64,000 bases of DNA from an uncultured Methanosarcinales archaeon (GTDB taxonomy: Archaea > Nanobdellota > Nanobdellia > Woesearchaeales > DSVV01). Positions within the stretch are counted from its first letter, which is position 1, and each line of letters begins with the position of its first letter. The notes beneath the pieces were generated by a model. That model was not told where the DNA came from. It ran no database searches and was given only the letters and a program-made list of their open reading frames with translations. The stretch is taken from positions 340,444-404,443 of the forward strand of contig CAYVNN010000002.1 of the NCBI GenBank assembly GCA_964453185.1, written 5' to 3'. Below, one piece after another: positions 1 through 64,000 of the stretch. The position numbers and the translations under genes are program-made.

Positions 1-106
1 TCCTGCCCCTAAGGCTTAAGCTACCATGAAATGGACAATGTTTGTCATTTTCACATGCCTTTGTTGGTGCTTTAACATCAACACCAATGTTTTTTGCTTT
101 TATCAT
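1..106 (-). CDS. rps17: 30S ribosomal protein uS17 (5' part, runs off the window edge)
   Basis: Manual translation gives MIKAKNIGVDVKAPTKACENDKHCPFHGSLSLRGR, with the archaeal S17 motif CPFHGxLxxRG. ATGA overlap with the upstream gene; expected operon position. Confidence 0.93.
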   Translation of the reverse strand, partial: MIKAKNIGVDVKAPTKACENDKHCPFHGSLSLRGR

Positions 107-300
107 TTGATTATTACCTCTTGATTGTTTTTGATTAATCTTTTTCTTCCTTTTTTTGTTTTTACATATATTGTTTTTTTTGTTTCATCAATTACTTTTC
201 CTTCAATATGTGAAGTGCAATTGTTTTTTGGACTTTTGATCTTGATTTCTTTTCCAATCAACTTGTATTGATTATCTTTTTTCTTTTTATTTTGTGTCAT
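103..300 (-). CDS. rnp1: RNase P protein subunit Rpp29/Pop4 (short form)
   Basis: LIGxxIKI...IEGKVIDETKxT motif; canonical position between SUI1 and S17. Confidence 0.85.
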   Translation of the reverse strand: MTQNKKKKDNQYKLIGKEIKIKSPKNNCTSHIEGKVIDETKKTIYVKTKKGRKRLIKNNQEVIIK

Positions 301-608
301 TATTTGATATCAATTGTTTCTGGTGAAAAACCAATCTTTACAAGAGCTTCCATAACCTTTTGTTTATGATTCCCTTGCAACTCAATGTTTCCTTCTTTTG
401 TTGTTCCTCCACATGCAAATTGCATTTTGAGTTTTTTTGTTAGGTCTTTCAAATTGATCTCTTTTTGATCAATCCCTACTATTATTGTGTAAACTTTTCC
501 AAATTTTCTTTTGATTGTTGACACAGTTATCTTTTGACTTTCCTTTGCGATTGTCTCACAAACGCAAAGTTCCTTAGGTAAACCACATGTTGTGCATATT
601 TCACTCAT
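300..608 (-). CDS. sui1: Translation initiation factor aIF1/SUI1
   Basis: CxxCGLPKELCVC N-terminus; ACGGT and IELQG motifs. Confidence 0.95.
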   Translation of the reverse strand: MSEICTTCGLPKELCVCETIAKESQKITVSTIKRKFGKVYTIIVGIDQKEINLKDLTKKLKMQFACGGTTKEGNIELQGNHKQKVMEALVKIGFSPETIDIK

Positions 609-817
609 CCTTTTTTACCTGCCACTCCTTTTTGTTTTTCGTTTAATACAGTAAGTATACGTGCGATATTCTTTTTTATTTGTTTGATCTTGCCTGGACT
701 TTTTAATTGAGTACCTGTTGCAGCTTGAGCATTTTCTTTAATTAATTCTGTCCTTAGTTCAACTAATTCTTTCTTTAAATCAGCTTCATTTCTTGCTCTT
801 ATGTCTTTAGCTTTCAT
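605..817 (-). CDS. rpl29: 50S ribosomal protein uL29
   Basis: PGKIKQIKKNIARILT motif; operon position. Confidence 0.95.
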   Translation of the reverse strand: MKAKDIRARNEADLKKELVELRTELIKENAQAATGTQLKSPGKIKQIKKNIARILTVLNEKQKGVAGKKG

Positions 818-1752
818 TATTCTACCTTTTCTTCTTGAGTTTCAACCTTAGGTTCTTCTTCAACAGGTTTAGCTTGCTCTTTTTCTTTAATTTCAACTTT
901 TTTTTCTACTGGTTCGGCTTGAGCTTTTTCAGTTTCTTTATTTTCGACTTTTTCCTCAACTTTGGATTCAGTTTTTTCTTCACTTTTAGTTTCAATAACT
1001 TCTTCTGTTTTTACTACTTTCTTTTTTGTTTTCTTTGCAGGTTTTTCTTTACTTTCTTTTGTTTCCTTTTCTTTTTTCTTAGATTCTTTCTTTTTACTTT
1101 CTTTCTCTGTTTTTTCTTTAACCTTTTTCTCTTCTGTAACTTCTTCAACTACTTGTTCTTTGATAAATGTAATTTTATCAGGTAAATCAACATTTGGAAG
1201 CATAATTCTTACTTGAATTCCAACTAAACCTGTTTTTAATTCTGCAGATTTATATGATGTTTTTACAGCTGTATGAACGGCATCTCCACTTTTCTTTAAA
1301 TATCCAGTATAAAATCTCCATCTTTTTGCTCTGGAACTTGGAATCTTTCCTGAAATTAAGATTTCTACTCCTAATCCTCCAGCATTCATAACATCTTCCA
1401 TTGCTCTATGTCCAATACTTTTGAATCTCATTGAACCAAATCTTTCTAATGAATGAACAATTCTTTCTGCTACTATCTCTGCGTCAAGATTAACATTCTC
1501 AACTTCATTAATTTCAATTTGTGGATTTTCTAATTTGAATTTCTTTTTTAATAATGCTGTTAATTTTTTAATACTTTGACCTTTTCTTCCTACAATTAAT
1601 CCAGGTCTTGATGCTGAAATGATTATTTTTTCACCTAATGGAGTTAGTTTTAGTTTTGAACTACTTAATCCAACATGATTTAAGTTTTTCTCAATAAATT
1701 CTCTTATTTGAAATTCGTTTATTACTTTTCCTAATAATTTTTTATGGATCAT
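817..1752 (-). CDS. rps3: 30S ribosomal protein uS3 with long E/K-rich C-terminal extension
   Basis: KH motif RPGLIVGRKG, GVEILISGK and GYLKKSG; roughly 110-aa charged tail. Confidence 0.96.
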   Translation of the reverse strand: MIHKKLLGKVINEFQIREFIEKNLNHVGLSSSKLKLTPLGEKIIISASRPGLIVGRKGQSIKKLTALLKKKFKLENPQIEINEVENVNLDAEIVAERIVHSLERFGSMRFKSIGHRAMEDVMNAGGLGVEILISGKIPSSRAKRWRFYTGYLKKSGDAVHTAVKTSYKSAELKTGLVGIQVRIMLPNVDLPDKITFIKEQVVEEVTEEKKVKEKTEKESKKKESKKKEKETKESKEKPAKKTKKKVVKTEEVIETKSEEKTESKVEEKVENKETEKAQAEPVEKKVEIKEKEQAKPVEEEPKVETQEEKVE

Positions 1753-2576
1753 TTTTTATCCTCTTCTTTAATAGGTTTAGTCTCGACTTTTTCTTCAACA
1801 GGTTTGGTTTTAGCTTTCTCACTTTCTTCAGCTTGCTTTTTTTCTTTAACTTCAACCTTTTCTTCACTTTTAGCTTTGACTTTCTCCTCTTTTTTAACTT
1901 CTTCTTTAGGTTTGATTTGTTTAGTATCAATTTTTGGTTCTTTTTTCTCTTCTGTTTTAGGTTGTTCTACTTTAGGTGTTTCCTTAACTTCTGGCTTTGC
2001 TTCAACTGTTGGCTTTTCTTCTTGTTTAACTTCAGCCTTTTTTTCCACAACTTTTTTCTCTTCTTTCTTTGGCAATTCTTTTTCTACAACCTTTTTCTTA
2101 ACAGTTTCTGTCTTTTTTACTTCTTTTTCAACTTTCTTTGTTGATTTTTCTTCAACCACCATTTCAACATGAGTTTTTTTCATTACTCTTCCTCTATGTC
2201 TACCATAATGCCATTGTCCTGCAGCTTTATTTGCACAACAAAATGTAATGAATAAGTTGTTTGAATTTAATCCTTTAAATTGTGCATTTGCTTCAATGCT
2301 TTTTATTAAATTAAGGATATTTTCACATGTTTTCTTTGGATATTTTCCTGGACCCATTCCTTTTTTATGTCCAGTATCCATATTAAATTTGTTGAATGGA
2401 ATTGCTCTTTTTAATTTTATAACTTCATCAAATTCACTCTTTATTCTTGAAAGTTTTTTATTTCTCATGTAATCACATACCACAATTGCTTGTTTTGTGG
2501 AAATAGGGAGTGATCTACCTAATCCTCTCGCCATTCTTTCTTTGTCATACCCTTGAAATGAATAACCTTTTGCCAT
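1749..2576 (-). CDS. rpl22: 50S ribosomal protein uL22 with long E/K-rich C-terminal extension
   Basis: LPISTKQA, GHKKGMGPGKYPKK and THVEMVVEE; roughly 130-aa charged tail. Confidence 0.95.
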   Translation of the reverse strand: MAKGYSFQGYDKERMARGLGRSLPISTKQAIVVCDYMRNKKLSRIKSEFDEVIKLKRAIPFNKFNMDTGHKKGMGPGKYPKKTCENILNLIKSIEANAQFKGLNSNNLFITFCCANKAAGQWHYGRHRGRVMKKTHVEMVVEEKSTKKVEKEVKKTETVKKKVVEKELPKKEEKKVVEKKAEVKQEEKPTVEAKPEVKETPKVEQPKTEEKKEPKIDTKQIKPKEEVKKEEKVKAKSEEKVEVKEKKQAEESEKAKTKPVEEKVETKPIKEEDKK

Positions 2577-2589
2577 TTTTATATCACAT

Positions 2590-2970
2590 TTATCTTACTG
2601 AAACACTTGCACTGGATTTTGTTGCTCCAACTCCTGGTGCACTATGTTTTACTCTATTTCTTGTTAATACAAATTCACCTAAAACAAATCCAATCATTTC
2701 TTCTAGGATTAATATTGAAGTAAATTGTTTTCCGTTGTAAAGATCAATAGTTTTCCCTACCATATTAGGTAAAATTATCAGTTCTCTACAGTGTGTTTTA
2801 ACCTTATCTTTTTTCTCTAGCTTTTTAATTAATATTTTTTGAGTATCAGTAAATCCTCTTAATAATGATCTTCTTCTTCTTGAAGGTAATAATAATGCAA
2901 ATTCTTTTACACTTAACTCTTGTAATTCATTTAATGTTTTTCCTCGATATGTGTATTCCTTTTTTGCCAT
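2590..2970 (-). CDS. rps19: 30S ribosomal protein uS19
   Basis: YRGKTL, KTHCRE, YNGK and PGVGATKSS motifs. Confidence 0.97.
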   Translation of the reverse strand: MAKKEYTYRGKTLNELQELSVKEFALLLPSRRRRSLLRGFTDTQKILIKKLEKKDKVKTHCRELIILPNMVGKTIDLYNGKQFTSILILEEMIGFVLGEFVLTRNRVKHSAPGVGATKSSASVSVR

Positions 2971-2982
2971 TTTTTTTCACGT

Positions 2983-3693
2983 TTATTTCTTCTTACCTGT
3001 CCGTCTTGGTCTGATCTTACCAACATTAGCTCCTGCTGGCGCAAATCTTCTTGCAATTGTTGGACCTGGTTTATTACTTGTTGTAGTTCCACCAAATGGA
3101 TGGTCTACAGCATTCATTGCGACTCCGCTTACTCTTGGATATAATTTATTTCTTGCTCTCATCTTATGATAAACATTTCCTGCTTTCATAAGTGGTTTAT
3201 CAGTTCTTCCTCCACCAGCTACTACACCAATGGTTGCTCTGCATTTTTCATTGAAAGCTTTTTGTTTTTTTGAAGGCAATAATACCATAACTTGGTTTTT
3301 CTTTTTTGCAACAATTTTAGCTGTAACACCTGAACTTCTTACAAACTTTCCACCGTCGCCAGGAACACTTTCAATATTAAATATTGTTGTTCCTTCTGGT
3401 ATGTCTTTTAGCATTAATATATTACCTTTTCCTGTATTTTGTGAACATAATTCAATTTTATCTTTAACTTTCATTCCTTCGGGAGCAATCATTAAATTGA
3501 ATTCTCCTGTTTCATATTCCACAATTGCTAAAGGGGCTGTATGTCCCGGACATTTAACCAAGTCTTTAACAATTCCATTTAATCCTTCTGATCCAAAAGA
3601 TGGGTGTTTAGCTTTACCTACAAATCTATGACTAGGTGATTTATAAGGTCCTGATCCTTTTCCTCGTCTTTGTGTTATTAATCTTTTACCCAT
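2983..3693 (-). CDS. rpl2: 50S ribosomal protein uL2
   Basis: MGKRLITQRRGKG N-terminus and GVAMNAVDHPFGG. Confidence 0.98.
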   Translation of the reverse strand: MGKRLITQRRGKGSGPYKSPSHRFVGKAKHPSFGSEGLNGIVKDLVKCPGHTAPLAIVEYETGEFNLMIAPEGMKVKDKIELCSQNTGKGNILMLKDIPEGTTIFNIESVPGDGGKFVRSSGVTAKIVAKKKNQVMVLLPSKKQKAFNEKCRATIGVVAGGGRTDKPLMKAGNVYHKMRARNKLYPRVSGVAMNAVDHPFGGTTTSNKPGPTIARRFAPAGANVGKIRPRRTGKKK

Positions 3694-3705
3694 TTTAATT
3701 CACTT

Positions 3706-3975
3706 TTACATAAGTCCTAATTGTGTTGCAATATCAATTGCAGGATTTTCATTTGATAATTTAATATAAGCTCTTTTTTTCCCGCCAGGTGTAATTAATG
3801 TATTAATTTTAATCACTTTAACTTTAAAAGCTTCTTCAATTGCTTTTTTTATCTCATGTTTTTTAGCTTTTCTTTCTACAACAAAAACTAATTTATTCTC
3901 TGACTCCATGATTCTTATTGTCTTTTCAGTTGACAACGGATATTTTAGTATTTTTAATGATTCCATTTTTTTCAC
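3706..3975 (-). CDS. rpl23: 50S ribosomal protein uL23
   Basis: PLSTEK, NKLVFVV and KRAYIKL motifs. Confidence 0.96.
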   Translation of the reverse strand: MKKMESLKILKYPLSTEKTIRIMESENKLVFVVERKAKKHEIKKAIEEAFKVKVIKINTLITPGGKKRAYIKLSNENPAIDIATQLGLM

Positions 3976-4778
3976 ATAAACAAATTATTATCTTTTAGTT
4001 TTTTAATTGCACTTTGTGTGTATAATGTAAGTCTTCCTACATCTGTTCCTGGTGCAAGTAATTCTGTATTAATATTTTTAATATCAACAATATCTACTCC
4101 TGGAATATTTTTTGCTGATCTTAATAATGGACATTTGTCAGAAACAACAAGTAATGGTCCTTTTTTCTTTCTATATTTCCTTCCTCTCATTGTTCCTTTT
4201 CCAGCTCTCACTTTTTTAACAGCTGCTCTTTCTAATTCTTTTTCTAATCCTAATTTTAATAATACATTAATCACATCTTTTGTTTTTTCTATCTTTTCAA
4301 ATTTATCTTCAATAATGAATGGATAATCTTTAGGTACAACATGTCCTCTGTTCTCGACAATTGCCGGTATAACTGTTGCAGATAATGCACCTCTAATTGC
4401 TTTTCTTCTTTCTTTTGTGTTAATTTTATGTGCCCAAATTTTATCAGCTTTTGGTGGATGAGCTCTTCTTCCTCCAACTGTTCCTGGAGCAACAGCTCCT
4501 ACCCAATGATGTTGAGTTCCTCTTTTTGTCATTACTTTTCTTGGAACTCTTGAAATACCATGACCATATGATCCTCTAAATGCTCTTCTTCTTCTAGAAA
4601 CTTCAGCAGATGCTCTCATACCTGCATCAGGTTTTGCACCGTAAGGTTGTCTTTTTCTACTTTGAATTGCTAAAACTGCTTTTTTAACAAGATCTTCTCT
4701 GACCTCTTCTTTAAATTGAACAGGTAAATCTTCTTTTCCTATTTCAGTTTTTGCTATGTTCAAGACACTTACTTTCAT
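3972..4778 (-). CDS. rpl4: 50S ribosomal protein uL4
   Basis: GHGISRVPR, GGRRAHPPK and LLAPGxxxGRLT motifs. Confidence 0.97.
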   Translation of the reverse strand: MKVSVLNIAKTEIGKEDLPVQFKEEVREDLVKKAVLAIQSRKRQPYGAKPDAGMRASAEVSRRRRAFRGSYGHGISRVPRKVMTKRGTQHHWVGAVAPGTVGGRRAHPPKADKIWAHKINTKERRKAIRGALSATVIPAIVENRGHVVPKDYPFIIEDKFEKIEKTKDVINVLLKLGLEKELERAAVKKVRAGKGTMRGRKYRKKKGPLLVVSDKCPLLRSAKNIPGVDIVDIKNINTELLAPGTDVGRLTLYTQSAIKKLKDNNLFM

Positions 4779-4780
4779 TT

Positions 4781-5770
4781 TTAATTACCTTGCATTGATT
4801 CTGTTGAAATTTCTACTATTGTTGGGGCTTCTTTTCCCATTTTTTTATTTTCTCTTCTTGGAGCAATCATTCTAACTAATCGTTTACCTGATCCACCAAT
4901 TGAACCTTTGATTAAAATATATGGGTTTTTAACTAAACCATATCTAAGAAATCCACCTTTTGGATTCACATCTTCAGGATTATCTCCCATCATTAAAATT
5001 TGTTTATTGTATTCTGTTCTTGTATGATATCCCATTTTACCTGCATGAGCAACTCTATACATCATATGTCCTTGTCCTCTCCATGAACCTAAACTTCCTG
5101 GGTTTCTAATTGCTTTTTCAGATTTATGTGATTTAATACTAATTCCAAATCTTTTTACAGGACCTTGGAATCCTTTACCTTTTGTAACAGAACAAATATC
5201 AATCTGTTGTCCTGGTTTGAATATGTCAGTAATATTAATCTCTTTACCTTTATTTTCTTTAATATAGTTTATCTGCTCTTCTTTATTTCCACCAAGAGCA
5301 ACTTCAAAGATTTCAGGTTTCTTTTTACTAAAACCAACATTTTTTGGTTGTGTATAAACATTAATTCTTAATTCATCAAAATCTTCTGGTTTGATGTTTT
5401 CCATTGCTTTTTCATTAATTTTTGTTAATTTTGGCAATGTTTTCTCAACTTCTTTGTCTCTTTTAAAATTGATTTCTTTTATTAATTTTAATCCATAAGC
5501 AGAATCCTTGTATAATCTTGCTGATAATATTTTAATTGCTGGACATTCAACAACAGTAACAGGGAAACATACTTCTTCACCTTTTGTTTTTGATGTTTTT
5601 CTATTATCAACAACAGTAATGTGTGTCATTCCTGCTTTATAACCTGCAAATCCTAATGGTAAAGCTTCCTTAGTTTTAGCCCAGGATCTAACTCTAGGTG
5701 TTTCTTTCTTAGCCCTTTTCCTTGGCCAAAATTGCATTGAACCCGCTCTTGGTCTATGTGCCTTACCCAT
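4781..5770 (-). CDS. rpl3: 50S ribosomal protein uL3
   Basis: PRAGSMQFWPRKRA, GYKAGMTH and TKGKGFQGPVKRFG. Confidence 0.98.
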   Translation of the reverse strand: MGKAHRPRAGSMQFWPRKRAKKETPRVRSWAKTKEALPLGFAGYKAGMTHITVVDNRKTSKTKGEEVCFPVTVVECPAIKILSARLYKDSAYGLKLIKEINFKRDKEVEKTLPKLTKINEKAMENIKPEDFDELRINVYTQPKNVGFSKKKPEIFEVALGGNKEEQINYIKENKGKEINITDIFKPGQQIDICSVTKGKGFQGPVKRFGISIKSHKSEKAIRNPGSLGSWRGQGHMMYRVAHAGKMGYHTRTEYNKQILMMGDNPEDVNPKGGFLRYGLVKNPYILIKGSIGGSGKRLVRMIAPRRENKKMGKEAPTIVEISTESMQGN

Positions 5771-6182
5771 GTTTTTTCACTTATTTTATCATATTTCCAT
5801 CTAGAAGCCAATGATCATGTTGTATAATGGTCCTATTGAGAGCGCTTCAGAAAGAATCAAACATGGTTATATGGTCTTTTAAGGCCATTTAGCCAAAATT
5901 TGTACTGAAAACCGCTTTTTCAGGCTCCTTTTGGTTGTTTACATCTTATTTAATCGTCTTTCTTGATTAAACAAGTTAATATTTGTGAATTGACTAACTT
6001 ATGGGTTATTTATAAAGGTATTGTTTTAGTAGATTAGTACTACTAATTAATGATAAACTTAATAACTTTTATAAATTACTTAATGTTCCTATATTATTAT
6101 AGAGGTAGTTAAGATTAAAAGACTTAGATCAAGAACAAGAAAAATAGCTAGAAGGGCATTTGATAGAATAGTTCCAGATAGA

Positions 6183-6968
6183 TTGTATTCCAAATTAGAA
6201 GAACCTGCATGGAGGTTTTTAAATAAATTAGAGGCTATTACTAATAATGGATTTAGGGACTTACCAACCAATATTGATATTGAAATAAATTCAAAATGTA
6301 CAAGAAGATGTTATTATTGTCCAAGGCCTATTGATGAATCAGAAATACTATCAGCTGATATTTTTTATTCTATTATTGATCAATTAAGAGTTTGTGGTTA
6401 TAAAGGAAAGATTTCTCCAATTTCATTTAATGAGCCACTAACAGATGATAGGTTAAACACATTCTTAGAATATGTTATTCGACAACTACCTGATTCTGAG
6501 ATTGTTTTGAATACTAATGGGGATTTATTAACTAGAGAGAAGGTGGAAGAGTTTTACAAAATAGGTGTTTCATCTATAGTAGTTAGTTTACATGATCCTT
6601 TATCTGCAGAACAAGAAAGAAGACTAAGAGAATTTGAACAAGAGTTTGATAAAGTTAAACTTGTTGACAGAAGAGATGGTTATAGAAAACATCCTTTATT
6701 TTCAAGAGGAGGCAAAGTTGTATTTGAGAATAGTATATCTACAACTTCTTGTATATATACTACTAATATGGTTATCAGAGCAACTGGCGACGTTACTTTG
6801 TGCTGTGAAGACATTGGTGCAGAATATAAGTTTGGTAATGTTTATGATCAAGGTGTTCGAGAAATATGGCAAAGTCCTAGGTTTAGACAAACAAGAAAAG
6901 AAATTCAAAGAGGATCTTTTGGTCTACCAATATGTGATGTATGTTGTTATGAAGATCTAAGTTCTTAG
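6183..6968 (+). CDS. Radical SAM protein with SPASM/twitch domain (start uncertain)
   Basis: CxxxCxxC (CTRRCYYC), NEPL and NTNG motifs; C-terminal C...LCC...FGN...CxxC. Confidence 0.9.
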   Translation: MYSKLEEPAWRFLNKLEAITNNGFRDLPTNIDIEINSKCTRRCYYCPRPIDESEILSADIFYSIIDQLRVCGYKGKISPISFNEPLTDDRLNTFLEYVIRQLPDSEIVLNTNGDLLTREKVEEFYKIGVSSIVVSLHDPLSAEQERRLREFEQEFDKVKLVDRRDGYRKHPLFSRGGKVVFENSISTTSCIYTTNMVIRATGDVTLCCEDIGAEYKFGNVYDQGVREIWQSPRFRQTRKEIQRGSFGLPICDVCCYEDLSS

Positions 6969-6972
6969 AGAA

Positions 6973-7079
6973 AATAAACGGACCAGAATTGATCCTCACC
7001 AGCTTTTTACAAAAAACTTGGGAAAAAGAAATTAAGTACCGCTTCACTTTGTTCAGCAGTACGAATAAACGGACCAGAA
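6973..7079. repeat. 16-bp direct repeat of the tRNA-Arg 3' end (6973-6988 / 7064-7079) flanking a 75-bp hairpin insert
   Basis: aataaacggaccagaa occurs twice. The spacer carries two small hairpins. Confidence 0.8.
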
Positions 7080-7184
7080 GGGATTCGAACCCCCGACCTA
7101 CAGCTTAGAAGGCTGCCGCGCTATTTGCACTACGGCAAATCCGGTAAATCCAGATTTACAGTATCCAGGCTGCGCTACTGGTCC
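7070..7184 (-). tRNA. tRNA-Arg(TCT) with ~40-nt non-canonical D-loop intron (~7122-7161)
   Basis: Acceptor GGACCAG/CTGGTCC, anticodon arm GCAGC-CT-TCT-AA-GCTGT, T-loop TTCGAAT. An extra 40 nt interrupts the D arm. Confidence 0.92.
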
Positions 7185-7322
7185 ATTGAATAAAGGTTAA
7201 ATTTCGACTTTGTCGGAATTTTGCCTTTTTCGATGCTTAAAAATACCGATGAACTTGTGAGTCGGTATTATTTATATATCCAGTCTGTCTCTACTGAATT
7301 TAATAACCATTTATATATTTTT

Positions 7323-8357
7323 TCAAGAACTTAATTCTAAAAACAAATCAATAGCAGATGAATGATATTCTTCTGATTCTGAATAACCCATATGTCCTCC
7401 TTCATTATCATGTATGTATTCTTCAATTACTGCACCATATTCTTCTAACAAATCTTCTGTATAATTCATATAATGACACATATCTGTTCCCCATTCTTCA
7501 TCTTGTAATCCACAATATAAGAAAAAATGTTTATCACTAAATGCATCTGTACCAAATTCTCCATCTAAAAGATCAGACACAAATTCAGTTGGTTGTTCTG
7601 GAGGAATTGCACCTGAATGACTTATTGTTAATACAAAATAATCTGTTTCCTCATACTTATCCCAAAAAGTAACTTCAAAACTATTTGCAGAACCACGACT
7701 AAATCCTGTGTAGGCTAATGAATGTTCATCAATATCATAATTTTCAACAGCATATTGAACAGAGATATTAATTAATTCATATATCTCTCTTGAGTTAAGA
7801 TATTGTTCCATCCCTAAATACCATTGTACAGCAATAATTGCATAATTGTTTTCTCTAGCTAAATTTAATTCACCCATTGTTCCAATATATGCATCTGCAT
7901 AACTTCCATGAACAGAAACTAATGCTCTTTTATCCTCTATTTCTTCAAATCTCTCAGGGATCCAAATTGTAAAAAAAGTATTTTCTAAATTAATTACTTT
8001 TAATCCTGCATTAATCATTTCATCATATGACATTGAACTCTGATGAAAACCAAAATTATCTTGTGTACTCTCTTCTAATTCATTAATATTAACATCATCA
8101 AAACTTATTCCTTCTTCATTAGGATCAGGACCTTTTTCTTTTATTCTTTCTTCCTCTGTCATATATTGTTCTTCTTTTTCTTGTCCTTGCATCCCTCTTT
8201 CAGGCCTTTTCATTTCTCTTGGTTCTTCTTTAACTTCTTCAGAATCTACTATTGTTCTATTATCATCAACAGTTTCATCTGTTTTACAACCATTAATAGA
8301 AGAAATAAGCAAAATAATGGATATAATCAATAATAATCTTCTCATCCACATATTCAT
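7323..8357 (-). CDS. Secreted or lipid-anchored alpha/beta-hydrolase fold protein
   Basis: Signal peptide ending in ...INGC; VHG motif, GFSRG nucleophile elbow and C-terminal GGH. Confidence 0.7.
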   Translation of the reverse strand: MNMWMRRLLLIISIILLISSINGCKTDETVDDNRTIVDSEEVKEEPREMKRPERGMQGQEKEEQYMTEEERIKEKGPDPNEEGISFDDVNINELEESTQDNFGFHQSSMSYDEMINAGLKVINLENTFFTIWIPERFEEIEDKRALVSVHGSYADAYIGTMGELNLARENNYAIIAVQWYLGMEQYLNSREIYELINISVQYAVENYDIDEHSLAYTGFSRGSANSFEVTFWDKYEETDYFVLTISHSGAIPPEQPTEFVSDLLDGEFGTDAFSDKHFFLYCGLQDEEWGTDMCHYMNYTEDLLEEYGAVIEEYIHDNEGGHMGYSESEEYHSSAIDLFLELSS

Positions 8358-8449
8358 ATAAGTAATACAATAAAAATATTTCCATTAACTTCAATCTCAT
8401 TTAAAACTAAAACAAAGTATTTATATATTCTATTTCTACTAAATAAGTT

Positions 8450-9124
8450 ATGACAGAAGAATCCTTTGTAATGGTTTCATTGAAAGACGAGAAATCAAAA
8501 AAACTTGCTGAAGTTATAAGTAATAAAACAGCTAGAAAGATTCTTGATATTCTAACTAAAAAAGAATACACTGAATCAGAGCTAGCAAAAGAACTCTCTC
8601 TGCCAATTTCAACTATACATTATAATCTAAAGCATTTGATGAAGGCAAAATTAGTTACTGTTGATGAATTTCATTATTCTGAGAAAGGTAAAGAGGTAAA
8701 TCATTACAAATTAGCAAATAAATTTGTAATTATAACACCGTCAGAAACTCCACCTGATTTTATGGATAAATTAAAGAAAATACTTCCAATTACATTATTA
8801 GTAACAGCATCTGCTGTTTTATTAAAAGTATTCAATTTTTTCACACTTGGACCAGCAACAATGATGTCAAAATCAGGGGAATCATTAGTGCGTACTGCCT
8901 CACCTGAAGTATTTACAATTGCAGAGGAGGCAGCAGATATGGCTGTTGAAGAAGTAGCTGAAGAAGCAGTTCAAGATACAGCATTTTATGCAGCAGAACC
9001 AATGAGTGAAGCAATTTCAACAATTCCTTACACAGAATATCTTTTCTGGTTTTTGATTGGAGTAATATTCTCATTATTTATATACATTTTAATTGAATAT
9101 ATTAAAAATAGGAGGAGAAAATGA
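8450..9124 (+). CDS. ArsR-type HTH protein with C-terminal membrane segments
   Basis: wHTH TESELAKELSLPISTIHYNLKHL; two hydrophobic helices. Confidence 0.8.
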   Translation: MTEESFVMVSLKDEKSKKLAEVISNKTARKILDILTKKEYTESELAKELSLPISTIHYNLKHLMKAKLVTVDEFHYSEKGKEVNHYKLANKFVIITPSETPPDFMDKLKKILPITLLVTASAVLLKVFNFFTLGPATMMSKSGESLVRTASPEVFTIAEEAADMAVEEVAEEAVQDTAFYAAEPMSEAISTIPYTEYLFWFLIGVIFSLFIYILIEYIKNRRRK

Positions 9125-9447
9125 AAAAACTATTGATTATATTAACAATACTCTCACTTTTAGTAGTAGCAGGTTGTGGTTTAGAAGATACAGATAAAAA
9201 CTTTCCTCAACCATCTGATTATGAATGTGTTATAGATGAACAATGTATGGTTAGTGGATGTTCTTCTCAGCTATGTCTTCCTGAGGGTAGTGATGTAGTA
9301 ACAACTTGTGAATATCTCTCAGAATATGGATGTTATCAAGAAGCTAATTGTGGTTGTTTCGAGAACAAATGTCAATGGGAACCGACAGATGAATTAAGTG
9401 AATGCATAAATAACGCACAAAATACAGATGTTGTTGCCTTGGGTTAA
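9121..9447 (+). CDS. Eight-cysteine-cluster domain lipoprotein
   Basis: Lipobox VAGC; C..D..C..SGCSSQLC...TTCEY...CY...CGC...KCQW. Confidence 0.8.
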   Translation: MKKLLIILTILSLLVVAGCGLEDTDKNFPQPSDYECVIDEQCMVSGCSSQLCLPEGSDVVTTCEYLSEYGCYQEANCGCFENKCQWEPTDELSECINNAQNTDVVALG

Positions 9448-9800
9448 GTATAGATCTTTAATTTATTTTTGACTAATTTCATGTCTTTCTTTAATACATG
9501 AACATCAGTTTTCATATCATAAAACTCATTCTTAAATGATTTAAAATCAGAAGCCATTGAATAGAATTGTCTTGTGAACAAATCAAATTTACCATCAAGT
9601 TTACCAAGTTTCCTAAAAATCACAAACCCTCCACCTACCACTACAGCCATCATTGAGATCACTAATCCTGTTAACAATTCAATAGCAGTAGGACTGTGTC
9701 CAGTCAATATTAATATTAACATATATAATGAAATGATTAAATAAACCCAAGAAATGAGCTTTATTCCTATTATGATCCATTCTTTTAATTCTTCTTTCAT
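9444..9800 (-). CDS. Small membrane protein with C-terminal coiled coil
   Basis: Two TM helices, GHSPT loop and coiled-coil tail. ATG at 9800 preferred over the longer ORF. Confidence 0.65.
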   Translation of the reverse strand: MKEELKEWIIIGIKLISWVYLIISLYMLILILTGHSPTAIELLTGLVISMMAVVVGGGFVIFRKLGKLDGKFDLFTRQFYSMASDFKSFKNEFYDMKTDVHVLKKDMKLVKNKLKIYT

Positions 9801-10149
9801 TATTCTAAGCCTACAATTAATCCAATTGTTAATAATATCATCATCAGGACCCACAACCCGACAGTTATTGGATCCATTGGATTTAGCATAAAATCCTTAA
9901 ATTTTGCTACAAGTGTCATATTACTAAGTAAGCATTAATTCTTAATAAAGTTTACTGCATATTTTCCGGATGTTTTCTGTCGTCATTCGGATGAATTAAC
10001 AGAAGTTTTGATAGTTCTTCCGGACAATACATCTCTTAAAACTTTTTATTGAAAATCTCGCAAAGATTTTTAATCCCAAAATCCAAACTAGTTCGGATTT
10101 TGTTATCATAAAATAGCAAAGTTTATATAGTGGGACCTAGTGCCTAACT

Positions 10150-10686
10150 TTGATGGCTTTTATACGTATTAAGAACATAAAAAACAACAAATATGCTTAT
10201 CTTGTTGAGAATACTTGGACTAATAAAGGTACAAGGCAAAAGGTCAAGGCTTATCTAGGCAAAGTTCTAGACTTAAAACTAATCAATCAACTTGATTTTG
10301 ACGAGTTCATATCAAAATTCAAACTAAAGAACACAACTCCAAAGGAGACCATTATTAATCTTATTCAATGGGAATTATACAGGCATGGATTTAAGCAAGG
10401 AACTAAAGATAAAAAACCTTGCTGGAAATATGATAAAATAACAGCATTTCCTGAGGACGGATTGATTAATATAAAAAAAAGAAATATTGTCTTAAACATA
10501 AATGATAATTTTATGTGTAATCATACATTAAACGCAATCCTTAATTTCTCCTCTGATTCAGATCAAGAGGAAGTTGCATTTGAATTAGCAGAAGCATTTG
10601 TTATTGCAGGAATACAGATACCAAAAGAAGTGTTCATTAATATTTATCAAAAGATCCATAAAAAAGATAGGACAAGAGTAAAATGA
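10150..10686 (+). CDS. Hypothetical protein with basic N-terminal beta-domain
   Basis: 178-aa ORF coupled to the kinase gene by an ATGA overlap. Confidence 0.7.
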   Translation: MMAFIRIKNIKNNKYAYLVENTWTNKGTRQKVKAYLGKVLDLKLINQLDFDEFISKFKLKNTTPKETIINLIQWELYRHGFKQGTKDKKPCWKYDKITAFPEDGLINIKKRNIVLNINDNFMCNHTLNAILNFSSDSDQEEVAFELAEAFVIAGIQIPKEVFINIYQKIHKKDRTRVK

Positions 10687-11168
10687 AGACAATCATTGTA
10701 TCAGGAACACCTTGTACAGGGAAAACAACTATAGCAAAGAAATTAGCTAAACTTCTTGGTTACAAATACATTGATGTTAAGAAAATAATTAAAGATAACA
10801 AACTCGAAGATTCTTATGATAAAGAAAGAAAATGTAAGGTTATTGATACAAAGAAATTAAACAAGTATCTAATCAAAGTAATCAAACAAGCAAAGAAAAA
10901 CAAAGAATCATTATTTATAGATTCCCATCTTGCACACCACCTAGATCCAAAACAAGTAGACAAGTGCATAATAACTAAATGTAACTTAAAAACACTAAAA
11001 TCAAGGCTTAAAAGAAGAAAATACTCCAAAGATAAAATAAGAGAAAACTTAGATTGTGAGATATTTGATATATGTTACAATGAAGCCAAAGATAATGGCC
11101 ATGATATACTAATCATAGAAACAGACAAGGGAGCAGATTACGTAAAAAGAGTTTTGGTTGGATTATAA
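10683..11168 (+). CDS. Adenylate kinase, AK6/Fap7 family
   Basis: P-loop SGTPCTGKT, DSH motif and KIRENLDCE. Confidence 0.88.
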   Translation: MKTIIVSGTPCTGKTTIAKKLAKLLGYKYIDVKKIIKDNKLEDSYDKERKCKVIDTKKLNKYLIKVIKQAKKNKESLFIDSHLAHHLDPKQVDKCIITKCNLKTLKSRLKRRKYSKDKIRENLDCEIFDICYNEAKDNGHDILIIETDKGADYVKRVLVGL

Positions 11169-11227
11169 GTACTATTGAGTGGTAACTAATCGAAATATTT
11201 ATAAATGACTAGATTTCTATTGGATAT

Positions 11228-11830
11228 ATGGATTCGAATACAGGCTTAATTGGGCTTGATAAAGTTCTTGAGGGAAGAGTTGAAGTAATTGATAGTTTAG
11301 ATACATTAAATACTTTGGAAATTGAACCAAGAAAAGTATATTGGTTAAGAGGAAGTCCTAGAAAATCTAACAAAAACCTTCTGATTTTATATCAAACAAA
11401 AGCAGACAATCCATTTGGTTTTGATTATGATGTAATTCCTTATGGAAGACCACAAGGGCTACTTACTGAGATGGAATTAGATCTAAAAGATGGATTTATT
11501 TCATTAAGACACGGTGGAAAGGGTGCTATTCATTTAGATAGGTTAGCAGATTTAAGATATTTGGGCATGATGCAAGAATTAGATCAAAGGTTACATCTTG
11601 ATAGGGATGTATCTAAACCAGAAGAATGGCCAATAAATGATATGGTCTTTACATATTTTGATGCAATTTTACAGTATATTGAAGATCGTGATATTGCTCA
11701 TTTAGATATTGTACTTGTTTCTTCAGGATTAAATATAGATCATGCTCGTGGTATGCTTCTATCAAATCATTATTCTAATCATTTTAGGCAACAGACAACT
11801 ATGTTTGCCCGGCAATTAACTCAAAGGTAA
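11228..11830 (+). CDS. Hypothetical protein
   Basis: 200-aa ORF with an upstream TATA-like tttataaa. Confidence 0.6.
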   Translation: MDSNTGLIGLDKVLEGRVEVIDSLDTLNTLEIEPRKVYWLRGSPRKSNKNLLILYQTKADNPFGFDYDVIPYGRPQGLLTEMELDLKDGFISLRHGGKGAIHLDRLADLRYLGMMQELDQRLHLDRDVSKPEEWPINDMVFTYFDAILQYIEDRDIAHLDIVLVSSGLNIDHARGMLLSNHYSNHFRQQTTMFARQLTQR

Positions 11831-11893
11831 TATTACTCCATCTATCCAAAAGATTTAAATAATCCCTCAGCTAGAATAATACTTAGGGGGAAA

Positions 11894-12784
11894 ATGGGCA
11901 TATTAGATTTATTTAAAAAAGAGGAAACTAATGCAAGCACAGAGTTAGTTAAATCTAAATTTGATAGGCTGCATCAAGGATTGATTGCTTCTTTTTCTGC
12001 AGTAAAGACAGATATTGCTAAACAAGCAGAATGGATAGGTTATTTACATAAAACTAATGGCAATCTTCAAAAGCTTCATTTAGATCATAAAGATGATATA
12101 AGGGGAGATGTTAAGAAGATCAATAAATGGATTAGTTATATTAACAGTTCTCATAAGAAACAGGTTGAAGATTTTAAAGAACTAGAAAACTATGTAATTG
12201 AAGCAGTCACATTATATAATAAACATATTCTTGAATTATACAAACAAGTTAATGATAATAAGAAAGATAATGATTTAGAAGGATTAAGGCAAAATGTCTT
12301 AACTCAAGTAAGGGATTTATTGGATGAATATAATCAACAATCTAAAAAGCACATGCAGCTTCATAAGGATGATCTTCATGAACAACTACAACAAGCAGTA
12401 AAACATCGTGTTAAGGAACATGCAGCAGATATTCAAAAAGAGGTCCAAGCTAAGCTAAAAGAGATTAAGGTTAAGGAACCAGAACCAATAATTCCTAAGC
12501 CAATGATTGAACAAGAACCAAAGGTTATCCATCATTATTCTCATACTGTTTTAAGCAATCCAGAGCAAAAGTTATTGACTTTGTTATTCAATGGATCTGA
12601 ACCTTTATCATATCAAATGATTTCAGACAAAACAGGTCATAGTATTAATACTGTCCGAGTCAATATGAATTCTTTGAAAAAGAAGGGCTTAATCGAAGAA
12701 AACATGCTTCCTTCTGGTGTGAAGTTATTTAACATTAAAAATAAGGAAAAGATCAAGAAAATGTATAATCTTGAAGTAGTTTAA
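11894..12784 (+). CDS. Coiled-coil protein with C-terminal winged helix
   Basis: Helical N-terminus; LSYQMISDKTGHSINTVRVNMNSLKKKGLIEE wHTH. Confidence 0.8.
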   Translation: MGILDLFKKEETNASTELVKSKFDRLHQGLIASFSAVKTDIAKQAEWIGYLHKTNGNLQKLHLDHKDDIRGDVKKINKWISYINSSHKKQVEDFKELENYVIEAVTLYNKHILELYKQVNDNKKDNDLEGLRQNVLTQVRDLLDEYNQQSKKHMQLHKDDLHEQLQQAVKHRVKEHAADIQKEVQAKLKEIKVKEPEPIIPKPMIEQEPKVIHHYSHTVLSNPEQKLLTLLFNGSEPLSYQMISDKTGHSINTVRVNMNSLKKKGLIEENMLPSGVKLFNIKNKEKIKKMYNLEVV

Positions 12785-12808
12785 TTCTTTTATTATTAAT
12801 TTTTATAA

Positions 12809-13612
12809 GTGGGTGTTGATTTCTTTTTTGATATGATAATTCGTGGGGCAGATATAAAAAATAAAATTGTAGATATGTACTATCTTAAAGGATTAGGACT
12901 CAAAGAAGTGGCAGATCATTTTGGTGTTTCTCCTAATAATGCTTATTCAATGTTAAGGAAAGGGAGAGAAATGCGTTTAGATGGACTTACTCAAGAAGAA
13001 TATGTTCAACTATTAAAAAAAAGGGTGGAAAGAAGAAATGCTTCATTTTCTGATTTATTAAAATTAAGAGAACGTTCACCTTACCCAAATGGATCTTATG
13101 TTTTAAAAGTTAGAAGAAGTCCTCCTTGTTTTTCTACTACTATGTGGGATGAAGAAGTATTTGATATGTTGATAGAGATGGCAATTGATTTTCTTACTCC
13201 AGCACAAAGGAGGGTAATGGTTCCATTGTTCTATGAAACCCCTATTTCAGAAATAGAAGATAAGTATAAAAAAGCAAATGTTTCCAGAAATTATGCCAGG
13301 GCTAACAGTAGATTATTAAATTTTCTTCTTGGTAGGGATACAGTAATATTTGGGAGAACAGATGTAGGTGTTGGATATAGGGCAGTATCTTCTGAAATAG
13401 ATTCTTTATCATTATATTCTCTTCTTGAAGAAATCTCAGTAGAATTATCTCCAAAAGATAGAGAAACAATGATCTATGTCTATTTTAAGGGTTATTCTCA
13501 AAATAAATTTGCTTATGAAGCAGGCAGAAGTGAATCTGCGGTGCAGAGATCTTTAAGTCGTGTAAATATATTTATAAAAAAATCTTTGAAAAGATTAGTT
13601 TACCCATTATAA
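12809..13612 (+). CDS. Protein with repeated sigma-70 region 4-like HTH modules
   Basis: GLGLKEVADHFGVS, LTPAQRRVM and LSPKDRETM...GYSQNKFAYEAGRSESAVQRSLSR. Confidence 0.65.
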   Translation: MGVDFFFDMIIRGADIKNKIVDMYYLKGLGLKEVADHFGVSPNNAYSMLRKGREMRLDGLTQEEYVQLLKKRVERRNASFSDLLKLRERSPYPNGSYVLKVRRSPPCFSTTMWDEEVFDMLIEMAIDFLTPAQRRVMVPLFYETPISEIEDKYKKANVSRNYARANSRLLNFLLGRDTVIFGRTDVGVGYRAVSSEIDSLSLYSLLEEISVELSPKDRETMIYVYFKGYSQNKFAYEAGRSESAVQRSLSRVNIFIKKSLKRLVYPL

Positions 13613-13992
13613 TGCATTATAATGCCTTCTCTGGGCTTCTTCTTTAATAATTCGCAATATGCATTGGATGCATTGGCAATGTTTACAACATTGAAAATAC
13701 AATGGATATAATGCATTTGCCGGATATATTCTATGTATTTCGTAATATTTCCGAGCTAAATATAACTTTTCAAATCTCTCTTTTTATCTCCTTTTTCATC
13801 AACTCTCAATTTATATCTCACTTTATGTGTGGAATTAAATAACTTATTATCTTATTATACATATTTCTCTTCCTTCTAATTATTCATATTAAAAATAGCT
13901 TCTTTATTTTTTGAATAAAAAACACATGTCCATTGCAATGCATTGCAATGTCCATTGCAACGCATTACAATGCATTATAATGCATTGCAATG
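13605..13992. repeat. Two clusters of the 10-bp palindrome CATTRYAATG flanking an AT-rich stretch
   Basis: Two tandem units at 13605-13624, degenerate units to about 13720, and six near-tandem units at 13931-13992. Confidence 0.85.
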
Positions 13993-14173
13993 CCCAAATC
14001 AGAAAAAATAGCTAAAAATTACGTATTTTACACTCATTTTCAAGAAAATCATCAAAAATACCTAAAAAATGAGCTATTTTGGGCAAAAAACATGCTTAAA
14101 GTGAGACTTAATACCAAAAAAACAGAAAAATTACATATATTTATGATAATTTTGTCTCATTCACACATAAAAT

Positions 14174-15334
14174 CTACGCAAGAACTTCTCCCAAAACTCT
14201 AACAACTTCATCAATATCTTCTTTAGAAATCACCAAGGGCGGCAATAACCTTATGCCTGTCAATCCTGCAATATTTGCCATAATCCCTCGTTCCATTAAT
14301 GCCTTCAAATAAGGTGTAGGTCTTTCTTTTAAATCAACAGCTATCATCAATCCAATTCCTCTAATTTCCTTAATCCTTGGACTATCAATCTTCCTTAACT
14401 CAGCAAGCAAATATTCTCCATTTTTTCTACTTTGCTCAACTAAATTCTTATCTTTAATAAAATCAATAACAGCTGATCCAGCTGCGCATGCGATTGGATT
14501 TCCACCAAAAGTAGTACCATGCATCATTCTTGGAATTTGGATTTTATCATTTATAGCAACAGCTCCCATTGCTATTCCTCCAGCTATTGACTTTGCCATT
14601 GTTATGATATCAGGAACTATTCCAGCATGTTCGCATGCAAAGAATTTACCTGTCCTTCCAAATCCAGTTTGAACTTCATCAATAACTAATATGATTCCTT
14701 TCTCATCACATAATTTTCTAACTTGTTTAAAATATTCCCAATCTCCTAAGATAATACCACCTTCGCCTTGGACTATTTCTAATATTATTGCTGCAGTGTT
14801 TTCACTAACATTATTCCTTAAATCTTCAATATCATTATAATTAACAAACTTGAATCCTTCTAATAATGGCATGAATGGTTTTCTATATTTTGGCTTATGT
14901 GTAGCACTCAATGCCCCCATTGTTCTTCCATGGAAACCTTTCTTTGCAGATATTATTTCTGTCCTTCCTGTAGCTACTCTTGCAAACTTGATTGCTGCTT
15001 CATTTGCTTCTGCCCCAGAATTACAAAGAAAGAATCTATTCAAACTTTCAGGTGTAACACTATTTAATTTCTCTAAGAATATTGCTCTAGCATCATTATA
15101 GAATATTTCAATACTAGTAATTATCTTTTGACTTTGTTCATTGATAGCTTTAATTACATATTCATTACAATGTCCAACATTAACACTACCAATTCCACTA
15201 ACACAATCAATATACTTCTTTCCATCAGAGTCATATATGTAGGCACCATGCCCCTTTACTATTGCAACCTCTCTTTTTGGATAAACTCCTGATGTGTATC
15301 TTCCTTCTATTTTGATTATATCTTTTGTATTCAT
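14174..15334 (-). CDS. lysJ: [LysW]-aminoadipate semialdehyde transaminase (class III PLP aminotransferase)
   Basis: NSGAEANEAAIK, GFHGRT, DEVQTGFGRTG and TMAKS motifs; lysW operon context. Start chosen after the GGTGA SD. Confidence 0.92.
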   Translation of the reverse strand: MNTKDIIKIEGRYTSGVYPKREVAIVKGHGAYIYDSDGKKYIDCVSGIGSVNVGHCNEYVIKAINEQSQKIITSIEIFYNDARAIFLEKLNSVTPESLNRFFLCNSGAEANEAAIKFARVATGRTEIISAKKGFHGRTMGALSATHKPKYRKPFMPLLEGFKFVNYNDIEDLRNNVSENTAAIILEIVQGEGGIILGDWEYFKQVRKLCDEKGIILVIDEVQTGFGRTGKFFACEHAGIVPDIITMAKSIAGGIAMGAVAINDKIQIPRMMHGTTFGGNPIACAAGSAVIDFIKDKNLVEQSRKNGEYLLAELRKIDSPRIKEIRGIGLMIAVDLKERPTPYLKALMERGIMANIAGLTGIRLLPPLVISKEDIDEVVRVLGEVLA

Positions 15335-15368
15335 TTTTTCACCCATTGCATTAGATCCAGCACCTTTG

Positions 15369-15501
15369 GCATTTGTACTGGCGCCAAAGGCACATATTTT
15401 ACGTAGTAAAATATCTCGTGTGCCGTGCTCCAGTACAGATGCATTAATCGTTTTATGTTTTGGCTTAAATGCATTTTTTGTATTGAGTCAGAGCCACTGT
15501 G
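15369..15501. repeat. Family-1 hairpin element (15369-15442) followed by an orphan right arm (15483-15501)
   Basis: Arms gcatttgtactgg / ccagtacagatgc. ttgagtcagagcc is shared with the element at 19398-19507. Confidence 0.8.
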
Positions 15502-15507
15502 ACATTA

Positions 15508-16299
15508 TTATTCAATTACAGTTCCATTTCCATTTAACGCATTTGTTACAGGATCTTCAACATTAGCAGATGCAAATATAACTCTTTTCACACCACCATC
15601 TAATGCTTCTTGTGCTCCCATTACTTTCTTCTTCATTGTGCCTTTTGCATATTCCATGCATTTATCTAACTCATTTCTATCAATATTCTTAATTAAACTG
15701 TTTGGATCATTAACATCTTTTAATAATCCTGGAACATTTGAAAATAATATTAATGTCTCTGCTTCTAATGATTGAGCAATTAATGATGCCATCCTATCTC
15801 CATCAATATTTATTGGTTCATTTTCATAACTAATTGCAGGTGGAGTTACTACTGGCATAAATCCATTATTCATTAGTAATTTTAATAATTCTACATTAAC
15901 TTTCTCAGGTTTACCTGTATATTGGTCTCTTAGCAACATCTTTTTTCCGTTTTCCATTATTTTTAATGTGGCTTTTCTCTTTCCTTCAACCAGTCTTCCA
16001 TCCATTCCTGACAATCCAATAGCATTAACACCAAAGTTTTGCATTTTTTCAACAATCATCTTATTCATTTTACCACAATATGCCATTTGGAACATTTCAA
16101 TGGTTTCTCTATCTGTAGCTCTACTTGTATATCCACTTACAGATTTAACCCATCTTGGTGGTTTACTTAATCCTTCAGATAACTTTCTTAACTCTTCTTT
16201 CCCACCATGTACTAAGATAAAATTCTCATGTCTAACTAAATCTGCTAGTAGATTATCATAATCTATTCCTTCTGCTCCTCCAACTTTAACTATTATCAT
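15508..16299 (-). CDS. lysZ: [LysW]-aminoadipate/glutamate kinase
   Basis: MIIVKVGG, LVHGG, GLSGMDG, NIDGDR and GTMKKK motifs; GGTGAT SD before ATG 16299. Confidence 0.93.
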   Translation of the reverse strand: MIIVKVGGAEGIDYDNLLADLVRHENFILVHGGKEELRKLSEGLSKPPRWVKSVSGYTSRATDRETIEMFQMAYCGKMNKMIVEKMQNFGVNAIGLSGMDGRLVEGKRKATLKIMENGKKMLLRDQYTGKPEKVNVELLKLLMNNGFMPVVTPPAISYENEPINIDGDRMASLIAQSLEAETLILFSNVPGLLKDVNDPNSLIKNIDRNELDKCMEYAKGTMKKKVMGAQEALDGGVKRVIFASANVEDPVTNALNGNGTVIE

Positions 16300-16315
16300 T
16301 CTATCACCATTTCCA

Positions 16316-16427
16316 GCATTTGTACTAGCGCCTTGACTCCACATTGAATAACACATTAATTCGCACTAAAAGTCGCGTTGCGTTATTCTTATTTCACTTA
16401 GTGCCAGAGTCGCTCTAGTACAAGTGC
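16316..16427. repeat. Family-1 hairpin element, flanked by a 13-bp direct repeat (16298-16310 / 16434-16446)
   Basis: gcatttgtactag-c-gc-ctt-gactc ... ca-gagtc-gc-t-ctagtacaagtgc; attctatcaccat occurs on both sides. Confidence 0.85.
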
Positions 16428-16451
16428 GTACTTATTCTATCACCATCAATT

Positions 16452-16562
16452 GCATTAATACCATCGCCTTGGCTCACTATATTATTAAAACATAATATAG
16501 CGTAAGGATACGGATCGTACTTATACTATATTATAATATCAGAGCCGCTGTGGTATTAATGC
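16452..16562. repeat. Family-1 hairpin element
   Basis: gcattaatacca-tc-gc-ctt-ggctc ... ca-gagcc-gc-tg-tggtattaatgc. Confidence 0.85.
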
Positions 16563-16564
16563 TT

Positions 16565-17200
16565 TTACTTTATTTCTTTTAATTCTCCATTTCTCATTAT
16601 TTTCTTAGTTAAATCTAAAAACTTTTCTGAACATACTATTCCATTTCCATATCTTATCTGAAAAAAGTCTTGTTCTTCTGAATATTTACAATAAACAAAT
16701 GTTTTTTCTTTGTTTGATATAATTATGTTCAATGCTCTGATATATCTTGTATGATCTTCTATATATTTGATTGCTTCTCTAACTCCTTCTTCAAATCCAT
16801 TCCTATCTATAAAACCTAAAAATATATTAAATATCTTATGTGCTCCTGTTTCACCTTCTGCTTTCATTCTAACTCCTTTCAATCTTCCATTGAATGCAAA
16901 AGCATACTCACCTGAAACAAAAGGCATATTATTTTCTTCATTGATTGTATGCAATCGGAGTGCATCTCTAACATGAGCAATCATCATCTTTGTTTTCATG
17001 TTCATCTTTTCTATGTCACATTTCCACATTGCTTTAACATCTCGATGTAGTTGCCATTCATTATTCTCATCTAAATAACAAAATCCCCATCCATCTCCTT
17101 GATCATGTTTAGCATTCTTTGCTATGTTTGCAAATACATCTAAGTAAGGCTTTATATTAATCTCTTCTTCTTCTTTCTTTACAAATAATAATCTACACAT
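16565..17200 (-). CDS. Class II glutamine amidotransferase / Ntn-hydrolase (EgtC/YafJ-like)
   Basis: Likely start MCRLL (catalytic Cys1) after a GGTG SD; DGWG, AHVR, NNMPF, FAFNG and CSE motifs. Confidence 0.88.
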   Translation of the reverse strand: MCRLLFVKKEEEEINIKPYLDVFANIAKNAKHDQGDGWGFCYLDENNEWQLHRDVKAMWKCDIEKMNMKTKMMIAHVRDALRLHTINEENNMPFVSGEYAFAFNGRLKGVRMKAEGETGAHKIFNIFLGFIDRNGFEEGVREAIKYIEDHTRYIRALNIIISNKEKTFVYCKYSEEQDFFQIRYGNGIVCSEKFLDLTKKIMRNGELKEIK

Positions 17201-17217
17201 TTTTACACCATTGATAA

Positions 17218-17305
17218 TAATACCACTGCCTTGGCTCACTATATTATTAAAACATATAGTGCAAAGCATGACAAATGCTTTGTTCACCTTAAGGCAAAGG
17301 CAGTA
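17218..17305. repeat. Chimeric family-1 hairpin element
   Basis: The left 39 bp match 16456-16494 at 37/39. The right half is the reverse complement of about 28590-28635. Confidence 0.8.
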
Positions 17306-17312
17306 AAACACT

Positions 17313-18356
17313 TTAAACAGGATGTAATCCAATAAAATCTAATCCAACATTCTCTTCAAAACCACACATTAGGTTCATACATTGCAATGCTTGTCCTGCT
17401 GCACCTTTCATTAAATTATCAATTGCACTTATCACAATTAATCTATTACTATTCTTATCTTTAACAAAACCTATATCACAAAAGTTTGTTCCCATCACAA
17501 TCTTTGGTTCAGGTAATCTATAGATTCCTTCTCTTTCATTAACTATTCTAATAAAAGGACTATTTCCATATTCTTCTCTATAAACTTTCCACACATCTTT
17601 AACACTTGTATTTGGATCTTTCAAAAAAACATGGCATGTTGTTGAAACTCCTCTAACCATTTCAATAGATGTTGCACTAAAATGAATATTGTCAACATTA
17701 AGTTCTTGTAACATTTCAGCTATATGTCTATGACTATGTGGTTTGTAACATCTAACTACTCCCGATCTTTCTGGATGATGTGAGCCAGGATTAACTTTAA
17801 CTCCACCTTGTGATGACCCTGCTTTTGCTTCAACTACTGTTTTCTCTACTTCAATTAATCCATGTTTATACAAAGGATATAAAGCTAATATTGTTGCAGT
17901 CGCATTACATCCAGCTGAAGCTACATATTTTGCATTCTTGATTTCCTCTCTATGTAACTCAGGAATTCCATAAATAAATTTATTAATTAATTCAGGTCTT
18001 GGATGGTCATAGTTATACCACCTTTCATATGCTTCTTTACTACTTAATCTAAAATCTCCACCTTTATCAATTATCATGTCTGCTTTTGTCATTAAAAAGT
18101 CCATTTTCTCTGAACTAACTCCGTGAGGTAAACCTAAAAATAATACATCGACTTTTTCTAAGTCATTGATTGAACTAAACTTTAGCATTGTTTGTTTTCT
18201 TAAGTTGGGATGTAATTTATGTACAAACTTTCCTGTATTTGATTCAGATGTTGCTTGAACAATTTCAACATTCGGATGTCTAAGTAAAAGTCTTAATAAT
18301 TCTCCTCCCGTATATCCGCTTGCTCCAACAATTGAAACTCTTATTTTATCTTTCAT
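17313..18356 (-). CDS. lysY: [LysW]-aminoadipyl/glutamyl-phosphate reductase (ArgC family)
   Basis: [25 protein letters not shown] and [12 protein letters not shown]. Confidence 0.94.
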
Positions 18357-19206
18357 CTTTTGCCACCTTTAAAACATAATCAACAACTTTTTCTGGAATA
18401 TTTACACCTGTTGTGTCTATACTATTTCTAAATTCCATTGTATAATTAACTTCATTAACAACTAATCCTTCTTCTGTTTCAAATAAATCAATTGCTACAA
18501 CACCACCACCTACTGCTTTTGCAGCTGCAACTGAAATTTCTGCCATTTCAGGTGTGACTGGACAATTTGTTGCTTTTCCTCCTCGTGAAGTATTTGTTAT
18601 CCAATGTTCAGATGTTCTATATATTGCTGCTATGCATTCATCACCAATAACAAAACTTCTAATATCTCTCTTCTTGGGTTTATCAATATGTTCTTGTATG
18701 TAAAAAATTGAATGATGATAACTACCTAATACTTGTTTATGTTCTAATATGCTTTCAGCAGTTTCTCTATCTTTAACTTTTGAAATTAATCTTCCCCATG
18801 AACCTACTGCGGGCTTTAAAACACAAGGATAACCTAATTTTTCCATTGCTTCTAAAGCAGATTCTGGTGTAAATGCAATAAAACAATTTGGAGTTGGCAC
18901 ATTATTTTTAATCAGTGCTTGTGTTGTTAAAAATTTGCTTCCACATACATCTGCAACTTTGTATGAATTTACAGTTTTTACACCTTTATCATTTAATATT
19001 TTTAATGCATGCAATGCTCTTGAATGATTAACACATCTTTCAATTACAACATCAACTTCATAATTAGGATTGTGTAAATCAAACATTATTTCTCTGTCAT
19101 CCATGTCAACTATCTCAACATTTTCTCTTTTCCTAAATTCATCTAGTAATAATTTTTCTTCTTTTCTAATTACTGATCTTAAAAAGCCAACTCTAATTTT
19201 TGTCAT
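18346..19206 (-). CDS. lysX: Alpha-aminoadipate/glutamate--LysW ligase (ATP-grasp)
   Basis: [23 protein letters not shown] and NEVNYTMEF; adjacent to lysW. Confidence 0.95.
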
Positions 19207-19371
19207 TTATTCACCCCAATCTTCTTCTTCTTGTGGTGCAGCTTCTAATGTAACTGGGTCTGTACTTCTAACTTCTAGTTCAACCCCACATTCTCCACAT
19301 TCAACTAACTCACCTTTTTCTACATTTTCATTCAATGGAACATCAGCTCCACATTCTGGACATTCTACCAT
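19207..19371 (-). CDS. lysW: Amino-group carrier protein LysW (54 aa, not in the ORF track)
   Basis: Manual translation MVECPECGADVPLNENVEKGELVECGECGVELEVRSTDPVTLEAAPQEEEDWGE, with two CxxC and the EDWGE terminus; GGAGG SD. Confidence 0.97.
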   Translation of the reverse strand: MVECPECGADVPLNENVEKGELVECGECGVELEVRSTDPVTLEAAPQEEEDWGE

Positions 19372-19397
19372 TTTATTTACCTCCAATTATACTACAA

Positions 19398-19536
19398 GCA
19401 ATAGTACCACTGCCTTGGCTCACTATCACATTTTATCATTGATAGCGTAAAGATACGGAACGTACAACGAATTGCTCATTGAGTCAGAGCCGCCGTGGTA
19501 CTTTTGTTCATATACCACTGCCTTGGCTCACTATCA
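19398..19536. repeat. Family-1 hairpin element (19398-19507) plus a duplicated left arm (19513-19536)
   Basis: gtaccac-t-gc-ctt-ggctc ... ca-gagcc-gc-c-gtggtac; taccactgccttggctcactatca is repeated exactly. Confidence 0.85.
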
Positions 19537-19656
19537 TTAATTATACTAGTATTCACTCATTAGATATAAACATTCTGTTATTATATTAACAAAACAATAT
19601 ATTTTTGTGATTTATTTATCTCATAAACCCAATCATACCACTCTTTAGTAGTTAAT

Positions 19657-20433
19657 ATGCAAAAGATTTATAAGGTTGTAATTTTTCTCTTTTTATATAT
19701 GGGTATTATTAATACTATTAAGGATATAGGATATTGGTTATTTGATATTGGGATAGAAATAAATGGTGGAACTAATAAAAGGATACGTGCTAGGGCAAAA
19801 AGATTTAGGCAAAAAGAAAAACAGAGGTTTCTCAATAGAACTCTAAAAAAAGAAAAAAGCTTATGTAGTATGCTTGGTGATGTTGTTGAAACTGATGAAT
19901 TCTCTACAATAAAAGCTCGTGTTTATTGTAATGAATTTGAGGGTAAAATTTACATTACTCCACGCGGTCGAACTTTTGGGGTGATAAGGGGATCAGACAA
20001 TCCTCTTTCAAATTTTTATCAAGAAGGTATTTCAGAGTTTATTGATCAAAAACCAGGGAGAGATAGTTATTTCTTTTTTGATGATAATGGCAGATTAGAA
20101 GAATTATATGATCATATTCAAGAATTAGATGGTGTCGAAATATATCAATGTCAATGGGATAGGTCTGGGTCCAATAGTATGAAATCAATTGAAGATCCTC
20201 TTTCTTTGTTTCATTCATTAATGATTGATCATGTATATGAATCTTCTAGTGTTTTCCGAGAATATCTTGTAGTGAAAAGAGAATCAGAGCCAGATCCAAG
20301 TGGATCTATTAGAGTAACTTATTCATTGGTGGATATTAAGGAGGATGTTACTTATTGGAATATGGGTTCTGAAACAAATAGATACTATGGAATTTCTGTT
20401 TTTACTGGATTTAAAAAACAAGATTCTGAATAA
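19657..20433 (+). CDS. Hypothetical protein (start possibly at a downstream ATG)
   Basis: 258-aa ORF; no motif recognised. Confidence 0.6.
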   Translation: MQKIYKVVIFLFLYMGIINTIKDIGYWLFDIGIEINGGTNKRIRARAKRFRQKEKQRFLNRTLKKEKSLCSMLGDVVETDEFSTIKARVYCNEFEGKIYITPRGRTFGVIRGSDNPLSNFYQEGISEFIDQKPGRDSYFFFDDNGRLEELYDHIQELDGVEIYQCQWDRSGSNSMKSIEDPLSLFHSLMIDHVYESSSVFREYLVVKRESEPDPSGSIRVTYSLVDIKEDVTYWNMGSETNRYYGISVFTGFKKQDSE

Positions 20434-20483
20434 ATATACAAAAAACATTTAAAGTATTTAGTCAAATTATTCTCCTTAATCCA

Positions 20484-20852
20484 ATGTTACCACATCAATC
20501 ATATTCAAGACAAACTGAACAGACTAGGCCCTCTCAATCAAATGCTCGTAGAAATCTTACTATTGCTGGGTTTGTTCTATTATTTTATGGGGCTCTTGTT
20601 GCAGGTAATTATCGTAATGGAAATATAGCATATTCTTCAATGGACCAATCTTCTAGACAAACAGCAGTATCTGCAGATCTTGAAGCATGGAGTCAATTAG
20701 GTCTTATAAGGCAAACATTTGCTCTGGGATATTATTTTGCAGCACAAAATGCTTCAATCCCCTCTCAACCAGAAGAACTAACTAAAGAATTACCTAATGA
20801 AATCTATTTGACTAGAGCAAGAACTGATTCTTATGGTGATTCATTCCGTTAA
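20484..20852 (+). CDS. Hypothetical membrane protein
   Basis: 122-aa ORF with one TM helix. Confidence 0.55.
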   Translation: MLPHQSYSRQTEQTRPSQSNARRNLTIAGFVLLFYGALVAGNYRNGNIAYSSMDQSSRQTAVSADLEAWSQLGLIRQTFALGYYFAAQNASIPSQPEELTKELPNEIYLTRARTDSYGDSFR

Positions 20853-20853
20853 T

Positions 20854-21792
20854 CTATTCCAGAACTTCAACTGTATCTATTTTTCCATCTCCGTCAAGAT
20901 CAAAGCCTTGTACTATTGATGCAAATTCTTTTTGTCCTGAATATCGAACAAGGATTTCTTTGTAATGTCTTGTTAAACCAATAACTGCGGCTTTTGTTCC
21001 TAATGCACTAATACCTGCCAAAAATAATATCTGTTTAGAACTATCTAGTGGGTTTGGGATCTTTGCAATTATTCCAACACTTTCATCATTGTATCTTGCT
21101 TTATTTGAAACTAATTCCCATGGTTGAGAATCACTAAATTTTATTGGTAAATGTTTATTGATTGTTGCAGAGATCAAATTTGAAACAGGGCCACCTACAA
21201 CAATTAAATTATTTTGTTCAATTGATCTGGATCTAACATCCACATCAAGAGAAACTGTAAATTCTTCAGATACATTACATAATTTTCCTAAGAACATTGC
21301 AAGATCAATTGTATAATGTCCATCTCTTGTTCTAACTTTATTTGGTCCATGTGGATCAGGACTTCCTACAACAAAATGTGCATTAAATTTCCCTTCTAAA
21401 ATAAATGCAGATAAAAATTCTTTTAAATCTGAATTAATCTTCTTTCCAACTAATTCATTTGCATTTTTCCATTTCTTTTCTAATGCAACAACAAAATTAA
21501 GACTTTTTGGTTTAAGTTTTTTTGCAACAGTTCCTCTTATCTCTTTCCTTTCAACAATTTCTAAAATTCCTGCATTGTTTAACTGTTTTATGTGATAGTA
21601 AACTTTTTGTTCATGCATCTTTAACTTTTTTGCAATCTCTGCAGGGTACAATGCTTCATCAGCTAATAATTTTAATATCTTTACCCTTATTTCATTATTA
21701 ACTAATTCAAGTGATCCTGGATTTTCTAATAATGTGGCTTCATTGTAAACCAATCCATTTCCTTTTTCTTTTAGTATGTATGTTTTTGCCAT
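20854..21792 (-). CDS. ArsR-family HTH regulator with C-terminal alpha/beta domain
   Basis: YPAEIAKKLKMHEQKVYYHIKQL; VVGSPDPHGP, NLIVVGGPVSN and GFDLDGDGKID. Confidence 0.85.
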   Translation of the reverse strand: MAKTYILKEKGNGLVYNEATLLENPGSLELVNNEIRVKILKLLADEALYPAEIAKKLKMHEQKVYYHIKQLNNAGILEIVERKEIRGTVAKKLKPKSLNFVVALEKKWKNANELVGKKINSDLKEFLSAFILEGKFNAHFVVGSPDPHGPNKVRTRDGHYTIDLAMFLGKLCNVSEEFTVSLDVDVRSRSIEQNNLIVVGGPVSNLISATINKHLPIKFSDSQPWELVSNKARYNDESVGIIAKIPNPLDSSKQILFLAGISALGTKAAVIGLTRHYKEILVRYSGQKEFASIVQGFDLDGDGKIDTVEVLE

Positions 21793-22060
21793 ATTTTCAA
21801 GAAATCATTACTATTTTAAATAATTTGCTATTATTATAAACAGATTCATAATATTATTATAATTTTCTATATATGATGATGTATGAAGTCTGTGCTTTTG
21901 TCTTTAATTAACAGTTCTTCGGTTTTTCTAACTCATTTCCCTTAAAAAGCTTATTTTGTACTCTTTTTAAGCAAATAAACGCTTTTAATACCTTTTTATT
22001 CTCATTACTATAAACCTTTTTTTAATTAACTATATAAACACACCATATACTAAAAATAGT

Positions 22061-23413
22061 ATGGAAAGAAAAATATTTGGTACAGATGGTATTAGAGGAA
22101 AGGTAAATGTTTATCCAATGACTGCTGAAACAATATTAAAATTAGGTATTGCAACAGCAAAAGTATTTACAAGAGATAATGGAAAGAGGCATAGAATAAT
22201 TATTGGCAAAGATACAAGGATTAGTGGTTATGTTTTTGAATATGCATTAGCTGCTGGTTTTTGTTCAATGGGTATGGATGTATATTTAGTTGGTCCATTA
22301 CCAACTCCAGCAATAGCTCACTTGACAAAATCAATGAAAGCAGATGCAGGAATTGTAATCTCTGCTTCACATAATCCTGCAGGTGATAATGGGATTAAGT
22401 TTTTCTCAGCAGATGGATATAAGCTTCCCGATTCTGTAGAAAAAGAAATTGAATCATTAATTTTTAACAATAAACTTTCAACAGAACATATTCCTATAGA
22501 AAAAGCAGGCAAAGCTTTTAAGATGGATGATGCAAAAGGAAGATATATTGAATTTGCAAAAGGAAGTGTAAATAATATTTCTTTACATGGTTTAAAAATT
22601 GTACTTGATTGTGCAAACGGAGCAGGTTATCAAGTTGCTCCATTAATTTTTCGAGAACTAGGAGCAGATGTTGTTGTTATGAATTATAAACCAGATGGTT
22701 TAAACATAAATGAAAATGCAGGTTCATTACATCCTGAATATCTTAGTGCAGCTGTTCTTAGTCATAATGCAGATGTAGGAATTGCTTTGGATGGTGATGC
22801 AGATAGAATAATCATGGTTGATGACAAAGGAGAAGTTGTTGATGGTGATGAAATCATGGCAATATCTGCTTTACATCTCAAAAGCATAAATCAACTTAAT
22901 AATAATACACTTGTTGCAACAGTCATGTCTAATCTTGGATTAGATTTAGCAATGAAAGAAAATGGTATTAATCTTATCAAAACAAAAGTTGGAGACAGGT
23001 ATGTTATTGAAGAAATGAAAAATAATGATTATATTCTTGGTGGAGAACAATCAGGACATCTTATTTTTAGTAAACATGCAACAACTGGTGATGGAATTAT
23101 TTCTGGTCTTCAAGTTTTAAAAATAATTAGAGAATCTAAGAAAAAACTTTCACAATTAAAACAATGTATGAAAAAGTATCCACAAATTTTAATTAATGTG
23201 GAAGTTAAAGAAAAGAAACCAGTTGAAGAACTTCAAGCTTATAAAAATATCCAAGAAATTGAATCAATTCTTGGAGAAAAAGGAAGAGTTCTAGTTCGTT
23301 ACTCAGGAACACAAAATAAATGTAGGGTAATGTTAGAAGGAGAAGATCAAAAACAAATTGAACAATATGCAAAAGATATTGTAAAAAAAATAAAAGAAGA
23401 GATAGGTGAATAG
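22061..23413 (+). CDS. glmM: Phosphoglucosamine mutase
   Basis: FGTDGIRG, SASHNP, DGDADR, GGEQSGH and RYSGT motifs. Confidence 0.96.
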   Translation: MERKIFGTDGIRGKVNVYPMTAETILKLGIATAKVFTRDNGKRHRIIIGKDTRISGYVFEYALAAGFCSMGMDVYLVGPLPTPAIAHLTKSMKADAGIVISASHNPAGDNGIKFFSADGYKLPDSVEKEIESLIFNNKLSTEHIPIEKAGKAFKMDDAKGRYIEFAKGSVNNISLHGLKIVLDCANGAGYQVAPLIFRELGADVVVMNYKPDGLNINENAGSLHPEYLSAAVLSHNADVGIALDGDADRIIMVDDKGEVVDGDEIMAISALHLKSINQLNNNTLVATVMSNLGLDLAMKENGINLIKTKVGDRYVIEEMKNNDYILGGEQSGHLIFSKHATTGDGIISGLQVLKIIRESKKKLSQLKQCMKKYPQILINVEVKEKKPVEELQAYKNIQEIESILGEKGRVLVRYSGTQNKCRVMLEGEDQKQIEQYAKDIVKKIKEEIGE

Positions 23414-23415
23414 AG

Positions 23416-24204
23416 ATGGAACAATCAGAATTTCTTAAAACAGCGATTAAAGCAGCAAAAGCTGCGGGAGAAATTATTAAACATTATAACAACGATGAAA
23501 TAAAAAGAAAGTCTGATAGTCCAGGTGATGTTGTTACACAAGCAGATCTTGAATCAGAAAAAGTAATAATTAAAATAATTAAAGAATCATTTCCTAATCA
23601 TAAATTTATATCAGAAGAATTTAACCCTGATGAAAAATTATCTTCAGATTATACTTGGATTATTGATCCAATTGATGGAACATTACCTTTTACATTAGGA
23701 TATAATTATTCAGCAGTTTCAATTGGATTATTTAAAGATAAACAACCAATCTTAGGTGTTATTTATCATCCACTTATGGAAATGTTATATTACGCAGAGA
23801 AAGGAAAAGGAGCGTTTATTGATAATAAACAAATCTCTGTTAATAATCAATCTATTTTATCAAAATCATTAATTTATTTTGGCTGTCCAATTTATCAAAG
23901 AAAAGAAGCAATTGAAAATATTTTACTCAAATTAGCAGACAAAATTGGTGGATTTATGTTTATTAGTTGTGCAACAAGTTCATTAACTAATATAGCTAGT
24001 GGTAAAACAGAATTATATATTCATTGTGGAAATAAAATATGGGATATAGCAGCAGGATATTTAATTATAAATGAAGCAGGTGGTAGGACAACAAATCTTA
24101 AAGGAGATCTTGTTGACTTTACAAAAGATAAAATAGATCATGTTTTTTCTAATGGAAAAATTCATGATGAAGTAATTAAAATAATAAATCAGGGTGATAA
24201 TTAA
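23416..24204 (+). CDS. suhB: Inositol monophosphatase family protein
   Basis: SEE, WIIDPIDGT and WDIAAG motifs. Confidence 0.9.
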   Translation: MEQSEFLKTAIKAAKAAGEIIKHYNNDEIKRKSDSPGDVVTQADLESEKVIIKIIKESFPNHKFISEEFNPDEKLSSDYTWIIDPIDGTLPFTLGYNYSAVSIGLFKDKQPILGVIYHPLMEMLYYAEKGKGAFIDNKQISVNNQSILSKSLIYFGCPIYQRKEAIENILLKLADKIGGFMFISCATSSLTNIASGKTELYIHCGNKIWDIAAGYLIINEAGGRTTNLKGDLVDFTKDKIDHVFSNGKIHDEVIKIINQGDN

Positions 24205-25394
24205 TGGTACAAGCAGTTTTACTTGCAGCAGGAAAATCAACAAGAACATGGCCTTTGACAGTAACAAGACCAAAACCATTGTTAAAAGTAGTTAATAAAA
24301 CAATAATAATGCATAATCTTGACCAACTTATTGGTCTAGTAGATGAAGCAATCATTGTTGTTGGTTTTAAACAAGAAATGATTAAAGAACATCTTAAAGA
24401 TTACAACAAGATTAAGATTACTTTTGTTGAACAAAAAGAACAATTAGGGACAGGACATGCATTAATGCAAGTAAAAGATAACATAGAAGACAAATTTATT
24501 TTTATGGTTGGAGATGATTTATTCTCAAAACAAGACTTAAAAAAACTTCTGGACCATGATTGGGCAGTTTTAGCAAAAGAAGTAGATGCTCCACAGAATT
24601 TTGGAATATTTGAATTAACAGAGGATAATTGTATTAAGTCTATTGAAGAAAAACCTAAAACTCCAAAATCAAATTTAGCTAATACTGCATGTTATATGTT
24701 TAAGAAAAAGATTTTTGCAATTGCAGAGAATCTTAAGAAAACAGAAAGAGGAGAATATGAAGCAACAGATGCATTAGGTGAGATAGCAAACTCAGAAAAA
24801 GTAAAATGTATTACTGCAGAAGAATGGATACCTATTACTTATCCCTGGAGTCTTCTTGAAGCTAATGCTTTTTTATTATCAAAATTAAGTGGAGAAATAA
24901 AAGGGGAAGTAGAACAAGGTGCAACATTAAAAGGAGAGGTTTTTGTTGATGAGGGAACAATTGTAAAAGCAGGAGCATATATTGAAGGGCCTGTTTATAT
25001 TGGTAAGGATTGCAAGGTTGGTCCTAATTGTTATATAAGACCATTTACAACATTATGTGATGGTTCAAAAGTCGGTAATGCAGTTGAAATTAAAAATACA
25101 ATTTTGTTTGACAATGCATCAGTGGGACATCTTTCTTATGTTGGTGATTCTGTTCTTGGGTATAATGTTAATTTTGGAGCTGGTACAATTACTGCAAATC
25201 TAAGACATGATAATTTAAATATTAAAACACCATTAAAGGGAGAGATGATTGATACTGGCAGAAGAAAATTAGGAACAATAATTGGTGATAATGTCCATAC
25301 AGGTATTAATACTTCAATCTATCCAGGAAGAAAGATATGGCCAGATCTAGGTACATTACCTGGAGCGATTGTTACAAAGGACATTACAAAATAA
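24204..25394 (+). CDS. glmU: Bifunctional sugar-1-phosphate nucleotidylyltransferase/acetyltransferase (archaeal GlmU)
   Basis: LAAGKSTR..PL...RPKPL followed by hexapeptide repeats and HLSYVGDS. Confidence 0.92.
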   Translation: MVQAVLLAAGKSTRTWPLTVTRPKPLLKVVNKTIIMHNLDQLIGLVDEAIIVVGFKQEMIKEHLKDYNKIKITFVEQKEQLGTGHALMQVKDNIEDKFIFMVGDDLFSKQDLKKLLDHDWAVLAKEVDAPQNFGIFELTEDNCIKSIEEKPKTPKSNLANTACYMFKKKIFAIAENLKKTERGEYEATDALGEIANSEKVKCITAEEWIPITYPWSLLEANAFLLSKLSGEIKGEVEQGATLKGEVFVDEGTIVKAGAYIEGPVYIGKDCKVGPNCYIRPFTTLCDGSKVGNAVEIKNTILFDNASVGHLSYVGDSVLGYNVNFGAGTITANLRHDNLNIKTPLKGEMIDTGRRKLGTIIGDNVHTGINTSIYPGRKIWPDLGTLPGAIVTKDITK

Positions 25395-26067
25395 TAGAGG
25401 GATTAATAATATGATAAAAGCAGTAATCTTTGATATGGATGGAGTAATAACAAGAACAGAAGATATTCATGCATTAACTTTTGATATGGTATTAAAAGAA
25501 TATGGTGCAGTTCGTTCTGAGGAATTAAAAAAGAAAGTTACAGGTATGCCTGGAAAGGCTGAGTGGGAACTCTACAAAAAAACATTTCCTAAAATAAAGG
25601 ATAATGTAGATACATTAAAAAAGAAAAGAGAAAAATATTATACAGAAAAAGCAAAAAAAATTCCATTATTTCCTGGATTTAGAGAATTATTTTTTAAGAT
25701 TAAAGAATTAAAACTAAAAGTTTCACTTACAACATCAAGTAATATGTTTTATATTAATTTAGGAATACCAAAAGAGATTAGAGAATCATTTGATGTGATT
25801 ACTACATCCGATGATGTTGTTAATGGTAAACCAGATCCTGAACCTTATCTTAGGTCTGTAAAATTATTAGGATTAAAAGCAGAAGAATGTGTTGTATTCG
25901 AGGATTCTTTAAATGGAATTAGATCGGCATTAGATGCAGGATGTTATTGTGTTGCTGTTACTAACTCTTTTACTAGAGAAGAAATACAAGAATTAAAACC
26001 AACAATGATAATTGATAGTTTAGAAGAAATAAATTTGGAGAAAATTAAAGCGATAGGTGATGAATAA
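25369..26067 (+). CDS. HAD-superfamily phosphatase (beta-PGM-like; likely start MIKAVIF)
   Basis: FDMDGV, GKPDPEPY and FEDS motifs. Confidence 0.9.
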   Translation: MLQRTLQNNRGINNMIKAVIFDMDGVITRTEDIHALTFDMVLKEYGAVRSEELKKKVTGMPGKAEWELYKKTFPKIKDNVDTLKKKREKYYTEKAKKIPLFPGFRELFFKIKELKLKVSLTTSSNMFYINLGIPKEIRESFDVITTSDDVVNGKPDPEPYLRSVKLLGLKAEECVVFEDSLNGIRSALDAGCYCVAVTNSFTREEIQELKPTMIIDSLEEINLEKIKAIGDE

Positions 26068-27818
26068 TGTGTGGTATAGTTGGAATTAATGCAAAAGAAG
26101 AATTTTCAATTAAATTTGAACTTATTAAATCATTAAAAAGATTAGAATACAGAGGTTATGACTCATCTGGTTTTGTAACAAAAAGTGGTTTTGTCCAAAA
26201 AGATATAGGATATATTCAAAAACTCATGGATGAAATTGATGAGACTCTAGTTACAAATATGGCTGTTGGCCATTCGCGTTGGGCAACACATGGTGGTGTA
26301 ACAAAACTAAATGCTCATCCTCATTTTAACAAAGAAAAAACTATTTTTGCAGTTCATAATGGTATTATTGAAAACTTTCAAGAGATAAAAAAAGAACTTC
26401 AAGAAAAAGGTTATGAATTTATTTCAGAAACAGATACAGAGGTTATTCCACATTTTTTTGATAATCAACTTAAGCAAGGAAATGACATGAAAACTTCAAT
26501 ACTTAACTTTATGAAGAAGGTTCATGGTACTTTTGCAATACTTTTATTTAAAAAAGATGAAAATATAATTTATGCATTAAAGAGAGATTCTCCTCTTGCA
26601 TTAGGTATTTGTGAAGATAAAATGATCTTAGGTTCTGATATTTACGCATTTAGTAATGAAACAGACAAAGCTATTTTCTTTGATGATAATGAATTTGCTA
26701 TAATTAAGGCAGATTCATATGAGTTTTATAATGACAAAGGGGATAAGATTGAGAAAGAGATAACTAAATTTGAATGGAGTGAAGAAGAAGAAACAATGGA
26801 AGATTTCCCCCATTATATGATTAAAGAAATCAAAGAACAGCCTAAGGTATCTAAACGATTATTAGATTCATTTAATACAACACAAAAATCTAATATTAAC
26901 AATTTTATTGATTTAATTAAACAACATAAAAAAATATTATTTTTAGCATGTGGGACAAGTTATCATGCTTCTCTTGTTGGAGCAATTGTTTTGAATAGAA
27001 TGGGTTTTGAAGCTAGAACAATTATTGCTTCAGAAGTTGAAAATTTTACTCAATTTAATAAAGATACATTAATTATTGCTATTTCCCAAAGTGGAGAAAC
27101 AATGGATGTAATTGTTCCAATGAAAAATGCAAGAGAAGCTGGAGCAAAAGTTGTTTCTATTGTTAATGTTCCCTTTTCAACAATTCAAAGACACAGTGAA
27201 GTTTCAATTGAAATATTAGCAGGTCAAGAGATTTGTGTAGCATCAACAAAAGCATTTACTAATCAAGTAATTGCTTTGCTTGAGATAGCTAGGAGATTAG
27301 GTTATGATATTAATTTATCTGATGTTCCTAAAAAAATTCAACAAACAATAGCATTAAATGAGGTAAAGGTTAAAGAAATTTCTAATGATTTAAACCAACA
27401 CCAAAATTTGTTTGTTCTAGGTAGAGGATTATCATACCCAATGTCAAGAGAGATTGCATTAAAGTTTAAAGAAATATCATATGTTCATGCAGAAGGTATG
27501 ATGGGTGGTGAACTTAAGCATGGAACAATTGCTTTAATTGAAGATGGTACCCCTGTTATTGGTTTGGTTCCTAATAAAGATCCTGAAATGTTATCAAATC
27601 TTAAAGAAGTTGAAGCAAGAGGAGCAAAGGTTTACATGATTATTAATACTGATATGGATACCGGATATGAAAAGTTTAGAGTACCTGAGTCAGACAATGC
27701 AGAGTTTGCTATCTATTCTTGTATAATTGGACATTTGTTGAGTTATTACATTGCAGTTCTTAGAGGGAATGAGATAGATAAACCACGTAATCTTGCTAAA
27801 TCGGTAACTGTATTATAG
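26067..27818 (+). CDS. glmS: Glutamine--fructose-6-phosphate transaminase
   Basis: MCGIVG, EYRGYDS, GHSRWATHG, SQSGET and PRNLAKSVT. Confidence 0.97.
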   Translation: MCGIVGINAKEEFSIKFELIKSLKRLEYRGYDSSGFVTKSGFVQKDIGYIQKLMDEIDETLVTNMAVGHSRWATHGGVTKLNAHPHFNKEKTIFAVHNGIIENFQEIKKELQEKGYEFISETDTEVIPHFFDNQLKQGNDMKTSILNFMKKVHGTFAILLFKKDENIIYALKRDSPLALGICEDKMILGSDIYAFSNETDKAIFFDDNEFAIIKADSYEFYNDKGDKIEKEITKFEWSEEEETMEDFPHYMIKEIKEQPKVSKRLLDSFNTTQKSNINNFIDLIKQHKKILFLACGTSYHASLVGAIVLNRMGFEARTIIASEVENFTQFNKDTLIIAISQSGETMDVIVPMKNAREAGAKVVSIVNVPFSTIQRHSEVSIEILAGQEICVASTKAFTNQVIALLEIARRLGYDINLSDVPKKIQQTIALNEVKVKEISNDLNQHQNLFVLGRGLSYPMSREIALKFKEISYVHAEGMMGGELKHGTIALIEDGTPVIGLVPNKDPEMLSNLKEVEARGAKVYMIINTDMDTGYEKFRVPESDNAEFAIYSCIIGHLLSYYIAVLRGNEIDKPRNLAKSVTVL

Positions 27819-27840
27819 ACATTTGTCAATCTTATATTTT

Positions 27841-28572
27841 TTACTTTTTCCCTTTTTTCCACAACAATTCAAAGTATTGTTTATAACCTTCTGCAACAGT
27901 TTTATCTTTAATTAGAATTCCATATGGATTTTCTGTGAATATTGCTATTCCTACATTATCTCCACAAATAATTGTTTCTTGTAATTGTTCATATTCAGGT
28001 TTAAGAAATTTTATTTTTGTTAAAACTTTTTTATTAAGCCATTTGCCAAAATCTCTGATTGTTTCATCAAACAATTGTCTTGACTTAATCTTTTTTGCAA
28101 TTCTTCTTGCATGTAAATTCTTCCACCATGTTTCTCCCATTATATCATGTGTAACTCTTGTTCCACCACCAAATGTATTATATTCTTTTCCACCTGTGTT
28201 TAAAATAATATTATACATCTCATTAATTCCTCTTTTTCCTCTAAATATAGTTCCACTTGTTTCTTGTTTTACAAATTTCTGCTTTTGTTTTAATTCAGGC
28301 AAAATTTGTTCAAATCTCTTTTTTTTATTTTCAATAAAATCATAGAAATTTTCAGGGTTAGTTGCTTGATATATCTTTTTTCTTCCTTCTAGTATATAAC
28401 TTATCAATCCTTTATCTATTAATGTGTTCAATGCTCTATGAACAACAGAATTATGTAAATTAGATTTCTCTAAAATAGCACCTGCACTACTATTACCTAA
28501 CTCTAACAATGCAATATATACCTTAATCTCTGCATTTGTTAATCCAAGATCCTCTAATATTGTTGTATCCAT
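27841..28572 (-). CDS. TrmB-family transcriptional regulator
   Basis: LEDLGLTNAEIKVYIALL wHTH; C-terminal YFELLW. Confidence 0.88.
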   Translation of the reverse strand: MDTTILEDLGLTNAEIKVYIALLELGNSSAGAILEKSNLHNSVVHRALNTLIDKGLISYILEGRKKIYQATNPENFYDFIENKKKRFEQILPELKQKQKFVKQETSGTIFRGKRGINEMYNIILNTGGKEYNTFGGGTRVTHDIMGETWWKNLHARRIAKKIKSRQLFDETIRDFGKWLNKKVLTKIKFLKPEYEQLQETIICGDNVGIAIFTENPYGILIKDKTVAEGYKQYFELLWKKGKK

Positions 28573-28584
28573 GTTTACTCAAAC

Positions 28585-28704
28585 AGATATACTGCCTTTG
28601 CCTTAAGATGAACGAAACGTTTGTCATGCTTGCACAATAAGGAACAAAAATCCATCATAATCATATCAAGATTTTTGTGAAGTGAATGGCCAGGCAGTAT
28701 ATCT
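28585..28704. repeat. Hairpin element related to family 1
   Basis: Perfect 13-bp arms agatatactgcct / aggcagtatatct. The left part is the reverse complement of about 17259-17305. Confidence 0.8.
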
Positions 28705-28815
28705 TATATATTAGATTTCATTATATATATTTAAATCTATCCATTATAGTCTCAAAAAAGAGGATAAAAGTTAATATAGATTTCTTGTTACCACCATGTT
28801 GTTGGGGTTAAATCT

Positions 28816-30336
28816 ATGTGTGGAATAGGGGCAATAATAGGAATTGAATCAATAAAACAAGATGATGTTATTAAATTAATGTCTCCAATTAAAACTAGAG
28901 GGGAGTCATTTAATGAACATGTTATATTAAAAACAGCAGTTCTTGCATGTAATAGATTAAAGATAGTTGATAGAGATCAAGCAAAACAACCTATATTTAA
29001 TGAGAAAAGAAACATATTTGCAGTGTTTAATGGTGAAATCTATAATTATAAAAAACTAAAATTAGAATTAGAACAATTGGGTCATATTTTTATAACTAAT
29101 TCTGATACAGAAGTTTTAGTGCATGGTTATGAAGAATGGAAAACAGATCTTCCGAAAAAGTTAGATGGGCAATTTGCCTTTGTAATTTATGATAAAACAA
29201 CAAATGAATTTATTGCTGCTAGAGATCCTTATGGTATTAAACCATTATTCTATGCAAAACATATTAACAAATTTTATTTTGCTTCTGAAATAAAACAACT
29301 AATTAGTTTTGTTGGTTCAATTAATCAACTAGAGCCAGGCCATTTGATAACAAATCAAGGAAAGGATAGATATTATTATTTACCTCATGAAGATATTGAA
29401 ACAATCAAGTTAAATATTAAACAATTATTTGATAAAGCAGTTAAAAAGAGAGTTCAAACAGATTTGCCTATTGCAGTTTTTCTTAGTGGTGGGATTGATA
29501 GTACTGCAGTTCTTGCAATAGCAAGAAAACATCATAAAAATGTAACTGCAATCATTGTTGGTAATATTTGGGAAAGCAATGATTCAGATGCAAAGTATGC
29601 AATTAAATATTGTAAAGAGAATAATATAAAATATAAACATTTTATTCCTCCAGATGAAAATGAATTATTTAATTTAGTTCCTGAAATAATTAAGATTACT
29701 GAAAGTTTTGAACCAAACATGGTAAAACAATCTGTTTTATCTTATTACATAGCAAAGATAGCAAAAGAATCTGGATTTAAAATTGCTCTTTGTGGTGAAG
29801 GTGCAGATGAAATTTTTGCAGGATATCCTGAATTTACTAATATAGATGTTATTAATATAAATGAATTAGCAATAAATTTTTTTAAAAATTTATATAGAAC
29901 ACAACTTCAAAGAGTTGATAAAACTTCTATGCATCATACTGTTGAGGTTAGAACACCATTTCTAGATTTTAATTTAGTCAATTATTGTTTAGAACTTCCT
30001 GGAGATTTAAAAGTAAAAAATAATGTAACAAAGTGGATTTTAAGAGAATCATTAAATGGTATGCTTCCTGATTATATTCTCTATAGAAAAAAAATTGTTC
30101 TTAGTGAAGGGATGGGTCATAAAGGTAATTCTTTAACAAAAGGAATGTTTACAGAAATAATATCTAATCTTGTAACAGATGAAGAATTAGATACTTACAA
30201 AAAAAAATATCCTAAACTAAATATTACAACAAAAGAAGAGGTGTATTATTTTAAACTATATTGTTCATTTGGATATGATAAATTAATTCTTGATACTCGT
30301 CCTGTTGTGAATAAAATACATAGTGCAGGTAAATAA
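28816..30336 (+). CDS. asnB: Asparagine synthetase B-like amidotransferase
   Basis: MCGIG, FNGEIYN, DGQFAF, LSGGIDS, GEGADEIFAGY and RVDK. Confidence 0.9.
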   Translation: MCGIGAIIGIESIKQDDVIKLMSPIKTRGESFNEHVILKTAVLACNRLKIVDRDQAKQPIFNEKRNIFAVFNGEIYNYKKLKLELEQLGHIFITNSDTEVLVHGYEEWKTDLPKKLDGQFAFVIYDKTTNEFIAARDPYGIKPLFYAKHINKFYFASEIKQLISFVGSINQLEPGHLITNQGKDRYYYLPHEDIETIKLNIKQLFDKAVKKRVQTDLPIAVFLSGGIDSTAVLAIARKHHKNVTAIIVGNIWESNDSDAKYAIKYCKENNIKYKHFIPPDENELFNLVPEIIKITESFEPNMVKQSVLSYYIAKIAKESGFKIALCGEGADEIFAGYPEFTNIDVININELAINFFKNLYRTQLQRVDKTSMHHTVEVRTPFLDFNLVNYCLELPGDLKVKNNVTKWILRESLNGMLPDYILYRKKIVLSEGMGHKGNSLTKGMFTEIISNLVTDEELDTYKKKYPKLNITTKEEVYYFKLYCSFGYDKLILDTRPVVNKIHSAGK

Positions 30337-30337
30337 A

Positions 30338-31009
30338 ATGGATACAGTTAAATCTATAGTTAATATATTAAAGTCTAGAAAATACAACAGGCATAAGGTA
30401 AATGATATTAATTTATTAAGTAAACATATTTCAAGTTTTGTAAAGAAAAATGAACCAATTAAAATAGTTGGATATTGGGGAATAACAAATAAAAAAAATA
30501 TTGATAAAAAGGACAAAGAGACAATCAAATTTCTAAATGAAATTATTAATAGAGTTAAGAAGATCTATGATAATGGAATTAATTTTACATTTATTATTTC
30601 TGATTCGCACGCATTAATGAATGGCTATAATCATGAAGAATTTAAGGATTATATTAATAATTTAATTACTATAATTAATCATCAGGATAATATTAATTTT
30701 TTAATTTTAAGTGAATTAAGAAAAAAATATAATCTTAATAGTTTTGATGATATTAATTTTAATCCAGATAAAGATTTACACAATTTACTCTTAAAGGGAG
30801 CAGAGAGATTATTTAATGGAAATCCAAAAGTAGGATCAGAAATATACTACAAAACAAGAATCCAAGAAATAGATTTAATAGAAAAAACATTTCCTAACTA
30901 CTTATTTTTTACATATAATCATCCAAAATGTAAGGAATTTTTACCTGACATGCCTTTATTGTTCTTATATTCAAGAAAAGGAACATCAATACCTCCTTGG
31001 TTGAATTAA
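30338..31009 (+). CDS. Hypothetical protein, possibly PvcA/Dit1 (isonitrile synthase)-like
   Basis: FVxxxxPIxI...FLNEIxxxVKKIYxxGINFTFIISD pattern; starts 2 nt after the asnB stop. Confidence 0.5.
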   Translation: MDTVKSIVNILKSRKYNRHKVNDINLLSKHISSFVKKNEPIKIVGYWGITNKKNIDKKDKETIKFLNEIINRVKKIYDNGINFTFIISDSHALMNGYNHEEFKDYINNLITIINHQDNINFLILSELRKKYNLNSFDDINFNPDKDLHNLLLKGAERLFNGNPKVGSEIYYKTRIQEIDLIEKTFPNYLFFTYNHPKCKEFLPDMPLLFLYSRKGTSIPPWLN

Positions 31010-31743
31010 TCACCAAGAGTATTAACACCACATGGTAATCTGAAACCTTGTACTGGATCATGATATTTTCCAAATGCTTCACTGATTAAATTATAATTAT
31101 GTTGTACAATAGCTGCATGCTCTAATAAATTTCCAATATCACCTGACTTTTCAAATTCCTGACGATTCTGAAGATATAAATCTTGTAAAACAGATTTTAC
31201 TTCACATGTTGTACTCATTGGTTCGACTGGTTGAACAACTTCATCAACTACTCCATCCCATTCTCTATCAACAAATTGAAAAATTCCTTGATCTGGAATA
31301 TATCCTCTAAAAATAACAGGTGCATAAAATACTGGACATGGATCACTCCATCCTTCTATTTCAAGAACATGACCTGATTCTTCTACATATCTTGATGATA
31401 ATAATCCTTTTTCTTCACTCACTATCCATAGAAAATCTCCATATCCATGTTGACCTTCTATAGAACAGGCACTTCTTAATCTTTCAACAAGTTTTTGATC
31501 TGTTGCATATCCCATGTCTATTAATCTTTGTGTAAATTCAGGTGGAATTGGCAATTTTTCTTCTAAATCTAATATTTTAGCACATCCTCGAAATCCTCTG
31601 TTGTACTGTTCACCTTCTACAGGTGCAAATCCTTGATGATATGCAGGTTGTTGTACTACTAGTTCTTCTCCTCCATTATTTGGTTCTCCAGATGTACAGC
31701 CAAATGCTAATACTAATGCACACAAACTAGTTCCTAATTTCAT
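31006..31743 (-). CDS. Putative lipoprotein
   Basis: MKLGTSLCALVLAFGC lipobox; start at 31743. Confidence 0.65.
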   Translation of the reverse strand: MKLGTSLCALVLAFGCTSGEPNNGGEELVVQQPAYHQGFAPVEGEQYNRGFRGCAKILDLEEKLPIPPEFTQRLIDMGYATDQKLVERLRSACSIEGQHGYGDFLWIVSEEKGLLSSRYVEESGHVLEIEGWSDPCPVFYAPVIFRGYIPDQGIFQFVDREWDGVVDEVVQPVEPMSTTCEVKSVLQDLYLQNRQEFEKSGDIGNLLEHAAIVQHNYNLISEAFGKYHDPVQGFRLPCGVNTLGD

Positions 31744-31834
31744 AAATATCGCCCCCAGTAAAAGAGAGTAATGAAGTATATTATATAAAGATTCTGCCCA
31801 AACCTTTAAATATCCCTTAACCTCTACTATCTTT

Positions 31835-32947
31835 ATGAAAAAGAATATTTCATCTATTGAACTTGCTGTTCTACTCAAAGAAATAAGTAAGGAGTTAAAG
31901 GATTCAAAGATAGATAAGATCTATCTAATTCCACCTAAAGAAATACTTCTCCAAACTCATGTAACAGGTAAAGGAAAGAGAATCTTAAGAATAAATGTTC
32001 CTACTTTATTATACTTATCTGAAACAAAACCAGAAGCACCTGAAAAACCACATGGTTATTGTATGTTTTTAAGAAAAAGATTAGGTAATGCTAGGATCAG
32101 ATCTTTTAATCAATTAGATTTTGAAAGAATATTTGAAGTTAATATTTCAACAAAAGATACTAATTATAAATTAATCTTTGAAATGTTTTCAAAAGGAAAT
32201 GTAATTCTTTGCGATGAAAACTATAAAATAATTTCCCCTTTAGAAAACCAGAAATGGAGCCAAAGAGTTGTTAAGCCTAAGGAACAATATGTATATCCTA
32301 AATCAAAATATAACTTCCTAACAATTAAAGAGGATGATTTAAAAGAATTAATTAAGCAATCAAACAAAGACTCTATTGTAAAGGCTTTAGCAATGGATTT
32401 GGGTTTGGGTGGTATTTATGCTGAGGAATTATGTATTAAAGCCAAAATAAAAAAAGACAAGAAAACAGCAGATAATAACACTATTAAAAGATTATTTGAA
32501 CAAGTAAAAGAATTAAGAAAACTAAAAACAAAACCATTTATTACAAAAAAGAAAGAATTATTGCCTTTTGAATTATATTTTCATAAAGATGAAGAAAAGA
32601 CATATACAAAAACATTTAATGAAGCATTAGATAAAATATTTACAACAACAAAGCATGAAAATAAATTACAAAAAAAAACAACAAAACATGATAAAGAGAT
32701 AACAAAGATTGAAAAAGTTATTAAAATACAAGAAAAACAAATTTCTTCATTAGAAAACCAATACAAAGATAACACAGAAAAAGGAGAATTTATCTATAGC
32801 AATTATCAAACAATAAATGATATTTTAGAACAACTCAAAACAGCAAGAAAAACTATGTCTTGGAAAGATATTAAGAAGAAATTAAAAGGTCATAAGATTA
32901 TTAAGCAGATTAATGAGAAGAATTCTGAAATAAATATAGAAATATAA
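31835..32947 (+). CDS. rqcH: Rqc2/RqcH (NFACT) family protein, NFACT-N + HhH + first coiled coil only
   Basis: CMFLRKRL..ARI...QLDFERI, FEMFSKGNVILCD, LGLGGIYAEELC and GEFIYSNY. Confidence 0.88.
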   Translation: MKKNISSIELAVLLKEISKELKDSKIDKIYLIPPKEILLQTHVTGKGKRILRINVPTLLYLSETKPEAPEKPHGYCMFLRKRLGNARIRSFNQLDFERIFEVNISTKDTNYKLIFEMFSKGNVILCDENYKIISPLENQKWSQRVVKPKEQYVYPKSKYNFLTIKEDDLKELIKQSNKDSIVKALAMDLGLGGIYAEELCIKAKIKKDKKTADNNTIKRLFEQVKELRKLKTKPFITKKKELLPFELYFHKDEEKTYTKTFNEALDKIFTTTKHENKLQKKTTKHDKEITKIEKVIKIQEKQISSLENQYKDNTEKGEFIYSNYQTINDILEQLKTARKTMSWKDIKKKLKGHKIIKQINEKNSEINIEI

Positions 32948-33117
32948 AACATAGATAAAGTTTATACGACTTTGCTTTAGCAAATGTCGTATCAGCTGGT
33001 ATTTTCCCAAGTTTTAGCTTGCCTAAAAGCTGCTTGGAACGAATTAAGAAGAAATTAAAAGGTCATAAGATTATTAAGCAGATTAATGAGAAGAATTCTG
33101 AAATAAATATAGAAATA
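32870..33117 (+). repeat. 75-bp perfect direct repeat (32870-32944 / 33043-33117) flanking a 98-bp two-hairpin insert
   Basis: attaagaagaaattaaaaggtcat...taaatatagaaata occurs twice. Confidence 0.92.
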
Positions 33118-33126
33118 AAATAAAAA

Positions 33127-34155
33127 TTATTGTTTCTTATACAGATCTTGATTATTAATCTGTGGTTTATTTGGACTTGGTGGTCCAGGGGTTATTGGTG
33201 CAGTTGGCATTGGTCCTTTTGGTTTTTTCTCAAACATCTTCTTTATTTCATCTTTCTCTACATATGCAAGAGTACCTAAACCAGCTAATAATATTATTGC
33301 AACAATTATACCAACGATTAATCCAAGGTTACTTGAACATGGATAACAGACACCACCACAATCAACATCTTCTTCATCTTGGTTTAATATTCCATCTCCA
33401 CAATGTTCTTCTACTATTTCTTCAGCAGGTCCTGTATAATAACATGGTTCACAGGGTCCACCACAATCTACACCTTCTTCTTGACCATTCATTATGCCAT
33501 CTCCACAATGTCCATCATATTCACATTCTTGTGTTAAGTCCTCTGAAGCTCCTTCAGAGTCACAATCTCCAATATATGTACATTCTCTTGTTTGTATACC
33601 ACTTACACTACACTCACTCCATCCTGTACAATCCCATCTATTAGCACAGCTAGTATTTGTTTCATTTGTTCCAACATAAATACATTCTTTATAATGGCAC
33701 TCAAATCCATCTGCACAATCTGAATCATATTCACATTCTTCATCATCATCGCTTCCTCTACTGTTTCCATTGTTGTCATCATCATCGTCAGTATCTACAT
33801 CTGCTCCGGATGTATCTGCGGTTGTTGTAACAGTTAGGTCTAATTTAGTGACAACTCCACTATCAAATGTGTAGTTTGCAACAGATGCACCATCAATAAA
33901 GAATTCAATATTATCTCCATCCTCTCCACCTTCACTACTACTTGTAGAATCATCATCTGATAATATCATAAAAACAGGATCATAACCATATTGACTACTA
34001 GTGATGTCTGTTGTAAAATCAACACCATCTACACTAGCAACTAATACATATGCATCTCCACTAATATCTCCATAAAATTGATGAGGTAGGTCTGGAACAG
34101 CACATACTAATGAAATTGATAATAAAAAAGCCAAAAAAAAGATTAACCTTCTCAT
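33127..34155 (-). CDS. Secreted Cys-rich membrane-anchored protein
   Basis: Signal peptide, PHQFYG, W.C..WS.C, two CGDG..N..EE.VDCGG.C repeats and a C-terminal TM. Confidence 0.8.
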   Translation of the reverse strand: MRRLIFFLAFLLSISLVCAVPDLPHQFYGDISGDAYVLVASVDGVDFTTDITSSQYGYDPVFMILSDDDSTSSSEGGEDGDNIEFFIDGASVANYTFDSGVVTKLDLTVTTTADTSGADVDTDDDDDNNGNSRGSDDDEECEYDSDCADGFECHYKECIYVGTNETNTSCANRWDCTGWSECSVSGIQTRECTYIGDCDSEGASEDLTQECEYDGHCGDGIMNGQEEGVDCGGPCEPCYYTGPAEEIVEEHCGDGILNQDEEDVDCGGVCYPCSSNLGLIVGIIVAIILLAGLGTLAYVEKDEIKKMFEKKPKGPMPTAPITPGPPSPNKPQINNQDLYKKQ

Positions 34156-34964
34156 GGTACAATTACCCCATCACTTGTAACATATAACCAATAAGCTCTT
34201 GTTGGAACAACATTATAATCTTCAGAACTATCGACTTCTTCTAGATTACCATCTTCATTATACATCCATAATGAAGTGTATGTTCCATCAATATTTGAGA
34301 ATACATCACTTAATGGCTTTTCTTTTTCATCTTCATCACCATATGCAACACCTATGAGGTTCCATCCTTCATATACATTTGTACTATGTGGACTTCTTGC
34401 TCCTCCTTCACTGTCTATAATTGTACCAAGGTTAGATTCAAGATCAGTTAATGTTAAAGTAACTCCTGTATCTATAACTACAACATAACCTCTACCTGCT
34501 TCTAAATTAGTTAAATCACCCGGTGTTCCATCAGAATGCCATACTTTCCATGTACTATCTTCATAAGAATATATTGAAACATTGTATCCATCTAATAATG
34601 TACCTACAATATCTTCAATAGTATCATCCATTTCAACAAATGGAATTGAAACATAATTTTTTCCTGATATCAATGTTATTGAACTAATGTCTGTTTCACA
34701 TGTTTCGGAACAACATTCATCATCACTACTACTTAGCCACATTGCAGCACACATTTCTGTAGTTTCACAAATGTCTCCACTAAGTGAACTACAATCATTT
34801 CCTGTACAGTCATTTGGACAGGTTTCATCTTCACCATCACCACATACTCCATCACCACATATTTGTATATCATATTGGTTCAATAGAGCACATCCGTTTA
34901 AAAAACACACAAACAAACTTAAAATTAATCCGATTATTATTATTTTTTGTTTCATTTTATCCAA
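34152..34964 (-). CDS. Acidic lipoprotein / surface protein
   Basis: Lipobox LNGC, CGDGVC, G(W/K)N.(I/V) repeats and GRGY / RAYW. Confidence 0.75.
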   Translation of the reverse strand: MDKMKQKIIIIGLILSLFVCFLNGCALLNQYDIQICGDGVCGDGEDETCPNDCTGNDCSSLSGDICETTEMCAAMWLSSSDDECCSETCETDISSITLISGKNYVSIPFVEMDDTIEDIVGTLLDGYNVSIYSYEDSTWKVWHSDGTPGDLTNLEAGRGYVVVIDTGVTLTLTDLESNLGTIIDSEGGARSPHSTNVYEGWNLIGVAYGDEDEKEKPLSDVFSNIDGTYTSLWMYNEDGNLEEVDSSEDYNVVPTRAYWLYVTSDGVIVP

Positions 34965-35074
34965 AATTAGGCCTTCTCTAATATATAAATATTGTTGTTT
35001 ATATACTATTTATGAGATATTTAAATAATAAATTATAATAAATTATATAAAAGCATACTTACTCTTGGCATTCT

Positions 35075-37582
35075 ATGGCAGATATTGATGATTCATTTAC
35101 AGGTTCGTTAAATGTAGGGAAGAGATTTGAGCAAGATAAGAAGGAGAAAGAACTTCAGAAACATGTAAATAAACAAAAAAAACAAGTTCATAATAAAGGA
35201 AATATTGAATCTTTTTTTTCTAATAAATACAATCTTGTTAAACCTTATTGTAAAAAATATACTGTTGCTATCTTTTTATCAATTGCAATTATACTGGCAA
35301 TAGTAATTAGACTATATATGGCAAATATTCCTTTAATGGATGATTGGGCATACCAAACAGTTGAAACAAATTTAAGAGAGGATATAACACAAGAAATAAA
35401 CAATAGATATTATTCATTATCAAATCAAAGACAACAAGATCTTATTGAACATTCATTAATTGCATCATTAGAGGATCCAGAAAATATACTAATTATGGAA
35501 AATAAAGCAGATTCATTGCGGCAGAGCTATATGGATCCAGAAAATAATACCTATCTTTATGGTGTTGATTCATATTACTTTTATGGTTTAGCAGAAAATC
35601 AAGACTTTTCTATTGATACTCCTTTACTTCCTTTAATTGAATATTATTATTATAAAATAATGTCTGTATCAGACTCACAATTAACATTATTTGGTGCAAT
35701 ATTCTATCTCCCAATAATTTTTGTGATCTTATGTATATTTCCAATCTTTTTTATAACAAGAAAAATCGCAGGAAACACACCAGCTTTTATTGCATCAGTA
35801 TTATTTGCAATTCATCCTGAATTCTTAGCATATTCACTTGCAGGAATGACTGATACAAATATTTTAAACATTCTATTTATCTTATTTATTTCATGGATGT
35901 TTTTAGAATTTTTTGAATTCAAATCTACTAAAAAATCAATTATTACTGGAGTATTAGCTTTAGTTGCTATTGTTTTATTTAGGTATTCATGGAGTGGTTA
36001 CTATGTATCTATATTATTAATTTTATCTGTTTTTGTAATTTATTATTTAATGAAATTATTTTTTAGTCTTACAGATAAATATAATAAGAACCTTGTTTTA
36101 TTTTTATCATTAGTTATTTTTATCTTGGTTTTTGCTGGATTATATCTCCTTTTTCCTTTTTTAATTAATTATATGCCACAAAAACTTCAAAACTTTTTAC
36201 ATTTTTCATCAACTACTTGGCCTGATGCATATCTAACAATCTCAGAACTAAGACCGGTTGAGTTTAGTGATTTTGTTTATAGAACTGGCGGTAAGATCTT
36301 ATTTGTTTTATCCCTAATTGCTATATTCTATCTTTTTTATAAGAAATGTTATGAAGATTTTTCAGAAAATTCAAAATCAACAATATTATTGTTTATTGTT
36401 TTGGGTGTTTTAGGTTACACTGGACTAAGAGCATTAAGATTTTTACCTTTCTTTATTGTATTTTATTGTATTATTGCAGGAATTGGTTTTTATTTTGTTA
36501 CTAAATATTTATTTAATTTATTAAATGGAGTAATCTCAATAGAAAGTGGGATTATTAAATTAGTTGTAGGTTTAATAATTATTTCTGTTCTTTTAATTCC
36601 AATAGTTATCCCACTTAATGAAAATTTTCAAAAAACGAGAAATAGTAAACCAATAATGGATGATGCAATTTACAATAGTGCAATTGAAATAAAAAATATT
36701 TCAGATGAAGATGCACAAATCTTTGTTTGGTGGGATAAAGGTCACTTTTATGACGCATTAGCTGATAGAAATACGTTCTTATCAGCTGTTCCTTCTATGC
36801 CAAGAACATATTGGATGGCAAGGTTTTTAGAAGAAGATAATGAAGATACTGCAAAGGGATTATTAGATATGGTTGCTTGTGGTCAAGAAGAGAATTATTA
36901 TTTCTCATCTTTATCTGGTTATGGGTTTAATAATGTGTTATCAGAAATAGATGTTAGTTTAATTAATCAAACCTTTTGCTCCCATCCTGATGTTTACATT
37001 GTAGTTATTGACGACATGCTTATTAGATTCAATGTTGTTCAGCATCTTGCTGCATGGGATCCTTTAGTTAGTGATGCAACATCTCAAACATCAAGTATGA
37101 CACCTAATGATGCTGTTGATTTTATTGAAACAAATTATAATTTAAATAAATCTGAAGCAAATAGAGTTTTTATGGAAACATTAAGTGAGGATGAAATAAC
37201 AGATATTCCTATTATTCAATATGATTGTTCTATCTATGAGGATAGTGGCCAATGTATTATTGGTGATTATATTTTTAATCTTAATTTAGAAACAATGAAT
37301 GTTGATTATAAATCATATAATCCTTTAAGATTTTATTATGTTGAAGATGGCATTGTTACAGAGGTAAATTATACAGACGGTCCATATTCAATACCTTATG
37401 TATTAATTGTTTATAAAAGAGTTAATAATTATCATGCGGTTTTAGTTTCAGAAGATGTTGCAGATTCAATGTTCATAAAGATGTTATTATTAGAAGGATA
37501 TGGTTTAGATTATTTTGAAAAGGTTTATGATTATGTTCGACCAGAAACAAAGCATGCTGTTGTGTATAAGTTAATTGAATAA
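35075..37582 (+). CDS. aglB: Oligosaccharyltransferase AglB/STT3
   Basis: DSYY, TISE and WWDKG motifs; many TM helices. Confidence 0.9.
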   Translation: MADIDDSFTGSLNVGKRFEQDKKEKELQKHVNKQKKQVHNKGNIESFFSNKYNLVKPYCKKYTVAIFLSIAIILAIVIRLYMANIPLMDDWAYQTVETNLREDITQEINNRYYSLSNQRQQDLIEHSLIASLEDPENILIMENKADSLRQSYMDPENNTYLYGVDSYYFYGLAENQDFSIDTPLLPLIEYYYYKIMSVSDSQLTLFGAIFYLPIIFVILCIFPIFFITRKIAGNTPAFIASVLFAIHPEFLAYSLAGMTDTNILNILFILFISWMFLEFFEFKSTKKSIITGVLALVAIVLFRYSWSGYYVSILLILSVFVIYYLMKLFFSLTDKYNKNLVLFLSLVIFILVFAGLYLLFPFLINYMPQKLQNFLHFSSTTWPDAYLTISELRPVEFSDFVYRTGGKILFVLSLIAIFYLFYKKCYEDFSENSKSTILLFIVLGVLGYTGLRALRFLPFFIVFYCIIAGIGFYFVTKYLFNLLNGVISIESGIIKLVVGLIIISVLLIPIVIPLNENFQKTRNSKPIMDDAIYNSAIEIKNISDEDAQIFVWWDKGHFYDALADRNTFLSAVPSMPRTYWMARFLEEDNEDTAKGLLDMVACGQEENYYFSSLSGYGFNNVLSEIDVSLINQTFCSHPDVYIVVIDDMLIRFNVVQHLAAWDPLVSDATSQTSSMTPNDAVDFIETNYNLNKSEANRVFMETLSEDEITDIPIIQYDCSIYEDSGQCIIGDYIFNLNLETMNVDYKSYNPLRFYYVEDGIVTEVNYTDGPYSIPYVLIVYKRVNNYHAVLVSEDVADSMFIKMLLLEGYGLDYFEKVYDYVRPETKHAVVYKLIE

Positions 37583-37624
37583 TAATTAGCACCACCACCT
37601 TATCTCGCAGATATTAAGAATAAA

Positions 37625-37978
37625 ATGAATAAAATATTAAACAAAACAAAGGATACTGTTATTTCTTCAAAGGTAAAGATATGTAAATCAATATTCTCAA
37701 AAGCTCTTGGTTTAATGTTTTCTTTTGAACCAAAACCATTAATCTTTATATTTAACAGAGAAAGAATAGTATCTTTACATATGTTCTTTGTCTTTTTTCC
37801 AATTGATGTATTATTTTTAGATGAAGAAATGTCTGTTGTTGAGGTAAAGAAAAACCTTAGGCCATGGAAATTTTATATTCCAAAGAAAATGTCAAAGTTT
37901 GTTATAGAATTACCTATGGGAACAATTGATAATTCAAACACAGAAATAGGAGACTATATCAACTTTCAACATTATTAA
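37625..37978 (+). CDS. DUF192 family protein
   Basis: GLMF, HMFFVFFPIDVLFLD and VIELP.G. Confidence 0.9.
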   Translation: MNKILNKTKDTVISSKVKICKSIFSKALGLMFSFEPKPLIFIFNRERIVSLHMFFVFFPIDVLFLDEEMSVVEVKKNLRPWKFYIPKKMSKFVIELPMGTIDNSNTEIGDYINFQHY

Positions 37979-38165
37979 CACTAATGCTTTCATTTTCTGT
38001 ATAAGTATCAACAACTTCTCCAGTCTCTGCATCAATTGTTTCAACAACAACGGTTTGTTTTTCAACTATTTTTTGTGTACTAGGTAATTTTGGCTCAATA
38101 CCAGTTACCTCAAAGAACACCATTGACAACACGAAAATAATGATTAAAACTGTGAATATTCTCAT
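37959..38165 (-). CDS. Small membrane or secreted protein
   Basis: 68 aa with an N-terminal hydrophobic helix. Confidence 0.5.
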   Translation of the reverse strand: MRIFTVLIIIFVLSMVFFEVTGIEPKLPSTQKIVEKQTVVVETIDAETGEVVDTYTENESISVNNVES

Positions 38166-38205
38166 TTTAGAAGATTCTTGGATTTGGGGTTTATATTTTT
38201 TGTTA

Positions 38206-39705
38206 TTAAAAATATCTACTTGCAGCTTCAGCTAATTTCCCTCTTTCTGATATAAGTAATTCAACAGCAGCAAAAGAACTTGCATATTTTGAAGGCATTA
38301 CACCAGATGTTATCACTTGGACAGCATGAGCTAATCCATTAAATCCTTTTCTTGTATGTGGATTATCTATTTGATAACTATCTCCTGATAATAATATTTT
38401 ACAACCATCTTGTCCTCTGCTCAATATGTCTCTCATTGTTGCAGGAGTTGTGTTTTGTGCTTCATCTACAATTAAAATTTCATTTCTTAATATTGTATCT
38501 CCTCTTATATGTCCTAATGGATATAATTCAACAATACCGTTTGCTTGCAATTCATCTAGTGATCTACCATAATCTTCAGCCATTTGTTTACCTAGTGAAC
38601 CATTCTGTCCTCTTAATTGACCCCACCATTTCATTATTTGTCTAATATTAGTTGCAACTCCTTTATACCCTAATCTTACTTTTGCAGTAATATCTCCTGG
38701 TAAAAATCCATATTCTTCTCCAGCAACATTAATCTGTGGTTTTGTAATGTATAATACTGCTTCATCATCTTCTTCATCAGTTCTAGATCTATTTATTCTT
38801 TCCAATGCACATGCTAATAAACATAATGTTTTACCTGTTCCTGCTTTTCCAAATGCAGCAACAACATCAGTTTCATTATTCATTATTGCATCCATTAATA
38901 TTGCTTGTTCTAAGTTTCTTGGTTTAACTCCTGCATAACTTTCATGAGGCTTTATTGCCATTGGAACAAGTCTCTTTGATATTTTATCATATCTATATAC
39001 TGTTCTCATCCAATCTCTTCCACTTTCTCCATCAACAACAAAATGAAAATATTGATTGTGAAAAGCTCCATTAAGATCTAATCCAGCAATTCTTTCAGCA
39101 GTTTCTGCCTCAATTTGAAAACCAGCTTTTGCTGCACTTTGAGCACCTTTTATTTCTTGTACTATATGTGCAACCATCTCATCACTTGTATAAGTCCTTA
39201 TTGTACTAGGAATATCATCTAAAACAACATCTTCAACAGTTCTGGAATCTGCTCTTACTCCATTATTTCTTGCTAATAATTTAAGTGCTTGATCATGACT
39301 TAAGACAGTGACTTTCATATCAGGATTACATGCTTGCCAAACTAATCCACACCTTACTATCTTTTTATCAGGTTCTCCTATTTCTAAAGGATACCTTAAA
39401 GGATCTTTGCCCCTTAAATCATATGTGTGTGATATAAATAATTTTCCTCCTTCTCCAATCTTAACTCCTTTAGTTGCAAGGCTTTGTCCAATTCCATCAT
39501 CATTAGGTCTAGTAAATTTTTCAGCGACTTTAGTAAATCTTCTTGCATTATAACCTACAGAATCCATTCTTGTTTTGAATCCATCTAATTCATCCATAAC
39601 AACAGATGGGACAACAACAATCGCATCACCAAATCCTTTATAACACTCCCAATTATCTACTATTATATTTGTGTCTAAAACTATTATTTCTCTAGTATCT
39701 TTCAT
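38206..39705 (-). CDS. phoH: PIN-PhoH (PhoH2) family ATPase
   Basis: VLDTN PIN domain; PRNLEQ, GKAGTGKT, GFLPG, RG, DEAQN and GDxxQID. Confidence 0.92.
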   Translation of the reverse strand: MKDTREIIVLDTNIIVDNWECYKGFGDAIVVVPSVVMDELDGFKTRMDSVGYNARRFTKVAEKFTRPNDDGIGQSLATKGVKIGEGGKLFISHTYDLRGKDPLRYPLEIGEPDKKIVRCGLVWQACNPDMKVTVLSHDQALKLLARNNGVRADSRTVEDVVLDDIPSTIRTYTSDEMVAHIVQEIKGAQSAAKAGFQIEAETAERIAGLDLNGAFHNQYFHFVVDGESGRDWMRTVYRYDKISKRLVPMAIKPHESYAGVKPRNLEQAILMDAIMNNETDVVAAFGKAGTGKTLCLLACALERINRSRTDEEDDEAVLYITKPQINVAGEEYGFLPGDITAKVRLGYKGVATNIRQIMKWWGQLRGQNGSLGKQMAEDYGRSLDELQANGIVELYPLGHIRGDTILRNEILIVDEAQNTTPATMRDILSRGQDGCKILLSGDSYQIDNPHTRKGFNGLAHAVQVITSGVMPSKYASSFAAVELLISERGKLAEAASRYF

Positions 39706-39712
39706 CTCTTCA

Positions 39713-40237
39713 TCAACTCCTCATAACCATTCTACAACAGTATAAATATTCTTGTTTTAATGCTTTTCTTACTCTTCTTTTATTAAGTTCATCTCCATTT
39801 CCAAATCCATGATTTCGATATAAACTTGGAAGACCTTCTTCAATTATTCTACCTAATTTTTGATATTTCTCTCTCATATCTTCTTTCTTTCCTGTTCTAA
39901 TTGTTCTTACAAAACTTAATGCTCTTTTATACAAGTCATCATGTCCTCTTCTTTTTCTTCTAGTTGTTATATTTTTAACTCCATCAATTACTTTTATGTA
40001 TCCTTGGATTTTTTCTTCAATATTATCTGAATTTAATTCATCTAATTCTTCAGAAATACGTAGTGCCATATTACGTATATAATCTTCATCAATTCTTTTA
40101 ACTCTTAATGTTTCTTCATAAGAAATTGGTTCACTAATTAGAATTAACCCTAGGGCAGTATGTCTTAGAACTTCATCATCAATAGTTCCTTGCAATTCTT
40201 TCAATACTTGATATGCTGTTCTATGTTCTGTTGTCAA
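39713..40237 (-). CDS. Hypothetical protein
   Basis: 174-aa ORF ending 7 nt before the phoH start. Confidence 0.6.
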   Translation of the reverse strand: MTTEHRTAYQVLKELQGTIDDEVLRHTALGLILISEPISYEETLRVKRIDEDYIRNMALRISEELDELNSDNIEEKIQGYIKVIDGVKNITTRRKRRGHDDLYKRALSFVRTIRTGKKEDMREKYQKLGRIIEEGLPSLYRNHGFGNGDELNKRRVRKALKQEYLYCCRMVMRS

Positions 40238-40334
40238 CTTATTTTTGAATGATATAGTAAATATTTAAATTTTTATATTTTACATTGTCATAGAAAACAA
40301 TCTTTATATATCTGTTTACCTTTTTTATTTCTAC

Positions 40335-40766
40335 ATGGGTATGAAAAAAGCACAATCATCTATTGAAATATTGTTCATAATAGCATTTGGTTTTATGCTT
40401 ATTACATTATCTTTGATAGCTTTAACACATATTACTCAGTCTGCTACAGATGCATCTATCTCATCAGAAAGTACAGAGATTGGGGAGGCATTAGTTAATA
40501 ATGCTCAAGCAGTCTATTTAGCAGGTAAAGGTACAAAGGCATTAGTTGAAGTATACTTTCCTGATAATGTTTTGAATCTGTCGATTGAGAATAACAATTA
40601 CCTATTGATTGTAGTAAAGACTTACCAAGGATCAAGAGATTTGTTATTTTATTCTGATTACCCACTTAATGCAACCTTCGATGCAATAGATTATTCAAAA
40701 GGGGCAAAGATATTTGAGTTTACATTAAATGAGAATGGAGATACTGTTATGATTAGAAGGGTTTAG
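40335..40766 (+). CDS. Class III signal peptide (pilin-like) protein
   Basis: KKAQ-SSIE followed by a hydrophobic helix. Confidence 0.85.
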   Translation: MGMKKAQSSIEILFIIAFGFMLITLSLIALTHITQSATDASISSESTEIGEALVNNAQAVYLAGKGTKALVEVYFPDNVLNLSIENNNYLLIVVKTYQGSRDLLFYSDYPLNATFDAIDYSKGAKIFEFTLNENGDTVMIRRV

Positions 40767-40782
40767 TTTATTTCTAGTATGT

Positions 40783-40924
40783 CATTAAAACCAGCGCCTT
40801 GAGTCGGCATCAAATAATTTATAATGTCGCACTAAAAGTCGCAGACGTTATTCATATCTGACCTAGCACCAGACTCGCCCTGGTTTTAATGCATTTTTAT
40901 TCAGAGCCGCCATAGTACAAATGC
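40783..40924. repeat. Family-1 hairpin element (40783-40891) plus an orphan right arm (40901-40924)
   Basis: cattaaaaccag-c-gc-ctt-gagtc ... ca-gactc-gc-c-ctggttttaatg; shares the internal tcgcactaaaagtcgc with 16316-16427. Confidence 0.85.
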
Positions 40925-40942
40925 AATTGTATTATTATTGCA

Positions 40943-41386
40943 TTAACTACATCCAAACTCAGGCGTACATAGAATAATATTTCCTGATTCATTTTTTCTT
41001 ACAACTATTTTAGAAATCTGAGATGTTTCTACATATGATGAAGGAAATATTCCAAATACAGGCATACTACTATAAAATACCTTTTCACTATATATTCCAT
41101 CTTTTAATGTTAAGAAAACTATTTCATTATCACCTAATACACTAATATTTTGAATCATATCTGGTAAATCATATCTTAGTTGTATTGTAGTGCCTGGTCC
41201 AGAATAATATACAGTTTCAATCTGATCCAGCATATCATTGGCAATAACATCTATCATTTGTTCCTCAGCCTGTATGTTTGTTTCTCCACTTTTTAACATA
41301 AAAGCAGCAGAAGCAACAGCTATTATTATCATGGTCATAGCTATGATAAACATATATTCTAGTGAAGACTGAGCTTTCTTAGACAT
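40943..41386 (-). CDS. Class III signal peptide (pilin-like) protein
   Basis: KKAQ-SSLEY followed by a hydrophobic helix; VYYSGPG. Confidence 0.85.
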   Translation of the reverse strand: MSKKAQSSLEYMFIIAMTMIIIAVASAAFMLKSGETNIQAEEQMIDVIANDMLDQIETVYYSGPGTTIQLRYDLPDMIQNISVLGDNEIVFLTLKDGIYSEKVFYSSMPVFGIFPSSYVETSQISKIVVRKNESGNIILCTPEFGCS

Positions 41387-41422
41387 AATGTGTTTTATTG
41401 ATTAATAAGTATATAAATCTTT

Positions 41423-41959
41423 TTAGAATCTAAGCTCTTTATATTTGTGTAAATCAATTCCATATTTAGAATAAACATCTTTAACACTTAAATTACCACA
41501 ATCTTTATTTTCTAATCCTAGTTTTCTAAGTCCTTCTAAAACCTTTTCTTTACTTGATGATTCAATTTCAAGATATGTTGGTATTTTTGGCCAAGTATCT
41601 AATGTAAATTCTATTTCGTCTAGTTCAAACAATATTCTTTTACTTTCTTGATATATGATTTCTTTAAAATTTAATTTTAAGAAGATTTTAGATGTTTCAT
41701 TAAAATCATTAACCTCAACCTCAATTTCTTCTGTTTCATCAATTTGTGATCCTTTCTTATGTTTATATGTTAATGTTGTCTTTTTTCCATTTGTTCGTAA
41801 TCTTATCCAGTCATGATCTTCACTATCAATATCATAAACATATCTTCTTTGAAATATTTCTTTGTTTTCTTTTGCTCCTAATTCTAACAATTTTTGTCTT
41901 ATTTCTTCAATATTGATCTCTAATACTTTTGTTTCATACTCTTTGGCCATATTTTTCAT
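41423..41959 (-). CDS. CYTH-domain protein (class IV adenylate cyclase-like)
   Basis: EYETK (ExExK), WIRLR, LTYK and YLEIE. Confidence 0.9.
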   Translation of the reverse strand: MKNMAKEYETKVLEINIEEIRQKLLELGAKENKEIFQRRYVYDIDSEDHDWIRLRTNGKKTTLTYKHKKGSQIDETEEIEVEVNDFNETSKIFLKLNFKEIIYQESKRILFELDEIEFTLDTWPKIPTYLEIESSSKEKVLEGLRKLGLENKDCGNLSVKDVYSKYGIDLHKYKELRF

Positions 41960-42035
41960 TATTGGTTACTATTATTTAATTCTTCTCATAAAAACCGTTA
42001 ACTTAAAATATACATATATTTATTTAACTATTTAA

Positions 42036-42566
42036 ATGAAAAAAAGAGGTCAATACTTTATATTAGAGGCATTTGTAGGTTTAGTTATACTTGGTTTAGC
42101 ATTAACATTCTTATTCTATGTTTACCAGGACCCTAAATATCCTGAATTAAATACAAAATATCTTGAAGCTAGTGATGTTGCAGTCTTATTTGACACACAA
42201 ATTTCAGAAATCTCTTCAGGATTATGTTCTTATGATGGTGATCTTGTTAATAATTCTAATATTACAAATATTGAATATACATTTATTGAACAAATGGGAG
42301 AGTTTTATTATAGAAATCAAACAAAAAACTGTAGTTTTTGTCTAGATCTTGCATATGAGTGTGTATTAGACTTTGCTTCAATGAAAGGCATTGATTCATA
42401 CAGTTTTGAATTAAACATAGATAACACTACTTTATACAATCAAACAGTATTCTTAAACCAATCTGAAGCTAATTTGTTAATCCCAATACATTTTGTAGTC
42501 TTTGGTTTACAGGATAATCAAGATTACTGGGGACCATACCAAGGTGAGATTAAAATATGGCGGTAA
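42036..42566 (+). CDS. Class III signal peptide protein
   Basis: MKKRGQ-YFILEA followed by a hydrophobic helix; C-terminal WGPY...IW. Confidence 0.8.
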   Translation: MKKRGQYFILEAFVGLVILGLALTFLFYVYQDPKYPELNTKYLEASDVAVLFDTQISEISSGLCSYDGDLVNNSNITNIEYTFIEQMGEFYYRNQTKNCSFCLDLAYECVLDFASMKGIDSYSFELNIDNTTLYNQTVFLNQSEANLLIPIHFVVFGLQDNQDYWGPYQGEIKIWR

Positions 42567-44038
42567 AGAAATCACAAGTATTCACGAGTTTATCAATCTT
42601 AATCTTAGGTTTATTTTTACTAAGCGTACTTGGAAGTGCTTCGATTATGAAATATTATGGTGATAAAAAAGAAACTGAACAAATTGAATCAAAAGTAGTT
42701 ATTGCTTTATTTGAAAGACTCGAAGAAACAATTTTGTCTAGAGCAACTTCAATAGCAACAACAACTGCGCTAAGAGCAACGTTAAGTTATGTTAATGATA
42801 CAGGTACTACTATCTCTGATTTTGATACATTCTTTTATCATTTAGTAAGTAGGGGTGCAATGAGCAGATTATATACACCATCAATAGAATCACAAGATCT
42901 AGCATTTTTTATGACATTAAAGAATTCTTCTGTTATAATTGATGTATCTGAAGAATTATCAAGTACTCAATTTGATTTTGGTTCAGATAAAGTAATTATC
43001 CAAGGATTTAATATTAATTCATCTGTTCCAGTGGGGAGTGTCTCAATTTATATAGAAAACAATGGTGCAATAAATGAAACTTTGTTTTTATTAATTTACG
43101 ACGACAATGAATCTATTGCCCAATCAAAATTATTATTTACAGAGGATGGATGGTATACTTTTAATTTTACAAATTCTTATGTTGTTCCTGATCCTGATAA
43201 AGAATATTATTTATTTTTAACAGCACCTTTTGATGCTAGTTCAAATGCTTATTCAGTTAATGCTGGTTTATCTGGTGGTGTGACTGAACCATATGAATGT
43301 GATTTATTTGATTGTACTCTTGCAACAAGTACTATTGGTTCAGGAAGCGATGATATTCTTTGGCCTATTGATTTTTATCTTGGACAAGAGATTATGGAAA
43401 CCAGTTCAATTTATGATACAGTCAATTCATTAAGTGGAATTTATTTAACAAATCTTGGTGTTAATTTATCAATTGAACTACAAAATATTTCAATGACTCA
43501 AACAACTCCATGGACTGTAACAACTAATTGTAATTATTCAATAACACTAGGAAAAAGAACAGTATGGTTTGATAATGTTAGTATGGATTTAGAATCATCA
43601 ACAAGTATTATTGGTTTAACAAATCCTTCAACATTAATTCAAGATATTGATGAAAGAACAATACAAAAAGCAAATACTACAACCTGGACAGAAGAAACCT
43701 TTTTACAACATATCCAAGATAAAACTTTTGTCTTTAATGAAAACGCAACTAGTTTTTTACAAAGATTCAGTGGAAGTACTTCATCTTCAAGTTGTTGCGG
43801 AATTGAAAGTTTAATAAATGCATCAGATGTTGATGACATAAACTATACTTATGTTGATTATCTTTATGACTTTGGTGCAGGAGAATGTGATGGAGGTAAT
43901 GAGTTGTATTATACAAGTGGATTAGGAGATTTTGATATAATGACCTTTAAACTTGATTATCCAAGAATAGAATTTTATAATATTCCTGACATGGGTGGGT
44001 CAATCTATGCATCAAAACATGCTTGTGATATTAGTTAA
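42557..44038 (+). CDS. Large class III signal peptide protein
   Basis: KKSQ-VFT followed by a hydrophobic helix; SFLQRF...SSCCGIESLIN. Confidence 0.75.
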   Translation: MAVKKSQVFTSLSILILGLFLLSVLGSASIMKYYGDKKETEQIESKVVIALFERLEETILSRATSIATTTALRATLSYVNDTGTTISDFDTFFYHLVSRGAMSRLYTPSIESQDLAFFMTLKNSSVIIDVSEELSSTQFDFGSDKVIIQGFNINSSVPVGSVSIYIENNGAINETLFLLIYDDNESIAQSKLLFTEDGWYTFNFTNSYVVPDPDKEYYLFLTAPFDASSNAYSVNAGLSGGVTEPYECDLFDCTLATSTIGSGSDDILWPIDFYLGQEIMETSSIYDTVNSLSGIYLTNLGVNLSIELQNISMTQTTPWTVTTNCNYSITLGKRTVWFDNVSMDLESSTSIIGLTNPSTLIQDIDERTIQKANTTTWTEETFLQHIQDKTFVFNENATSFLQRFSGSTSSSSCCGIESLINASDVDDINYTYVDYLYDFGAGECDGGNELYYTSGLGDFDIMTFKLDYPRIEFYNIPDMGGSIYASKHACDIS

Positions 44039-44059
44039 TTGTATTTTGCTTTCTCTCTC

Positions 44060-45205
44060 TCATACAAATCTTATAACAAAATCTTTATCCATGTAATCTG
44101 CCATCTTATCTTTTGTTCCTGCACAACTATATCTAATCTGTCCTCTTTCTCTTAAGTAATCTAAAAATCCTTTAGCTTCGCCATAATCACTTTCACTTTC
44201 AGAACATACTTTAGCAGAATCTAATCCTATTAGTATTTCAACAGCTCTTGGTATTTTTTTCTCTCCAAATTCAACTTCATCAATAACACGGAATGCTACT
44301 TCAAACCCTTGATCTAAAAAGTTATATCTAACTCCTTGTTCATCTTCTAATACAACTTTTTGTACTTCTTGTTCATTCTCTACAATATATTCTTCAGTCA
44401 TTTTAACTATTTTTTTGTATGGATTATGTCTTATATGTTGACATACTCTAGTAAACAACTCTAATATGTCATATGCTTCTTCTTTCCTGCATTTATCTCT
44501 GATTCTGTTTCTTCCATATTCAGCTAGATGATCAAAATTATCTGGATCAAAAAGTGGGTGTAACCTAACAATATCTTCGGGTGTTAACTCAGAAACATCT
44601 AAATGTTCAGCAATTAGTTTATATCCAATCTTTCTATGTGATATTCCTCTAGTATATGTTTTCCCATCTCTAGAAAAATATCTATCATCATCATCTACTT
44701 TTCTTAGATTTGGATCAGCAGATAATCCTCTTAATATTTTTTCTAAAGATGAAGTATCCTTTCTCTGGACAAGTTGAGGGATTGCATCTAATCTTAAAGC
44801 AGTTTTTTGTCTTTCACTAAGTTCATCAGAAATCTCGCTAGTCCCAACAAGAGTATCAAGGTGAGTTTGATAATCTGCAATAATTATTTTATCTTCTTTA
44901 GCTTGATCTGAAATCCATCTTTTCTTTTGATCTAATCTTTTCCTTCTTTCTATAAATACTTGTGGAATAAATGGGATTATTCCCATTAATTCTCCAGCAA
45001 AACTACAATTTACTATTACACCAAGATCAAATCTACCTATATCATAATTCGCTGCTATTCCGACTAATGCTCCAAGTCCTAATCCAATAAACATAGGAGG
45101 GATTAGATACTTAGGAATATCTGGTTCTATATACTCTAACTCATATACCTTATATAATCCCTCTGGAAGTTTATCTATCATATATTTACTCCTATCTAAA
45201 CTCAT
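44060..45205 (-). CDS. Hypothetical membrane protein
   Basis: 381 aa with two N-terminal hydrophobic segments. Confidence 0.65.
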   Translation of the reverse strand: MSLDRSKYMIDKLPEGLYKVYELEYIEPDIPKYLIPPMFIGLGLGALVGIAANYDIGRFDLGVIVNCSFAGELMGIIPFIPQVFIERRKRLDQKKRWISDQAKEDKIIIADYQTHLDTLVGTSEISDELSERQKTALRLDAIPQLVQRKDTSSLEKILRGLSADPNLRKVDDDDRYFSRDGKTYTRGISHRKIGYKLIAEHLDVSELTPEDIVRLHPLFDPDNFDHLAEYGRNRIRDKCRKEEAYDILELFTRVCQHIRHNPYKKIVKMTEEYIVENEQEVQKVVLEDEQGVRYNFLDQGFEVAFRVIDEVEFGEKKIPRAVEILIGLDSAKVCSESESDYGEAKGFLDYLRERGQIRYSCAGTKDKMADYMDKDFVIRFV

Positions 45206-45255
45206 TATATACCTTCTCTACAACTATTTTAAGGCAAAAACCTTAAAAATAACCT

Positions 45256-46077
45256 ATGCTTTCCAATAGTATGCAAACACCTATTTACTTTCCAAATTTA
45301 AAGAAAGGATCTACAAAAGATTGTATTCTTAAGCTTTTAACAGCAGAGCCTACTTTGACTAATCAAAAGATCTTTAATCAATTAAAAAAACAATACAATG
45401 TTTCAAGAAGTTATCAAACAATAAGACAAGCATTGTTAGAACTAGTTGAAGATGGTGTTCTTGTAAAAGATAAGAAACAATATAGTATATCCAAAGATTG
45501 GATTATGGTTATGGATTCATATGTTTCTTTATTAAAAAGAAAATATATTGAAAACAAAGAAATTAATATTATTGACAAAAATACTAAAGAAATTAAACTT
45601 GACTCATTATATGATTTAGGTCATTTTATTCTCCATAGTTTTAGAGAACATTTCTTTGACATGAACAATGAAAATGATCTATATATGTTTGTTCATCATT
45701 TATGGTTTCCATTTCTAAACAAAAAGAAGAGAGACTTATTGAGAGACTTCTTCTCAAAAAACAATAATAATATCTACGTCGGTAAAGCTTATTTTTTTGA
45801 TAAAATACTTGCAGTTTTCTATAAAAAATATGGTAAAGTTTTTCTTAATACTAATTTTGATGATTTCTTTGATTTTGTTATTCAAGGAGATTGTATTGCA
45901 AAGATCTACATACCAAAAGAACTTAGAAAAAGAATGGATAAACTATACTCTTTTAAGAATCTTAATTTTAATGTTATAGAAGAATTAACAGATATGACTT
46001 TCTCAGACTATGAGATTAAAATATTAATCACAAGAGATAAAGAAATGGTTAATGAAATTAAGAGTAAGTTAAAATAA
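45256..46077 (+). CDS. wHTH-domain putative regulator
   Basis: LTNQKIFNQLKKQYNVSRSYQTIRQALLELVEDGVL. Confidence 0.7.
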   Translation: MLSNSMQTPIYFPNLKKGSTKDCILKLLTAEPTLTNQKIFNQLKKQYNVSRSYQTIRQALLELVEDGVLVKDKKQYSISKDWIMVMDSYVSLLKRKYIENKEINIIDKNTKEIKLDSLYDLGHFILHSFREHFFDMNNENDLYMFVHHLWFPFLNKKKRDLLRDFFSKNNNNIYVGKAYFFDKILAVFYKKYGKVFLNTNFDDFFDFVIQGDCIAKIYIPKELRKRMDKLYSFKNLNFNVIEELTDMTFSDYEIKILITRDKEMVNEIKSKLK

Positions 46078-46112
46078 TAACTTTTTTATAATCACTACTC
46101 TAACTTTATTCT

Positions 46113-46961
46113 ATGGAATACTTATTTGGAATAATACTTGCTTTTGCATCTCTAATAACATGGGCTGTTTCTGATGTAATCACAAAGATTTCATTAGATC
46201 ATACTTCAAAATGGAAGGTATTGTTTATAAGTCAATTATTTGGCGGGGTTATAATCTTAATTCTTGCTTTATTATTAGGAGAGATTAGTAAGTTATTATC
46301 TCTTGGAATATATTATTTAATATTCCTCGGTGTCTTAAATTTATTCGGGATGTATACTTTTTACAAAGCTATGAAAAAGAAAGGCGTGGCATTAACAACC
46401 CCTATCATATATTCTTGGGCATTTCTTGCAGTAATTCTTGGAGTCATATTTTATAATGAATCACTCACTTTTCTTCAAGCATTATCTATTTTATTAATTA
46501 TTTTAGGGATTTTTTTGGTTACAAATAAAGGTAGTAAACATATTTTTTTTGACAAGACATTTTTCTTTGCAATTGCTTCAATGATAATATGGGGTGTTTT
46601 TTACTTTCTTTTAAAAATACCAAATCTTATTTTTGGTGCAATTATTGTAACTGCTTCAATTAAATTATTTACTTCATTCTCATCTATACCAATTCTATTG
46701 AAGAAAAAGATTAATCTTTTTGAAACAAAACATAAAATTATGTTATTTATTATGTTAGTTGGCTTTTTGGATGCCTTTGGTTTCTTAGCTTTTAATTATG
46801 CAGTTAATTATGCTCCAGTGTCTATTGTTGCTCCTATTTGTTCTGCAACACCTGCCTTAGGTGTCTTGCTTGGGGTTTTATTATTAAAAGAAAATATATT
46901 AAAAAAACAATATATAGGCATTGCTGTAGTTTTAGCAGGTCTTGTTCTTATTTCTATATGA
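46113..46961 (+). CDS. EamA/DMT family transporter
   Basis: About 10 TM helices in two repeats. Confidence 0.88.
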   Translation: MEYLFGIILAFASLITWAVSDVITKISLDHTSKWKVLFISQLFGGVIILILALLLGEISKLLSLGIYYLIFLGVLNLFGMYTFYKAMKKKGVALTTPIIYSWAFLAVILGVIFYNESLTFLQALSILLIILGIFLVTNKGSKHIFFDKTFFFAIASMIIWGVFYFLLKIPNLIFGAIIVTASIKLFTSFSSIPILLKKKINLFETKHKIMLFIMLVGFLDAFGFLAFNYAVNYAPVSIVAPICSATPALGVLLGVLLLKENILKKQYIGIAVVLAGLVLISI

Positions 46962-47000
46962 TAAATAAACTATTTAAACTACTTCTTTCATAATCTTAAT

Positions 47001-47468
47001 ATGCCATTGAAAAAGCATATGAAATTGGCTATTGAGATAGCAAAGAAAGGTGTTAAAAGAGGACAAACACCTTTTGGTTGTGTTATTGTTAAAGATAATA
47101 AAGTCATTGCAACAGGACATAATGAAGTATGGAAACATACAGACATAACTGCACATGCAGAGATTGTTGCAATCAGAAAGGCTTGTAAAAAACTAAAACA
47201 AATACATTTAACTGGTTGTGAACTCTATTCTACTGTCGAACCATGTCCAATGTGTTACTCGGCTATGCACTGGGCAAGAATACCAACAATAATCTATGGA
47301 GCAAGTATCAAAGATGCTAAACAATATGGTTTTAATGAGATGAAGATTTCTAATACTATGCTAAAGAAACTAACTAATTCTAAGGTTAAAATTGTAAAGG
47401 GATATATGAAAGAAGACTGTCTTAAACTCTTTAAGTTATGGAAGAAAATGAGTGGGAGAAGTTATTGA
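47001..47468 (+). CDS. Nucleoside/guanine deaminase (cytidine deaminase-like family)
   Basis: PFG, HAE and EPCPMC motifs. Confidence 0.9.
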   Translation: MPLKKHMKLAIEIAKKGVKRGQTPFGCVIVKDNKVIATGHNEVWKHTDITAHAEIVAIRKACKKLKQIHLTGCELYSTVEPCPMCYSAMHWARIPTIIYGASIKDAKQYGFNEMKISNTMLKKLTNSKVKIVKGYMKEDCLKLFKLWKKMSGRSY

Positions 47469-47510
47469 CAGTCCTACTTTTTAGTTTGATTGTCCTAAAC
47501 ATCCGGACGT

Positions 47511-47611
47511 TCTCACAAGACACTTATTGTCTAGTGGTCTGAAAACGTAAAATATTGCTAATACACGTGTTCTAAAGCACCCACATTTTCACTAGACATT
47601 GTGGTGTGAGA
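47511..47611. repeat. Long imperfect hairpin upstream of the LAGLIDADG gene
   Basis: Pairings tctcaca/tgtgaga and tgtctagtg/cactagaca. Confidence 0.6.
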
Positions 47612-47772
47612 TATATAAAGGATTAATTATTTCTAAATAAAAAAGACACGCAAATGTTCTAAATAATTCTTTTTGTTTTCCAAACAAAAATAAATTATGA
47701 ACATATACTAAATGTCCTTTTCTTTTAAACTCAAAACTTAAAGAAAAGTAAAATGTTTTGAGGTGGTTGAAA

Positions 47773-48498
47773 ATGATTGATTTATCAGATGTCAAGAAAA
47801 TTAAAAGAGATGTGAGGAAGAAGATTAAAATCCCTAATGATCCTACAGTAGAATTAGCAGAAATAATTGGTATAATGTTAGGGGATGGTTGTTTACATAA
47901 AACAAAGAAAGGAACATATCAGATTTGCGTTGCTTTTAATAAAAAAGAAACTTTGTATCTAAATCATGTTAAGAATCTATTTGAAACATATTTTTATCCT
48001 TATATATTTAATATAAATGAACAAAAAGATGAATTTCTATTAGTTAAAGGATCAAAAGAAATAGGTATGTATATGAAATCAATTGGATTAATGTCAGGAA
48101 ACAAAATAAAAAATAAGGTTAAAATACCAGAATGGATATTTACAAATCATTCATTTATGGTTGCTGTTCTTAGGGGATTATTTGATACAGATGGTTGTAT
48201 TTACAGGAAATATGATCATTATGCACAAATTCAATTTAAATTTGGTTCTCCTTATATTCTTAATTCAATAAAACGTGCATTATTATATTTATTTTATAAT
48301 CCTACTAAGATTCAAAAGGAATTGAATCATAAAAACTTTTTTGGATATAAATTATATCTATCAAGACAAGGAGAAATTGATAGGTTTTTTGAAGAAATTA
48401 GGCCAATGAACCAAAAACATGTAGATCGATATAATAAAATAAGAAACAATGGGGATGCTGGGATTCGAACCCAGATCCGTTGGTATATCCCTAAGTAA
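47773..48498 (+). CDS. Free-standing two-motif LAGLIDADG (intein/DOD-type) endonuclease
   Basis: LAEIIGIMLGDGCL and VLRGLFDTDGCI; GAGGTG SD before ATG 47773; no intein splicing motifs. Confidence 0.9.
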   Translation: MIDLSDVKKIKRDVRKKIKIPNDPTVELAEIIGIMLGDGCLHKTKKGTYQICVAFNKKETLYLNHVKNLFETYFYPYIFNINEQKDEFLLVKGSKEIGMYMKSIGLMSGNKIKNKVKIPEWIFTNHSFMVAVLRGLFDTDGCIYRKYDHYAQIQFKFGSPYILNSIKRALLYLFYNPTKIQKELNHKNFFGYKLYLSRQGEIDRFFEEIRPMNQKHVDRYNKIRNNGDAGIRTQIRWYIPK

Positions 48499-48602
48499 GT
48501 CATTGGCTTTCGCCTCTTCGCTCCACATTAGTCTGGAGCCAACTAAAGTAGTGTTGAGCCATAAAGCTACGAACAATTCTAGCCAGGTTATACTACATCC
48601 CC
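48450..48602 (-). tRNA. tRNA-Trp(CCA) with two introns (canonical 37/38, 48485-48532; non-canonical ~48545-48575)
   Basis: Acceptor GGGGATG/CATCCCC, anticodon arm GTTGG-CT-CCA-G^A-CCAAC, T-arm CTGGG-TTCGAAT-CCCAG. Confidence 0.88.
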
Positions 48603-48651
48603 ATTGGATTATGTATTGGTATAAGAATGAGCTTTTAAAAGTTTTGTTTTT

Positions 48652-48790
48652 TTACTCCTCTTCTTCTTCCTTAATCTCTTCAACTCTAACTACTAGTGCA
48701 GTTATATTATCATTTCCACCATTTTCTAATGCATATTCCTTCTCTACCTAATTGTTTAATATGGTAAGAAATTAATTCTCTATCTGCCAT
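48652..48790 (-). pseudogene. Internally deleted PP2C-type phosphatase remnant
   Basis: MADRELISYHIKQLGRE is joined out of frame to EYALENGGNDNITALVVRV, the PP2C C-terminal GGxDNIT motif. Confidence 0.65.
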
Positions 48791-48799
48791 CTTCCTTTA

Positions 48800-51700
48800 T
48801 TATTTCTTCCCTTTCTTTTTAGAATTTGTCTTAGAACTTACTTTTTTCTTTGGCTTTTTCACTTCTTCAAGATCATCATCTTTTCCGCCAAATAATACAA
48901 TTAAACCAATTATAGAAATAATTATAATACCAATTAATGGCAATACTTTATTATACAGTACACTATTATCTTTTTCTACGACTTCTTCTTCACTTACTGT
49001 AAACAATACTATGCTACTTGTTACTCCACCTTTATTATCATCTGCAACAAATACAACTGTTGCATTACCTGTCCAATCTTCTGTTGGAGTAATAGTTGCA
49101 ATGCTTTCTTCAATTTCAATAACTAACTCTGGATTCTCACTACTTGTAAAGGTTAATACATCATTATCTTCATCAACAAAATATTGTGCTAAATCTAATT
49201 CATATGGTGTGTTTTTATTCATATCAATTACTAGTTGTGCTTCATCTGATGTTTCTTCAACTACTTCATCAACAGGTTCTTCTGTTTCCTCTACTTCTTC
49301 TATTGTTTCAGTTGTTGTCTCATCTTCTACTGGTTCTTCTTCACATACTTCTTCTTCTGTTTCCTCTACTTCTATTTCTTCAACAATTTGAGAAACATCT
49401 ATAAGTGTAATTTTGATTCCTTTTTCTATTAGATCTTCATATAAATCTTCAACATTATATCCATCTGTGTTAATAAAATCACTAAATACAACAATCTCTC
49501 CTTCTTTCTCTCCTAGGACATCTTCTGCCTTCTTTAATGACATACCAATGCTTGATTCAGTTTCCCATGGATTTAATCTGCTCAAAATTCTCTTTGCATA
49601 ATATGCATCTGTATCTCTTCTTACAATTACCGGATTCTTTCCAATAACAATAATTGTATATTCATTATTATCATCTTGTATTAAATAATCTTCTGCACTT
49701 TCAATAACTCTTTCAAATCTTGATATTCCATTTTCAATAATTAATGAACTAACACTTGTATCAACAACAAGAATTGTTAAATAAGGTTCTTCTAGTTTTT
49801 CAATTCCACCTTCTGTTCTTTCTCCTTCTTCTTCAATTTCTGCATCCACAATTTCACTTATTGTTTGTTCAATGTCATCCTTGATTTCTTCAATATCTTC
49901 TTCAACTTGTTCTACTTCACTACTGATATCTTCTTCAGCACTTTCTTCTTCTGTTGTTTCTTCTGGTACATCTTCTGTGTCCTCATCATCATCTTCCATA
50001 TTAATTATTAATTCAATTAATCTATTGATTTCTTCTCTTAGTCCATCAATATCTTCTTCAAGTCCAGTTATTTTATCTTCTAAGTTTGAAATTCTATCTT
50101 CAAGATCATTTCTTTGTTCTTCTAATGATGATAATTCATCTTCAAGAGCACTAATTGTATTCTCTAATTCATTAATATATCCTTCAAGTTCACTAATGTA
50201 ATCTTCATTTTCTTCGTCAGCTTTAACAACAATTTCAACAGCCATTAATAATTGATCTTCTAATTTATTAATTTCATCTTCTTTTTCTTCAATATTTGAA
50301 TTAATTTCTTCTAGTGAAGCTTTTAATGCATCTAATTCTTCACTGCTTGTTTCATCTAAATCATCAACATCTGATCCTAATTCATCTATTGAACTAATTA
50401 TATCTTGAACATCTTGACTAATATTTTCAAGATCACTAATTTTAACATATAATTCTTCTGTAATTTCTTCAACATCATCTACGGTTTCATTTCCATCTGT
50501 TTCTTCATCTTGTTCTACTTCTTCTTCAATAATCTCTTCCTCTTCTTCTATCTCCTCATCATCTGTAAGATTATCTTCTGTTGTAGTTACATTCTCTTCA
50601 ATATCAATGATTATGTCTGAAACATTGGTCTCTGTTTCATTTGTTCTTGTTTGATTATCATCTGTTGAAAAAGGATAATTCTTAACAAAATATATTGCTC
50701 CAATGATTGCTGCGATTATTAGTAATGCAAATAACAATGGCCATAACCATTGACCTATGTTTGTTCTTTTCTTTTTTTCTTTCTTTGCAGCTCTTTTTTC
50801 AGCTTTTGTTTTCTTAACAACCTTCTTTTTAATAGGGACTGCTTTCTTTCTATTCTTTATCGCACTTATTATTATAGGAATCAATGCAATCAATAATGCT
50901 AATAAAACTAAACCAATTAATGCCCATTTAACATAATCCCATAAATAACTCCAGTCTTTTTCTTCCTCTTCTTCATAACATTGATCTAATTCTTCTTCTG
51001 TTAAGTTATTTTCTTCTAATATTTCATTTAGATTATATTGTTTCTCTCCTAACATTGATTCCAAAATATCTTTTTGTAATTCTAATGAATCTAATTGTGT
51101 TTGTAAATCTTCAATACTTGTTTCATCTTCAATAGATGTTAAATTACTTTCAACTTCTACAATGTCGTTTGTTATATTTTCTACTTGTTCTTCTAACTCG
51201 TTAAGATCTTGATATGCATCTAATAATTCTTCAGAGAAAGTACAATAACTACTTTCTTCTTCAATATTAGATAGGTCAACAGGCCCTTCTTCTACTGTAT
51301 TCTCATCAACAATCTCTTCAAGAATATCACTACTTTCTTCTGAAATATTTGTTTCATTTAATTCACTGATTACATCACTGGTGTCTTTAAATACATAGTA
51401 AGTAGCAACTGCTGCTCCAATTAATAATAACAACATAATTAATGGTAATATCCATAACCATGGTGATTTTTTACCTTTTCCCTTACTTGATCTTGTTGTT
51501 TTTCCATTAGTTTTATCTTTCTTAAACATTCCAATTATTCTTCCTTCTCCAAACTTTGCTTCTAGTAATGTAATTAATAAGATCAAAATTAGGATTAAGA
51601 ATAATATTAATAATGCCCATAATAAATTAACCCACCATTCTCCTCCTTCTATTAATAGTGAAGAACTTGTACAGTCTACAACATTAATACTGAATGGTAC

Positions 51701-52936
51701 AACTGTTAATAAGTCTCCTCTTGAACTTTCAGCCTTGAAAGCCATGCTATAATTTCCAACATTAGTTGGATTAACAACCATACTTACTGTTGTTTCTTGT
51801 TCAGGATTTAATGTAACACTATCTTGACTTATTGTAATAGCATTAAATGCATCTTCTACATATAAATTATATGTGTTAATTGTGTTTCCATTGTTTTGTA
51901 AATTTGCTAATAATAATCCTGTGCTTGAATCACACATTTCATATTCAGTATCTACTGCTTCAATAAAAGCAATAGTTGTATTTGTTTCATTTGTAAATTC
52001 TAATAATTCACTTAATGAGGTACCATATACATAACAAGCTTGTTCAATGTTTAGATAAATTGGTAATTTTGCAGCATACTTGCTTGTTTGTGCATATGCA
52101 ACAAAGGTTTTGTCTAGATTTCCATAAATGTGACATGGTTCTTTCATATATGCATAAATTTCCTTACTTTGTCCAGCAGCTAATATAACTGGATTTTCTG
52201 ATAATACATATGATTCTGGATCAAGATCATCAAAATATAGCATGTATGTTTCTGTATAATCTCCTGTATTACTTAATGTAAAATTGAATGAATTAGCAGT
52301 GCAAGGACAATTACTTATTTGATTATATTCTGTAATTAGTTCTATGTTATTGCATCTTCCAATTACTAGATCTTGAGTTATTTGTTTCTTTACACCACTT
52401 CCATCAGTTATGTAGGATATAAGGTCATATTTTCCTTCAGCATCTGATGGTGCTTTAATATAAGCAGAAACTTCTTTGGATTCTCCTGGTTGTAATGCAA
52501 AGCTTGCAGGTAGTAATGTAACCCATTGATTAACTTCTTCATTTGTTTGAATATAATATGTATTTGGAACACTTCCTGTGTTTGTTATAATTATTGTGTC
52601 TTTAAAGGTTGAACCAACACAAATGCTAATATCTTCATAATAACTTCCACCAGAGAAATCATTTGCACTGTATGTGTTTATAGTATTTAGAACAACTTCA
52701 TGGTCATCTTCATCTGTAGATTCTGAATCAGATGATTCAATAATAATTTCTTCTGTTTGTTCAACAACATACTCTGTTGTACTTGATGAACTATGTTCAT
52801 AATAAATGGTTTGATACTCTAAGCTATCATCATATGTATTAGAATAAACTATTTCTTCTGCTAATGAAACCTGAGAAAATGTAATTATTAATATTGATAA
52901 AATAATGAATATGAATGTTAGGTTTAGTTTTTTCAC
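48800..52936 (-). CDS. Very large acidic membrane/surface protein (Ig-like repeats, several TM segments, coiled coil, vWA-like domain)
   Basis: Signal peptide; N.G...TY Ig-type repeats; heptad coiled coil; ILVVDTSVS...SRFE...IVVFSDF vWA-like segment; C-terminal TM. Confidence 0.8.
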   Translation of the reverse strand: MKKLNLTFIFIILSILIITFSQVSLAEEIVYSNTYDDSLEYQTIYYEHSSSSTTEYVVEQTEEIIIESSDSESTDEDDHEVVLNTINTYSANDFSGGSYYEDISICVGSTFKDTIIITNTGSVPNTYYIQTNEEVNQWVTLLPASFALQPGESKEVSAYIKAPSDAEGKYDLISYITDGSGVKKQITQDLVIGRCNNIELITEYNQISNCPCTANSFNFTLSNTGDYTETYMLYFDDLDPESYVLSENPVILAAGQSKEIYAYMKEPCHIYGNLDKTFVAYAQTSKYAAKLPIYLNIEQACYVYGTSLSELLEFTNETNTTIAFIEAVDTEYEMCDSSTGLLLANLQNNGNTINTYNLYVEDAFNAITISQDSVTLNPEQETTVSMVVNPTNVGNYSMAFKAESSRGDLLTVVPFSINVVDCTSSSLLIEGGEWWVNLLWALLILFLILILILLITLLEAKFGEGRIIGMFKKDKTNGKTTRSSKGKGKKSPWLWILPLIMLLLLIGAAVATYYVFKDTSDVISELNETNISEESSDILEEIVDENTVEEGPVDLSNIEEESSYCTFSEELLDAYQDLNELEEQVENITNDIVEVESNLTSIEDETSIEDLQTQLDSLELQKDILESMLGEKQYNLNEILEENNLTEEELDQCYEEEEEKDWSYLWDYVKWALIGLVLLALLIALIPIIISAIKNRKKAVPIKKKVVKKTKAEKRAAKKEKKKRTNIGQWLWPLLFALLIIAAIIGAIYFVKNYPFSTDDNQTRTNETETNVSDIIIDIEENVTTTEDNLTDDEEIEEEEEIIEEEVEQDEETDGNETVDDVEEITEELYVKISDLENISQDVQDIISSIDELGSDVDDLDETSSEELDALKASLEEINSNIEEKEDEINKLEDQLLMAVEIVVKADEENEDYISELEGYINELENTISALEDELSSLEEQRNDLEDRISNLEDKITGLEEDIDGLREEINRLIELIINMEDDDEDTEDVPEETTEEESAEEDISSEVEQVEEDIEEIKDDIEQTISEIVDAEIEEEGERTEGGIEKLEEPYLTILVVDTSVSSLIIENGISRFERVIESAEDYLIQDDNNEYTIIVIGKNPVIVRRDTDAYYAKRILSRLNPWETESSIGMSLKKAEDVLGEKEGEIVVFSDFINTDGYNVEDLYEDLIEKGIKITLIDVSQIVEEIEVEETEEEVCEEEPVEDETTTETIEEVEETEEPVDEVVEETSDEAQLVIDMNKNTPYELDLAQYFVDEDNDVLTFTSSENPELVIEIEESIATITPTEDWTGNATVVFVADDNKGGVTSSIVLFTVSEEEVVEKDNSVLYNKVLPLIGIIIISIIGLIVLFGGKDDDLEEVKKPKKKVSSKTNSKKKGKK

Positions 52937-53040
52937 TTATCTCCTCTCCCCAATTGTTCTCTCTGATTTTACTATTTTGTAAGATCTTTAGAGAATGTAA
53001 CTATATAAAAATATTAATAAAAAAATAAAAAATTGGTTAA

Positions 53041-54354
53041 TTAGTAATAGGTTTGATCATTTAGATCATCTTCGTCTTCATCATTGCCTCTTAACTTGTT
53101 AACAGCAATAATTAATCCTAAAATGATTAACAATACAACTAATACAATTAATCCGATTTCTAATCCAGTTTTAACTGATTCCCAGCCAGTTGCTGATTCT
53201 TCGTCGCCTGTGCTTTCACCTGCAACAACATTAGCTCTTAAAACGAATTCTTTTAATGTTTCGCTATCTGAACTAACTGAAACAACCATGCTTTGTAAAC
53301 CGCTTACACCTTCGTTTGCTGAAACGAATAAGTAAACTGCTTCAGTTTCACCAGCACCCAATACAACTACGTTTGAAGGATCAAGTCTAACTGTACCCCA
53401 TGTGTCACAACCTTCGACATCAAGTACATATGTTTTAGCATCTCCTTCTGCGTTTGTTAATGTAATTGGATAAACAACTCCACCTTGACCTGCTGTAACA
53501 TCTTGTTCTTCAGGACCAACTGTGATGATTGTTTTTGAAGATACATCTTCATCATCTGTTGTGGTTGTTGTTTCATCAGCTGTAACTGTAACTGTGTAAT
53601 CTTCACTAACTGTTTCGTCACCATCATCAAATGTAACAGTAACTGTTAAATCATAGTCACCAGCTTCAGTGGTTGATGGGATTCTCATGTAAAGTTCTTC
53701 GCTTGAAATTGAATCATCTTCATCAACTTCATCAAGGTAATCTGAAGCGCTTAATCCTAATTCAGGAATTTCTACTTCAACCTTTACACCTTCATCATCA
53801 TCTTCGTCTCCAATGTTTTCTATTCTTACAGTTGTTAGTAAAGCTCTACCAGCTTCAATTTCTTGGCCTGGTGAGAATGTAACGTCTTTGATAACAAAGC
53901 CATTTTCTTCTGCTTCAACTAAAATGCTGTAATATTCAGAGACTGTTTCACTATTAGCGCCATCGACTCTAATCTTTAATAAGTATTCTCCTTGGTCTAC
54001 CTTGTAAGGCATATCAAGTGTTAACTTTTCAACATATGTTGTGTTAGCATAAACTTCATCAACATACTCTGTGTCTCTTACATCAAGATCATCATCTCCA
54101 ACACCTGTAATTCTAACTTCAACCTCAACTTCTTCAAGGTCCTCAAGTGCTGTGAAGTGTACCTTAACTTCCCATTCATCATTTCTTTCAATTTGTCTAA
54201 CAGTTGTACTGTCAGATGTACTTAACTCATCATCGTCTAGCTCAACTTCTGTGATCTCAACGATTTGAGCGCTTACTGTGCTCATTGCCAATACTGCTAC
54301 TAGCAACACAATAAACAGACTAGTCCATTTCATGTTCATTTTATTTACCCCCAT
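53041..54354 (-). CDS. Acidic S-layer-associated / CARDB-like surface protein
   Basis: Signal peptide, Ig-like repeats, C-terminal TM and terminal TYY. Confidence 0.8.
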   Translation of the reverse strand: MGVNKMNMKWTSLFIVLLVAVLAMSTVSAQIVEITEVELDDDELSTSDSTTVRQIERNDEWEVKVHFTALEDLEEVEVEVRITGVGDDDLDVRDTEYVDEVYANTTYVEKLTLDMPYKVDQGEYLLKIRVDGANSETVSEYYSILVEAEENGFVIKDVTFSPGQEIEAGRALLTTVRIENIGDEDDDEGVKVEVEIPELGLSASDYLDEVDEDDSISSEELYMRIPSTTEAGDYDLTVTVTFDDGDETVSEDYTVTVTADETTTTTDDEDVSSKTIITVGPEEQDVTAGQGGVVYPITLTNAEGDAKTYVLDVEGCDTWGTVRLDPSNVVVLGAGETEAVYLFVSANEGVSGLQSMVVSVSSDSETLKEFVLRANVVAGESTGDEESATGWESVKTGLEIGLIVLVVLLIILGLIIAVNKLRGNDEDEDDLNDQTYY

Positions 54355-54532
54355 ATATGTCGGAAATTTTTATTGTTTTATTTTGAGTATAATAACTCTA
54401 ATACCACCTCTGTAACGCTCGGTGGTATTTAAATGTTTCGCTTTTTTTAGTATACTTCAGTGGTTACTAATGGTAACTATTGTCGAGTTAAGTTAACTGA
54501 TGAATTCAGTCAAATTAACTCTGCCACTAAAT

Positions 54533-57500
54533 CTACTGTACTATCACTTCTCTGTGTTTGATTCTCTTTGTTGTGTCATCACTGATTACTATTCTAACAC
54601 TGTAAATTCCTGCTTCTGCCCATTCTGGAATGTCTAATTCCACAATAACTGGAACCTCTTCTCCGTTATCCATGTCATATTGTCCAGATACACCATATAT
54701 CCCTAATTCTTGGATTGTTGCTGAAACCTGTACTCCGTCATGATCGTCTAAGCCAATGTTTGTTGCACTCACATAAATTTCTAATGTTTCCCCTGCATCA
54801 ATGTAATCTGAGTCTCCTCTAAATGAGATTGTATCAACAAACAATTGATCTCTTCCATTGTTTTCAATTTCTTCTTCTACTGTGATTGTGACAGATGCTG
54901 TATCTTCATCACCATTAATATCTACTACAGTAACACAAGCTGTGTATGTTCCTTCTTCTTTGTATACTTGAAGAGGATTTGATTCATAACTTTCTTCTTC
55001 AATTACACCATTACAATCAAAGTCCCACTTAAAAAATAATGGATCATTACCAGTACTTTCACTAGCATCCAATCTTACCCATAAAGCAGGTTCTCCTCTT
55101 GATGGTGTTGCTGTTAAAACAGCTGTTACGCCAATATCTTCTTGAACATTAATATCAACACTATCAGATGCTTCATTTCCTTGATCATCTGTTACTGTTA
55201 ATTCAACTGGATAAACACCAATGTTTTCAAATGTGTATGTGAAACAATCTTCTTCTGAACTTGTTTCTCCATTCCCTAAATCCCATTCATAATTATATGG
55301 TTCTGCTCCTCCTGTAACTTCACTACAAAGTTCAACTTCAAGAGGTGCAACTCCATTAATAGGATCTGCACTTATTTCAACATTTAATGAATCAGCTGAT
55401 TCAATATCTACATAAGCATAATCTGAATCTTCTTCTCCATAAGGATCTGTTACAGTTAATGTAACTAAATATTGTTTAACCTCATCATAAGTATGTGTTG
55501 GGTTTTCTTCTTCTGATGTTTCACCATCACCAAAATCCCATAAATATGTTAAGTCATCTCCATCTGGATCATAACTTCCATCACTACTTAATTGAATTTC
55601 TTCTCCAACAGTTCCACTATAATTACCATTTGCTTCTGCAACTGGTGCATTATTTTCAATTGGGTCTTCACCTTCAACAATTACTGCATAAGTATATGCT
55701 GTATTTGTTGCTAATTTTTCGTCATAAACTGTTAAACTAACTGTGTAGTTTCCTTCAGCATTATAACTATGTGTAGGATTAGCTTCAGTTTCACCTGCTT
55801 CAACATTGCTACCATCACCAAAGTCCCAAATATACCAAACTAAGTTATCTCCATCTGGATCATAACTTCCTGTTCCATCAAATGTGATTTCTTCATCAAC
55901 TTCTCCTTCATATGGTCCATTTGGATCTGCAACAGGATCATTGTTTGCCGGTTCTGTGATATCAGCATAGGTTGAATCTGTGTCTGTGTTTCCATCATTA
56001 TCCATTACAGTTAATGTAACTGTATAATTTCCTTCAGCTGTATAAGTATATACTGGATTTTCTTCTTCTGAAGATCCTAATCCATCACCAAAGTCCCAAA
56101 CATATGTTTCAATTGTTCCGTCAGGATCATAACTTTCTGATCCATCAAATTGAACTTCAACATCAATTTCTCCTTCATATGGTCCACTTGCATTAGCAAC
56201 TGGACTTTCTCCTAGACAGTCTGAAATATATGCATAAGTATACTCTGTGGTACTGTCTCCTTCATCATCTGTTACTGTTAATGTAACTAGATATTCCTGA
56301 TATCCATCTCCTTCATCATCTGTATAAACATGTGAAAAAGCTGAATCTGTTGATGTTGTTTCATCTCCTAAGTCCCACGCAAATGTAATACTTCCACCAT
56401 CAGGATCATTACTTCCTTCAGCTGTAAATTCAATTACATCATTAAAGCATCCTGTGTATGGTCCATTTGTAAAAACTTCTGGAGCTTCACTAATATCTGT
56501 TTCTTCTCCATAAACATAGAACAATAATTCTTGTGTTTCATCAAGATTAATATCATATTCACAACTGTTTGCAATTCCATTCACATAAATATAATGTGTT
56601 CCACCGCTATTAGGTGTCCATGGATAACTAATTGTTTGATAATCAGTTGTTGTTGGGTTTGCACCAACAGTTTCAATTTCATCTTGAACTAAATAATATT
56701 CTCCACTATCTAAAACTCTGTAAACTTCTAATGTGATATCTGTTGGTAATGCTGCAAGATTTTCATCAATATCTACACTGTTTGAAATCTTTTCAAAACT
56801 TAATGTGTATTCTGTGTCAACATAATAATGTCCTGTTTCATCGTTTAATGTTAAATTGTCCATTAATGTATAACAATATTCTGTTAAGTTTGCAGGAATT
56901 ACACTAAATGATTGCGATGCATATTGTGGATCACTCGTTTCACACTGAAGATCTGTTACATATGTTTGAACTTCTGCAGTATAATTTCCTTCTGTGTCTG
57001 GTGTCCACTCAAAATGTACACTTTCACTTCCATCTGCTAAAATATTTAATGTTTCATTATCTGTATGAACTGTTGTTCCATCTCCATCAACAATTGTTAA
57101 TGAAACTCTGATTTCAGTTGAATAATATTCTACATATTGTTCACTTAAATCAAAATCAAAACCTAATTTATATACTTCATCTAATTCTTCTGTAAATGCA
57201 CTATAAACACTTGCATCTAAATTAGCAATAACATCTACTTCAATTGGCATGTATGGTTCTACACTATTTGTTACACTGAATGTATCAATTGTTGCTCTAC
57301 ATACATCAGCTTTTTGTATTTCATCAACCACTAACCATTCATATCCTTCATCTTCATAATTTCTTTCCCATCCATCTCCTGGAATTCCATATGTAACAAT
57401 GTGTGGAAGATATCCTTCTGCAAAATAATATGAAATATAAGGTGTTCCTTCTTCTGTTTCAGCTCCTGCTGGGAATGTTAATGTCATTTCTCCGTCAGGA

Positions 57501-57733
57501 TTTGATAATTGTTCATCTATAATTGTATTTGTGTCAACTAATTCTGTACACTCAGTATCAACACATTCAAAAACAAGTCCTTCTACATTATTTAGGCTTG
57601 TATCTCCATCTTCATTATAATCTTCAAGCTCTAATAGTTGAACAGTCATTAAATTATCTGCTGCTGCAAATGATATTGTTGTAAATATCGCAATCAGCAC
57701 GAAAATCATGGTTAAAATATTCTTTATCATCAT
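54533..57733 (-). CDS. PKD-repeat surface protein
   Basis: About six repeats of S.DPDG....Y.WDFGDG.......P.H.Y...G.Y.V.LTV.D. Confidence 0.92.
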   Translation of the reverse strand: MMIKNILTMIFVLIAIFTTISFAAADNLMTVQLLELEDYNEDGDTSLNNVEGLVFECVDTECTELVDTNTIIDEQLSNPDGEMTLTFPAGAETEEGTPYISYYFAEGYLPHIVTYGIPGDGWERNYEDEGYEWLVVDEIQKADVCRATIDTFSVTNSVEPYMPIEVDVIANLDASVYSAFTEELDEVYKLGFDFDLSEQYVEYYSTEIRVSLTIVDGDGTTVHTDNETLNILADGSESVHFEWTPDTEGNYTAEVQTYVTDLQCETSDPQYASQSFSVIPANLTEYCYTLMDNLTLNDETGHYYVDTEYTLSFEKISNSVDIDENLAALPTDITLEVYRVLDSGEYYLVQDEIETVGANPTTTDYQTISYPWTPNSGGTHYIYVNGIANSCEYDINLDETQELLFYVYGEETDISEAPEVFTNGPYTGCFNDVIEFTAEGSNDPDGGSITFAWDLGDETTSTDSAFSHVYTDDEGDGYQEYLVTLTVTDDEGDSTTEYTYAYISDCLGESPVANASGPYEGEIDVEVQFDGSESYDPDGTIETYVWDFGDGLGSSEEENPVYTYTAEGNYTVTLTVMDNDGNTDTDSTYADITEPANNDPVADPNGPYEGEVDEEITFDGTGSYDPDGDNLVWYIWDFGDGSNVEAGETEANPTHSYNAEGNYTVSLTVYDEKLATNTAYTYAVIVEGEDPIENNAPVAEANGNYSGTVGEEIQLSSDGSYDPDGDDLTYLWDFGDGETSEEENPTHTYDEVKQYLVTLTVTDPYGEEDSDYAYVDIESADSLNVEISADPINGVAPLEVELCSEVTGGAEPYNYEWDLGNGETSSEEDCFTYTFENIGVYPVELTVTDDQGNEASDSVDINVQEDIGVTAVLTATPSRGEPALWVRLDASESTGNDPLFFKWDFDCNGVIEEESYESNPLQVYKEEGTYTACVTVVDINGDEDTASVTITVEEEIENNGRDQLFVDTISFRGDSDYIDAGETLEIYVSATNIGLDDHDGVQVSATIQELGIYGVSGQYDMDNGEEVPVIVELDIPEWAEAGIYSVRIVISDDTTKRIKHREVIVQ

Positions 57734-57967
57734 TTTTCCACCTTTATTCTAATTTTTAATCGATTTTATTGCATTATTATGCTATTATAAGTGTTATCTT
57801 CTCTATTTTAGCTAAATTAGCTGCCTGTGGCTATATTATATGTATTCTAGCCCCCAACACCTTTTTTTTAATATACAAGCTCCTATTACTTACGAACTCT
57901 ATGTCATTTATAAATCTTTCGCTTTGTTACTACTGTTAAATAGGAAAATAAAAAATATTTATAATTT

Positions 57968-59875
57968 TTATCTTGTTCCAACACCTGGTCCACTTGTTCC
58001 TGGAATTGGTCCACCTTCTTCAGGTGTGTCTGGTGGTGTAACTGGTCCTCCACCATTGCCGTCTTTAACATAACTTCCAAGCATCCATGCACCCACTCCT
58101 ATTGGGATCATTGCTCCTGTTGCAACACCACCATAATATGCTCCTTCTTTTCCATTATTTGGTGCGCCTGTGAATAATGTGCTTTGTACTCCAACCAAAT
58201 CACCATCAGGATTAACTAATCCTCTCTCTAATTCAAATGCTGGAATTCCAATATTAACAATTTCATGTGCATACTGTCCATTTAAATCAACAGATTGTGT
58301 TGTTGTATTTCCTTCATTATCATAGAATGTCACAGCTAATCTATAATTTCCTACATCATTACCATCAAAAGTCATTGTTCCTGTTTCTTGTATTGATGTG
58401 ATTGGATCAGATCCTGATTTTTCCCATAATGTATAATCATCTGTTCCAATTCTTTCTCCTGCTGGATTATATAATGTTGCTGTAACTTTTTCTAAACCTT
58501 GTCTGTCTGTTGCTCCATAATTTACCTGGACATCTGCGCCAGAAGCAACTCTTGATTCTTGTAATGTTACATATGTATCCTTAGGACCATCTCCACTAAC
58601 TTCTAATTCATTAACTTCAGATCCTCTAAATAATCCTCTTGCAAGTTGTTCTTGTCCAACATAATTTAATCTTAATTCAACCCCTGTTCCAATTTGTTCT
58701 GTTGTTAATTGATTATCTTCAGCATCAGTTGGATCACTTCCACCAACTATTACTGTTAATGTGTATCTATCTGGTTTTCCTTCTTTTCTATCTTTATCTA
58801 ATTCTAATCCTGTACCTGAACTCAATACAATGTCTGTTCTTATTGAATCTCCGCCCATTCTTTCAACTAAGCTTCCATCCAAATCAACTTCTGCATGTAC
58901 TCCTCGAACAGTTAATGTTTCACCATAACTCTCGTCGACAATACATTGTTCTAGTGCTGGAGTAAATAATCCTGTGTAATTATTTCCTGCAATTAACATA
59001 TTTGGTTGATCTTCTTCAGCTAATATAATGTCTTTTGGTGTATTCCATCTACCCCAACTAAAAGGTTGTTCTCCCATTCTTCCTTGGAAATATGCTAATG
59101 CTGTTTCATCTGTTAATGGCGCAACATAATCTTGACTATTAATTTGTTGACCATCATCTTCAATATCTACAATTAATGAATATGTTCCTTCTCCAAATGG
59201 TAAGACTAGATCATCACTAGTACCAATTCTAATTCTATTTCTTGTATCTGGTTCTTGTCTTACATCACTTGAATATAATGTTGTGGTCATTGCACCACAA
59301 CCATCACTTGCATCTCTTTGTGCAACTAAACTATATCCTGTGATTGCTGTATTTGTTCTTAATCTTGCTTCAAAACCACCAACTAATTTTCCTTGTTCAG
59401 GATCCATGTCTGCTGTGAAATCTGCAAAACTAAATGCTAATCTTCTTGCACCTGGTGTTGGGTCTGGTGCAGCAGCTGAAGCTGGTGTGTATTGTACTAA
59501 TCCTAACTCACTACTGCAAACAGGAGCTGTTCCTGTTTCATATGTAGCACAAGCTTGAACATTTAAATTATCTGCTTGTCTAAGTGTTCCTTGAATATTT
59601 CCAACTGAAATTGGAATTCCTGCTGGTGCAGCCAATCCACCTAATGGATTATCATAAATTACATGTTCTGCACCTGATGTATCTGTTGCAGTAACTGTTA
59701 ATTGTTCAATTCCTTCTCCTGGATCTGCTTTAACTTGAACTGTAATTGGTGTTGTACCGTCGTCAGTAGGTATTCCTGCAACAACTTCTAACTCTGGTTG
59801 TGCAGCATAAGCATTACCTGCTAATAATAATCCACCTACTATGTTAATTAAACTAGAATTTTTTTTTCTTCTCAT
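57968..59875 (-). CDS. Secreted protein with C-terminal Gly-rich TM and Pro/Gly tail
   Basis: Signal peptide (MRRKK...AYA); beta-rich body; tail GGPIPGTSGPGVGTR. Confidence 0.75.
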   Translation of the reverse strand: MRRKKNSSLINIVGGLLLAGNAYAAQPELEVVAGIPTDDGTTPITVQVKADPGEGIEQLTVTATDTSGAEHVIYDNPLGGLAAPAGIPISVGNIQGTLRQADNLNVQACATYETGTAPVCSSELGLVQYTPASAAAPDPTPGARRLAFSFADFTADMDPEQGKLVGGFEARLRTNTAITGYSLVAQRDASDGCGAMTTTLYSSDVRQEPDTRNRIRIGTSDDLVLPFGEGTYSLIVDIEDDGQQINSQDYVAPLTDETALAYFQGRMGEQPFSWGRWNTPKDIILAEEDQPNMLIAGNNYTGLFTPALEQCIVDESYGETLTVRGVHAEVDLDGSLVERMGGDSIRTDIVLSSGTGLELDKDRKEGKPDRYTLTVIVGGSDPTDAEDNQLTTEQIGTGVELRLNYVGQEQLARGLFRGSEVNELEVSGDGPKDTYVTLQESRVASGADVQVNYGATDRQGLEKVTATLYNPAGERIGTDDYTLWEKSGSDPITSIQETGTMTFDGNDVGNYRLAVTFYDNEGNTTTQSVDLNGQYAHEIVNIGIPAFELERGLVNPDGDLVGVQSTLFTGAPNNGKEGAYYGGVATGAMIPIGVGAWMLGSYVKDGNGGGPVTPPDTPEEGGPIPGTSGPGVGTR

Positions 59876-60018
59876 TATATATCACATCCCCCAAATTTGT
59901 TTAATAATCTTGATTCTGTTGTTACTTGAAAATACTCCTAGTATAAATAGTTTTTGTAGTTTTGCTACTAAATCATAAAAATTAGTAAGTTTTCGTCACG
60001 AGAATAAGATGAAAATGC

Positions 60019-60428
60019 TTATAGTTTATTTTTAATAATTTTTCTTAATTTTAAAATAGTTTCTTTAATAGGATCTACTTTTCTTTTAATGAAATCTGCT
60101 TCAACAAAAAATCCGTCATATGCAATTTTATTTCTTGTTATTCTTAGGTCATCAATTAATGTAATTTCATAATCAGTAAATTCCTTATAATTGGTTCAAA
60201 TATTCTATTAATTTTTTATGTGCTCCTTCTCCATATGTTTTGTAACCATCAAGTAAAAGAACAACACTAATTAATTCTCTAATTAAATCATAATATTCTT
60301 TTGTAATATTAGAAACTAAACTTATTGATATCAATGTCTTTTATCATCTCTATTGTTGTCTCTGCCATCTTTAAGATAGAGTTTGCTTTTTCTTTATTTG
60401 GTGTTATCTTAATTAAGTTTCCTTCCAT
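60019..60428 (-). pseudogene. HEPN-domain toxin pseudogene (two frameshifts)
   Basis: MEGNLIKITPNKEKA... / SNITKEYYDLIRELI...GEGAHKKLIEYL / NYKEF...DDLRITRNKIAYDG lie in three different frames. The start overlaps the MNT stop codon. Confidence 0.8.
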
Positions 60429-60967
60429 TATTTTGTCCTCAGATATCCTCTTAATTTATCTCCATTTATTATATTGTTTTTTAATTCTTTACTTAATTTG
60501 TTAAAATTTGTTTCAAAAAATAAATTAATTTTTCTTTTTAATTCTTTTTCATATTTTTTTAAATTTAATTCTTTTTCTTTGCTTTGCATATATATGTCAA
60601 TATCACTTGTTTTAATGTCTTCTCCTTTTGAAGCAGAACCAAATAATATAATTGTATCTGGCATACATTTATTATAAAGAAAATCCAAAAGACCTATTTC
60701 TTTAATTCTTTTAATAAGATTTAACTTTTTAAGAAATCTAAAATATTCATTATCTCTATTTGCATAATAGATGGGGTATTTATGTATTCTATGTTCTTTT
60801 TTTAGTATTAAATTCTCATTCTCAAGTTCTTCTAAATATATTTTGACTGATTTTGGAGCAAGTTCAATTGTTCTACTTAATTCTCTAAGTTGAAATCCTA
60901 TTCCTTCAGGTATTGGATTATCAAAGAATACTTCTAGTAATTTGGTTCTGTTATCTTTTTTTAACAT
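60428..60967 (-). CDS. HTH + minimal nucleotidyltransferase (MNT antitoxin)
   Basis: N-terminal wHTH; ILFGSASKGED...SDIDI. Confidence 0.9.
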   Translation of the reverse strand: MLKKDNRTKLLEVFFDNPIPEGIGFQLRELSRTIELAPKSVKIYLEELENENLILKKEHRIHKYPIYYANRDNEYFRFLKKLNLIKRIKEIGLLDFLYNKCMPDTIILFGSASKGEDIKTSDIDIYMQSKEKELNLKKYEKELKRKINLFFETNFNKLSKELKNNIINGDKLRGYLRTK

Positions 60968-61045
60968 ATGTAATAATATTATTACAACTGATATATAAAT
61001 ATTACTATTTTTCTTTATTTAAAATTATAATTAATTAAGAAAAAA

Positions 61046-64000
61046 TTAAGGTGTTCCTGCTCCTGGTCCACTTGTTCCTGGAACTGGTCCTCCTGTACTT
61101 GGATCAGGTAATACTGGGAATGGTACACTACCGCTGTCTCCACCACCAACTAAAGTACCTAATGGGAGTCCAACTGCAAGTCCTGCTCCAAATCCAATCA
61201 ATCCTGCTCTTCCTGCATTTTGACTTGTTCTAATAGGAACTAATAAACTATCAAGTGTATCTGCTTCTGTAATTCGTCCATCTCTATTTAAGTCATCAGG
61301 TCCTGCAACTCCGTCTAAATCAACAAAGAAACTACTTTGTGATTCTGGATTTCCGTCGACACATGTTCCTTCATTAAATAATCTGACTCTTGCAGCAAGT
61401 TCATTTGCTTCTGCTTGTTGGAATGGTCCTGAATGTTCATTATTTCTTCTGAACTCAACTTCTCTTGCAACATTTTGATCATCACCATCTCCTTCTGAAT
61501 CAGGCATGTACATTGTCATTAAATTACTATCTCTTGTTCCAACATCTCTACCATTAAAGATATGATCTCCTTCCCAATCACCAATTTGGTCATTGTCAAG
61601 GAAATATTGGTTTGATCCAATCTTTCCATCATTTAGGAAAGCTGGTTTTGTTAGATTATATTCATAATGATCTCCTGTAGCATAACTATCTCTACTTCCG
61701 TGGTATAAATCAACTACTCCAATTACATTATTGTCTGTAATAAAATCTTGATCAAATTCAACTCTTAAATCATCTCTATGTCTTATGTGACTTAAGTCAA
61801 CATTATAAGGTTCTGTTCCTAAATCTTGAGCAGCCTCTGTAATTGTTGTATCACTATGTATAAATGGAACACAAGCTCTTTGACTAATAAAGTGTAAATC
61901 ATCAGCACCTAATACAACAGCACCTTCTATTGGTAATGGTTGAACAGGATCAATAGGTATACTTGGTCCTGATCCAGGAGGTGTAATTGGTCCCGGATCT
62001 GCGGCTCCACCTAAAACAGTATAATTAATTGTATTTGATTGTCCTATGTTTCCTTTAGCATCATAGATTAACATTTGTACAGAATGTTCTCCTGGTGTAA
62101 AATAACTTGTATCAATTGCTCTGCTACTTTGTTCAAGTCCACTAGGTGTGGTTAAATTAAATACTCTTTCACCTGTGTCTTCTAGACCATTATTATTAAA
62201 GTCAAGAATTCCTCTTAACATATCTCCGTCAGTATCAGCAACTCTATAATTAAGATTAATCATATCTCCTGCTGAAAATTCGTTAGTATCAAATGAAATA
62301 TGTCCATCAGGTGAATATCCAACTAGACTTGCACATGGTGGTGTTGTAGGTACTCCTGTACTTGGTCCATGTCCGTGACTTGGAGGAACATATCCACTAC
62401 TTCCACCACAATCTGTTGCACTATGATCTAATGCATATTGTGCACTCATTCTTGGAACATTGTCTCCTGTAATAGAAGCTAATGCACCTAGTTTCCAGTT
62501 TTCTCCAGCTTCAATGTATCCATCGCCATCTCCACCTTCACAAATAACTTTTTCCCATGTAATTTGGATATTATCATGATTATTTTTAATAAAATCAGCA
62601 CTGTCTCCAAAGTCAAACTTACCATCATTTATTTCAAATGCTAAGTCTAATGTTGGATCATTAAAGTTTTGTCCTCTGCCATTTTCATAGTACTCTACTC
62701 TAATTAATGTATTATTATCTAATGCATCTGTTCCTGCTGTATAATTAGGACCTCCTTCTGGACATGCATGTCCATGGTCATCAGTAAATGAATTAATATG
62801 TCCGCCACTAAAGTCAGAATCTAAAGCTAATGCTCTTTCATGACCTGGTTCTGCAAAATTTAATGTGCAGTGATGATAAAATACCTCATCAATATTTGCA
62901 TCTTTAATGCTATGTGTTTTTATAATATCATCAATATCTCCAATTCCTCCTGGACTAGTTGGTCTTGGATCACTTCCAGAATCATCAATACATTGTCCAC
63001 TATCACAAGGTGAAGGTGTAAATGGTCCTGGTCTACTGTCATCATCACCTATCCATGAAGGTAACCATTTTCCTTTGATCTTTGGATCTTGTTCAATTTT
63101 AAATCCATTTGCAGCCCATGCTCCTGTTGCATAACCTGTCGCACCAGCTACAACTACATTACCAAATAATTTTGAAATTTCTTTTGTGATATACCATGAA
63201 CTTTCTCTTAAATTTCTATTGTGACTTACTCCGTCGTGTTCTCCTGAGACTTCTTTCTTATGTTTATGTTCAATAACTTTATCAGAAGCTAATTCTTTTG
63301 TATAATCTAATAATCCTTCAGCTAACAATGCTCCTGTAATTAATCCTGGTCCAAAGATTGCTGTTAATGGTGCTAATCCACCTAATCTTGCTCCAAGTTT
63401 AGCAGCTCTTCTATTTCCTCTCTTAGAAAATTCTCCACCTATTTTTGAACCAATATAAGAACCAACTGTACCTGCTGCTTTATATGTAACATAAGTCATA
63501 CCAACTCCTGCTAATACTGTAAATACTGGTGCTGCTCCAACTCCTGCTCCAATTGTTGAACCTACTGCAACCGCTGCTTTACCTAATATTCCTACACCAG
63601 ATAATGCTTTACCTGCAGCTCCACCATAGATTAATACATTTTTGATTGTTCTTCCAAATAGTGCACTATTTGTTCCTCTAACATATTCTGTTAAATCAAC
63701 AAGTTTGTTAAGTGTTTTTCTTTCTCCTATAATTTGTGTTTCAACGTTTTCAACTGTATCTTCTAATGTAGAATAATTTTCAGCAACAATTTTTGTAACT
63801 GCTCCTTTTGCTACTTTATATTCCATGTCGTCAACAATTCTTGCAGTTTCTTGTGTAGTTAAACCAATTGTTGCTTTTGCTTTTCTTTGAGATAATGCGT
63901 CTCCTCTTCTGCCCATTGCAGTTTCATAAACTGTTTCAAATGTTAATTCTTCGACTTCACAACCATAAACTGCATTACAATCTGCAGCTAAATTATATCT
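61046..64000 (-). CDS. Very large protein with Gly/Ala-rich hydrophobic region and C-terminal TM + Pro/Gly tail (5' end outside the window)
   Basis: The frame stays open from 63916 to 64000 (RYNLAADCNAVYG...). Tail GGPVPGTSGPGAGTP. Confidence 0.8.
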   Translation of the reverse strand, partial: RYNLAADCNAVYGCEVEELTFETVYETAMGRRGDALSQRKAKATIGLTTQETARIVDDMEYKVAKGAVTKIVAENYSTLEDTVENVETQIIGERKTLNKLVDLTEYVRGTNSALFGRTIKNVLIYGGAAGKALSGVGILGKAAVAVGSTIGAGVGAAPVFTVLAGVGMTYVTYKAAGTVGSYIGSKIGGEFSKRGNRRAAKLGARLGGLAPLTAIFGPGLITGALLAEGLLDYTKELASDKVIEHKHKKEVSGEHDGVSHNRNLRESSWYITKEISKLFGNVVVAGATGYATGAWAANGFKIEQDPKIKGKWLPSWIGDDDSRPGPFTPSPCDSGQCIDDSGSDPRPTSPGGIGDIDDIIKTHSIKDANIDEVFYHHCTLNFAEPGHERALALDSDFSGGHINSFTDDHGHACPEGGPNYTAGTDALDNNTLIRVEYYENGRGQNFNDPTLDLAFEINDGKFDFGDSADFIKNNHDNIQITWEKVICEGGDGDGYIEAGENWKLGALASITGDNVPRMSAQYALDHSATDCGGSSGYVPPSHGHGPSTGVPTTPPCASLVGYSPDGHISFDTNEFSAGDMINLNYRVADTDGDMLRGILDFNNNGLEDTGERVFNLTTPSGLEQSSRAIDTSYFTPGEHSVQMLIYDAKGNIGQSNTINYTVLGGAADPGPITPPGSGPSIPIDPVQPLPIEGAVVLGADDLHFISQRACVPFIHSDTTITEAAQDLGTEPYNVDLSHIRHRDDLRVEFDQDFITDNNVIGVVDLYHGSRDSYATGDHYEYNLTKPAFLNDGKIGSNQYFLDNDQIGDWEGDHIFNGRDVGTRDSNLMTMYMPDSEGDGDDQNVAREVEFRRNNEHSGPFQQAEANELAARVRLFNEGTCVDGNPESQSSFFVDLDGVAGPDDLNRDGRITEADTLDSLLVPIRTSQNAGRAGLIGFGAGLAVGLPLGTLVGGGDSGSVPFPVLPDPSTGGPVPGTSGPGAGTP

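What the first reader, a model, noticed from the sequence alone, without database searches (positions are those of the whole stretch)
15369..19536. Covarying structured repeat family punctuating the lysW operon and recurring at 28.6 and 40.8 kb
Seen in sequence: related hairpins lie upstream of lysW (19398-19507, with an extra left arm at 19513-19536), between lysY and the Ntn gene (17218-17305), between the Ntn gene and lysZ (16452-16562 and 16316-16427), between lysZ and lysJ (15369-15442, plus a right arm at 15483-15501), and at 28585-28704 and 40783-40924. The four most complete copies share one + strand design: a long outer stem (usually GCATT...AATGC ends), a mismatch, GC/GC, a CTT bulge, a 5-bp helix, then a multi-hairpin interior ending in CA. 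The 5-bp helix covaries (GGCTC/GAGCC, GACTC/GAGTC, GAGTC/GACTC), and the outer stems differ in sequence while staying paired. Two interior subtypes exist (cgtaa.gatacgga.cgtac and cgcactaaaagtcgc..cgttattc). Four outer-stem non-Watson-Crick pairs read as G-T on the + strand, which is antisense to the lys mRNA. Inference: this is a structure-selected element I cannot match to a known family. It could be a REP/REPIN- or attC-like ssDNA hairpin moved by an enzyme encoded elsewhere, or a structured RNA controlling processing of the operon. On the mRNA strand, the helix followed by TGR on one side and AAG on the other loosely resembles a bulge-helix-bulge, although the helix is 5 bp rather than 4.
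Basis: partly seen in the sequence, partly recalled or inferred. Interest (0 to 1): 0.9.

Follow-up and report, generated by a model that had tools for sequence, protein, structure and literature searches.

The report
Hairpin repeat family in marine archaeon
The hairpins between the lysine-synthesis genes belong to a family of about 80 small, probably mobile, hairpin-forming DNA repeats scattered between the genes of an uncultured marine archaeon; nearly all point the same way along each contig and, where it can be measured, relative to DNA replication, much like bacterial REPIN/MITE elements, but no known mobilising enzyme is present.

Summary
The window's copies belong to a genome-wide family. 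My covariance model finds 82 full-length copies (about 110-180 nt) in the 1.62-Mb genome, and 87 of 89 nhmmer loci lie outside ORFs.

Each copy has a 13-bp outer stem that covaries, a position that is never paired, a GC/GC clamp, a CTT bulge and a covarying 5-bp helix. The interior is poorly conserved and swappable.

Orientation ignores gene direction: 22 copies are sense and 33 antisense. It follows the contig and the replication-linked GC3 skew instead: 37 of 42 copies in strongly skewed regions.

Six of 77 copies carry flanking direct repeats of 11-23 nt. Copies are nested in one another, and composite copies have multiplied.

No Rfam family, virus, plasmid, metagenome contig or other species carries the family. 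One related genus has two diverged copies. I found no Y1/RAYT transposase, reverse transcriptase or IS110 enzyme.

Best reading: a REPIN/MITE-like, non-autonomous hairpin element that works as single-stranded DNA, with an unknown mobiliser. The bulge-helix-bulge RNA-processing idea and the attC idea are not supported. This is a new variant of a known kind, of moderate interest.

The parts
19398..19509 (+). Full copy upstream of lysW (GGCTC/GAGCC helix type, interior subtype 1)
   Evidence: R1 match 19392-19513, 106 bits; folds at -34.9 kcal/mol
19513..19536 (+). Solo left arm (outer-stem half plus left motif), with no right partner
   Evidence: Left motif at 19520-19529; sequence
17215..17264 (+). 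Left half of a main-family copy between lysY and the Ntn-type amidotransferase gene
   Evidence: nhmmer partial hit C2:357658-357707, model positions 4-55; left motif at 17228
17257..17305 (-). Fragment of the second hairpin family (family B) fused to the half copy
   Evidence: Family-B left motif found on the minus strand at C2:357731
16452..16562 (+). Full copy just after the stop of the Ntn-type gene (GGCTC type, interior subtype 1)
   Evidence: R1 match 16446-16568, 115 bits; -40 kcal/mol, z -7.0
16316..16429 (+). Full copy just upstream of the lysZ start (GACTC/GAGTC type, interior subtype 2)
   Evidence: R1 match 16310-16433, 96 bits; -36.4 kcal/mol
16299..16311 (.). Left copy of a 13-nt direct repeat flanking the 16316-16429 copy. 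It holds the lysZ ribosome-binding site and the first two bases (AT) of its ATG start codon.
   Evidence: Direct-repeat scan; sequence; control
16434..16446 (.). Right copy of the same 13-nt direct repeat (a target-duplication-like signature)
15369..15442 (+). Diverged short copy between lysZ and lysJ. It has the same outer stem and the same clamp/bulge/helix design, with a 48-nt interior.
   Evidence: R1 match 15363-15448, 30 bits, E 6e-5
15483..15513 (+). Solo right-arm fragment (a right-motif variant plus an outer-stem half)
   Evidence: Sequence; it does not match the exact right motif
40783..40892 (+). Full copy (GAGTC/GACTC type, interior subtype 2)
   Evidence: R1 match 40776-40898, 90 bits
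40903..40924 (+). Right arm of another (outer) copy lying just after the full copy. It is part of a nested or adjacent arrangement.
   Evidence: Right motif at C2:381345; sequences
28585..28704 (+). Member of a separate family of about 8 hairpin repeats (family B). It is not a main-family copy.
   Evidence: No R1 match; family-B census; no Rfam match

Best explanation
The hairpins are copies of a non-autonomous, MITE/REPIN-like mobile element of this archaeon.

The working parts are the two arms: a 13-15-nt outer-stem half plus the left motif GCCTTGRSTC or the right motif CAGASYCGC. In a single strand the arms pair into an irregular hairpin with these features:
- one position that is always unpaired;
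- a GC/GC clamp;
- a CTT bulge;
- a 5-bp helix;
- an unpaired stretch ending in CA.

The 60-nt interior is cargo that can be swapped.

Inferred: a protein that has not been identified recognises this irregular hairpin in single-stranded DNA at the replication fork. Copies are therefore inserted, or survive, in one orientation relative to replication.

Shown:
- the family, its structure and its covariation;
- its intergenic position just after stop codons;
- its strand bias;
- nesting, composite subfamilies, and target-duplication-like repeats at 6 copies.

Inferred only: the single-stranded-DNA mechanism, the coupling to replication, and any secondary use by the host, for example as a 3'-end RNA hairpin.
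For: Copy number and position:
- R1 finds 82 full-length copies at 57-123 bits in a 1.62-Mb genome.
- 87 of 89 nhmmer loci lie outside ORFs of 80 aa or more, although about 90% of the genome is ORF.
- Copies sit a median 15 nt after the upstream stop codon.
- Junction types are 51 co-directional, 22 convergent and 8 divergent, against 923/281/277 genome-wide. This matches the pattern reported for REPs (PMC3733652 abstract).

Lineage restriction:
- The exact motif pair occurs 54 times in this genome and 0 times in 40 related genomes.
- With R1, only 2 of 27 other genomes of the family give a hit. One genus has 2 diverged copies.

Signs of mobility:
- 6 of 77 copies have flanking direct repeats of 11-23 nt, against 1 of 909 control pairings.
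- One pair of copies is 99% identical over 115 nt on different contigs, with sharp boundaries.
- Elements are nested inside the arms of other elements.
- Two composite forms carry a second small element in the interior. One composite has at least 5 copies, so the interior is dispensable for copying.
- The nearest lys operon found elsewhere has lysY next to lysZ, with no elements.

Action at the DNA level, on one strand:
- 80 of 89 loci share the majority orientation of their contig.
- In regions with strong replication-type GC3 skew, 37 of 42 copies have the same strand on the C-rich side, p=4e-7.
- Gene direction adds nothing beyond this.
- G.T outnumbers A.C 24 to 7 on one strand.
- The position beside the clamp is never a Watson-Crick pair, 0 of 77.

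Covariation is shown.
Against: - No mobilising enzyme was found. There is no Y1/RAYT, no reverse transcriptase and no IS110-type enzyme.
- Among multi-copy ORFs I saw only a TnpB pair whose ends are unrelated to the repeats, plus Bro-N proteins.
- DDE transposase families were not searched one by one. The genome is 97% complete, and plasmids or viruses may be missing from it.
- Only one pair of copies is more than 91% identical, so recent activity is low.
- The arms and motifs stay at 80-99% identity while interiors fall to 40-60%. That looks like conservation in place, which a purely selfish element does not predict.
- Flanking repeats are absent at 71 of 77 copies, and where present their length varies. 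This is unlike a fixed-stagger transposase.
- Orientation stays uniform across about 470 kb (contig C3 and the second half of C2) where the GC3 skew is flat.
- The strand favoured by G.T pairs lies on the C-rich strand. If G-rich means leading strand, the folded strand is then the leading-strand template. That is the opposite of the IS200/IS605 rule (PMC6006769 passages).
Confidence: 0.55

Rival explanations
1. Ordinary TIR-type MITE. The arms are terminal inverted repeats, cut and pasted as double-stranded DNA by a DDE transposase. That transposase would be encoded on an unbinned plasmid or virus, or on a lost insertion sequence.
For: Inverted-repeat arms around a variable interior; intergenic position; nesting; lineage restriction.
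Against: - The outermost termini vary between subfamilies, while the sub-terminal irregular motif is the constant part.
- There is no fixed-length target duplication: 6 of 77 copies have repeats of 11-23 nt and the rest have none.
- Replication-strand bias, G.T asymmetry and a conserved unpaired position are not expected of a double-stranded mechanism.
- No long copy was found: all R1 hits are 180 nt or shorter. I saw no multi-copy transposase.
Confidence: 0.1
2. Primarily a cis-acting RNA structure. It would be a 3'-end hairpin that stabilises or terminates transcripts, or an operon processing site. It would have been spread by an old mobile element and is now kept by the host.
For: - Copies sit a median 15 nt after stop codons, enriched between convergent genes and depleted between divergent ones.
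- Both strands fold about equally well.
- The arms are conserved far more than the interiors.
- REPs are thought to act this way (PMC3733652 abstract).
Against: - Orientation is unrelated to gene direction: 22 sense against 33 antisense.
- A simple protective hairpin does not need an invariant bulge, clamp and unpaired position.
- The replication-strand bias needs a DNA-level cause.
- No run on record as RNA was listed as holding the region, so expression could not be tested.
Confidence: 0.12
3. Host DNA site with chromosome polarity. An oriented protein-binding or single-strand site would be used in replication, segregation or repair, in the way that skewed polar motifs are used in bacteria.
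For: - Orientation is uniform along whole contigs, including about 470 kb where the GC3 skew is flat.
- The motifs are conserved in place.
Against: - A 110-nt element with a swappable interior, nesting, half copies and flanking duplications behaves like mobile DNA.
- It is absent from 40 related genomes by exact motif, and nearly absent by R1. An essential host function should be shared.
- Spacing is irregular, with clusters and gaps of 50-90 kb.
Confidence: 0.08
4. Relaxed bulge-helix-bulge substrate. The RNA of the strand opposite to the one drawn here would be cut by the tRNA-splicing endonuclease, excising or circularising the interior.
For: - On that strand each side reads helix then bulge, which is the polarity I recall for such motifs. 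An alternative register gives a 4-bp helix with bulges of 3 and 4 nt (sequence; the polarity rule is recalled, not tested).
- This archaeon's few recognisable tRNA genes carry long and multiple introns, so endonuclease activity on unusual sites is plausible.
Against: - The helix is 5 bp in the consensus fold.
- G.T pairs favour the other strand, 24 to 7.
- Only 33 of 55 co-directional sites would be transcribed in the needed sense, which is the chance expectation given the strand bias.
- Excision would serve no evident purpose in intergenic RNA.
Confidence: 0.04
5. attC-like recombination sites of an integron-type system, with genes such as the Ntn-type amidotransferase gene as cassettes.
For: - Recognition of a folded single strand with unpaired bases resembles attC (recalled).
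- The Ntn-type gene inside the lys operon is bracketed by copies and is absent from the nearest lys operon found.
Against: - Copies are dispersed over all large contigs among housekeeping genes, not in arrays.
- No integron integrase passes its cut-off: the best tyrosine recombinase is XerA-like and the other is weak.
Confidence: 0.02

Closest known systems
REPINs (REP doublets forming hairpins) with their RAYT transposase, in bacteria
   Same: Both are about 100-nt extragenic palindromic repeats, tens to hundreds per genome. Both have conserved flanking arms and a variable spacer, are lineage-specific, and lie mostly after genes and between convergent genes (preprint 10.1101/2021.07.10.451892 passage; PMC3733652 abstract; here).
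   Different: - The arms here are not themselves short palindromes, and I saw no GTAG-type tag (inspection).
- No Y1/RAYT gene was found.
- The host is an archaeon; the preprint passage says REPINs had not been detected in archaea.
- Long flanking duplications occur at a few copies.
IS200/IS605 insertion sequences and their gene-less derivatives (PATE-type; the name is recalled)
   Same: Recognition of irregular hairpins in single-stranded DNA, and an orientation bias tied to the replication fork (PMC6006769 passages).
   Different: - The two resident TnpB elements have unrelated ends, and TnpA is absent.
- Here the two ends pair with each other into one long hairpin, rather than each end forming its own.
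- The strand favoured by G.T pairs lies on the C-rich strand.
- I saw no conserved flanking tetranucleotide.
Bacterial TIR-MITEs such as Correia elements of Neisseria (recalled)
   Same: Elements of 100-150 nt with inverted-repeat arms, intergenic, able to fold as RNA hairpins, and sometimes nested.
   Different: There is no fixed short target duplication, the termini vary, the sub-terminal bulge motif is conserved, and there is a replication-strand bias.
Integron attC sites (recalled)
   Same: Structure is conserved rather than sequence, unpaired bases mark the active strand, and orientation relative to replication matters.
   Different: There is no array and no integron integrase, and the copies are dispersed.
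Archaeal bulge-helix-bulge splice sites (recalled)
   Same: Two bulges on opposite strands flank a short helix, within a longer helix.
   Different: The helix is 5 bp rather than 4, strand evidence and gene orientation argue against an RNA role, and the copies are intergenic.

Membership tests
REPIN / REP-RAYT system | Extragenic palindromic element of about 100 nt with conserved arms and a variable spacer, in many copies | tested here: met
   82 copies; 87 of 89 loci outside ORFs; arms 80-99% against interior 40-60% identity
REPIN / REP-RAYT system | Each arm is a REP: a short palindrome of its own with a GTAG / GT[AG]G tag at its foot | tested here: not met
   By inspection of the 77 arm pairs listed, the arms carry only 4-nt self-complementary words and no consistent GTAG tag. 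No formal motif scan was run.
REPIN / REP-RAYT system | A cognate single-copy Y1 HUH transposase (RAYT; Pfam Y1_Tnp) | tested here: not met
   PF01797 gave 0 matches in the 97%-complete genome, while the control found it in 6 of 14 reference genomes. A very divergent or unbinned gene cannot be excluded.
IS200/IS605-derived miniature element | Ends related to the left and right ends of a resident IS200/IS605 element | tested here: not met
   The two TnpB elements share about 1.37 kb with each other, and their ends show no likeness to the repeats.
IS200/IS605-derived miniature element | The active (hairpin) strand lies on the lagging-strand template | tested here: inconclusive
   There is a strong strand bias, 37 of 42. 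However, the strand favoured by G.T pairs is the C-rich one, and origin and fork direction are not known for this draft genome.
TIR-MITE of a DDE transposase | Target-site duplication of fixed length at most copies | tested here: not met
   6 of 77 copies have direct repeats of 11, 13, 13, 17-18, 21-22 and 23 nt. The other 71 are no different from the control.
TIR-MITE of a DDE transposase | A full-length autonomous element with the same termini | tested here: not met
   All R1 matches are 180 nt or shorter. I saw no multi-copy transposase ORF. DDE Pfam families were not searched individually.
Integron attC | Sites arranged in an array of same-direction cassettes next to an integron integrase | tested here: not met
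   The copies are dispersed on 7 contigs. The integron-integrase models score 183 and 22 bits against a cut-off of 265.
Integron attC | Conserved R/L core sites (recalled consensus) | not tested
   No scan for the attC core consensus was run.
Bulge-helix-bulge splice site | Two 3-nt bulges separated by a 4-bp helix on the transcribed strand | tested here: not met
   The consensus fold gives 3 nt, 5 bp and 3-4 nt. An alternative register gives 3-4-4. Only 33 of 55 co-directional sites have the required sense.
Bulge-helix-bulge splice site | Cleavage by the splicing endonuclease | not testable with these tools
   This needs an enzyme assay or RNA end mapping. No RNA run was listed.
Any Rfam family | Match at or near a family's gathering score | tested here: not met
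   In the whole window at gathering score, the only match is one tRNA elsewhere. E-value mode on 15300-19600 and 28540-28740 gave only sub-threshold chance-level rows.

The most novel reading that the evidence does not exclude
This is the first archaeal counterpart of the bacterial REPIN-type 'persistent replicator'. It would be a hairpin element recognised as single-stranded DNA at the replication fork by an enzyme outside the known Y1/RAYT family, or copied by the replication machinery itself through template switching at microhomologies. The second route would explain the long, variable flanking duplications and the uniform orientation. Only the irregular arms would be under selection, and the interior would be free cargo.
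Probability: 0.3. Interest if true: 0.75.

Novelty: new variant of a known kind. Interest (0 to 1): 0.5.

Why it matters
- A 2022 preprint states that REPIN-like elements had not been detected in archaea (passage read). A clear archaeal family with a replication-strand bias, and with no Y1 transposase found in the genome, points to one of three things: an unknown single-strand DNA enzyme, a copying route that needs no transposase, or a mobiliser carried on an unbinned plasmid or virus.
- The family gives about 80 natural, oriented markers of chromosome polarity in an uncultured archaeon whose replication is unstudied.
- The covarying arms, the constant bulge and the always-unpaired position define a precise bait for finding the partner protein.
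- For annotation, the family explains the odd spacers inside the lys operon and many other intergenic GC-rich islands. These should not be read as operon-specific riboswitch-like regulators.

Tried and rejected
Searches elsewhere:
- Exact-pattern scan of one genome per species: 0 hits.
- JGI metagenome contigs: 2 hits, both GC-rich coding sequence that R1 rejects.
- Viral contigs: 111 hits to the loose pattern. 0 of the 80 loci fetched pass R1, and the other 31 were not examined.
- blastn against phage and plasmid records: no match.
- Literature searches for archaeal or DPANN hairpin repeats found no description of this family in the listings. Only listings, abstracts and the passages cited were read, and supplementary files were not opened.

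Enzyme hunt:
- Y1_Tnp, RVT_1 and DEDD_Tnp_IS110: none.
- Cas12f/TnpB domain: two intact copies plus one weak fragment, with ends unrelated to the repeats.
- Tyrosine recombinases: one XerA-like and one weak.
- All-against-all BLASTP of my crude ORF set gave 23 paralogous pairs. I recognised only the TnpB pair as transposon-related. Of these ORFs, three were run against Pfam, giving two Bro-N proteins and one with no family.
- I recognised no transposase-like protein among the translated ORFs inside three inverted-orientation element pairs (by eye) or beside the two copies of the related genus (by eye).

Other checks:
- K-turn and C/D-box readings of the conserved bulge were checked by eye against recalled consensus patterns and rejected. 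No tool test was run.
- A tRNA-like origin of the interior was considered and dropped, because I saw no T-arm-like motif in it.
- A joint 16560->19479 in one contig has only 21 letters on its shorter side and links two copies of the repeat. I treat it as a repeat-induced assembly join.
- No RNA holder was listed among the public runs, so expression, ends and strand of any RNA could not be examined.

Gene calls used for the orientation, distance and skew statistics are my own crude longest-ORF calls. Starts are over-extended at some sites.

Full report
THE WINDOW AND ITS GENES

- lysW, 19207-19386
- lysX, 18346-19206
- lysY, 17313-18356
- a class-II (Ntn-type) glutamine-amidotransferase-like gene, from 16565 to about 17202
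- lysZ, from 15508 to about 16300
- lysJ, 14174-15346

The window is contig C2:340444-404443 of a 1.62-Mb draft genome. The draft has 9 contigs, 30% G+C, and is 97% complete. Public runs that hold the region are marine or seawater metagenomes. The nearest LysY elsewhere (70% identity) belongs to a genome labelled only 'archaeon'. tRNA genes with several long introns fit an archaeon.

Each listed hairpin is present. A short left-motif scan alone is only weakly above chance in the window: 6 matches against 2.4 expected, and 2 of 100 shuffles reach 6. The genome settles the matter:
- 62 left/right motif pairs lie within 250 nt of each other.
- nhmmer gives 96 hits, which merge into 89 loci.
- I built covariance model R1 from 44 copies. 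It returns 94 matches. Of these, 82 are full-length forward matches at 57-123 bits. Ten are weak reverse-strand echoes of the same loci. Two are weak extra loci, one of which is the window's 15363-15448 copy.

The four full window copies fold at -35 to -42 kcal/mol on either strand, with z-scores of -3.3 to -7.0.

Covariation is strong:
- 13 of 20 consensus pairs show changes on both sides.
- 96.7% of cells are paired, against 80.2% after shuffling.
- 145 cells are changed on both sides, against 50 after shuffling.
- 0 of 500 shuffles reach the observed values, and slid registers give 27-53% pairing.

Because the 44 sequences were chosen by exact motif, I rechecked conservation on 70 nhmmer-defined copies. 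Arms and motifs are 80-99% identical and the interior is 40-60%.

Contigs of four public runs reproduce the region without a difference, and one contig spans three copies. These runs may not be independent of the assembly.

28585-28704, and the right part of 17218-17305, belong to a different family of about 8 copies.

ANATOMY

1. a 13-15-bp outer stem that comes in many compensated versions;
2. one position that is never a Watson-Crick pair, 0 of 77 (C.T in 47 copies, C.C in 23);
3. a GC/GC clamp;
4. an invariant CTT bulge;
5. a 5-bp helix in three main compensated versions;
6. an inner helix, and a 60-nt interior of at least three types;
7. on the way back, an unpaired stretch ending in CA.

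Stem variants include wobble intermediates. For example, one stem position is C-G in most copies, T.G in one, and T-A in others.

WHAT SETS THE ORIENTATION

Gene direction does not set it. Flanking genes are co-directional and in sense with L->R at 22 loci, antisense at 33, convergent at 25 and divergent at 9.

The contig does. The counts of plus and minus copies are C1 18/5, C2 26/0, C3 18/1, C4 2/8, C5 1/5, C6 0/2 and C7 0/3. That is 80 of 89 loci with their contig's majority.

The genome has an unusually strong replication-type skew. Third-codon-position GC skew differs between plus-strand and minus-strand genes by 0.3-0.4 on C1, C4, C6, C7 and the first half of C2. Where this component is at least 0.2 in size, 37 of 42 copies have L->R on the C-rich strand, p=4e-7.

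59% of ORFs (486 of 826) lie on the G-rich strand. The 22:33 split relative to genes is therefore what the strand bias alone predicts.

A second small repeat family shows the same tendency, 15 of 20.

One point is unexplained. C3 and the second half of C2, about 470 kb in all, have flat skew, yet their copies are still uniformly oriented.

WHICH STRAND FOLDS

In the stems, G.T/T.G pairs on L->R number 28, against 14 A.C/C.A, which would be wobbles on the other strand. Without the two outermost pairs the count is 24 against 7, p=0.003. Related copies share ancestry, so the p-value is generous.

C-to-T pressure on the G-rich strand would give the opposite excess. I therefore read this as selection for folding of L->R. 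That strand is antisense to the lys mRNA.

SIGNS OF MOBILITY

- Six of 77 copies are flanked by direct repeats of 11-23 nt, against 1 of 909 mismatched-flank controls at 11 nt or more. One of them is the window's 16316-16429 copy. Its 13-nt repeat (16299-16311 and 16434-16446) holds the ribosome-binding site and the first two bases of the start codon of lysZ. The insertion therefore duplicated the translation signals. In several cases the repeat overlaps the ends of the arms by 3-6 nt, which is a microhomology-like pattern.
- One pair of copies on different contigs is 99% identical over 115 nt with sharp borders. All other pairs are 91% identical or less.
- About twenty copies abut half arms of other copies. 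In at least six, a whole element sits between the left and right motifs of another whose interior is gone.
- Eight long copies carry a separate two-hairpin element of about 55 nt in the interior. That element also occurs about 28 times on its own (36 nhmmer loci, 8 of them nested). One composite form has at least five copies. The interior is thus cargo, and the arms are what is copied.
- The nearest lys operon elsewhere has lysY and lysZ about 30 nt apart, with no Ntn-type gene and no repeat. It is distant, however: its other proteins are about 47% identical.

POSITION

87 of 89 loci are outside ORFs. Copies lie a median 15 nt after the upstream stop codon. Junction types are 51 co-directional, 22 convergent and 8 divergent, against 923/281/277 genome-wide, chi-square p=0.04.

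DISTRIBUTION

- The exact motif pair occurs 54 times here and 0 times in 40 relatives, of which 24 are in the same family.
- With R1, 2 of 27 other family genomes give a hit.
- One genus has two copies of the same design with a CAA bulge. The other hit is doubtful.
- Nothing true turned up in species-representative genomes, JGI metagenomes, viral contigs, phage records or plasmid records.
- No Rfam family matches.

THE MISSING ENZYME

- No Y1_Tnp, RVT_1 or IS110 DEDD domain was found.
- There are two TnpB elements with unrelated ends.
- One XerA-like tyrosine recombinase is present, and one weak one.
- I saw no multi-copy transposase.
- I recognised nothing transposase-like by eye near the related genus's copies or inside inverted pairs.

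INTERPRETATION

The family behaves like a bacterial REPIN or MITE. It is small, extragenic, palindromic and lineage-specific, its arms are conserved around a variable spacer, and it sits after genes (PMC3733652 abstract; preprint 10.1101/2021.07.10.451892 passage).

Three features point to recognition of a folded single strand, as with IS200/IS605 and REP systems that work at the fork (PMC6006769 passages):
- the strand bias relative to replication;
- the wobble asymmetry;
- the constant unpaired features.

It fails the membership tests for REPIN: there is no REP sub-palindrome or tag, and no RAYT. It also fails those for IS200/IS605 derivatives, fixed-duplication MITEs, attC and bulge-helix-bulge sites.

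Three things do not fit a simple selfish-element story:
- the arms are conserved in place, while copies are old;
- orientation stays uniform in flat-skew regions;
- the favoured strand lies on the C-rich side.

A host use, such as a 3'-end RNA hairpin or a polar DNA site, may have been added. Template switching by the replication machinery could also explain the long and variable duplications with microhomology. These are inferences.

VERDICT

The operon-processing, bulge-helix-bulge and attC options are not supported. This is a new variant of a known kind. Interest is moderate, and would be higher if the partner enzyme proves new or if copying needs no transposase.

Noticed in passing
Whole genome; window 7077-7133 (minus strand): A 97%-complete genome in 9 contigs shows only 7 tRNA matches with the Rfam model and 9 canonical T-arms. 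ARAGORN finds none in the window. Most recognisable tRNA genes are 119-143 nt long with long or multiple introns. The window's hit covers only model positions 7-64. Either tRNA genes here are heavily disrupted (split, permuted or multi-intron), or they lie on unbinned DNA.
   Followed up: partly
Whole genome (contigs C1, C4, C6, C7 and the first 200 kb of C2, against C3 and the rest of C2): The replication-type GC skew at third codon positions is very strong (+-0.3-0.4). That seems high to me for an archaeon (recalled impression, not checked against published values). About 470 kb has no skew at all, and the change along C2 is gradual.
   Followed up: partly
Genome-wide; nested examples at C2:179516-179570 and C2:188912-188970, outside the window: A second repeat family of about 55 nt has two covarying hairpins and a TATA-like AT-rich 3' end. 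It has 36 loci, 8 of them nested inside main-family copies, and some carry further inserts. Nearly half of the intergenic regions of 50 nt or more (372 of 767) share similarity with another intergenic region.
   Followed up: partly
Window 28585-28704 and 17257-17305: A third hairpin family ('family B') has about 8 copies of about 125 nt. It has its own covarying outer stem and an internal loop carrying the same short GTGAA-type word on both strands. It has no Rfam match.
   Followed up: partly
Window 16565-17202 (minus strand): A class-II (Ntn-type) glutamine-amidotransferase-like gene sits between lysY and lysZ, bracketed by repeat copies. The nearest lys operon found elsewhere has lysY and lysZ adjacent and lacks this gene.
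   Followed up: partly
Window 17313-18356 (lysY): After one unclassified archaeal genome (70%), the next best LysY matches are bacterial: Melioribacteraceae at 66-67%, then KSB1, Cytophagia and Chloroflexota at 52-63%. This hints at transfer of the lys genes between domains.
   Followed up: no
G000 C2:267417-268783 and C1:355084-356448, outside the window: Two TnpB-only (IS1341-type) elements are about 84% identical over 1.37 kb. Both are on the plus strand, and no TnpA is present in the genome.
   Followed up: partly
G000 C2:168932, C2:282150, C2:315148 and C5:9794; also C1:256494 and C5:96718: There is a four-member family of Bro-N-domain proteins (58-76% identical) and a related pair. One member starts 30 nt from a repeat copy.
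   Followed up: no
Window 54900-56500: Tandem repeats of 270-290 nt lie inside a long ORF region, probably repeated domains of a large surface protein.
   Followed up: no

Follow-up and report, generated by a model that had tools for sequence, protein, structure and literature searches.

The window, i.e., the entire 64,000-nucleotide stretch of DNA analyzed here, contains six consecutive minus-strand ORFs, lysW, lysX, lysY, an Ntn hydrolase gene, lysZ, and lysJ, with the Ntn hydrolase gene located between lysY and lysZ. The order lysW-lysX-lysY-(class II GATase fold with Cys1)-lysZ-lysJ, which had been proposed in a first-pass annotation, was borne out by the ORFs and by their Pfam and NCBIfam assignments. 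LysW, LysX, LysY, LysZ, and LysJ all exceed curated NCBIfam cut-offs, LysJ via the argD/LysJ family TIGR00707. The lysW (argW) gene (positions 19207 to 19386) codes for the amino-group carrier protein; its 59-residue ORF, which begins with TTG, matches PF21344 (Zn_ribbon_LysW) with 68.4 bits and TIGR01206 with 77.8 bits (cut-off, 53.2), and the family alignment suggests that translation starts at the ATG at position 19371. The protein terminates in EEEDWGE, and the EDWG motif is invariant at the C terminus in the LysW alignment (alignment A2). The adjoining lysX (argX) gene (18346 to 19206) encodes an ATP-grasp ligase with RimK and LysX_preATP_grasp domains (TIGR02144, 350 bits; cut-off, 275.6), whose substrate in this genome is presumably glutamate, judging from the missing aminoadipate-pathway genes. 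The lysY gene (17313 to 18356) specifies a [LysW]-glutamyl/aminoadipyl-phosphate reductase of the ArgC family with semialdehyde dehydrogenase domains (TIGR01850, argC/LysY, 396.8 bits; cut-off, 233.6).

For the Ntn hydrolase gene, the longest ORF extends from 16565 to 17332, and a family-conserved Met-Cys-Arg start is located at position 17200, resulting in a gene from 16565 to 17200 for a stand-alone protein of 211 residues with a class II amidotransferase fold and Cys1. It is proposed to be a [LysW]-ornithine/lysine γ-glutamyl amidohydrolase on the basis of its match to PF13230, its fold, its linkage to lysW clusters, and its distribution complementary to that of LysK. The lysZ gene (15508 to 16356) encodes a [LysW]-glutamate/aminoadipate kinase with an AA_kinase domain (NF010659, 380.2 bits; cut-off, 223); since the family match covers residues 20 to 281, translation probably begins at the ATG at position 16299. 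Finally, lysJ (14174 to 15346) codes for a [LysW]-semialdehyde aminotransferase of the ArgD family (Aminotran_3, 399 bits; TIGR00707, 445.6 bits with a cut-off of 410), which reaches 457 bits against the LysJ model NF042418, under the cut-off of 700 for that model.

Family, fold, and active site of the Ntn hydrolase

The only Pfam match of the 211-residue protein is PF13230 (GATase_4), with 38.1 bits (cut-off, 23) over residues 1 to 172. An M20 domain is missing, which places the protein outside the LysK family. The EgtC model TIGR03442 gave a weak, partial match restricted to residues 35 to 112, with 28 bits against a cut-off of 218.65, a score at which the protein is not an EgtC equivalog, and no curated NCBIfam model names it. 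A protein search retrieved 80 relatives at an E value of ≤0.001 among 170 candidates; where these are named in the databases, they are called "predicted" or "class II" glutamine amidotransferase or hypothetical protein. The start MCR[LMIF] was found in all 80 related ORFs from the best 80 of at least 559 loci, which supports cysteine as residue 1 once methionine is removed. Consistently, Cys2, i.e., the cysteine directly following the initiator methionine, is present in 30 of the 31 members of alignment A1, the exception being P0029, which is devoid of the first three residues. Invariant positions in this alignment are Q34, G37, G39, W59, H76, R78, A80, N91, P93, F94, F101, F103, N104, G105, L107, G116, G119, A120, N158, and S191. 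At four positions that are otherwise almost invariant (His32, Ala57, Val77, and Asp79), the protein of the window carries a residue other than that of most family members.

An AlphaFold model of the hydrolase was obtained with a mean pLDDT of 95.1 and a pTM of 0.91. When it was compared with the PDB using Foldseek, the EgtC entries 4zfl, 4zfj, and 4zfk ranked on top (E value of about 1e-10, TM score of about 0.77 to 0.79, 14 to 16% sequence identity), followed by 1te5, the glutaminase domain of GlmS (TM score of about 0.72), 3mdn, and PurF. The model thus has an Ntn hydrolase fold like that of the glutaminase domains of EgtC, GlmS, and PurF. A profile search of the PDB sequences returned 3mdn (E value, 1.3e-08), EgtC (4.4e-06), and 1te5 (0.0018). 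The protein was also aligned with the GlmS protein encoded in the window (26067 to 27818) using hhalign. In this alignment, Cys2 corresponds to the GlmS nucleophile, His76-x-Arg78 to the motif GHSRWA, and FNG (with N104 and G105) to HNG. In GlmS and PurF, the arginine holds the α-carboxylate of the substrate, Asn-Gly forms the oxyanion hole, and the aspartate of the [ST]D[ST]E motif holds the free α-amino group of glutamine. The region of the latter motif reads SETDTEV in GlmS and NSDTEV in AsnB of the window; in the hydrolase it reads GETGAHK at the start of the helix formed by residues 119 to 134, with Gly119 being invariant. The amino-binding aspartate therefore appears to be replaced by Gly119, an assignment based on correspondence of motif and secondary structure, as the profile alignments with PDB sequences, GlmS, and AsnB end at about residue 108. 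Such a replacement would be expected for an enzyme acting on LysW, because the glutamyl α-amino group would be part of the LysW chain. Co-folding of the hydrolase (residues 2 to 211, alignment A1) with LysW (alignment A2) gave a score of 0.12 against a mark of 0.32, which is neutral as to binding.

Linkage to lys genes and distribution complementary to LysK

The genome bearing the window comprises 1.62 Mb on nine contigs and is 97.2% complete. The window had been described as lacking an M20 peptidase, and this holds true for the genome as a whole: a search of all contigs with PF01546 (M20) yielded a single match of 29.8 bits, located on a contig other than that of the window. The matching protein is a 340-residue M42 aminopeptidase (PF05343, 296.6 bits) that reaches 25.6 bits against the LysK model TIGR01902 (cut-off, 163.1). 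The searches with PF01546 and TIGR01902 thus revealed neither an M20 protein nor a genuine lysK elsewhere in this genome; ArgJ was not found in it either, and no known enzyme for removal of the protecting group is detectable in it. The M42 peptidase was considered as a stand-in for LysK and rejected, as its gene lies apart from the operon and no PF01546-type match at all was obtained for 7 of 12 LysW-bearing relatives. For an expression look-up, eight sequencing runs from two marine or seawater studies were listed, all of which are DNA runs and none an RNA run.

The first-pass annotation had left the released product as either lysine or ornithine. Homocitrate synthase, both homoaconitase subunits, and homoisocitrate dehydrogenase gave no match in the genome when queries from a related archaeal locus were used (tblastn, E value of ≤1e-5), whereas argG and argH were found (66% and 47% identical to the queries, respectively). 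In addition, the genome contains a full-length argF-like gene (277.9 bits, slightly below the cut-off of 280.85) and the diaminopimelate decarboxylase gene lysA (309 bits, above the cut-off). As the aminoadipate genes were not found while lysA, argG, argH, and the argF-like gene are present, the operon should serve formation of ornithine for arginine in this organism, and lysine should be formed via the diaminopimelate route. Ornithine is thus the part of the initial proposal that stood for this organism and lysine the part that did not, with the idea of a release enzyme itself being unaffected.

To place the gene in a wider context, loci were scanned using one genome per species. The scan gave at least 596 pattern matches and at least 559 confirmed relatives, of which the best 80 loci were kept. 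The expectation that the Ntn hydrolase gene is recurrently linked to lysW clusters was confirmed: in 78 of these 80 loci, a lys gene is located within 1.5 kb on the same strand, and in the two exceptions without an adjoining lys gene, the hydrolase gene lies near a contig end. All five lys genes are present in 46 of the 80 loci. The commonest order, lysW-lysX-lysY-Ntn-lysZ-lysJ, occurs in 28, and a further 11 differ from it by a homocitrate synthase gene inserted after lysW. According to the record titles, the 80 loci belong to Ignavibacteriota, Bacteroidota, Pseudomonadota, Thermodesulfobacteriota, Myxococcota, Acidobacteriota, Gemmatimonadota, Planctomycetota, Calditrichota, KSB1, Binatota, and Chloroflexota, i.e., to more than 10 bacterial phyla, and to DPANN archaea. 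The two archaeal loci L026 and L041 contain lysW, genes for homocitrate synthase, the large and small subunits of homoaconitase, and homoisocitrate dehydrogenase, followed by lysX, lysY, the hydrolase gene, lysZ, and lysJ, and hence a complete aminoadipate-to-lysine operon in one string without an M20 gene. Another locus, L035, contains a second LysX gene as well as argG and argH. When 51 flanking ORFs of 12 loci were annotated with NCBIfam, no M20 gene was revealed, and with LysK of a Chloroflexota locus as the query, none of the 80 loci was found to contain a LysK-like ORF within approximately 8 kb at an E value of <1e-8. By ORF scan, lysX was called in 58 of the 80 loci; most of the remaining loci are on contigs that break off before reaching the upstream portion of the cluster.

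In the 80 hydrolase-type loci, 60 LysW ORFs were available, 40 of which end in EDWGE and 20 in EDWGQ. Carriers ending in glutamine, for which L021 and L026 are examples of loci, were encountered in Pseudomonadota, Ignavibacteriota, Planctomycetota, Acidobacteriota, Thermodesulfobacteriota, and Woesearchaeota. In contrast, all 51 LysW copies of LysK-type Chloroflexota genomes (40 genomes, the top 40 by LysW score) end in EDWGE. LysX requires a γ-carboxylate; a LysW with a terminal glutamine should therefore be inert unless its γ-amide is hydrolyzed. As the γ-amide of a C-terminal glutamine is formally the same type of bond as that in LysW-γ-Glu-NH-R, these carriers provide independent support, at the level of sequence, for a hydrolase that would act on the γ position of the last residue of LysW.

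It had further been asked whether the hydrolase gene and lysK exclude each other in other lysW operons, and a distribution complementary to that of LysK was seen in three samples. First, 50 genomes from the 80 loci, mostly represented by loci on long contigs and of completeness not given, were searched with TIGR01902. LysK above the cut-off was found in none of them, the best score being 100.4 bits (cut-off, 163.1), whereas 4 of 14 control genomes gave a match above the cut-off with this model. Generic M20 proteins of the ArgE/DapE family, all below every equivalog cut-off, are encoded in 46 of the 50 genomes.

The second sample consisted of 401 genomes from the phylum of the window, all at least 90% complete. 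LysW was found in 13 of these, and exactly the same 13 genomes gave matches of 234 to 303 bits with profile A1 of the hydrolase, in 12 cases on the LysW contig within 8 kb. The next match, with 185 bits, is from genome G188, in which no LysW was found; here, the hydrolase gene resides on an 11-kb contig with the order lysY-lysZ-lysJ-Ntn that begins inside lysY, so that lysW probably lies beyond the contig end. The other 30 genomes of the phylum with profile A1 matches (25 to 110 bits) contain longer paralogues. Among the 12 LysW-bearing relatives of the window's genome within the phylum, 7 have no PF01546 match, and the M20 proteins of the remaining 5 are generic members of the ArgE/DapE family that likewise fall below every equivalog cut-off, with at most 118 bits for TIGR01902 and at most 128 bits for NF003367 (cut-off, 363). 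In the genomes with generic M20 proteins (46 of 50, and 5 of 12 relatives), one of these could conceivably act as an M20 release enzyme.

The third sample comprised 301 genomes of Chloroflexota, with a LysW match in 111 and a match above the cut-off in 91, both tallies including the unpublished genomes G723 and G624. The test set was formed by 80 of the 89 published genomes with LysW above the cut-off (completeness not given); G553, G724, G470, G644, G740, G598, G733, G731, and G676 were left out. LysK was found above the cut-off in 77 of the 80 genomes and at an E value of ≤1e-25 in 79, the two additional genomes having matches that are split over two frames or contigs. The hydrolase was found in G451 alone, and G451 is also the sole genome lacking a LysK match; none of the 80 genomes has both enzymes, and none has neither. 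The 79 LysK-only genomes and the one hydrolase-only genome include related ones that are not independent, so that these counts, like those of the other samples, overstate the number of independent events. According to the coordinates, LysK is encoded within approximately 10 kb of lysW on the same contig in 52 of the 77 genomes, and 15 LysK loci picked for proximity are typically arranged as W-X-Y-Z-J-K or W-X-K-X-Y-Z-J. A maximum-likelihood tree built by a quick method from 79 LysY sequences required only 2 changes between the hydrolase type and the LysK type, compared to a mean of 14 for shuffled labels. The hydrolase-type LysY of a Dehalococcoidia locus (L065) is placed inside a hydrolase-type clade of Desulfobacterota and Myxococcota with a support of 100, which suggests either transfer of the whole cluster or a binning error, and LysY of the window groups with those of the Woesearchaeota loci L026 and L041.

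Proposed role of the hydrolase and alternatives

The initial proposal that the Ntn hydrolase replaces LysK is thus strongly backed by comparative genomics, namely, by the linkage to lys genes, the missing LysK, and the complementary distribution; with respect to activity, it is a prediction from sequence. Of its elements, the gene order, the assignment to family and fold, the lack of LysK, and the complementary distribution are direct observations. With a probability that we put at roughly 0.8, the 211-residue Cys-Ntn amidohydrolase is the release enzyme of the LysW pathway and takes the place of the M20 enzyme LysK.

We infer its substrate, the roles of individual residues, and the catalytic cycle as follows. 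LysX would load glutamate, or aminoadipate in relatives with aminoadipate genes, onto the γ-carboxyl group of the C-terminal glutamate of LysW, and LysZ, LysY, and LysJ would convert the loaded glutamate into LysW-γ-ornithine. After removal of the initiator methionine, the thiolate of Cys1 would attack the carbonyl of the γ-glutamyl isopeptide bond that joins the LysW glutamate to the α-amino group of the amino acid, with ornithine as the leaving amino acid here and lysine in relatives with aminoadipate genes. Hydrolysis of the resulting γ-glutamyl thioester by water would regenerate LysW for reuse. In this cycle, Asn104-Gly105 would form the oxyanion hole and Arg78 would hold the free α-carboxylate of the terminal glutamate of LysW, while the invariant Gly119, in place of the amino-binding aspartate of the relatives, would leave room for the LysW polypeptide. 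In the case of a LysW ending in glutamine, the same chemistry would first deamidate glutamine to glutamate and thereby activate the carrier. Ornithine would then be converted to arginine by the argF-like enzyme, ArgG, and ArgH.

Cys-Ntn enzymes pass through an acyl-thioester that is in principle open to aminolysis. The protein could accordingly be a γ-glutamyl transferase analogous to ArgJ, in which the Cys1 thioester of LysW is attacked by the next glutamate or aminoadipate and the carrier is reloaded without ATP. LysX would then serve for priming only, and a LysW ending in glutamine could enter the cycle directly. The evidence from context and fold applies to such an enzyme as well, and the carriers ending in glutamine in 20 of the 60 loci would suit it; however, lysX is retained (58 of 80 loci in the ORF scan, with most others truncated by a contig end upstream), the sequence holds nothing that separates transfer from hydrolysis, and the PDB entries of the closest structure, EgtC, refer to it as an amidohydrolase. 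We consider an enzyme of this kind quite improbable. The corresponding change in the logic of the pathway, with the thioester handed to the next glutamate or aminoadipate, recharging free of ATP, and a glutamine-ended LysW that is preactivated and enters by loss of ammonia, is unlikely.

The enzyme might also be confined to maturation or proofreading of the carrier, deamidating the C-terminal glutamine or stripping misloaded amino acids from LysW, while another peptidase releases ornithine or lysine. This would agree with the restriction of glutamine-ended LysW to hydrolase-type loci in the comparison of 60 hydrolase-type with 51 LysK-type copies, and with the generic M20 proteins in many of the bacterial genomes. 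Yet 40 of the 60 linked LysW copies, including that of the window, already end in glutamate, and maturation therefore cannot be the general role. Moreover, the genome of the window and 7 of the 12 relatives are devoid of any M20 protein, and the one-for-one replacement of hydrolase and LysK points to the same step for both. A role limited to maturation or proofreading is thus very improbable. Although the protein matches the Pfam family "glutamine amidotransferases class-II" and its relatives are named predicted glutamine amidotransferases, it is hardly credible as an ordinary glutaminase subunit that feeds ammonia to a partner, or as an unrelated hydrolase of γ-glutamyl compounds hitchhiking in the operon, since it has neither a synthase domain nor a partner gene, ammonia is not known to be used at any step of the operon, the aspartate for the amino group of glutamine appears to be replaced by glycine, and its placement is conserved across more than 10 phyla with exclusive co-occurrence with LysW in the 401 genomes.

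For the LysW hydrolase thus preferred, the closest functional counterpart is LysK, an M20 metallopeptidase of the ArgE/DapE family (TIGR01902, NF003367). Both are encoded within lysW clusters, and the predicted reaction and the pathway position are the same, but the two proteins are not homologous: the hydrolase would use Cys1 as the nucleophile, whereas LysK has a metal center. The two were never found together in the genomes searched, and glutamine-ended carriers occurred only with the hydrolase type. In structure, the protein is closest to EgtC, the Ntn amidohydrolase of the ergothioneine pathway, as both are stand-alone proteins of about 210 to 235 residues with Cys1 and a class II amidotransferase fold; EgtC acts on a γ-glutamyl amide, and the hydrolase is proposed to do so as well. 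Besides the low sequence identity and the TIGR03442 score mentioned above, it differs from EgtC in being flanked by lys genes rather than egtA, egtB, egtD, or egtE, and in its proposed substrate, which would be a protein C terminus with the glutamyl α-amino group inside a peptide bond. Among solved structures, the best matches by sequence profile are the uncharacterized GATase_4 proteins 3mdn of Silicibacter pomeroyi and 1te5 of Pseudomonas aeruginosa, which share PF13230; they are longer (274 and 257 residues, respectively), and no link to LysW was found for them. ArgJ, the ornithine acetyltransferase (PF01960), is similar in being an Ntn-type enzyme that removes the N-protecting group of ornithine at the end of the pathway; it differs in fold, in its threonine nucleophile, and in acting on an acetyl group, which it transfers instead of hydrolyzing, and as noted it was not found in the genome. 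Most likely, the hydrolase works like LysK yet belongs to the class II amidotransferase (Ntn) superfamily, with EgtC as the protein that it resembles most.

Significance for the LysW pathway and the archaeon

The LysW carrier pathway is a textbook example of the joint evolution of lysine and arginine biosynthesis. In those portions of the literature examined, LysK, the M20 enzyme, is the only one to which its release step is ascribed. Full-text searches, the reach of which stopped short of most subscription journals and supplements, returned no paper linking LysW to an Ntn or class II amidotransferase enzyme. In the passages retrieved, PMC12998189 identifies the hydrolase as LysK, with no mention of an alternative, and PMC3249071 merely lists LysX and the Ntn superfamily, separately from one another. 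In the passages of the 2026 GapMind preprint (10.1101/2024.10.14.618325), LysW is mentioned only in connection with LysZ, although a candidate might be listed in the supplementary tables of that work. In PMC4045070 and PMC545781, lysW and lysX refer, in the sections retrieved, to an unrelated transporter and an unrelated regulator.

If the proposed role is correct, an apparent gap in the pathway would be closed in at least 559 loci spread over DPANN archaea and a wide range of bacterial phyla. For these proteins, the label "class II glutamine amidotransferase" would be corrected, and predictions of auxotrophy for uncultured microbes would improve. The existence of carriers encoded with a terminal glutamine, which should be dead for LysX, would be explained, and the hydrolase would represent a new kind of enzyme acting on a γ-glutamyl amide at the C terminus of a protein. 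As for the organism itself, archaea of its group are usually regarded as host dependent; with this enzyme, a small marine archaeon could make its own ornithine and arginine.

Composition of the lysW operon

The two nearest relatives of the hydrolase encoded in the lysW operon (16565-17200, minus strand) are found in locus L003 (69% identity) and locus L004 (50% identity), which come from metagenome-assembled genomes (MAGs) of 1.7 Mb labelled Methanosarcinales and 1.3 Mb labelled Rickettsiales, respectively. These labels fit poorly with a DPANN-like gene content; they may be taxonomic misassignments. L003 also provides the best match for LysX (533 bits), LysZ (430 bits), and LysJ (615 bits) of the window, as it does for the hydrolase itself (324 bits). 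LysY, in contrast, scores best against the two woesearchaeotal loci L041 (555 bits) and L026 (525 bits) and reaches only 471 bits against L003. In a quick tree of LysY, the sequences of L003 and L004 adjoin those of LysK-type Chloroflexota, whereas the window sequence clusters with Woesearchaeota. The operon (14174-19386) thus looks like a mosaic when its genes are set beside those of L003, L026, and L041.

Three unusually long gaps accompany the operon, namely, 112 nt between lysY and the hydrolase gene (17201-17312), about 265 nt separating the hydrolase gene from lysZ (16300-16564), and the stretch upstream of lysW (19387-19656). All three are built of copies of a dispersed repeat with a unit of approximately 110 to 125 nt, for which blastn (E<=1e-4) returned 32, 66, and 44 matches, respectively, across the contigs of the genome. 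One of the repeat copies is predicted to fold into a long hairpin (z -4.9), the remaining two having z values of -2.1 and -1.1. In the related loci, the operon genes directly adjoin or overlap one another, in contrast to the repeat-filled gaps of the window; it looks as if a dispersed hairpin repeat had been inserted into this operon.

Variant lysW-type loci

In one variant locus (L145, G188:C28:1-11076), the gene order is lysY-lysZ-lysJ-Ntn, i.e., the hydrolase gene is placed after lysJ and occupies the slot that in LysK-type clusters is usually held by LysK. The lysJ gene of this locus is apparently split into two open reading frames (ORFs; 2064-2645 and 2650-3027). Tandem lysW genes, in two or three copies, are present in the Chloroflexota loci L111, L114, L116, L117, L128, L133, L136, L137, L140, and L142, and the Chloroflexota genome G523 carries three. 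According to the match coordinates, the LysK match in these genomes is located on another contig or far off.

Amino-sugar nucleotide and arginine genes

The plus strand of the window harbors a cluster for amino-sugar nucleotide synthesis (22061-30336), comprising a putative GlmM-like mutase (22061-23413), a putative GlmU-like nucleotidyltransferase/acetyltransferase (24204-25394), GlmS (26067-27818), and an AsnB-like class II amidotransferase (28816-30336); the first two names were assigned from sequence appearance and annotated relatives in L003. Elsewhere in the genome, argG and argH are located on contig C1 (approximately 423168-425606). They share 66% and 47% identity, respectively, with the copies in a Cytophagia MAG (locus L035), where the two genes lie beside a hydrolase-type cluster; such identity is high for an archaeon and a bacterium, and the arginine genes may therefore have been acquired horizontally.

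A second GATase_4-like group in DPANN archaea

The hydrolase profile gave weaker matches (25 to 110 bits) in 30 other genomes of the window's phylum, all without a LysW match. The corresponding ORFs encode proteins of approximately 230 to 310 residues (e.g., G161:C3:231639-232304) and mostly belong to genomes of a single family, f12, in which 26 of 42 genomes are represented. These proteins form a second, uncharacterized GATase_4-like group in DPANN archaea.

Follow-up and report, generated by a model that had tools for sequence, protein, structure and literature searches.

Short, protein-less, two-hairpin DNA elements, in part flanked by copies of gene ends: an apparently undescribed mobile family in archaea

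Results

A two-hairpin insert at the 3' end of an rqcH-like gene

The stretch of DNA analysed here, hereafter referred to as the window, comprises 64,000 nucleotides from an uncultured Methanosarcinales archaeon, the genome of which measures 1.62 Mb (9 contigs, 30% GC). The ORF list places at 31835–32947 (+) a coding sequence of 370 residues, which specifies an NFACT_N protein of the RqcH/NEMF type (Pfam NFACT_N, E = 1.1e-50) and is the target gene of the insertion described below. The final 75 bp upstream of its stop codon (32870–32944, +) are in frame and complete the CDS, and are found again at 33043–33117 (+). Sequence comparison revealed that 75/75 bases are equal and that the two copies are separated by a 98-bp insert (32945–33042, +) with no ORF inside. 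The stop codon TAA (32945–32947, +) lies at the insert junction in the filled allele. The downstream copy is displaced and, as the empty allele confirms, runs into the native gene end and native downstream DNA; the original last codon and stop, AAA TAA, now lie 3' of it (33118–33123, +). The copies differ at their ends, the upstream one reading ATA TAA and the downstream, original one ATA AAA TAA. The duplication is in fact longer than 75 bp, imperfectly so. The native sequence CTTGGAAAGAT (32859–32869, +), located directly 5' of the perfect repeat, has its counterpart in the filler CTTGGAACGA (33033–33042, +), a diverged copy with one substitution and one deletion. The repeat family measures 78 nt, is 99% identical and has a start-to-start spacing of 173. 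The filler moves along with the element.

The core of the element (32950–33032, +; left boundary approximate) was delimited by comparing copies in the genome and consists of the left end CATAGATAAAG, hairpin 1, the linker CAGCTGGTA and module 2. The same left end is present in the element located at an aminoacyl-tRNA synthetase (aaRS) gene on contig C4. According to folding, the 7-bp stem of hairpin 1 (32964–32992, +), ATACGAC/GTCGTAT, is followed by a bulged T, and an inner stem carries the TTTA loop. Module 2 (33002–33032, +), recognised by pattern search and covariation, is the family signature and is formed by TTTTCCCAAG, a T-run/A-run hairpin and GCTG, which is the fixed right end. The 98-bp insert, folded as DNA, reaches -15.6 kcal/mol (z = -3.8; 1/200 shuffles as good), and its minus strand folds nearly as well (-15.1 kcal/mol). 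A first-pass annotation, made from the sequence alone, had described a perfect 75-bp repeat around a 98-bp insert with two hairpins; both the repeat and the folding of the hairpins are confirmed.

The pattern TTTTCCCAAGTTTT..AAAAGCTG has two matches in the window, at 33002–33032 (+) and 7000–7026 (-), and 0/100 shuffles match. The second match is module 2 of another element copy (7000–7063, -), the hairpin 1 of which is a variant (7036–7062; GTACTGC../..GCGGTAC). This copy targets a tRNA-Arg(TCT) gene at 7070–7184 (-), which had been overlooked by ARAGORN and was partly seen by Rfam (tRNA match at 7077–7133); a 40-nt D-loop intron was located in it by eye. The 75-bp insert behind the tRNA gene is flanked by a 16-bp repeat. 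The upstream copy TTCTGGTCCGTTTATT (7064–7079, -) comprises the 3' end of the tRNA and the trailer and equals the displaced copy at 6973–6988 (-); the filler GTGAGGATCAA (6989–6999, -) is a degenerate T-loop. Both inserts have the same orientation relative to the host gene, and both the rqcH-like and the tRNA-Arg genes are intact, as had been noted before along with the reverse-complemented recurrence of the motif. At both sites, the direct repeats correspond to the 3' part of the target gene (75 and 16 bp), as expected of integrative elements.

In an Rfam 15 scan of the window, tRNA alone reached the gathering score; the best matches on the 98-bp insert had E = 0.37–0.68, far below gathering. 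Hairpin repeats that abound in the same genome (window positions 16285–16574 and 19397–19546) have no sequence kinship with the element.

The insertion is real and polymorphic

Logan contigs, rather than reads, from four marine metagenome runs belonging to two studies were mapped to the region. Contigs of runs X3 and X4 span both junctions (32915–33023 and 33003–33072), and in these runs the 75-nt repeat also occurs as a separate contig, the depth of which is 2–4 times that of the flanks. The left junction is present in contigs of run X1. In run X2, which stems from the other study, a single 1878-nt contig joins 32869 to 33043 with 0 other differences. This empty allele is devoid of exactly 173 bp and has the native end ...GAAATAAAATAA. 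Because contigs from independent runs span the junctions and one run has the exact empty allele, the insertion at the rqcH-like gene is genuine, and natural populations are polymorphic for it, with filled and empty alleles coexisting. The existence of the empty allele further indicates that the event is recent or still segregating, in agreement with the recent origin previously proposed. The two comparisons suggested at that stage, of junction-spanning sequences and of empty alleles, both support a genuine insertion rather than a misassembly. Assemblers do struggle with such repeats, as evidenced by N gaps beside tandem copies at two other loci. At the rqcH-like gene, however, a collapsed or chimeric repeat is refuted by the independent contigs over both junctions and by the repeat depth, and we regard the chance of an assembly artefact as negligible.

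Distribution and structure of the element family

The sequence TTTTCCCARG, the T-run/A-run hairpin and GCTG as fixed right end define the element family. In the host genome, the module is present in 8 exact copies, alongside two or more degenerate ones; copies other than the one at the rqcH-like gene are 92–96% identical to the latter. The module pattern was found in 7/41 relatives and in 27/401 genomes of the order, the reversed control giving 0 matches in either set, as well as in at least 119 metagenome stretches. The viral contigs scanned with the pattern gave 0 matches. Hairpin 1 and module 2 are 3–10 nt apart in more than 100 copies from many genomes, and no long form with genes between the element ends was seen in genome and neighbourhood scans. 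Full-text literature searches retrieved no description of the family. These sequences apparently constitute a so far undescribed family of short (about 60–110 bp), protein-less, two-hairpin mobile DNA elements.

Covariation indicates that the structure of module 2 is under selection. In 35 distinct copies of equal length (34 nt), the hairpin of module 2 is 97.1% paired and exhibits 29 double-sided changes versus 7.6 expected, a number that 0/500 shuffles reach; a MAFFT alignment, not being structure-aware, was set aside. In 54/63 copies, folding is better for the strand as written than for the complementary one, and the opposite holds in 8. Hairpin 1 varies between lineages, yet its stem is kept. 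For instance, the sister copy C2:177132–177207 features compensatory G-C to A-T changes, and the sister copies at the rqcH-like gene and at a further locus of the genome, locus B, differ in hairpin 1 by compensatory changes.

Contexts and flanking duplications

In 8/8 exact copies of the host genome, the sequence preceding the element is repeated after it. In addition to the rqcH-like gene (75 bp), the contexts include a gene of unknown family encoded on the opposite strand, at its 5' end (55-bp duplication, two or more tandem units), an aaRS gene assigned to class II by Pfam (39 bp, two tandem units of 128 bp), two tRNA-Arg genes (16 bp and 19–26 bp) and a further tRNA (16 bp, tandem). The matches listed for all genomes and metagenomes contain 186 distinct copies; 23 at contig edges or gaps were left out, which leaves 163 classifiable copies. 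A flanking duplication of a gene or tRNA end occurs in 52/163, versus 2/401 control positions taken from the same loci and judged by the same criteria. Duplications range from 14 to 120 bp (median 38 in the 52 copies), are perfect in 14/52 and begin right after GCTG in 27/52. The notion of a small non-autonomous mobile element producing duplications of variable length, first put forward on the basis of two inserts, is borne out by these figures. In 51/163 copies, GCTG is immediately followed by a reverse-complement T-loop. The remaining 60/163 copies (“other”) have no clear repeat. Many of them adjoin a tRNA gene on its 5' or 3' side, and some, such as L034 and L142, represent diverged repeats not picked up by the nucleotide score. 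The expectation that a search with the motif would retrieve flanked copies holds for the host genome (8/8), whereas across all loci 60 “other” copies and 45 intron copies, described below, occur without a long duplication.

The family is centred on tRNA genes, a feature absent from the first-pass annotation, as were the T-loop introns in reverse orientation. Displaced tRNA copies include trailers and lack CCA. In tRNA gene-end copies, the displaced repeat starts in a degenerate T-loop, and GCTG-GTGR..AAT is found in 9/12 of them. A similar, weak consensus at the right junction of protein genes, RTKGNNAT, was read from 27 and 12 sequences only. The right end of tRNA-type copies contains GCTGGTGG, which is the E. 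coli Chi octamer. This match is most likely coincidental; to our knowledge, archaea have no RecBCD.

The fixed short target-site duplication typical of MITEs is not observed, since lengths span 14–120 bp. Terminal inverted repeats are likewise absent from the gene-end form; the T-loop-intron form has the arms CAGCTTTT..CCTGGG and CCTAGG..AAAAGCTG.

The two gene-end copies can be different alleles

Alignment at the stop codons of 13 distinct pairs of protein-gene ends revealed 125 identical codons, 36 synonymous and 9 non-synonymous ones, the synonymous share being inflated by the choice of pairs with at least 75% amino-acid identity. The two copies of the purH gene end (Pfam) in genome G288 encode the same 13 residues, although 9 codons differ, including AGC versus TCT for serine. 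The element is missing from G422, G367 and G158, which are the nearest relatives, and their purH ends and downstream DNA match the distal G288 copy, not the proximal one. Because the element-free relatives match the distal copy, this copy is native, and the proximal one was brought in with the element. In G421, two diverged elements are found between three synonymous purH alleles. An element occurs at the same purH codon in several families, including L030 from the unpublished genome G336.

These comparisons show that the two gene-end copies can be different functional alleles, and are not always plain target-site duplications. At some loci, the upstream copy is an allele of foreign origin with synonymous recoding, and stacks of cassettes derive from different lineages. 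In the rqcH-like gene and in locus B, the few differences sit at the element-proximal ends of both copies, exactly as a crossover within the repeat would predict. A plain target duplication would account equally well for the perfect 75-bp repeat of the rqcH-like gene. Of the earlier view of the repeats as target-site duplications, the variable length stands; the view does not extend to the several loci that hold diverged functional alleles.

Introns in tRNA T-loops

Forty-five copies, all in reverse orientation, are bulge-helix-bulge (BHB) introns in the T-loops of tRNA genes. They are those that passed a strict test (45/51), which requires T-stem pairing across the insert and a fully paired acceptor (7 of 7 positions). 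In the orientation of the tRNA, such copies read T-stem, TTCRAA(A) | CAGC-T run-stem-A run-CCTGGGAAAA, followed by a central hairpin and by CCTAGG..AAAAGCTG, RYGAAAGT | T-stem. Upon folding, UUCR in the T-loop pairs with YGAA at the intron end to give a 4-bp helix with a 3-nt bulge on each side, which is a BHB; R57 co-varies with the intron Y. Single linkage at a threshold of 80% identity places 19 introns in one cluster; the tRNA genes in which they reside have 15 different acceptor stems. Two of these clustered introns (L028 and L051) are found in two different tRNA genes of one genome, G051. The two window copies are not BHB introns, both being located outside tRNA or CDS sequences. Since related archaea contain the element as an intron in their tRNA genes, it may help to explain the origin of introns of this kind.

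By eye, no BHB could be traced in the gene-end form, and its splicing as an mRNA or tRNA intron was dismissed.

Search for a mobilising enzyme

Profile searches of the host genome (97% complete) gave 0 matches for RVT_1, Y1_Tnp and Cas1; Y2_Tnp also gave 0 matches, the control genomes being silent as well. The target-primed insertion considered in the first-pass annotation finds no support, given the lack of RVT_1 matches, and the reverse transcriptase or HUH gene that was expected to carry the same ends did not turn up, as judged from the RVT_1 and Y1_Tnp searches. The host genome encodes two tyrosine recombinases, one XerA-like and one extra integrase (P0001). The latter is peculiar to the host genome (1/41 relatives) and was rejected as a partner. 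Tyrosine recombinases (PF00589) occur in 39/41 genomes, whether the element is present or absent, and their counts do not separate the genomes. No recurrent enzyme gene was found within 2 kb of the listed copies, the largest neighbour clusters comprising 4–6 loci, including purH. No integrase is encoded inside the 98-bp insert, which has no ORF, or co-occurs with the element.

Known mechanisms were examined against these data. Diversity-generating retroelements (DGR), group II introns and TPRT retroelements do not fit, as RVT_1 gave 0 matches and the repeats are either identical or differ at synonymous sites of all base types; a DGR was rejected specifically, there being no RT and no A-specific changes. 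The host genome has two TnpB genes, the ends of which are unrelated to the element. RNA-guided homing by a TnpB/Cas12-like scaffold, with the displaced copy as guide, was discarded on this ground and because the 10 nt that come first behind the scaffold do not match the native target, either in the rqcH-like gene or in locus B. PATEs derived from IS200/IS605 do not fit, as Y1_Tnp is not found and duplications are present. IS91 and Helitron elements use a Y2 HUH transposase and insert beside GTTC/CTTG with no duplication; in the present family duplications occur, and GCTG precedes GTTC or CTTG in only part of the copies. Template switching (MMBIR), with no dedicated enzyme involved, was dismissed in view of a right end that stays exact over a whole order.

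Discussion

How the element may spread

On balance, we consider it probable, by no means certain, that the 98-bp insert is a protein-less two-hairpin element that spreads as a gene-end cassette by crossover and reaches new sites through a trans-acting enzyme. The travelling unit would be the gene end plus the element. Entry into a cognate gene would occur by crossover inside the shared gene end, in the manner of an attP that includes the 3' portion of the target gene; the complete structure (gene end, element, gene end) might otherwise be passed allelically by two crossovers. Either route would restore the gene and push the native end downstream. Primary insertion at new sites would be due to an enzyme acting in trans and recognising the conserved module along with T-arm-like DNA (GTTCRAAT, loosely RTKGNNAT). 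Candidates for this step are a site-specific recombinase acting in trans, a T-arm-specific nuclease coupled to repair from a filled template, and uncoupled nicks. Insertions in the T-loop might survive since they can be spliced out. A circular intermediate is doubtful in the cassette model, units of 76–130 bp being too small for double-stranded circles. A broader reading, which we hold as tentative and short of probable, is that of a DNA-level “introner” system, in which a hairpin element and a T-arm-specific trans enzyme seed tRNA introns and the element otherwise moves as a gene-end cassette between genomes.

Two other modes of insertion would account for part of the data. The module and hairpin 1 might be a minimal attP beside a captured gene end, and the element a miniature integrative element served in trans by a tyrosine or other recombinase of the host, of an unbinned virus or of a plasmid. 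The direct repeats of the 3' part of genes, the tRNA repeats starting from the T-loop, the constant arm GCTGGTGR before the T-loop remnant in 9/12 tRNA cases, the tandem units and the recombinases in 39/41 genomes all agree with this. Yet no integrase is linked to or co-occurs with the element, one element family hits many unrelated targets within one genome, circles of 76–173 bp are implausibly small, and viral contigs gave 0 matches; we find the explanation somewhat unlikely. Strand exchange would take place, in such a model, in the T-loop or in a T-loop-like core. Alternatively, the bare element might insert de novo each time, two uncoupled nicks, arising by TPRT or staggered break repair, being filled in to yield a target-site duplication of variable length. 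The 14–120 bp span of the duplications fits well, as do the 75/75 repeat, both copies of which equal the empty allele, and the sister copies 92–96% alike at unrelated targets of one genome, which are indicative of intragenomic jumps; even the mismatches within the junction-proximal 10 nt could be errors of fill-in synthesis. De novo insertion is nevertheless weakened by the lack of RVT_1 matches in a 97%-complete genome, by displaced tRNA copies with trailers and without CCA, and by the same purH boundary in several families, and foreign proximal alleles and stacked cassettes demand additional recombination events. We rate it as unlikely, a little more so than the integrative alternative.

Mobility itself might be questioned. 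The element might instead benefit the host as an RNA or a regulatory module, namely a bidirectional terminator, a promoter or a small RNA, copied with gene ends and not selfish. This would explain the conserved structure with covariation, the T-runs on both strands, the better folding of the plus strand in 54/63 copies and the TATA-like GTTTATA at the left end, located at locus B about 24 nt upstream of the ATG of the neighbour gene. Such a role sits poorly with the patchy distribution (27/401 genomes), the presence/absence polymorphism, relatives that function without the element and the lack of any Rfam family at E below 0.3, and appears improbable to us; host function and mobility are not mutually exclusive. 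The attL/attR-like architecture could also be the scar of a large integrated virus or plasmid that lost its interior, the att arms becoming fused. More than 100 copies hold hairpin 1 and module 2 at 3–10 nt, however, no long form with genes between the ends was seen, and filled and empty alleles differ by 173 bp only, which makes a scar highly improbable.

Significance

One module joins a transposing T-loop intron found in at least 15 tRNA types, gene-end insertions with DNA footprints and a filled/empty polymorphism in marine populations. Given these links, the mechanism of intron arrival is testable by reads and biochemistry. A gene-less element may invade essential genes harmlessly by bringing along a replacement gene end. 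If the introner reading is true, the route by which archaeal tRNA introns arrive would be traceable for the first time, and a mode of insertion marked by long, variable, gene-restoring repeats would be added to those known. In practical terms, the element accounts for assembly gaps and mis-called gene ends in such archaeal genomes.

Comparison with known systems

Elements that integrate into tRNA genes are typified by direct repeats of the 3' part of a gene and, for tRNAs, by repeats that begin in the T-loop. As in archaeal tRNA-targeting integrative elements (SSV-type and pNOB8-type integrases), the incoming DNA brings the 3' part of the target, the gene is restored, the native part stays behind as a fragment farther downstream, the repeat extends from the T-loop, and tandem insertion occurs. 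In contrast to SSV/pNOB8-type elements, the present element measures 60–110 bp and has no integrase, no episomal form of it is known, and the targets of a single family are numerous, extending to protein genes and to the 5' ends of genes.

MITEs, REPINs and PATEs are short, non-coding, hairpin-forming, multi-copy sequences, the stems of which are kept by compensatory change. The present element shares all of these traits. It differs in that the target duplication has no fixed length, the gene-end form has no terminal inverted repeats, a partner transposase was not found and a functional gene end is carried along.

Rhs/CDI toxin loci feature displaced C-terminal “orphan” cassettes. Similarly, incoming cassettes replace the 3' end of a gene here and older ends accumulate downstream, as in G421 purH, but the replaced ends encode the same protein, and there is no toxin/immunity logic.

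Introner elements of algae and fungi are DNA transposons that become spliceosomal introns. The analogy lies in mobile DNA being tolerated as the host splicing machinery removes the insertion. In the present case, however, splicing is carried out by an archaeal protein endonuclease, and the splice structure requires the T-loop complement (YGAAAGU) rather than a simple target duplication.

Among archaea, integration of a 1.8-kb recombinase-bearing element in a tRNA-Thr gene of Caldiarchaeum has been proposed, in PMC3293823, to explain both intron gain and tRNA fragments. Transposing BHB tRNA introns have been described in Thermoproteales (Fujishima 2010, cited in 10.64898/2026.10.13.758758), and the latter source states that the arrival of archaeal tRNA introns “remains open”. 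As portrayed there, the Thermoproteales introns resemble the T-loop copies in that one intron family is found in many tRNA types, at a non-canonical position, and undergoes BHB splicing. What distinguishes the present family from the Thermoproteales and Asgard introns, within the same account, is that it also occurs outside tRNAs, is flanked by long repeats and has a population-level empty allele, which together constitute a DNA footprint.

tRNA genes and the right end of the element

The tRNA-Arg(TCT) gene adjoining one copy of the two-hairpin element lies at positions 7070-7184 of the window (minus strand) and contains a 40-nt D-loop intron. The Rfam match covers only 7077-7133 of this gene, and ARAGORN, which detected no tRNA across the whole window, missed it. 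Another copy in the same genome (L015, G000:C3:239790-240490) is found at a tRNA-Arg(CCT) gene carrying three introns, located in the D-loop, the anticodon region and the T-loop. The T-loop intron present in the gene itself is missing from the displaced 3' fragment on the far side of the element, and a second, degenerate element copy comes next.

In tRNA-type copies, such as those at loci L012, L005 and L047, the right end has the sequence GCTGGTGG, which is the E. coli Chi octamer; the match is probably a coincidence. In the rqcH copy, CTTGG in the filler (33033-33042) is complementary to, and able to pair with, CCAAG of the conserved motif (33007-33011), and the native target CTTGGAAAGAT is similar to the reverse complement of TTTTCCCAAG. 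Neither the pairing nor the target resemblance was seen at other loci.

Genomic context and other mobile-type features

One element copy (L002, G000:C2:176832-177507) is located 5' of a gene encoding a 358-aa protein that matches no Pfam family. The N-terminus of this protein resembles a prepilin signal. The left end of the element, GTTTATA (TATAAAC in reverse), may provide a TATA box for the gene, because it lies approximately 24 nt upstream of the ATG.

A different hairpin repeat family, unrelated in sequence to the element and more abundant (14-23 genome matches each), occurs at 16285-16574 and 19397-19546 of the window. A 266-aa tyrosine-recombinase-like gene (G000:C5:110273-111070), close to a contig end and absent from all 40 of the 40 relatives, may be part of an integrated or unbinned mobile element.

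Stacked copies and tandem arrays

In genome G421 (L194, C79, about 1860-2260), two diverged elements lie behind purH, and the last 13 codons of the gene are present in three synonymous versions, an arrangement that looks like stacked cassettes. Arrays of at least five tandem 76-bp units were identified in genome G246 (L050, C158) and in a metagenome contig (L086). Each unit combines module 2 (the TTTTCCCARG-hairpin-GCTG signature) with a small hairpin and a variable segment of 25 nt. The units differ from each other by point changes, and the likeness of the array layout to CRISPR is superficial.
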